Shown: positions 1-44,870, counted from the stretch's first letter. The stretch: 44,870 bases of DNA from Octopus bimaculoides (GCF_001194135.2 NC_068983.1:140435778-140480647), one strand, 5' to 3'. The notes: generated from the sequence alone by a model not told the origin. Numbers and translations: made by a program.

Positions 1-11887: not shown

Positions 11888-12460
11888 TTATTTCTCTTTG
11901 TTGAATGTTGAAAATGAATAATTTGCACGGTGGTAACATCTCGGTGTTTTCTTATCATGCCTGCTCACCAAGTTTTCGTCACTTAACAGGATGCACAAGT
12001 CTTCCTCAAGGCACAAGTCACATACGGTGAATATTATAATATGGGTGAGCACGTTTTTATTATTGACCATTGTATTTCGTATTTCATTTTTCCTTCTTTT
12101 AATCTCCACATTAGGTCCGTTACTGATGTTGCGTGTTGCAAGCTTATCTACTGGAATGAGGAGATAGGTTTGCGATAACGGACATAATACTGATTTTCGG
12201 AGGTCCCTATGTATGCGTATTTAGGTTGTGGCGTTTTGATTGTGCATTTTTATGTGATGTTTCTTGCATGCATCGATTCTGAGTGGACATGCAGATTTCT
12301 TGCGACAGCTGCAAGTATTTCCACTATTATTATTTTGGTAGTTATTTGGTAACTTTTTGCTTTCTTTTTTTGTTATGTTCTTGTTGATTAGCAGCGTCTG
12401 AAGTGCACTATGTGTTATAACCTATTTTGTAGATTTTTTTTTAGTTTTTTATTTGAATAA
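11888..12460 (-). mobile_element. Penelope-like element (PLE) GIY-YIG endonuclease remnant
   Basis: Frameshifted minus-strand frame NSGNTCSCRKKSACPL...KTPQPKYAYIGTSENQYYVRYRK...HATSVTDLMWRLKEGKMKYEIQWSIIK...CDLCLEEDLCILLSDENLVSRHDKKTPRCYHRANYSFSTFNKEK*. It matches the PLE pattern CxC..CPL / YIG / CxLCLxEKxxIL and ends in a short (TAA)n. Confidence 0.85.
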
Positions 12461-13128
12461 TTATATATCGCCTGAAAAAACGCAATTACATCTTATAATT
12501 CAGGGAAACAGTTGCATAGTCAAGTATCTGCACGACAGAGAACTACGTTGCGTCGAAACAACTGAAGTGATTTAAAAATAAATATCCAGCCTTACGCAAT
12601 TTTGTTGACACCTATTTCTTCAATTATCTATTCATACACGACAGATGCCAAAACTCAAGCGTGGAAGTACGTATATACTGCTACTGGGTAGCACATGGTA
12701 AATCTAATATATATATATATATATANNNNNNNNNNNNNNNNNNNNNNNNNNNNNNNNNNNNNNNNNNNNNNNNNNNNNNNNNNNNNNNNNNNNNNNNNNN
12801 NNNNNNNNNNNNNNNNNNNNNNNNNNNNNNNNNNNNNNNNNNNNNNNNNNNNNNNNNNNNNNNNNNNNNNNNNNNNNNNNNNNNNNNNNNNNNNNNNNNN
12901 NNNNNNNNNNNNNNNNNNNNNNNNNNNNNNNNNNNNNNNNNNNNNNNNNNNNNNNNNNNNNNNNNNNNNNNNNNNNNNNNNNNNNNNNNNNNNNNNNNNN
13001 NNNNNNNNNNNNNNNNNNNNNNNNNNNNNNNNNNNNNNNNNNNNNNNNNNNNNNNNNNNNNNNNNNNNNNNNNNNNNNNNNNNNNNNNNNNNNNNNNNNN
13101 NNNNNNNNNNNNNNNNNNNNNNNNNNNN

Positions 13129-13177
<49 letters not shown>

Positions 13178-15587
13178 TAAACTTCAACTACGGAACTTGA
13201 GGCACATAATATTGTCTATCTTCTATAAGTCCGAAAAAGAAAACAGAAAACAATAATAAGAATTTATACATCCGGATATTAACTGTGTCATAACATAACA
13301 TGTTGTTCATTTAAGCATATTACGGTATGACTCTTGCTCTTCACCATGTTATTGTGAGTCTTTCAAGTAAAAGTAATACCTGATACGCACATACAAATAT
13401 ATATATATATGTGTGAGTGTGTGCGTACGTATATATATGTCTGTGCGTGTATAGGGTGACATGCGTGCATGTGTATGAGTAGGTAAATATATATGTATAT
13501 ATATATGTGTGTGTGTGTGTGTGTTGGTATGTAAGTATACACGTGTTTATAAATATATATATGCATCTGTATTTATATGAATATATGTATATATGNNNNN
13601 NNNNNNNNNNNNNNNNNNNNNNNNNNNNNNNNNNNNNNNNNNNNNNNNNNNNNNNNNNNNNNNNNNNNNNNNNNNNNNNNNNNNNNNNNNNNNNNNNNNN
13701 NNNNNNNNNNNNNNNNNNNNNNNNNNNNNNNNNNNNNNNNNNNNNNNNNNNNNNNNNNNNNNNNNNNNNNNNNNNNNNNNNNNNNNNNNNNNNNNNNNNN
13801 NNNNNNNNNNNNNNNNNNNNNNNNNNNNNNNNNNNNNNNNNNNNNNNNNNNNNNNNNNNNNNNNNNNNNNNNNNNNNNNNNNNNNNNNNNNNNNNNNNNN
13901 NNNNNNNNNNNNNNNNNNNNNNNNNNNNNNNNNNNNNNNNNNNNNNNNNNNNNNNNNNNNNNNNNNNNNNNNNNNNNNNNNNNNNNNNNNNNNNNNNNNN
14001 NNNNNNNNNNNNNNNNNNNNNNNNNNNNNNNNNNNNNNNNNNNNNNNNNNNNNNNNNNNNNNNNNNNNNNNNNNNNNNNNNNNNNNNNNNNNNNNNNNNN
14101 NNNNNNNNNNNNNNNNNNNNNNNNNNNNNNNNNNNNNNNNNNNNNNNNNNNNNNNNNNNNNNNNNNNNNNNNNNNNNNNNNNNNNNNNNNNNNNNNNNNN
14201 NNNNNNNNNNNNNNNNNNNNNNNNNNNNNNAATTTTGACTAATTGCATTTATACACTTTTTATACTCGTTTTCGAAATAAAATGTACATAATAAATTTGT
14301 TTGCAGATTTTCTTAATATAAATTTCAAAAATGAAATTATTTTAATTTTACATTAGTGAAGGTGGAAACAAAAAGAAGAAATTGTATTACACAGTTTGAA
14401 ACATACATGCGCCATTCAAAACATACAGAAAATTATGAAATTATGTCATATATATATATATATATATACTTATATACACACCAGTGTGCAATCGTGTGTG
14501 ATTGTTAACGGTAGTCTTTATATACATATGCTTTTCTGTGTTCGCGTGTGCTAGCGAAATTGTATATATTTTAGTGCACAATTTTAACATGCAATAAATT
14601 CAACATGATATTAATCAAACCTAACAACATCAAAGATTCCAAAAATAAGACTGAAAGCTTCAGTGGCAATGCCAGCAAATGAAATAAATAACGTATCTGA
14701 AAACGAAGCCTCACTAACGTGAAAAAGCAGAAATAAACTTGGCATTTCAAATATCACTGAACATAGTTTGTTTTTCTTCTTATTTACACTGAAGATCAAA
14801 TAAATTTAACTTTAATGGTAATGATTAACAGTATTTCGCCCAGTTTAATATAAACCATAGAACAGATGAAATGGATGCGCAAAAAATTCATATTTGGCTA
14901 CTTTTGGTATCTTATAATTAATCCACTGATCTTCACCTTCATTATTTTCCTCAATTTTCGGTAGATGTATATGTTGATTTAATAGCATTGTTAAATTTAT
15001 TTTATTCTTGTAATATAATTTTCAATATATATCAAATATACATATACGTATCAGCAAATGATCAATAATTGAAAGAAATAATTTCTAAGCAGGTTATTAA
15101 TTGTGAGATTATGGAACATATAAAGGATTTATTGATATTTCTTTTAACTAATATTTAGGAATATCACCTCTGTAGATTGTAGCGGTTAATTTTTTACTTT
15201 TCTATCGTTCATGTATATAACCGTATGTGGTCTAGAAAAATAGCGTCCTCAAACCATCTTCAATTAAAAATAGAGTCGCTATAGCTATTGAATATTATTT
15301 TTATATTCACACTATGAATTTAGTTTACATATATTTGGAGTCGACCCTATCAAGTTGCACACTATTCTCGCTAGATGGAATGTGTGATTAAAAAATGGTT
15401 TACCGGTTTACCACATTTATCTAATGATAGCCACAGACTTTGAAAATTCAGTATTTAGCATGACTTTATCGGCACTCAACGCTGTTGATTGGGCGTCAAG
15501 TGATGCACTTTGTGTTGTAGGTTGCAGCATTCTATATATTACATTATTAATGTTTGATGGATATTAGTCCTCGTTTTCTTTGCTATT

Positions 15588-15633
15588 AACACAACCTTTC
15601 GGCTGATATACTCACCAGCCTTCTTCAGGTGTC
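15588..15633 (-). ncRNA. Minimal type-I hammerhead ribozyme motif (near-intact)
   Basis: Minus strand GACAC-CUGAAGA-A-GGCUG-GUGAGUAUAU-CAGCC-GAAA-GGUU-GUGUU. Stem I GACAC/GUGUU, core CUGANGA and GAAA, stem II GGCUG/CAGCC, cleavage triplet GUU. The stem-III palindrome ACGU is mutated to AGGU. Confidence 0.72.
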
Positions 15634-15710
15634 CTGGGGGAAATTTCGAACCTGAATTCTCATTCCTGGGTTCCATAATATTTTTCGATATTATTATTAT
15701 TATTATCATT

Positions 15711-16265
15711 GTGTGAGAGAGCAGTGCATGCCATCAAAGTGACACTGGTGTAAAATATACGTAGCCCATTACACCCATCATGACTACCCGTCTGATAAGG
15801 GTACACCAGGCACATGCATCATAACAACATGTGCGCGACATGGGGATCTCATATCAAGATGAAAATCGCATGACCTCGCAGGTGGGGTCCAGTTAGAATT
15901 TTCTTCAGGTCGAGTAGCACATCCCGCTCAAAAGGTCCTTGAATAAGGTTTGTTTATGGATGTTGAGCAAAACATCCATGATTCGAAAGGTGAATTTTTC
16001 AAACCCCCAAAGAATGCCTCTCAACACATGCCTATGATTCTCCCCCGTTACTTCTGCTCATGATCAGTGATGCACATACCGTCAGCCACCAAGGGACATG
16101 CTCAACTGGTTAAGGTCAAACAACTGACAAGCAAATCTGTGGTATTAAGCAGAATATTTGCTGTAGCCCATTTTTTATACCAAGATAAAACAATGTACAT
16201 GATAATATTTCCAATCAATTAAGATCAGAAGCCATGAGAGCCACTGCCTTGTACTGCATTCGGGA

Positions 16266-16267
<2 letters not shown>
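15711..16267 (-). mobile_element. ~557-bp non-coding (TAA)n-embedded element, apparently full-length copy
   Basis: Homologous to 19458-20053, 20109-20213 and 20289-20335. TTA/TAA arrays on both sides; no credible ORF. Confidence 0.88.
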
Positions 16268-16355
<88 letters not shown>

Positions 16356-16360
<5 letters not shown>

Positions 16361-16423
16361 TGACTGCCTGGAATCGGACGTGGAATCTTGTGTTCAGCAA
16401 CTCCCGCTCTTAACCACTACACA
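16356..16423 (-). other. tRNA-like Pol III head (left copy, degenerate)
   Basis: Minus GTAGTGGTTAAGAGCG (A-box-like)...TTGCTGA loop...GTCCGATTCC (degenerate B-box); 48/65 identical to the right copy by manual alignment. Confidence 0.75.
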
Positions 16424-16434
16424 ATATGCCCGTG

Positions 16435-16501
16435 GGCGTAGTGGTCAAGAGCGCGGGCTACTAACCCCAAGATTCCGAGTTCCATTCTAGGTATTTACCT
16501 C

Positions 16502-16502
<1 letters not shown>
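16435..16502 (+). other. tRNA-like Pol III head (right copy, degenerate)
   Basis: GGCGTAGTGGTCAAGAGCG, GGG-CTACTAA-CCC anticodon-like stem-loop, GAGTTCCATTCT degenerate B-box. The consensus of the two heads restores GAGTTCGATTCC. Confidence 0.75.
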
Positions 16503-16578
<76 letters not shown>

Positions 16579-16586
16579 TGATGATG

Positions 16587-16682
<96 letters not shown>

Positions 16683-16684
16683 TA

Positions 16685-17550
16685 TTTTCTTTACCCACCT
16701 AAAAAAAGTGGGTAAAGAAAAGAATGCATGGTCAATTTCACAGGAATGTTGAAGATAAGACAGACAGAGAAAAAACGATGGCTCTGGATGATTAGATGTG
16801 ATTTAAAACCGAAAGCGGAGGCTCTAATCTGCGCTGCCTAATAGCAAGCACCAAGAAGAAACTACATAAAATACAGAATAGACAACACAGCAGAAAGTGA
16901 TAAGTGCAGAATCTGTGGACAAAACGGTGAAACGGTATGTCATATTACCAGCCAATGTACGCAAATAAGCCAGAAGGAATATAAGAGACGCCACGACAAT
17001 ATAGCTAGGCTTGTCCATTGGACACCCTGTAACAAGTATGGACTTGATAGAGCAAACAATTGGTAGGACCACAAACCTGAACGCGTCGACGAAAATAGAA
17101 ATGCAAAGATCCTGTGGGATTTTATGATTCAGTACGACCATGAGATAGAGAAAAGGAAGTCAGACATAGTCTTAATTGAGAAAGAAAACAAATTATGCTG
17201 GATCATAGACATAGCATGCCCAGCTGGCAACAAGGTATGCGATAAGCAAGAAAGAAAAGTCGAGAGATATGACAGGTTAGCTTGGTAAGTTAAGCAGTTG
17301 TGATGGATGAAAAAGGTAGCAGTAGTACCAATAATTGACGGAATCCTGAGAACAGTGAGCAAAAATCTCGACATTTACGTGGAACAAATAGGAGCTTCAA
17401 TAAGGGTGGAACACTTGCAAAAAACAACACTACTTGGAACCGCTCGAATATTCTGGAAGGTGCTCGAAAAATAATAGGTGTTACCTTACTTCACTGGTAG
17501 TGAACAGCTGAAACGGTCGGACATTTCCAGCGTTACAAGTTGTGCAAAGC
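16685..17550 (+). mobile_element. 5'-truncated R4/Dong-like LINE (CCHC + RLE) inserted in (TAA)n
   Basis: KRMHGQFHRNVEDK...DLKPKAEALICAA...CRICGQNGETVCHITSQC (C-x2-C-x8-H-x4-C)...EYKRRHDNIARLVHW...KILWDFMIQYDHEIEKRKSDIVLIEK...IIDIACP...LQKTTLLGTARIFWKVLEK* (stop 17472-17474). ~75-nt UTR; (TAA)n on both sides. Confidence 0.93.
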
Positions 17551-17604
<54 letters not shown>

Positions 17605-17677
17605 TATTATTATTATTATTATTATAACATCGAAAAATACCTTCGGAATGAGAACCCAGTTAAGAAATTTCCCCCAG

Positions 17678-17723
17678 GACATCACAAGAAGTCTGGAGAG
17701 TATATCACCCGAAACATTGTGTT
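17678..17723 (+). ncRNA. Degenerate (probably inactive) hammerhead motif in right arm
   Basis: GACAT-CACAAGA-A-GTCTG-GAGAGTATAT-CACCC-GAAA-CATT-GTGTT is homologous to 15588-15633, but the CUGA core and stem II are mutated. Confidence 0.5.
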
Positions 17724-18478
17724 AACAACAAGCAAGATGAGGACAAATATCCGTCACATGTAAATAATGTAAATAATGTACATAATTCCTCATCTCTCAA
17801 ACATAGAACTGTATTCTATATATTAATCATGAAGATACGACGGTGAGATACTGTAAAATGTAGATAAGAATTAAACTGAGCGTTGCCCAATTTTCTGGAA
17901 ACCTATAACACTCTCATTAGTTTCCTTTACAGAAATTAAGGCGAACATATAAACAGGTGTTTCCATGGTAAAGGAAAATATTCACTCAACAAAAGGTACA
18001 CGGAATCTTCATAAAGCACGAAAAAGCTTAAACTTAGAGACTAATATGAGGATGAAACCTATATAAAAGGAGAGAAGCAGAACAATATACTGAGAATCAA
18101 ATAACATATTGTGTGATTAACGTTGAATATTGTATGTAAATATTTTTCATTAAAGGTAATTATTTACAGGCTCTTTCCAGATCAGCCACGTACCATGGAA
18201 AAAACAGAGACGACTTATAACTAGAAAAATCTCCTTGTGTCACAAGAAATCTCTATAGCCAATTTATCAGCTAAAGACTTCAACTCATGTTAATTTATAA
18301 CATTCGAGAACAATAGCCTTTTATTGATTAAATAAACTTGATTAAATTTACAATACATTTTTCTTTCATTATATACTTAATGATATTCCTTTAACGTAAT
18401 CAATAGATTGATTTTCGAAGTTCATTTTATAGTATTAATTCTATACATCATTTCTGGTGGAACTATTCATTAAAATGG

Positions 18479-18645
<167 letters not shown>

Positions 18646-18665
18646 TTTTTGTTATTTTTACTATT

Positions 18666-19417
18666 ATATGTTTAACTTTTGCTTTGTATTTGTACAAGTT
18701 GGCTCCAAGTCTCATCCAGAGACCTGTTAGACGTTCATGTTGGTATTATGCCTAGGTTGTGATATATTTGGATTTCTATATAGTATTTTTCTAGAGAATG
18801 TTTAAGAAAGGATATAATTATGAGTTAGTTTTAAAACTTGAGATTACATTGGCAGTACATTATGTAGGATATGGTCTGTTCCTATGAGCACTATCTGTTG
18901 AATTTATACCATCGTGTGGTATCCTGGTATCTGGGCTAGGTAGCAATCAACCTCTTTTTTAATCATTCATATGACAACAGATATTGTCTTAGTCTTGAGG
19001 TTCCATATTTTACCAGTCTCTACTTCAAGATCTTTATACTTGCTTAGATTTTGGTAGGGATCTGACAGATACATTTATATCAATTGGGACAGTCATATTA
19101 ATGAGTACGTATGATGTTTGTCTTAAGACTTTCAATATAATGTCTGGCCTATTCGCATCTATCTTTTTGTAAGTTTGAATGGTGAAGCTCCAGAGGAGTG
19201 AGATGTGATCCTTTACACTGGAGGTGGATTGTGTTCCACCCAGTTTTTTATCGTGGGGCAGCTAAACGTTTTGGCAAATTACCCAGAGTATATAATGTGC
19301 TGCTCTCTCATGCCGGTTGAGATATTTTGTAGGCGCAAGGAGACTGCCCATGAGAACAACATGTTCAACGATTTCATTTTGTGGTTTATATACACATATT
19401 GGGCAGCTGTCTTTCAC
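18666..19417 (-). mobile_element. 5'-truncated R4/Dong-like LINE in (TAA)n
   Basis: Homologous to 4062-5148. Decayed APTKYLNRH..AAHYILWVICQ...IGTDHILHNVLPM* (stop 18844-18846). Shared 3' terminus; arrays on both sides. Confidence 0.9.
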
Positions 19418-19457
<40 letters not shown>

Positions 19458-20053
19458 GAGTGAGAGTGCAGTGCATGCCATCAAAGTGACACTGGGGTAA
19501 AATATACGAAGCCCATTATACCCATCATGACTACCTGTCTGATAAGGGTACACTAGGCACATGCATCACAACCATATGTACGTGACATGGTGATCTCATA
19601 TCAAGATAAACAGTGCATGACCTCGCAGGTGGGGCCCAGTTAGAATTTTCTTCAGGTTGAGTAGCGCATCCCGCTTAAAAGGTCCCTGAATAAGGCTTGT
19701 TTAAGGATGTTGAGCAAAACACCCATGTTTTTAAAGGTGAATTATTCAAACCCCGAAGAACTCCTCTCAACACATGGCTATGATGCTCCCCCACTACTTC
19801 TGCTCATGATCAGAGATGCACGTATCGTCAGCCACTAAGGGACATGCTCAACTGGTTATGGTCAAACAACTGACAAGTAAATCTGTGGTATTGAGCAAAA
19901 TATTTGCTGTAGCCCAACTTTTATACCTAGACAAAACAATGTACGTGATANNNNNNNNNNNNNNNNNNNNNNNNNNNNNNNNNNNNNNNNNNNNNNNNNN
20001 NNNNNNNNNNNNNNNNNNNNNNNNNNNNNNNNNNNNNNNNNNNNCCGGGCATT
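19458..20053 (-). mobile_element. ~557-bp (TAA)n-embedded element, second long copy (gap 19951-20044)
   Basis: Colinear with 15711-16267; resumes after the gap with CCGGGCATTT then (TTA)n. Confidence 0.88.
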
Positions 20054-20064
20054 TATTATTATTA

Positions 20065-20108
<44 letters not shown>

Positions 20109-20213
20109 GAGTGAGAGAGCAGTGCATGCCATCAAAGTGACACTGAGGTAAAATATACGAAGCCCAATATACCCATCATGACTACCCGTCTGATAAGGTT
20201 ACACCAGGCACAT
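20109..20213 (-). mobile_element. 5'-truncated copy (~105 bp) of the 557-bp element
   Basis: Retains only the GAGTGAGAGAGCAGTGC...CCAGGCACAT end; arrays on both sides. Confidence 0.88.
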
Positions 20214-20243
20214 ATTATTATAATAATAATAATAATAATAATA

Positions 20244-20288
<45 letters not shown>

Positions 20289-20335
20289 GAGTGACAGAGT
20301 AGTGCATGCCATCAAAGTGACACTGGAGTAAAATA
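20289..20335 (-). mobile_element. 5'-truncated copy (~47 bp) of the 557-bp element
   Basis: GAGTGACAGAGTAGTGCATGCCATCAAAGTGACACTGGAGTAAAATA; fused directly to unrelated sequence at 20336. Confidence 0.82.
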
Positions 20336-21700
20336 TGATGATGGTAGTAATGGGAATGATGTCGCTGTAGACAGTACTGGTGTATCGGCTGTTGTACAAA
20401 GCATTTGTGTACTTGTTCCCGAAGGTGTCTCTCCACTCTAATCATACCTACCAGGTTATTTTTTGTGACTTCGGTGGTGTTTTCACTTCTTTATTTTTGC
20501 GAGAACTCTCGGGGTTTTGCCATTGAGGTTCTTCGCCGTCACCACAGAGTTTTGCTGCTGTTATGTTGATAATAAAGTTCTTGTTTTATAGGGTTCTGAT
20601 GCTGTTGTTTTTGCTGCTACCTGGAATGTAGATGTTGGTGAGTTTTCTGTTCTGTTTGCTGCTGTTGCCTCCACTGTTGTTGATCTTCTTATTGCTGCTT
20701 CTATTGTTGCTGCTGCTGCTGTTACTGTCACTATTGCTTTTGCAACCGCAGTAGTCACCTTCTGTGCTGTTCTGTTGCTGTTCCCAGTGTGTCGGTGGTG
20801 GTGTCAGCGAAATTTTCCTGTTTGTGGGCAGAGGGTTTTGATATGATTTGTTTCCACACGTAGGTGACATGTCGGCCCTCTGCTCTCAACATCCACGTGA
20901 AGTTTGTGATATCTAGTACGATTATGAAGCTTGAGATGTCCTCGACGCTTGTTGATCCGCCTGTATTGATATTTGCATACTTTGTCTTAACCAGTTCTGC
21001 TTCTCTATTCTTTGTATCAGCAGAATAGTGATTTTCCCTTCTATATCGAAGAGAAACTCAGCCACCAACAAGCAGTTATTTATATCTGGTGGTATATTTA
21101 GTATTTTACTTTCAATACCCTTTGCCCTAGGTAAATGGGTATGAGGATGATTTGGACACTTGATAGGCTGACTGTTGGGTGATTTCTGGCCTCCTCTTAT
21201 GAAGTGAACTTCACTTCGGCAGTCCCATACTTCCCTTCTGGATATATAAATATTGCTTTTCCAAATTAGTCGTAAACATTTCGCGGCGGCGGAAGTGGTG
21301 GTCGTGGTGGGCTTAATGTTACCACAGGGGGTGTATTCCAAACGTGCACTTGAAACTGAATCGTGGAAATATTAAGAAAAGCACAGTTCAGAAGCATTAG
21401 CTTCTTCAAAACAGAAAGACTAAATTTTCTAAATAGTTATCAAATAACATCTAGAAAGATTAACTCTTAAAGGCAAATCTTCTGCCAAACAAGGAACATC
21501 CCTACCTACATCCTCTTGCAAATATCAAAACACAAACACATTTCTATACTAACAACTTCCTGACCTAAATTTGACACATCTAATCTCTTACATGCGTGAG
21601 TAATAACCTATTCTTCCCTACCAAATAATTTTCTGAACACCGAAAATTCGTATATAAATCTACTAAGCTTTTTATCTAATTGCATTATTTTGTGAACCCT
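20336..21700 (-). mobile_element. Decayed gag-like ORF1 of a non-LTR retrotransposon (L1/Tx1-like), with zinc knuckle and T/A/Q/S-rich tail
   Basis: Track ORF 20922-21341 (..ILNIPPDINNCLLVAEFL..) continues, frameshifted, into HVDVESRGPTCHL/CGNKSYxKTLCP, a decayed C-x2-C-x4-H-x4-C knuckle at ~20822-20880. Low-complexity ORFs 20561-20870 follow. Clade and boundaries uncertain. Confidence 0.55.
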
Positions 21701-22703
21701 CAAAAACTCTATCACCTAAAGGTTAACATACCAAAATGAACTCATCTAATTACAACGGTATAATTGCTAAATTTTAACACATCCCAAACTAAAATTTCAA
21801 ATCCGCCATCAATAAGGAAATTAAATCAATGACAACTAAACACAGTGACACATCTGCTTAACAACAAACGATTTCACCTACCTTATCTTTTTGTGAAAGA
21901 TAAAAATGCCCAAGATCTGAAGGTGACGCACCTAAATAGAAACAGTGGATTAAAATTGTCTGCATGCATGAAGAATTCAGAATAACACAAATTTAAATTA
22001 CTGTAATTCAGTAATTCTGTAATACCTTTCCATGATAACCTACTCGTTCCGCCGCCGCCGCCTCCTGTCATATCTCTGCTGCTGCTGTCGACCGCGCAGT
22101 TCTCACCCAGCCTCCGCCCATCCGCATACAGCGCCCTAGACCGATGGTGCTGCACGCTTTACGGCTCCACGAACCTCAATTATCATTGAAGAAGGTTCTA
22201 CCAGGCCCCAAAAGATCTTAACTCAACATATACTACATAATGTTTTGAAATGTACAACATTAATGATAGCTAAGCGCTCAGAATCTCTGAAGTCACACTT
22301 GTTCTTGTTAAAGAATAATAAAAATTTTCTCCACAAAAAGCATTGAATAATTTTTAACGTAAACGTTTTAAATCATAACTTGATACAAAAAGTAACATTA
22401 ATACATAGGCACACCCTCCCACGCAAATCACCAAGTACATACGCAAACACACACATAAGAAATAGAAATAAAGTGCGTAAAAGTCAATACGAAGAGTACT
22501 CCAATGTGAGTTCAATATTGGTAAACGTTTCAATTTCCTGTATTATCACAATAAATAGTTTCCTGTTCATACGTACGTTCATCACTACGTTCCTCTATTT
22601 AAAGTAAAGTTTTGTGAGTACAGTGCGATTGACGTCTGACGAACGAATGCATGTACGGGAAACTATTAAAAACGCGATAAGTACATGTAGTTGAAACGTT
22701 TAG

Positions 22704-22746
<43 letters not shown>

Positions 22747-23423
22747 TATATATATATATATATTCATACATAATACATTCATACATAATACATACATACA
22801 TACATACATATGTACAAAATACATTTATACACATTCACATACGCATATAAAGAGATAGTAAAACCTTTAGTGTCCTAGGGTTCAATTGAAAATATTGATT
22901 TTGAAGACAAGACACTAAACTATTCAAAAACGCGTAAGCTGTAAATAATACGGAGCGATAAACTAACAGTACTTTATTAGCAAATGGCATAATATCATAC
23001 ATTTATTATTATGTGAAGCCCATGTTCTAATGTCAGTATATTTCATAAAGCCAATAATATGAAAATTGAAACAAGTTGTACAGGACCACCATGCATCTCC
23101 TTATACGTCAATAAAATATTTTGTCCATTTACCAATATTTTTCTATCCATACCATTTCCCTATAGAAAGCAAACTCTATAAAACTATTCATTTGAGTATA
23201 TTGCGAAGACATTAAATACGTACCGTATACATTTCAAAGAATAGAAAAAAAAATCAGAAACACAATCTGGAAATTCTATTGTCCTAAGAATTAATAGAAA
23301 AACAATCAAAACACAGGAGTCCTCTACGTAAATGATGTGGAATATAATGCAGTGACATTTGTTTCGCTGTCTTCCATAATACAACCTTGGATAAAAAGAA
23401 ATAATTCCTACCTAGGATTCTTT

Positions 23424-23625
23424 TTAGTATAAGCACAAGGCTCGAAATTTCATGGGAGGGAGCTAGATATCATTGAACCGAGCGCACAACTTTTACTTAT
23501 TTTATCAGCCCCGAAAGGATGAAAGACAAAGCCGACATCGGCTGCATTTGAACTCAGAACGTAAAGCCGAAAGAAGTGCCGCTAAGCATTTTCGCCGACG
23601 TGTTAACGAATCTGACATACCACCA
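23424..23625 (-). mobile_element. tRNA-derived SINE, same family as 7808
   Basis: AAGCACAAGGCTCGAAATTT...CCCCGAAAGGATGAAAGACAAAGCCGAC...TTTGAACTCAGAACGTAAAG...GCTAAGCATTT...GTTAACGAATCTG. Confidence 0.85.
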
Positions 23626-26443
23626 CCTATTTTCCTACTTAGAACTGAAACTTCCGGTTATATATAGCCTTTCGGGACTTCAACTTACATAATGCTACAA
23701 TCCCAAAATAAATAAATTATATAACTTTCTGTTTACTAGCTATATCCCACGTTTGAAATCTTTAAATATAACATCTGGACGAGGCACAGACTAGTGTGAG
23801 TTCACAGAAACTCCTGGATGGTATAGACGCAATAATGCCATAGCAAGTGAAGCATTGTTCATCAGCCTTCAAAGCTCTCCTAGTGAGGTTTATAAAGTGG
23901 AAGTTCAGCTTGTAAATCAACTTCAAGAGGTAAATTGTAAGCAGGGCAATATCCTAGAGACTTTCGCTCAGATTTGGACGGTTTGTCGGGTAAAATGTTA
24001 CTTCAGGACTTGGCGGAAGGTACTAGACAGATCAGCATCAGAGGGAAAGGAACATATAATTTGTTAACTTGGTGGAAGGTAGTATGTAGTCAGCTAGCCA
24101 CAGTGGATTGTTTGAAGTATCTGTCAGTCATTTTACTACCCTTTCTTTTTATAGATATTATTAGTGCATTGTATGAAGTGCAATACTCGTAAATATTGAT
24201 TGAAATGCATCATGTATTCCAGTGTTACTATAATAATCGTTAAAGAGAAATTATTTTGTGCTAATCAAGTTTAATAGTATTGCAAAAATATTCTCGACTG
24301 AACTGAAAAGATGCATACTTTATTTTATTTTCCTAAAAGTTTATAAATAGTGATCTGAGAGTAATTGCTAAACAATACATTTTTAACTTAATCTAATAAA
24401 TTATTCTGTTGTATATTTTTTGACAGTCACATCAAATGTCTATTCAAAACTTGATTAAGATGCATTGGTTTATTTCACTCGGAAATAAACTATGCAGATT
24501 AGACTATATAAGTTTATTTTCTTTTATCTTGATAGGCATGAAATTGTGAACTTCAGCAAGGACAGTAGATATAGCTCCATGATTCTCTTTATTATCTTAA
24601 TATGTTCAATAATTGGACATTCTGGCCGGGCTGTGTTTTAACTATCTTGTGTTAAGTCCATTACTTAATCTGTGAAATTTTCTAAGAATGAACTGAAAAG
24701 TGGAAATGCTCAGGATCTGAACCTAAAAGATGACACTTATCTTAACACAACAGCGTATTTTTATTTTCTGGCGATATGTCAGTTATTCCATCTATATATC
24801 ACATGTACACTGCTATTACTATGAACATTAAAACTGTAAGTAATATGACTTTAACAAAAATAAAATACATAACGATTACGTTTGTGAATTAATCTTCTAT
24901 TTTTCTAATAAATATGCTGAATATTTTATATTTATCGCGAAAAAATATGGCTGTATGATTCACATAGCCACTCAAAATTAATTAGTTGTGTAATGAATTC
25001 CAACGACTTTTCTTTTGTCAACTTCAAATAGCTAACTTGGGCTCGCACATTGCTGTGTTGTATATTTTACTGGAGAATTATACAAATGACTTCAGATATA
25101 TATTTGATTTTATCCGATTTCACCATTTGAATAATATAAATGATTGTATTTTTTTTTTACCTAATCTGCAGTATATACACTGTAGGAAATGGAATTGTCT
25201 GATGTCTGTATATTTTCATAAGACATTTGTGTCTTAAGATGAAATGATTTCATGTTTGAATGTGATTTCATTAAATCGTACTCCTTGCTGATAACATATA
25301 TCTTAATATATGCCAGTCGAATACAACGAACTCTTGTGTAGTTCTGCTTTCCTTTTGGATCAGTACGCAGTCCAAATACTTTTGATGAGAATAAAATAAC
25401 TGATTTTACCATTGATGTCTTCCCCGCAAGGCGTTAATAGTGAAAGCAAAAGAAAATATTTTCAAGCAGTTATCAATGTTGCATTGAAGTTATATCTTTA
25501 GCTCAAGAGAAGTTGACGAAGATCAAATGTCTGTTTCCTTGATAAAGTACATATGGCTTATATCCCAGGATAAAAAGTATATGTATTTTCTTCTGTTTGG
25601 AAATCACTGTTTGTATAAGTCATTTGAATGTACATATGAATTGGAGTGAATGTGATTTGTAGCATTGAATAACTTTACATATCGTTAGATAAGAACATGA
25701 ATTTGAATATTATGATTAACTCGCTTTTCCTTGACTCTGTGAAGTTCCTACTCTGAAGTCACAGAAGAAATTTTTCGTGCACAGGATTTAAAACTGTTCA
25801 TGTTTTCTAGGTTTAATATCGGAATATGTAGATTTCACCTTCACTCGCTCGCTAATACAGATGTTTAATGTATCACCAAAAATGTCACACCTATGACAAG
25901 ATTATCTTTACAATGGAAATATGTACGTTAGCTGTTTTTGGGGTTTTATGTCATACAAATGTATGGATTGACAGGGAACTCCTGATTAAGAATTAAATCG
26001 AACTACTACGTAGGGCAACAAAATTGGACAAAATTGGAACACCCAAACAAAATTGGACACACACACCCAAGAAAATTGGACATAATAGCACAACCAACTT
26101 GTACCATATGCAATAAAGTCAATGAATGTAATTCAGTTCATAATGCTTGTAGTGCAGTTCAGTACCTTTATGTCTATACTCAGCATCCTATTGTGCTTTA
26201 TGGACATCTTTCGAGATTAGAGATGATCGGAGTTCTTTCATTGCAGCGAGACATTTCCCCCATTTACTACGGAATAATATATATTTTGTTTTTTGTGAGC
26301 TTCCAGTGTTCCCATTCATGGCAACTAAAACTGCTCAGTTTTCGACACCACAGGATTTTCATCGTCTTATTCACTACATAATAGATGATGATATCATCAT
26401 TTGTATTAAGAATTTGAATCTATATTTCGAAAATAATATGCTT

Positions 26444-26475
<32 letters not shown>

Positions 26476-26504
26476 CACACACACACACACACATACATAC
26501 ATAC

Positions 26505-26563
<59 letters not shown>

Positions 26564-26570
26564 CATACAC
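26444..26570. repeat. (CA)n-(CATA)n-(TA)n compound microsatellite
   Basis: Visible runs. Confidence 0.95.
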
Positions 26571-29500
26571 AGAGCAAATAAGTAACAAGGCTGTCCAGGT
26601 ATCAGTGCATTCCGGCGAGAAAGACAACAGAGCGACAGTAAATCGTGTTGAAAGTGGGAGACGAGATAAAATACAACCAGTCGCTTCAGTGGTTGGCGTG
26701 AAAAGGAAAAGAGAATAAGAGATAACGGTAACCACGCGTCATATGTAATCAGTAGAAGTAAGAAAATGGTAGAGAGCAGAGCGAGACACACAAATCTGAG
26801 AGGGAAGGGGAGAGGGAAAGCAAAAAAAAACAGAAACAAATAGTAGCACAGAGTGTAGATAGAGGAGGGGAGAAAGAAAGAGAGGGAGGTTAAAATGGTA
26901 CCTCTTCCTTCTCTGCTCCCTGTGCTCTGTGCTTCTCCGTGCCCTCTACCACTCTTCTCCCTCCAATTACTGACACGTCTCCAGTTGCCATCCTCATCGC
27001 TTACAGTTTTAATGGATGTTTTCAGGAATTTTGTAATAAATTAGTCCATTTCCAATCCTACTAAACGAAGATTAAGATTATTTTCTTTCGAGGAAGTCGT
27101 TCTGTCTTCTCTTGAGATGTTCCTTGGGGACTCGGTCATTCTTTTCTCTGCTTCAATTGACGTAAAATCACAATTTCTTATCATCATTCAGGATGCACTA
27201 AAGTAATCAGGAGTAACCAGGTGCTGAGCGAAAAAGATGGTGGTAATAGAGGAGAGTTGGAGGAGTGCATGAATTTATCGATTTCTTTCAGACCTTGTGC
27301 CAGTCATTAATTGAGGTTTTGAACTCTACCGATGAGGTGGAGGTGACGAGGATCGTACCTTCATTCTATTTATTGGACAAATTCCCTCGAAACTGACAAG
27401 TTGTAGTAATGCGTAGAGACTTGAGGTCGAATTTTCCCTCCTGCACGCGTGAAAGCCGTTTTAATGCAGTTCCTTCAGTCACAGCGCTTCTTTTGTGTAA
27501 ATCATAAATGCTTCGATCCGCATTGGCAGATTTGGAACCTTCATTTGAAGGCTCATTTTTTTCTACTTAGCACTCCATTCTCATATATCTGAAAAGAGGT
27601 AAATTTTGTTCAAAATTCTGAAAACTATAAGCATTGGAAACGCAGAACTACAAAACCTGTAGAATACTATGATAATATTACTTTTTGAAATATCATTAGG
27701 AGGAAACGAATGGATTTACCTGACAACCCAACATACAGAAAAGCTACTCCCAGTAATATTTCCACAAAGGTTCATGAGGATGAGTTTGTTAGTTAGCTTT
27801 TTGTTGCGATAGCACATTTATTTCTTATTAGATAGATGGATAATCATTGAAACAAATTACTAACTTCAGGAGAACAGAGAGCTTTAATTATATTATTATT
27901 GCATATTTTAATATATGCTGTAATATTGAAAACGTAAGATTACATTCAACTTTAAAACCAAGAGGTGATACTGTACCAGATATTTAAGTACCATTATGTA
28001 TGATTTGTAGATATCATATATCGACTGTTACATTTGGTAAATGGATGTAAAATGCTGAATGTAATTTACAATCATCGTTTGCATTTCAATTTCAGAGGAA
28101 AAAATCATCAATTAATTAAAAACGTTTTAAATATTTATAACAAAATTCACTTTGCAGGATATTAACAATCAAATGGATTAGGCCATAAATCAGTGAAGAT
28201 TTATTATACATTTAAGAAAATATAATCAAGGCAAATATTTTTGTGAATATATCTACTTAAAGACACGTAAAATTACTGAGCACTTTCACATGGCCAGCAA
28301 GTATGTTAAGAATGTCTAAAGAAAAACGAAAACAACATTTATTCCAGGTAATGAGTAACTCTTATATTTCCCTTCCTTACAGATATGTTATTCTAAAGCA
28401 ATAAATTGACTGATCCAGCCAATTTTTATTGTACAGAATTGCATTTACGAGTAATTCATAATATTTCTGCATTATTAAGATACAAGAAACTATTGATTTT
28501 CATTAAATATGGAATGAGTTGAGATATTGCAAATAAGATGATGCATGTTGCAGTGAGCATCGACCGAATGAGGCGCAACCTTACAGGAATATTAGAGTTT
28601 CAGCTTTAAGGGAAGCGTGCGAAAATATACCCCGATATATGCTAAACCTACGCTTACTTTTCTGCTATACTCGTTAATTAAGTAATCATCAGCATTTTAC
28701 GATGTTTTCTTGTTTAACAAATTTTTTAAATTCTGTATTTAAACTTAGTATATAAAAACATTTGTTGCAATAACAATTTGAAGAGGCAGGTGGCATTTTT
28801 GGATTTGATAATGATAAGAAGTACAAGTATCAATTGTATTTTGTTCATGATATTCGTGGTGTGTGATGTTCGATATAGACAAGACCATTATGAAGGTAAA
28901 TTCGAGAAAGGCGGATTCAATGTAGATTGTGTAGCTATGAAAGTGTTTAATGATTATGTCGATCTGCAACAAATTGAACTATGTGCATCAGCTACTATTG
29001 CATAAGACCTTTGTTTGAAGAAAATTCCTGCTACAGCAATGTGATTAACAAAGGGTAAATCGATTGTTTGTTCATTTCGAAGGACTCCAGCCAAAGGGAA
29101 ATACTTTGGAAATGTGTTAAAGCGGAGCACATTGAAGAGTTGCAACTAACCAATGATACGAAGTGAAAAAGGAATGTTAATCTAATATTTTTTTGTTGCC
29201 TAAAAACATTATTGAAAAAGATATGATCGAGTGAACAGCCTCGACAATGAATTTCATGCTATTCATGTGTTTGTATCAGCAATGGAACCAATTCAAATTG
29301 ATATTGAACAACTGTTTCCATAAGATACAAACACGATCACTGCAAAAGCATGTTTGTTTTATTCTAGAAAATTTCAGTTGACAGAATACTCCAACATGTC
29401 TCCGGTTAGGTAAATGTGTCAAGAAAATAGTCGATCTGCCCAGTAGTGGAAATGTGATTAGATTCATATGGTAATTGAATAACATTATGTTACAAAATTT

Positions 29501-29892
29501 TGCATAACTTTTGATTCTCCTAGTTTTTTAAGTGTTTGTTATGCAAATTCTCGCGCTGATTCCGAAACTGATCTTACTTTTTTTTTTTTTTACGAGCGAC
29601 TGTTCCTGAGATATATGACATTACGCTTATTATTAGCAAATGTGATGCTTATAGGACGGACCATCTGCTCATTTATTCACAAAATTTGGGATAGCTAGGA
29701 AAAATCTTGTTTTTGATTTAATGTAAACTTTTAATGAATGGCCAGTTAGGAGCTGCTCCGTTTTCATAGTACTCAAAAGGTATGCCAATCACTTCTTGTG
29801 TAGTAGAGAGTTGTCCATTAATGTGTATATTGATAGGATGCTAATATATTTTCTCTTTCAGCCCTTTATTATGAGTATTACTCTAAATTTTC

Positions 29893-31653
29893 TTGACCAT
29901 GGCAGAGTATTTCTCTAACGTTTGCGGATACTATGTTGGAACAAAGCATGTATCACATGAAATCGTGAAAGCTGCCGAATACCGGATCGCTACGAGATTC
30001 AACTTTGGAATGAAATTGGGTGAACAAGATAACCGTTTCCTGCCGTTCACATGTAATATGTGGAAGCTGTCAATCAAATTTAGAATGACGGTTGGGAGGT
30101 TAAATAAGAGCCATGTCGTTTACTATTCCTAGGGTATTGACGAGAGCCAAAACGCCATCACGGTGATTGCTATTTTTGCATGATTGACCTAACAAAGTAC
30201 AGACAAATTAAAGGAAGCCACGCACTTCAGTATCCCACCATAGCATCCTGTATTGCACCCGTGCCACGTGATGACAGGTTACTGGTACTGTAACCTCCAG
30301 AAAAGGTGAGAAAATCCCATCACAATGTTTTAATCGAATTAAAATTTTATATGCTAGATAAAATAATCAAAATTCAAAGGTTAAAAGAATGTAGCTCTGT
30401 TTCTGCTCATACTTTAGTTCACGTTATCATAAAATTCATACTATATTTCAGACTATAAAATTCATATTATAGTTCACGTTATCATATGCAAACATTTTAT
30501 ATTTTCAAGTAGACGATATTACGGAGGTGACATCGGGAGAGTCCGAAGGTAGCAGCCACAAAGAAATCGATGAAACGTTCAAGAATGAGCATCCACCCAC
30601 ACCTTCCAAATCAATGTGAACTGGATGATTTCACCAAGTTAGGAGCTGAATGTTTTAGTATCCAGGCTGAAATAGTGGAATTTATTCGAGGAGGACTGCA
30701 CATCAAAAGAGTACAGGAAACAGCATAAAGAATTCAAAGTATACTTTGATATTTGTGAAGACCTCTATATCTGCAAAGATATAGATGGCTTGTTTGCAAC
30801 TATTTGAATTGATCATGACCGAAACGAAAAGCGAGTTTTCTTTTTTTTCTTTTTATAGACAGCTCAACAAGAAGCCTCGAAGCAGTATTACTGCACAATG
30901 GAAATCAGTATCCATCTCAGCCTATCACATATTCCGTACAGATGAAGGAAAGGCTTCTTCAGATAATAAATTATGCGGATTATAAGTGGGATGTGTGTGG
31001 CAATTCTAAGATGCTTGCCTTCATTGCTTGGATTGCAGAGGGGATACACAAAATATTCGAGCTGATCATGAGCATTACCAGAAGTTTGAGAGGCCCGCAC
31101 GAAATGACATGCGACCAGGAATGCAAAATGTTATAAGACAATCTGTTATAGAGCCTGTCAAGTTTTTGCTACTTCCAATTTATGTAAAACTGGGTTGCGT
31201 CAAATAGTTTATGAGGGCCTTAGATCATGCTGGAGAAATTTTTCAAGAAATTCGTTTACTCTTTCCGGAGCTGAGGGAAAGTTTAAGGGTGGTGTTTTTA
31301 CAGAACAACAAATAAGGGCAATGTTGAGATAAGAAAAACTTAAAAAGGAAATGCAAGATGTCGAAAGAGAGGCATTATGTGCATATCGTGGTATAGTTCG
31401 TGGTTTCCTAGGCAACAGCAATGGTTTCAACTACAGTTGGTGACAAAGCTTATTGAGTGTTTTAAGAAATCTGGCTACTGAGTGTCCTTAAGGGTGCACA
31501 TTTGCATTCCCATTTAGACTTCTTTCCTGAAGACTTAGGTCAGGTCATTGAGGAACATTGAGGAACATTGAGAAGAGATACCAAAGAAGAAGGGGCACTT
31601 CCATGAGGAGAGACAATATATACGAGCACACAGAAAGTAAACATGGTATTTAA
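29893..31653 (+). pseudogene. Chapaev-like (CMC superfamily) DNA transposase pseudogene with probable intron 30306-30512
   Basis: FSNVCGYY...FGMKLGEQD...REPKRHHGDCYFCMIDL...QYPTIASCIAPVP..PPEK|GTGAGA; then SRLK*WNL...CKDIDGLF...FIDSSTRSLEAVLLHNGN...GLQRGYTK...LLPIYVKLG...GGVFTEQQIR...GFLGN...HSHLDFFPEDLG. Many stops and frameshifts; family assigned from recalled motifs. Confidence 0.8.
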
Positions 31654-31825
31654 TGCATTTCTAACGTAATCTCATCTACTTATATTTTGGGTTTAGCTTA
31701 AGGTGCGATGCTAAAAATGATTTTACTTGGTTGATATTGTTGCATAATGTGAATAAGGTCAATAGAGCACCACCGCAACCAAGTAGTTTTATTCCTATAT
31801 AAAACGATTAATATTTCTTAAAATA

Positions 31826-32125
31826 GGCGCCTCGAACCTTGGGCAAGTGTGTTCGACTATAGCCTCAGACAGACCAGAATCTTGTGAGTGGATTTGATAG
31901 ACGGAAACTGAAAGAAGCCTGTCGTATATATATATATATATATATATATGGATGGATGTATATGTAGGTGTGTGTGTTTGTGTGTCTGTCTTTGTACCGC
32001 CACCATCGCTTGACAACCGATATTGATGTGTTTATGTCCCCGTAACTTAGCCGTTCGGCGAAAGAGACAAACAGAATAAGTACTGGGATTACACAGAATA
32101 AGCCCTGTGTCGATTTGTTGGTAGG
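31826..32125 (+). mobile_element. SINE (CORE-like domain, internal microsatellite), head largely deleted
   Basis: ACCTTGGGCAAGTGTGTTCGACTATAGCC...GTGAGTGGATTTGATAGACGGAAACTGAAAGAAGCCTGTCGTA-(TA)n/(TG)n-...CGCTTGACAACCGAT...CCCGTAACTTAGCCGTTCGGCGAAAGAGAC..AGAATAAGTACT matches an abundant octopus SINE as I recall it. Confidence 0.8.
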
Positions 32126-34084
32126 TAAAATCTAAGGTTATTTTTGTAATCAAAAGAAAAACACTGTGAAACATTGAACAAAATTTAGAAAAACAATATT
32201 GTTGTTACACAGTGTAATTCAAATATAGTCTCGAATGTACTTGACTCATTTCTAAATTTACCACCAAAGTACAATATGTAGCAAAGAATCTTTAGGAGAG
32301 AATGTTTATCACTTTATTAGATAATTCCTAACTTTTCGTTCCGAATCGGAACTCGTATCAATTGTAGAACACACATATTACAGAGAAATGTGCAATCATA
32401 AAAAAAAAAACACCGAAAATAATCAAGCGAAGCACGAGATAATCGGAGATAAAATGTAAGAACATTGTTAAAAGATGAAAATATTTCTATTCACTGGACA
32501 CAAAACTCTTAAGTTGCTGAAATTTTTTCTTACTATCAGTAATATTTATCCAACATACATTGAAACAGAGAGACCATTTCTGCGTTAGGGAATTTCGTTA
32601 CAATTTTGGGATCAAGTTCGAGCGGCAACAGCATTAAGGCTAAACATTTCTTGAAGTAATATCTTTCGACATTTTTTTTTTGTTTTTGTACTTTGCAAAA
32701 TCTACCTCTTCTCGAAACTGCAAGTCTTTTATTAGGCGTCTTTTTTCTTTTGATCGAAATTTGTTTTGTTCATGTTTATACATTTCTCATCTCCACATCT
32801 CCAAATTATGCGAAATATGTTGTTTTTTTTCGGACATTTATTTAGAGCATCCAAAATATTTAAAACAAAATCAGAAAACAAACGAACATACGTTCTTAAG
32901 TATGTTAAGCGAATATACATTTTTCAAATTCATACTCTTAGGATATAATAAATCTCATCATTATTGGAAAAATAACAAATTTAAATTTTATTGATTGTTT
33001 ATTTTAATTTTAATGTTTATTATGTATCCTGTGTTTTGTCTGAAAATGGCATGATTTTTGTGAAAAGTGTATGAAAAAGTACTCATTTTCTAAATGAATA
33101 CTGAATAGCAACTTTGTAAAATAAAATTAGCACGTGTTCAAATAAATTGGTTCTTCGCTTAATTATATTTACCATTCATTGAGAGAATAAAGTACGTAAA
33201 TACGCCAACACATAATCTCTTCACTACCCGTATTCACGCCGATACTGGAGCAATAAATTAACACACAGTCGCACATATTCGATGAAGATGAGAGAAAATT
33301 TCAGTTTTCTTTTTAAATTATCCATGAAGTAAATGAAAACAAAGTGTTGTATAATTTAATTGACCTTATATTTAGAATGTACTTAACACGTTTGAGAAAA
33401 TTATTGCTCTGTACCAATGGTTGTTATGAATTATTTTTATGCTACTGATTTTACGTCTCTTTTTGTTTTCTTTCTCAGTAATCATCACGTAAGTATATGT
33501 TTTCATGATCAGTTTATTCCAACTCATCAGTTAACCTAATCAACATACACATTGCATGAGGAGTAAGTTTAGTTTCTAATTCATTTTATCTTATTTATTT
33601 GGTTTTGTTTCTCTCCATAAGTTTAAGAGATCCTCAATGCAAGTCAAGTTCTACGCAGAAAGTAAATAATCAATTGAATATGTTGTTACTTGAGAATCAA
33701 TTGTGTTAGATTGAAACTAAACGTATCACCATTTGTCAACGTGTACATTCTTCTAATATATGCAAGAATAGCTCTTAGTTATTCATTCATAAATCAGTTA
33801 GATGCACTGAAGTTCATACATGTTCCTTATAATTTTGGTTATAATGAACTTGTATATATAAAGAACGTTACTAATATTATGGCTTCAAATGTCAAATAAA
33901 CAAATTACTAAATTTGTAATGTCACATGGATCTGCAATATATCTCACTACGTTTTTAGTGAAGTATGAATTTCACTGTTAGAAATAAAATATTAGAAACC
34001 TTGTACATTAAGGAAAATGCCGGAAACGTTATAAAATAAACAAAATCAGGCTAAACAGGTTATCTGCCTCAACAGCTCCTTTAT

Positions 34085-35340
34085 AGGATTCAGTGGCTAA
34101 AGACATCATCAAGAAGAACCACGTCCGGTTTCGGCCCCTACTCCGCTATCGTTTCCGACGTGGCACTCCCCACCACACCTTTCAGAGGTATCGTCAGCTC
34201 TGGTGTTGAGTGCGTTTTTTCTTTCTCCTTTTTTATTTTGTTCTGAGGTTTCTTTGATGCAGCGCCAACGAATATCAGCGGGCGAATAACCATCCTACCA
34301 AATAACCCTTTAAATACTTGCCGGTAGGCTGCAGCAGCCAGCACCAACTAACTGTCACGTGACACTATCTAAGATTCAACTGACTCATGGAGGAGAAGTG
34401 CACGTACTTCTAACCCACGCCCTCTCTAAACCTGCCTTCCAATAGTGTCCTGTTAGTTTCAGTTTCACCAGCCAGATCCGACCAGCTGTTTGGTGGGACA
34501 AGCCTTCGAACCACGAAGAGGGTGCGTTATGAACAAGATCGCTACCGTGTCCCACCTGTCAATCAGCGATTCTGATTCAGTGTCAGCCAGCCTCACCTAG
34601 GTACGCTATTTCCCAGTCGGTATGCTATGGTATTCAAGCCATTTTGGGTCTTCTCGCTGCAGCCATGTATAGAAGCTGGCTTTTTCGACTGCCTCCTGTA
34701 TCTTCCTTATTAATTTGTCCAGCTCTGAGCTCGAAAATGCAAACCTTCTTTGAAATAGCGTTGCCATTTTCCTTTCAATGAAGCCTCTAGCCGCCACTGC
34801 CAGGTGATAATACTCGACAGTCCATTCCTGTTTTTCGCACTCTTCGATTAATCTCTCATACCTCTTCTTCCGTTGCTCTGCATTAGCGATGTTCTCTTTC
34901 TATGGAATTGTCAGCTCTAACAAAAAAATCCATTTTTCCATTCAGTGTTCCACAGGATTAAGTCCGTTTTATTTTTTTTGGTTTCTATGAGTGGAAATAT
35001 TGACAGTCTTTCCAAATTCGCGGCCAGCTCCCAGTATCCCTTCCATCATTCCTCTGTCTCGTATACTTTATTTGAAGGCCTGGCCATCTTTTCCCTCCTT
35101 CTGCTAATATATTTTTCCGCTTTTTACCAATTTTGGGTACTCTTTCCTATCACATACCTCGAGCTTCTTGAGTGCAGCATTTACGACAACGAGGACTTGA
35201 TCTTGACACCGAAAATTAAGTGTTTGAATTTTATCGGATGGGACCTTATGTACCTCTTGATACGATTCTAGAATAGCAAAGTCTACCTGGTACAAAACAT
35301 AAGCAAAAGTTGACAACGAATTCTCCGGAGAAATAGCCGA
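34085..35340 (-). mobile_element. HERO-like RLE non-LTR retrotransposon 3' fragment with ~520-nt 3' UTR
   Basis: QDQVLVVVNAAL...WIFLLELTIP*KENIANAEQRKKRYERLIEECEKQEWTVEYYHLAVAARGF...IQEAVEKASFYTWLQREDPKW (track ORFs 35104-35316 and 34606-34797). ELTxPWE / xARGF / AEKASxxxW are HERO-type RLE motifs as I recall them. Confidence 0.8.
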
Positions 35341-38300
35341 GAGGACTCAACACATTCTAATTAGTGTTACAGGAGATTCGAATATAAATTTCGATTTTTT
35401 TTTTATCTATATGAGCCTGAGTGAAACGACCAATCTTACACGCACTTCTGTAGATGAATACGGTTTGAAGTTTTTGGTGAATCAGCCTCCACAAATAAAA
35501 ACTACAATAACAAATTTTCATTGAAAATTGTGAATCATGTTTTGCATGTAGTCGAAGGAAAAACTGATTTCATTATATGAACCTATGAATATACTTTATA
35601 AAATATTGTGTTATAAATATGAATTTAGTTCTACCTCGAACACTTGTTGAGAAATGTCAGTAGCGCTGTAAATGACCATATTTTTTCTCAATTTATAGTT
35701 GTGCCAGGACATGTTGTTTAATCGTAGATTAATGTTGATTGAACAAACGTGTGTTTAAAGGAATTTATAAAGCTGTCAACCTGACATGTGTTAGGAAATT
35801 TCCAACTGACATAATTTTATCTAATCTGGCCCTCTGTTTTTTTTAGTAGATGCGGTGAGATTTGAGGAAGATAAACTCTTTAGTTGATATGCCTTATGGT
35901 TATACGAATGAATTGACATTTCCTCGTCTCTTTGGCCTATGCTTAAAAATGGAATTATATTGTTACCGGATTACTTGCTTGCTTGAAACCACAACGTATC
36001 TTTATATTCTGCGTGGGAAAATGTATGAGATTTAAATTAAATGTCTATCGGGAGAATTCCCATAAAAAGGGTGTTTTACATAACCTTTCTTATTGTAATT
36101 TCGTGTCCATAGATTATTCTATCGAAGAGGAATAAGTCTGCACTACAACCAATTCAAAAATATCTTTCTACATTACAAACAAGTTGCAAGACCCCCGTGC
36201 ATCATTAATAAGTTGCATTCTAAATATAAGGTCAAATTAGCACGTAGTACACGAATTTCAAGAATATATATTTGTTACCAAATCTCATAGATCTGTACGT
36301 CCATTGATTTTCTTTTCCACGTCCATATCGTCTAACATATGTGGTGTACTTACATATAATGTTTGTATTTCATTTTTTTTAAATTTGTTAAGTCTTTTTA
36401 ATTTTTATTTTTTGTATGAGAGTAAAGGGAATCATGATGTAATAACTACTAGACAATTCTACAGTATGTTTGTTGCCTGCGATGAAAGTTTCACGTCCCA
36501 TTGATACTTGTTTATAACTAGGTGATTACGATCACCCACTTCTAAACTAAGTTAATTGACAATAATTATCTTAGTAAGTGACATAAAACAGTGTCGGTGA
36601 CAGGGTACAAGATCTTAACTACTCTGTTAATTATCATGTTATGCTGACAAGGAGATAACCAATAATCTTCAATTATTTGCGAAAGGAAGTTAGAAGAGGA
36701 AACATTGCCTATTGTCAACGTAGCGTGTCTTTGTAATACATTGAGAAATATCCAATCAACTATATTATGTTGAGAAGTTCATTTAGAAGAGGAAAATAAA
36801 ATCTTGAAGAATATTAAGTGTGTAATAATTTCAAGTCAACATTCTATTCAAAAACATTTGCATACTCTAGGGGATGTCATGAACGTTTTATTCTCTCTTT
36901 ATAAAACCCCGCCCACCGCAACCCGTATAACTTTCTGGTCTTTGTTAACATTAGAATTACTACAAAATTTTATGATTTGGTGTGAAAATTAAGTTTCTAT
37001 TGACTCATTACTGTTTCAATTTTCGAAGCAATTACTCCTCATTTATGTCACAATTAAAAGAAAATCAGAAGCAACATAATTCATTTAACTTTCACTGTTA
37101 TATCTTCTCAAATAGAAGACTATGCCTTTGTAAAGGTGGCAGATGTTTTTATTGTCGTTATTTTGGTTAGTTTCAACTAAAAGATGACCCTTTTCTTTAA
37201 AACGAAACAATTAAAACCAGAGATTGTTCATGATCTAAGGCAACGGATTCAATAGAAAACTGCACCAGGAAACTTACTCCACCCTTACTTATTGAAACAC
37301 ATTTCTGTTTTTGTTAAATATCCAAACAAAACCGAAATAGGGACGTTGACGGTGCGAATACCGGTTTGAAGCGCACAGACACACACACACCCACAAATAT
37401 ATATCAACTTTTAACATTCGGAAGAAGAATGAACTGTATTTTGTTCCCGGCATTATTAAGGTAAATTCCAAGATGATAGATTCAATGTCGATTGTGTCGT
37501 TATGAAAGTGTTTAATGAATACACAGTAGTGACACAAGTGCCGAGAGTTTTGGTGTATAGAGAAGTGCCAATGGACGGAACTCTCGGCTCTTCAGTCACT
37601 TTGTAACATCTGTTAGTTTTTAATATAGAAATATTCTATACACCATGTATACATTATCTTGAAGCACTCTTAATGACTTCATAATGGGAATTTAAAATGT
37701 ATATGCTGTACGAGATCGTGAAGTAATGGCAGTATGAGTCACCTGGTTCTTCTATATTTTTCAATGAAACCCACCATTTCAAATATTCGACATATTGATC
37801 TGTCATCATGGATTTACCGAACAATAGTCTGTGGTAAACACAGGAAACTTTCTCATTCTGAATGTTATTAATCTGTCAAAGAGCAATCAATTTTTTCTCT
37901 CATTTTTGCTTTCGTATTCATTCCTGCTACAGCTAAAAAAGGAAGTAAGATAAAATAATTCTAGTGGAAAACCCATTGCTTAGATGCGACATCAATAATC
38001 AATAAGTTCTCTAAGTGACCTCTTGATATATCTTAATGCCTGTAGCTTTATTCTTTCTTCTATAGCTTCAGGGAGAAATCATGGAAAATGTCGAGTGTGT
38101 TAGAAGGCAGTAAAATTGTATGGACTTATTTTTGCGACATTGATTTAATATCAAATTGATAACGTCATTCTCAAGTAGCAAAGGAATTACTTCAATAAGA
38201 CTCCAAAATCGTAAGAAGGTAGATTTGAAACACTAAAAGTCATATAGTGAATAAGAAAAGTTTGCAATAAAATGAATCTGATAATTCAATTCTTTTTATT

Positions 38301-39567
38301 CTGATGTTTATATTTTGATAAATACGAAAGAAATTTTTTTTCCAAATATTCTTCACGTCAGTTATTTATTAATCAGCACCAACCGTGTTAAGAAAAAAGA
38401 AACTATGATATATATTTTTCAATTTGAAACAAATGTCACACACTAGAAACTGACTTCTAGAAACATCAGGTTGAAGTAGATAAAGAATTTATATGATCCA
38501 GAAAAATCGAGATTCTAAAGTTGTGTTTCTTTTGGAGATTCAAGACAAAATATAACTATTGAACTCAAGACTTCACCAGAATTTCTTCGTTATTTTTTAT
38601 TTCATGTTAGACACACATTAGTGAGATATATACTATACATGCTATCTAAATGTCGGAAAAATTGTTTGATGAAGACAGAGTCGAGCATCAATCTTTATAT
38701 TTATCGTTGCGCAGATTTGCAGGTTAACTGCCACATGCACAAATATCTTATAATAGAGTATTCTTTTACCTTTACTTCGCACTCTGCTATCATATCCGTT
38801 CCGTCTTTTTCCACTATGTGTGGTATTCGAATTAAAATGTTCTTCAGCTCTTTGTTTCAGTAGAGGTAAAGATATTGAGCTCATGCATTATATCCTGCAT
38901 CTATCATTTACTAATTATCTCCAACATTCGTTCAACATACGTTCAAACCAATATTTTATGGGGGTGTAAAAATAAATAAATCGAATCCTGACATATATAG
39001 TAGAAAGTGGAAATCAAGTGGTCTATAACGTAGTATACTACGAAGGGACGTTGGCAAACGAAATGTCCTGAAATAATGCAATAAGCATGTAATTACAAAA
39101 TTACTTGTTGTAATTAGGTAACTCCTATATATTTAGGTCACATCCCTGATCAGTTAAAAGAAACTAAAATGGTAGTAGTGAATAAAATCGAGTAGATAAT
39201 CTCCTTGAGTGTATGTCTAAGACAAACAAAATGCAAGTGTTTTGCAAACTGGTATATGTATTTATGTTGGATATTTAGAAAAACTTTGGCCGAAAACATT
39301 TTCATAAAATGCGAAGATCGAACTTCCGGTAAATATTTAGCCAACCGAGAGGCATAGAACTCCCAGTTTCATAGTTCAATGAATTTCATCAAATATCTGT
39401 TGTGTTCAGATATTTCTTTTCCTGTTCTCGTTTTAATTGTTATCCGTTTCATTTGCTTCAATACAACTATATTGATACAGCATATATCTAGATCGATGAT
39501 TCGGATAATGTTAAATACATTATCTCTGATAAACTGTGCATCTCATATATGAGTCACATTCTACAAT

Positions 39568-39655
39568 TGTGTGTGGTAAGACACTTAATTCCCAAACACG
39601 TTGTTACAAAGTTTAATCAGATTGTACAGCACCTTGAGCAAGTGCTATTTACCTG
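39568..39655 (+). mobile_element. Degenerate SINE head (family of 31826)
   Basis: GTGTGTGGTAAG...TTCCCAAACAC...CAGCACCTTGAGCAAGTG; followed by (TA)n and a gap. Confidence 0.55.
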
Positions 39656-40479
39656 CTTACCTAGATATATATATTTATAGTTATATATATAGGTTTATAT
39701 ATATATTTATATTTATATATATATATATNNNNNNNNNNNNNNNNNNNNNNNNNNNNNNNNNNNNNNNNNNNNNNNNNNNNNNNNNNNNNNNNNNNNNNNN
39801 NNNNNNNNNNNNNNNNNNNNNNNNNNNNNNNNNNNNNNNNNNNNNNNNNNNNNNNNNNNNNNNNNNNNNNNNNNNNNNNNNNNNNNNNNNNNNNNNNNNN
39901 NNNNNNNNNNNNNNNNNNNNNNNNNNNNNNNNNNNNNNNNNNNNNNNNNNNNNNNNNNNNNNNNNNNNNNNNNNNNNNNNNNNNNNNNNNNNNNNNNNNN
40001 NNNNNNNNNNNNNNNNNNNNNNNNNNNNNNNNNNNNNNNNNNNNNNNNNNNNNNNNNNNNNNNNNNNNNNNNNNNNNNNNNNNNNNNNNNNNNNNNNNNN
40101 NNNNNNNNNNNNNNNNNNNNNNNNNNNNNNNNNNNNNNNNNNNNNNNNNNNNNNNNNNNNNNNNNNNNNNNNNNNNNNNNNNNNNNNNNNNNNNNNNNNN
40201 NNNNNNNNNNNNNNNNNNNNNNNNNNNNNNNNNNNNNNNNNNNNNNNNNNNNNATATATATATATTTATTTATATATATATATTTTATATTTATATATAT
40301 ATAAATACATAGTGTACATTTAAACACATAAGAGAGATGTCCATAATAGGACATCTAACCCGCTAGAAGGAGCAGTCAAACTCCAAACCACAATTAGCGA
40401 TAATTTCGAAAGGGAAAAACGGGAACAGGAAAAGAAGTATCTGAACTCAACAGATATTTCAAGTAATTCAGTGAACTAT

Positions 40480-40845
40480 GAAACAGGGAGTTTTATGCCT
40501 CTCGGTTGGCTAAAGATTTACAGGAAGTTCGATCTTCTCCATCGAGAATACGAGCCCAATATTGTAATAGATTGGGATTTAAGGGATCACAAATTTTAAT
40601 TTTTAATGCCCTACCACAGAACATCAGGGATCTGCAAGGTGTGGACATGAAAGTCTTCAAAAAAACTCTAGACAGCTTTTTATCTGGAATTCCGGCTGAA
40701 GTCACATCGTGGCATGAGGCACAAAGAAGTGCGGCAACGTCCAATTCACTACTTCACCAGAAACGATACTGGAAAAAGGCCCGGACGCAGTAAAGGTGGT
40801 GCACGATCATGGCCTCAGCCTCTGGCTGAAACCCATAAAAGATGC
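40480..40845 (+). mobile_element. CR1/L2-group LINE 3' end
   Basis: Track ORF 40506-40793 RAQYCNRLGFKG..FNALPQNIRDLQGVDMKVFKKTLDSFLSGIPAE...AATSNSLLHQ fits the FNxLP..FKxxLDxFL..PDxP..NSL C-terminus. Short UTR ending CTGAAACCCATAAAAGA, then (CATA)n/(CA)n. Confidence 0.8.
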
Positions 40846-40903
40846 TTACATACATACATATACACACACACATACACACACACACACACACACCCATACA
40901 CAC

Positions 40904-40950
<47 letters not shown>

Positions 40951-41646
40951 CTGTTGTGTCTTGGAAGTCATTCTCTTTTAGTGCCTTATAATTTAACACA
41001 CTCACCGGTAAAATTTCCACATATCTGTTTTATCTTTCTAACATTTTCTTTGCGTCTAGCAACCCATTCAATAGTTATTCACACTGAGTTCCTTTTGCTT
41101 CTTTGTGCACATGTGCGTGGTATAGTGTGTGTGTGCCTACACATGCAGATATGTATGTGTGCGCGTGTGTGCATGTTTGTATATGTGTGTGTGTATACCT
41201 CTGTCTCTAAGTGTGTGCATGTTTGAGTGTGTGTATGTGTGTTTTGCAACTATGTACCGTTTTTGTATGTATCGATGTGCATCTTCATATGTGTGGGAGT
41301 GTGTCTCCGTATGTGTCCTTGTGTGAAGTAAAGTGTGTGTGTATATATGGTCATGTATTTCAGTCTTCATTTGTGTATGTGTGCGTATGTGTGATTCTCT
41401 GTTCATATAACCAATGTACCTGTCCGCCTGTATGTTGAGCTGCTTACTTTAATATCCATATGCTTATATACATGTGCATATACACATATATATTTATACA
41501 TACACTTCCCAGCATACATACATCTATCTACATAACAGCCCACTAACAATTCCACTCTGCCTGTGTAAACTGCGGTTATGGAGGCATGATATCTACTATG
41601 TATATTTCCTACTTAGTATTGGGGAAGTTTCATTTTTGAGGACATA

Positions 41647-41693
<47 letters not shown>
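40846..41693. repeat. Degenerate (CA)/(TG)/(TA) microsatellite-rich tract
   Basis: Visible; source of several spurious ORFs. Confidence 0.85.
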
Positions 41694-41695
<2 letters not shown>

Positions 41696-42059
41696 CGTAC
41701 GAGGCATCTTCGTCAGACTAACTCAAACTAATTGTTATGTATTTTGAGTGCTGAATTCGACATGCCGCTAATATTTTGGTATAAACTGCAGCTGAATATG
41801 CGATTTTGTGACTGTCTTTCTGAAGCGGTTACAAATGGCTTCCCTAAACCAGATGCGTATGAATTAAAACAGAAAGGAAGAGGTGAAATAATTTGCTAAA
41901 ACTTGGCAAGGACATTAAATTTAGCTATATAATAACATAGTATAATAACAAGATATGTATATAGTCTCTAACATCTGTTTCTTGAATATCCCACATAATT
42001 ACATACATTGATACATATGCTAACACACATATATAACATATTGGTAAAATACACATCGC

Positions 42060-43520
42060 TGGGAATTCCCATCACTGGTTGATCTCCTCATTGATTTTAG
42101 AAGCTCAACTTGTACCTTCCATCGCAATGTTGGCAAGTCTTCCGTATCGCCAGTAGTTATATCAGGATCACAGGCGCTTCATTCCCAAGTCTGTACTCTT
42201 CGCCTGAGTGGGCAGTGAGAACTGAACTAGTCTTCACCAGTGAAACTAACCCTATTGCGGTTTTTTTGATAAACATATTCATTTTAGGTTCGGTCTTATT
42301 TGCCGTATCGAGTGCGTTCTTCCAGGGCGCTGTACGTTCAATCATGACGATGTTTTTTTGCATATTCCTCCTGAATAGGAACATATTTGGTCGAAGTGAT
42401 AAGCTGAGAAAGCGAGTCAGCTCCTCAAGCATATTTGCATCTCCCAATCTTAAACTCAATGCAAAATAAAAAAAGTAGGTGGCTCTACCATTGCTTTAGC
42501 CTAAGGAGCCTTGTCATCTTCCCTTAGGAATGTGATATCTTGGGCGGTGCATTCTTCTGGTTGTTCACCTTAACACTTTGCAGGTTTGTCCACTTGGTAA
42601 TATCTGCAAGGAGCTTGTAACTTGATTTGTACAGGCCTTCTTCCGGTCCCTTTTAGTTTCCTTGTCAAAATGTGGTTTAATATGCAAAGAGTTACTCCAC
42701 TCTGCTTGAAGGATGAGTCTTCTCATTTTCACATACTTTAAGGTTATTGGGCGTTTGGTAAATTGTCAACAACGGCATGAAGGAGGTAGAACAATATTGA
42801 TAGATTTGTACAACATATCAGTCTCTTTGCATGGCAAGTTCTACAGCATTCAATCTTCTGTTGAATCGTAATGAAAAGTGTTCTTCTTGTTCCTGTGTTT
42901 AGTGTTTTTGTGTCTCTTGAAATCTCTTGGTATTGCTAGTATGGTTATGATCTTGTCGTCATGCCTGAATCTCTCTCATCCCGAGAGACAACTAATATGT
43001 TGATTGTTCTCGCTTTCCTGATTTTGAATTCCTTCCTCACTGGTGAAAATCATAGGCGGAGCTTCAATGTAATGTTGCATAGATTGACTGAACCGAAAGC
43101 TGGGAGAATGCCCTTCCACCCTCACGCAAATTTATAGCAGATCCTCTTCCTCACCTCTACTCCAGCCAAGGCTAAAAAATGGCAAGACAGCAAATATGGT
43201 CAGTGAAGTCTGAGGATGATACCATACTGGAAGCAACATATTTTGAATCTTCTAAGTAGCTGGCTTTTATCCGCTGTCCTCAGTTGAGATTTAGCGTCTT
43301 TGCTATTGCCAAAATCCTTAAAATTGATGGTTATAATCTTTTCCACAGCATTACATTTTTTCTTGTATTACTGGAATCGCAGACCTCTAAATACTAAAGA
43401 CGCCATAAGTCCTGGCTGTAAGGATTTTATTGTACTCCGCTTTACAGGGGGTTCAGTGTCAGTTGTGTCTCTGCGTTTGAGGGTTATGACTTTTATGTCA
43501 TCTATGAATGTTTTATAGAT
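42060..43520 (-). mobile_element. Decayed APE-type LINE (CR1-like): ORF1 remnant and endonuclease N-terminal region
   Basis: Minus frame FLRE/DRQGSLG*SNGRATYFF..LSLRLGDANMLEELT...MIERTAP resembles the APE RxDR..GGGVAxY..ExL..YRxP segment. Upstream RICYKF..G Cys motif near 43130. Heavily mutated. Confidence 0.55.
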
Positions 43521-44838
43521 GCCAAAATGGTATCCATATTTCCTGCTCTATTTGGCTGATTTTAACCCCAGCTTCGGTTTGCCGGGAGGTACTATCATCG
43601 ATTAGTGTTAGTAGCTTGAATTAACATTGTTGCATGCAGCCCTTCCAAGCTATCAGCTACAAGTAATTACACGCTTCGTTAATTTTTGATATTTTTCTCC
43701 GAAAATGTTTGAAAATGTCTATCAGTGTGCTATAACATTTACAAATACCCTATCTTGAAGTCAATAATTCTTTGGAAGAAGTCCATGAAAACGGTTGATA
43801 TACAATATTTCCCCATTTTCGATGTTTTCAGATGCAAGTATTGTATGAAAAGGATTTTAGAAAATTGCAAATGTCATAGCCCTTTCCTGTTTATCTATTC
43901 CCCGAAAAGGAATGTAATCATTTGAAAAATACAAATTTGATTCAAATCAATTAATGAAAACATAGACATGTGAAAATAAATACTGTTTTACATGTACAGT
44001 TCAAATTTCTCATTTCCCATTATTGTCTAAATATTTTGAAGCCATTTAATTCAACTGAAGTAATACAGAGAAAGACGCGTGATGCATTGTAGTTGACATG
44101 TAATTATCTCTTTCGAAATAAGTGAACAATGAAAATGAATAAAACGTTTAATTTCCCAAAAGAAATCTATTTGTACATTGTGTACATTAAATTCTTAAAT
44201 CTTTTATGACACCATAACATCTTCATCCATATAAGCTTCAACCACATACATTTCTAGTGGAAACAGAATACATGAGACTAAATATGGCTGAAGGTAATAA
44301 ATGCACTCAGTCATATTCAACAGAATAAATATCGTTGGCAAGGTGATACATTTTAAAGGAAATTAAAAGTCAATATTAAAATTGCAATTAAACAGTAAGA
44401 AAATTGAAATACGGTGGCATATTGTATTATTTCATAGTTGGCGGTAAGACCGAGTACATTGTGAATGGAGGATACAAAGCAGTTTTCCAATTTAATATAG
44501 AGAAATTAGGTAAATCTGCCAAATGTTTAATATTCAAAATTTACTCTTAAACATCAAGTTAATTTAAATGAAGGCTGATGAAAAATAAATGTACGGTGGT
44601 AAAACATTTATTTTTATATGCATAGCATGTATGTTACTCTGCAGAATGAATTAGATATCAGCAGTACGAATTACGTTTCAACGACGAATCCTTACTGAGT
44701 GGCTGCGTGTGATGTGTTGTGTGGCTGCCCATAGCACCATTTTCGTTTCCATTTTTCCTTTAGAGGTATAAAAATGCCTATTTTTGTCTGGTCGCAGGAA
44801 GAGAAATTTGGATCGCAATGCACCAAGGTAGACGAAAT

Positions 44839-44870
44839 ATGTGTGTGTATGTGTGTGTGTGTGTGTGTGT
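44839..44870. repeat. (TG)n microsatellite at window end
   Basis: Visible run. Confidence 0.95.

What the first reader, a model, noticed from the sequence alone, without database searches (positions are those of the whole stretch)
15530..17825. Palindromic tRNA-headed, hammerhead-bearing retroelement inserted as one unit (12-bp TSD)
Seen: perfect direct repeat TTCTATATATTA at both ends. Removing the two nested insertions leaves tail'-(TTA)n-head'-ATATGCCCGTG-head-(TAA)n-tail, two divergent units back to back, with the left arm ~35 bp shorter than the right. Each unit joins a tRNA-like Pol III promoter, a microsatellite and a hammerhead motif. Established: SINEs use tRNA heads; PLEs and retrozymes use hammerheads; PLE insertions are often inverted and asymmetric. 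Inference: a non-autonomous SINE/ribozyme hybrid that moves as an inverted dimer. It could yield divergent Pol III transcripts, self-cleaved ends or long dsRNA. I do not recall a description of this architecture, but cannot search the literature.
Basis: partly seen in the sequence, partly recalled or inferred. Interest (0 to 1): 0.9.

Follow-up and report, generated by a model that had tools for sequence, protein, structure and literature searches.

The report
Penelope-type inverted retroelement insertion
This 2.3-kb block is an old, ORF-less retroelement insertion made of two back-to-back inverted copies under one target duplication, and its shape plus a minimal hammerhead motif match the known insertion signature of Penelope-like elements rather than a new kind of mobile "palindromic SINE".

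Summary
A perfect 13-bp direct repeat (ATTCTATATATTA) flanks two inverted arms that are about 80% identical. Each arm is head, (TAA)n, then tail, and two later insertions are nested in the microsatellites. The right arm runs 40 bp further than the left.

The left arm carries a complete minimal hammerhead at 15588-15633 on the minus strand. It has every core nucleotide, a 5-bp helix I, an 8-bp helix II, one unpaired A before stem II and no helix III. My descriptor hits it once in 44.9 kb and hits none of 300 shuffles. Rfam's canonical hammerhead models do not see it. The right-arm copy has decayed.

The "tRNA-like head" failed every test I could run: ARAGORN, the Rfam tRNA model, A/B-box statistics, alignment to tRNAs and folding.

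Four features together match published Penelope-like element (PLE) insertions: head-to-head inverted copies, a 30-40 bp "tail" at one end only, a variable-length TSD in AT-rich DNA, and a minimal hammerhead.

Most likely the PLE machinery built the dimer at integration, rather than the dimer being what moves. No other copy could be retrieved, so family structure and the autonomous partner remain untested.

Verdict: a new member of a known kind, of modest interest.

The parts
15529..15541 (.). Left copy of the target-site duplication, ATTCTATATATTA
   Evidence: D5, 13 nt, 100%.
15542..15684 (-). Left arm, 3' part ('tail', pLTR-like). Its sense strand is the minus strand and its 3' end abuts the TSD.
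   Evidence: (I2). It is 80% identical to the right tail.
15588..15633 (-). Intact minimal hammerhead motif: GACAC-CUGAAGA-A-GGCUGGUG(AGUA)UAUCAGCC-GAAA-GG-UU|GUGUU. The predicted cleavage site lies between 15593 and 15592.
   Evidence: the only descriptor hit in the window, with 0 of 300 shuffles; 1 of 60 decoy cores; the 8-bp helix II is in the MFE structure, z = -3.2.
15685..16265 (-). Nested interspersed repeat ('Rep-L', about 560 bp) with its (TAA)n 3' tail, inserted in the arm's microsatellite.
   Evidence: 90% identical copy at 19455-19950, plus two fragments.
16266..16356 (.). Left-arm microsatellite, (ATT)n on the plus strand and (AAT)n in the arm's sense.
16357..16422 (-). Left arm, 5' part ('head').
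16423..16435 (.). Unique 13-nt spacer at the head-to-head junction, AATATGCCCGTGG.
16436..16503 (+). Right arm, 5' part ('head').
16504..16680 (.). Right-arm microsatellite, (TAA)n with a few interruptions.
16681..17603 (+). Nested 5'-truncated non-LTR retrotransposon 3' end, consisting of an ORF remnant with 4 stops, a 3' UTR and its own (AAT)18 tail. A 13-bp-stem hairpin sits at its 5' border (16688-16720).
   Evidence: single frame; weak zf-RVT; 48 homologues, best 64-69% aa.
17604..17630 (.). (ATT)7 plus ATAAC: a strand-switched microsatellite stub next to the right tail.
17631..17772 (+). Right arm, 3' part ('tail'), homologous to the left tail. It contains the decayed hammerhead homologue at 17678-17723.
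   Evidence: (I2); no stable fold, z = -1.0.
17773..17812 (+). 40-bp extension present only on the right arm, corresponding to the PLE 'tail'.
   Evidence: Published comparison.
17813..17825 (.). Right copy of the target-site duplication.
   Evidence: D5.

Best explanation
This is an old insertion made by the machinery of a Penelope-like element (PLE). It consists of two copies of the same short, ORF-less, pLTR-like RNA, each reading head, (TAA)n, then tail with a minimal hammerhead. They are joined head to head in inverted orientation inside one staggered cut of an AT-rich target.

Mechanism (inferred from the published PLE mechanism, not shown here):
1. The PLE RT/GIY-YIG protein nicks both strands 13 bp apart.
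2. Both 3'-OH ends prime reverse transcription at internal start sites of the template RNA. One nick used the distal site (the right arm, which runs 40 nt further) and the other used the proximal site (the left arm).
3. The two cDNAs run to the same 5' end and are joined with 13 extra nucleotides.
4. Repair leaves the 13-bp duplication.

The inverted dimer is therefore a product of integration and not the unit that moves.

Later, the internal (TAA)n tracts attracted a (TAA)n-tailed repeat and a (TAA)n-tailed LINE fragment. The arms drifted to 80% identity, and the right-arm ribozyme core decayed.

The hammerhead is of the dimer-dependent, low-activity PLE type. Its role in the life cycle is unknown, even for bona fide PLEs.
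For: Shown in the sequence:
- A single perfect 13-bp TSD around everything.
- Arms inverted head to head, with both 3' ends facing the TSDs.
- A 40-bp extension on one arm only.
- An AT-rich target.
- A complete minimal hammerhead in the left arm with exactly the traits reported for PLE min-HHRs: an unpaired nucleotide 5' of stem II, an 8-bp helix II, a 5-bp helix I and no helix III. It is the only hit in 44.9 kb, with 0 of 300 shuffles and 1 of 60 decoy cores.
- The arm 3' ends lie 51 and 94 nt past the predicted cleavage site. This is the same scale as the 85-92 nt in the Anolis PLE.

From the literature:
- PLE inserts often carry an adjacent inverted pLTR, and head-to-head is the most frequent arrangement.
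- A 31-bp tail sits at the 3' end of one inverted pLTR, with the other 37 bp shorter. TSDs are 8-10 bp (PMC3846280).
- A 30-40 bp tail at one end and variable TSD length are reported (PMC8557442).
- PLE protein cleaves and extends both strands, starts RT at two internal sites that define the tail, and targets AT-rich DNA (PMC11167929).
- Dual min-HHRs occur 100-700 bp apart on opposite strands (PMC4209133). Here the spacing is 2045 bp, or about 541 bp once the nested elements are removed.
Against: - No RT or GIY-YIG coding sequence lies in the element or anywhere in the window. No homology to an autonomous PLE could be shown.
- No second copy of head or tail was found in the window or in any searchable collection. 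The family, its copy structure and its bimodal 3' ends are therefore unverified.
- Rfam hammerhead models give no hit at E<=10, even on 171 nt.
- The right-arm motif is broken, and the L/R differences in helix II are not compensatory.
- The helix III dinucleotides (AGGU on the left, ACAU on the right) are not palindromic as a dimeric min-HHR would need. The ancestral ACGU is only an inference.
- The 13-bp TSD is longer than the 8-10 bp examples I could cite.
- Both arms stop at the same 5' position. That fits a short full-length template but is not typical of randomly 5'-truncated PLE copies.
- My descriptor was written after seeing the motif.
Confidence: 0.6

Rival explanations
1. A non-autonomous tRNA-headed SINE carrying a hammerhead exists in the genome as a palindromic dimer and transposes as that dimer.
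For: One TSD encloses both units. Both arms end at the same 5' position. The head has A-box-like and B-box-like strings 33 nt apart in both arms. The sense strand of each unit has no T4 terminator. The hammerhead motif is real in one arm.
Against: The tRNA head fails ARAGORN, the Rfam tRNA model, box statistics, alignment and folding. Each head could only transcribe its own arm, so a dimer-length RNA would need an outside promoter and would fold into a long hairpin. The arms are only 80% identical, while the TSD is perfect (P = 0.059 if both have the same age). Published PLE biology already produces such dimers de novo. No second dimer was found.
Confidence: 0.08
2. A LINE-dependent SINE was inserted twice in one event, by a twin-priming-like reaction in which both nicks primed on two SINE RNAs. 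The hammerhead-like motif would be incidental.
For: A 13-bp TSD in AT-rich DNA is typical of endonuclease-plus-TPRT insertions. Twin priming joins two cDNAs at a junction with microhomology (PMC2912911). A possible 4-nt overlap, GCCC/GGGC, exists at the junction (my reading). (TAA)n-tailed LINE and SINE-like repeats are active in this genome.
Against: Classical twin priming inverts a different part of the same RNA and does not duplicate the same part. 5' inversion is rare for trans-mobilised SINEs: only one Alu example was found in that human-chimpanzee survey. Neither arm ends in a simple-repeat or A-rich tail. The tail shows no similarity to the LINE fragment in the window. This model does not explain the 40-bp one-sided extension or the significant min-HHR.
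Confidence: 0.12
3. A DNA-type element (a MITE or foldback transposon) with long terminal inverted repeats and internal microsatellites.
For: Inverted arms flanked by a direct repeat are the classical TIR-plus-TSD picture. The element has no coding capacity. The extreme termini show loose similarity, CATTATTAATGTTTGATGGAT against CAGTTCTATGTTTGAGAGAT (my reading).
Against: From general knowledge, no TIR superfamily makes 12-13 bp TSDs; Mutator reaches 9-11 bp. The arms do not end symmetrically, since one has a 40-bp overhang. The hammerhead motif and its distance to the ends fit a retroelement. No other copy lies in 45 kb.
Confidence: 0.07
4. Coincidence. Two independent insertions landed in opposite orientation next to each other, and the flanking 13-mer is a chance match in AT-rich DNA.
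For: Chance 12-13-mers do occur in this AT-rich window, at about 40 unrelated pairs spaced 500-5000 bp apart.
Against: The probability of such a pair sitting at both arm ends is about 2e-4 to 2e-3. No internal TSD copies lie at the head-to-head junction. The two 5' ends abut within 13 nt.
Confidence: 0.03

Closest known systems
Penelope-like element insertions with inverted pseudo-LTRs and a one-sided 'tail' (Arkhipova et al. 2013, PMC3846280; Craig et al. 2021, PMC8557442; Frangieh et al. 2024, PMC11167929)
   Same: Head-to-head inverted copies under one TSD. A 30-40 bp extension at the 3' end of only one arm (40 bp here; 31 and 37 bp in Adineta). An AT-rich target. TSD length not fixed. A hammerhead in the repeated part, upstream of the insertion's 3' end.
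   Different: There is no RT/GIY-YIG ORF and nothing lies between the arms. Each arm holds a long internal (TAA)n. Both arms stop at the same 5' position. Homology to an autonomous PLE was not shown. The TSD is 13 bp, against 8-10 bp in the cited cases.
Minimal type I hammerheads of metazoan PLEs (Cervera and de la Pena 2014, PMC4209133; review PMC7761336)
   Same: All core nucleotides are present. There is no helix III. One nucleotide is unpaired at the 5' end of stem II. Helix II is long (8 bp here, 7-8 reported) and helix I is short (5 bp here, 4-5 reported). Dispersed copies, and pairs on opposite strands 100-700 bp apart, are reported.
   Different: The nucleotides between A14 and U16.1 are not palindromic in either arm. 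The partner copy is mutated. Activity is untested. Rfam models do not score it.
Schistosome Sm-alpha / Sj-alpha SINE-like elements (Ferbeyre 1998, as cited in PMC2770079)
   Same: A short non-autonomous retroposon that combines a 5' small-RNA-like head with a hammerhead.
   Different: Sm-alpha heads are recognisable as tRNA-Gln pseudogenes by tRNAscan, and their ribozyme is a canonical hammerhead found by Rfam-based searches. Here neither the tRNA nor the canonical hammerhead is detectable.
Animal non-LTR retrozymes (PMC7761336; bioRxiv 10.64898/2026.07.22.740005)
   Same: Short ORF-less hammerhead-bearing repeats proposed to derive from PLE pLTRs.
   Different: Retrozymes are head-to-tail tandem arrays that yield circular RNAs through efficient type I hammerheads. 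This element is a single inverted pair with a minimal motif.
L1 twin priming (Ostertag and Kazazian 2001, as described in PMC2912911)
   Same: Both target nicks prime cDNA synthesis. The two cDNAs join in the middle. One TSD results.
   Different: Twin priming inverts a different, more 5' segment of one RNA. Here both arms are the same segment, and one carries the PLE-type extension.

Membership tests
Penelope-like element (PLE) insertion | ORF encoding RT plus GIY-YIG endonuclease | tested here: not met
   No long ORF lies in the arms. A Pfam scan of 126 stop-to-stop ORFs of the window gave no RVT or GIY-YIG. Heavily 5'-truncated, solo-pLTR and trans-mobilised PLE inserts also lack the ORF, so this only excludes an autonomous copy.
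Penelope-like element (PLE) insertion | Adjacent inverted copy forming head-to-head inverted repeats around the insert | tested here: met
   Both arm 3' ends face outwards, with a 13-nt junction spacer.
Penelope-like element (PLE) insertion | 30-40 bp 'tail' extension at one end only | tested here: met
   40 bp at 17773-17812, on the right arm only. Definition.
Penelope-like element (PLE) insertion | Target-site duplication of variable length, in an AT-rich target | tested here: met
   A 13-bp perfect repeat, ATTCTATATATTA. Variability across copies could not be tested.
Penelope-like element (PLE) insertion | Hammerhead (min-HHR) in the repeated region | tested here: met
   The left arm at 15588-15633 is intact. 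The right-arm homologue is decayed.
Penelope-like element (PLE) insertion | Sequence homology of the arms to the pLTR of an autonomous PLE in the same genome | not testable with these tools
   The source genome is not in any searchable collection.
tRNA-derived SINE | 5' head derived from a tRNA, with an internal Pol III promoter | tested here: not met
   ARAGORN finds none, and still none at an 80% threshold. The Rfam tRNA model gives no hit at E<=10 on the 171-nt centre. A/B boxes at <=2 mismatches each: 1 site against 1.34 in shuffles. Alignment to two textbook tRNAs gives z<=1.4. Folding z is +0.65 and +0.80. A strongly diverged derivative cannot be excluded.
tRNA-derived SINE | 3' end shared with a partner LINE and/or ending in a simple repeat or A-rich tail | tested here: not met
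   The arms end in ...AATAATG and ...GAACTGT, directly at the TSD. There is no similarity to the LINE fragment or to anything else in the window.
tRNA-derived SINE | Many dispersed monomeric copies, each with its own TSD | not testable with these tools
   No other copy lies in 44.9 kb, and no access to the genome was possible.
Canonical hammerhead ribozyme (Rfam Hammerhead_1, _3, _II, HH9, HH10) | Match to a family covariance model (three helices around the core) | tested here: not met
   No hit at gathering score or at E<=10 on 2.4 kb or on 171 nt. Helix III is absent.
Canonical hammerhead ribozyme (Rfam Hammerhead_1, _3, _II, HH9, HH10) | Conserved core C3 U4 G5 A6 N7 G8 A9 / G12 A13 A14 / A15.1 / U16.1 H17 | tested here: met
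   All are present in the left arm. The right arm has A4 and C5.
Canonical hammerhead ribozyme (Rfam Hammerhead_1, _3, _II, HH9, HH10) | Self-cleavage | not testable with these tools
   This needs an in vitro transcription and cleavage assay, with monomeric and dimeric constructs.
Non-LTR retrozyme | Head-to-tail tandem repeats, each with a type I hammerhead | tested here: not met
   Apart from microsatellites, the only direct repeats in the region are two short chance-level two-copy pairs (D3, D4) and the TSD; the two units are inverted.
TIR DNA transposon / MITE | Terminal inverted repeats reaching both ends, and a TSD of the length fixed for the superfamily | tested here: inconclusive
   The arms are inverted but the ends are offset by 40 bp. 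From general knowledge, a 13-bp TSD fits no TIR superfamily. Constancy across copies is untestable.

The most novel reading that the evidence does not exclude
Each arm is a full-length copy of a short non-autonomous element with its own promoter-bearing head. That head might be a very diverged tRNA-type Pol III promoter. The element would parasitise a Penelope-like element through a pLTR-derived 3' end with a minimal hammerhead. That would make it a 'PLE-dependent SINE' outside flatworms, routinely deposited as inverted pairs able to give convergent or divergent transcripts and hairpin dsRNA.
Probability: 0.15. Interest if true: 0.55.

Novelty: new member of a known kind. Interest (0 to 1): 0.3.

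Why it matters
If the reading is right, the locus is a clean fossil of the unusual PLE integration reaction. It shows both strands primed, two alternative reverse-transcription start sites 40 nt apart, and a head-to-head junction, all captured with a very short template.

Short ORF-less PLE derivatives are poorly catalogued in invertebrate genomes and are easily mis-annotated as SINEs, MITEs or unknown repeats. Recognising the signature (one TSD, inverted arms, a one-sided 30-40 bp tail, a min-HHR) helps repeat annotation and assembly curation.

It does not open a new class of element. It would gain interest only if genome-wide copies showed that the unit has its own Pol III head and depends on a PLE in trans.

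Tried and rejected
1. Finding other copies.
- blastn and nhmmer of head and tail against the window and two fetched loci found nothing.
- Protein-word searches of spurious ORFs across tail, head and nested repeat found nothing. The source species is apparently not in the ORF database.
- Two exact-pattern scans each of the metagenome and prokaryote-genome collections gave 0 hits.
- A k-mer search of the paper library gave 0 hits.

2. Naming the organism. Homologues of the nested LINE fragment exist only as unnamed ENA contigs at 64-69% aa identity. My guess of a mollusc or cephalopod remains unverified and is not used.

3. A paralogous empty site. The immediate flanks are unique in the window.

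4. The tRNA head.

5. Canonical hammerhead models were negative. I at first dismissed the motif because of the extra A after CUGAAGA and the missing helix III. I reversed that after reading that exactly these traits define PLE min-HHRs.

6. I tested whether head plus (TAA)n is a separate short SINE and the tails are the TIRs of a MITE. I rejected this as the main model. The two heads abut with no microsatellite between them, heads and tails show the same divergence, and the tail carries the ribozyme and the PLE-type extension.

7. I checked whether the nested LINE family always ends in (TAA)n. Homologues in L001 and L002 do not, so this stays open.

8. No PLE coding remnant was found in the window.

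Full report
**Setting.** The window is AT-rich eukaryotic draft sequence, with GC mostly 0.25-0.40, eight runs of N, and many (TAA)n, (TA)n and (CA)n tracts. No tRNA or Rfam family reaches threshold anywhere in it. No protein domain of note is found in 126 stop-to-stop ORFs. The organism could not be named.

**The observation.** It holds.
- ATTCTATATATTA occurs at 15529-15541 and again at 17813-17825. It is 13 bp and perfect, one base longer than reported (D5).
- Unrelated exact 12-mers spaced 500-5000 bp apart do occur in this window, about 40 pairs. That is about 2e-7 per position pair, so a pair sitting at both ends of an inverted structure has a chance probability of about 2e-4 to 2e-3.
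- Between the repeats lie two inverted arms.
- The outer parts ('tails'), 15539-15666 and 17645-17772, are 80% complementary over 128 nt (I2). There are 25 mismatches, 12 transitions and 13 transversions.
- The inner parts ('heads'), 16357-16422 and 16436-16503, are 74% identical by BLAST, and 84% by MAFFT column identity over a longer stretch.
- The heads are separated by a unique 13-nt spacer, AATATGCCCGTGG.
- Each arm has a (TAA)n tract between head and tail.
- The right arm continues for 40 bp (17773-17812) beyond the point where the left arm meets the repeat.

**Nested insertions.** Both claimed insertions are real and both sit in the microsatellites.
- 15708-16265 is an interspersed repeat of about 560 bp on the minus strand. 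It recurs at 19455-19950 (90% identical), 20106-20213 and 20286-20336, each time followed by (TAA)n.
- 16681-17550 holds the 3' end of a non-LTR retrotransposon ORF in a single frame with four stops. It has a CCHC motif, a weak zf-RVT hit and its own (AAT)18 tail.
- Forty-eight homologues of that ORF exist in unnamed ENA contigs, the best at 64-69% aa identity. Two fetched loci from other species contain the LINE but neither head nor tail.

**The hammerhead.** Rfam finds no hammerhead at gathering score, at E<=10 over 2.4 kb, or at E<=10 over the 171-nt left tail alone. A core search nevertheless finds CUGAAGA...GAAA in the sense strand of the left arm. Read in full, 15633 to 15588 on the minus strand is GACAC-CUGAAGA-A-GGCUGGUG(AGUA)UAUCAGCC-GAAA-GG-UU|GUGUU.
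- Every conserved core position is present.
- Helix I has 5 pairs (GACAC/GUGUU).
- Helix II has 8 pairs closed by a tetraloop.
- One A is unpaired at the 5' end of stem II.
- There is no helix III hairpin.

[quoted passage not shown] The missing helix III explains the silence of the Rfam models.

A descriptor encoding this architecture hits once on both strands of the 44.9-kb window, at this site. It hits 0 of 300 shuffles, or 1 of 300 when relaxed. It does not hit two other eukaryotic loci, and only 1 of 60 decoy cores hits the real window. The 8-bp helix II is in the minimum-energy fold (z = -3.2). I wrote the descriptor after seeing the motif, which weakens the statistics somewhat.

The homologous stretch of the right arm, 17678-17723, reads GACAU-CACAAGA-A-GUCUGGAG(AGUA)UAUCACCC-GAAA-CA-UU-GUGUU. 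Two core bases are changed and three helix II pairs are broken, with no compensation. So one motif is intact and one is decayed. The dinucleotide between A15.1 and U16.1 is GG on the left and CA on the right. An ancestral CG, giving the palindromic ACGU needed for a dimeric helix III, is possible but only inferred.

**The 'tRNA-like head'.** I could not confirm it.
- ARAGORN finds nothing at default or at an 80% threshold.
- The Rfam tRNA model gives no hit at E<=10, even when only the 171-nt centre is searched.
- A-box and B-box consensus matches at suitable spacing are no more frequent than in shuffles: 1 observed against 1.34 expected at <=2 mismatches each.
- Neither head folds better than its shuffles.

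The best-conserved stretch between the two heads, GTAGTGGTYAAGAGCG, does resemble the D-arm region of tRNA-derived SINE heads as I remember them. That is a lead and not a test.

**What the anatomy matches.** Four published properties of Penelope-like elements fit point by point.
1. PLE inserts often carry an inverted copy directly at their 5' end, and head-to-head is the most frequent arrangement. In Adineta vaga such inserts are flanked by 8-10 bp TSDs (PMC3846280; PMC8557442).
2. [quoted passage not shown] In Adineta the tail is 31 bp and the inverted pLTR is 37 bp shorter. Here the difference is 40 bp.
3. Purified PLE protein from Anolis cleaves and extends both DNA strands, unlike R2 and L1. 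It starts reverse transcription at two internal sites of the RNA whose spacing corresponds to the tail, and it targets AT-rich DNA (PMC11167929).
   - In that element the start sites lie 85-92 nt beyond the hammerhead cut site.
   - Here the arms end 51 and 94 nt beyond the predicted cut site.
4. Min-HHRs occur dispersed, and as pairs on opposite strands 100-700 bp apart, which is read as truncated PLEs. Here the two motifs are 2045 bp apart, and about 541 bp apart once the two nested elements are subtracted.

**Mechanism proposed.** This is inferred from those papers and is not shown by the sequence.
- A PLE ribonucleoprotein cut an AT-rich site with a 13-bp stagger.
- Each nick primed cDNA synthesis on a short pLTR-like RNA. 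One used the distal start site and the other the proximal one.
- Both cDNAs reached the same 5' end and were joined with 13 extra bases.
- Repair produced the duplication.

The dimer is thus a by-product of integration. That both arms stop at the same 5' position suggests a short full-length template, meaning a non-autonomous element or a solo-pLTR transcript, and not random 5' truncation.

It is open whether the two arms came from one RNA species or from two diverged ones. If they were identical at insertion, the chance that the 13-bp TSD stayed perfect while the arms reached 19.5% divergence is 0.059.

**Rivals.**
- A LINE-driven twin-priming event would invert a different part of one RNA (PMC2912911). 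It would normally leave a simple-repeat 3' tail, and it explains neither the one-sided 40-bp extension nor the ribozyme.
- A TIR transposon or MITE fits the inverted arms. It does not fit a 13-bp TSD (general knowledge), the offset ends or the hammerhead.
- Pure coincidence is made unlikely by the repeat statistics and by the absence of internal TSDs.

**What could not be done.**
- No second copy of head or tail was found in the window, the fetched loci, the ORF database, the metagenome and genome collections or the paper library.
- The family's normal structure, its autonomous partner and ribozyme activity therefore remain untested.
- No empty site was available.

**Comparison and novelty.**
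- The inverted asymmetric dimer under one TSD is the textbook PLE insertion.
- ORF-less hammerhead-bearing derivatives of PLE pLTRs are being described as animal retrozymes (bioRxiv 10.64898/2026.07.22.740005).

I therefore file this as a new member of a known kind: a short ORF-less, PLE-type inverted insertion. My confidence is 0.6 and the interest is modest. The most novel reading still open is a promoter-headed, PLE-dependent SINE outside flatworms, at a probability of about 0.15.

Noticed in passing
window 15708-16265 (-), 19455-19950, 20106-20213, 20286-20336: An interspersed repeat of about 560 bp ('Rep-L'), always followed by (TAA)n in its sense. At 19.4-20.3 kb one full copy and two 3'-terminal fragments (108 and 51 bp) lie in series, each with its own (TAA)n. 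This is either repeated insertion into the previous copy's tail or a partial-tandem habit. The family was not identified.
   Followed up: partly
window 16681-17603 (+): The 3' end of a non-LTR retrotransposon: CCHC motif, an 'SDIV...IIDIA' nuclease-like stretch, 4 in-frame stops and an (AAT)18 tail. Homologues at 64-69% aa identity occur in unnamed ENA contigs up to 4.4 Mb long. Homologous copies in L001 and L002 do not end in (TAA)n.
   Followed up: partly
window 16688-16720: A near-perfect hairpin (TTCTTTACCCAC-CTAAAAAAAGT-GGGTAAAGAA; stem about 12-13 bp) lies exactly between the right-arm (TAA)n and the start of LINE homology. It draws weak miRNA and cis-regulatory Rfam hits. Its origin is unknown.
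   Followed up: no
window 3464-3502, 7138-7165, 22636-22662, 28659-28692, 33501-33530, 34152-34197, 38808-38847: CTGANGA-N(10-40)-GAAA occurs 9 times in the window against 2.66 expected. Four of the matches, at three loci, begin CTGAAGAAC or CTGAAGAAA. None passes the full min-HHR descriptor and none resembles the tail. They may be decayed hammerheads from other elements, or a composition effect.
   Followed up: partly
window 17551-17625 and 20214-20260: Microsatellite strand switches, (AAT)n directly followed by (ATT)n. These local AT-rich palindromes are unexplained by simple insertion of (TAA)n-tailed elements into a (TAA)n tract.
   Followed up: no
window 15539-15709 (-) and 17542-17763 (+): Both tails keep an open frame of about 45 codons in the sense strand...RNEN..KFPPGH.KK.GEYI.R..VL...K.RTNI...M*. 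In PLEs the ORF start can lie in the pLTR next to the hammerhead. No database relative was found.
   Followed up: partly
window 18533-19300 vs 7557-7808 and 3911-4813: The sequence to the right of the element belongs to another repeat family, with copies at 68-76% identity elsewhere in the window.
   Followed up: no
window 3274-3346, 3968-3977, 7545-7554, 8565-8750, 12726-13128, 13596-14230, 19951-20044, 39729-40253: Eight assembly gaps (runs of N), mostly flanked by microsatellites. The inverted structure itself contains no gap, but long (TAA)n tracts and inverted repeats are prone to misassembly in short-read drafts.
   Followed up: no
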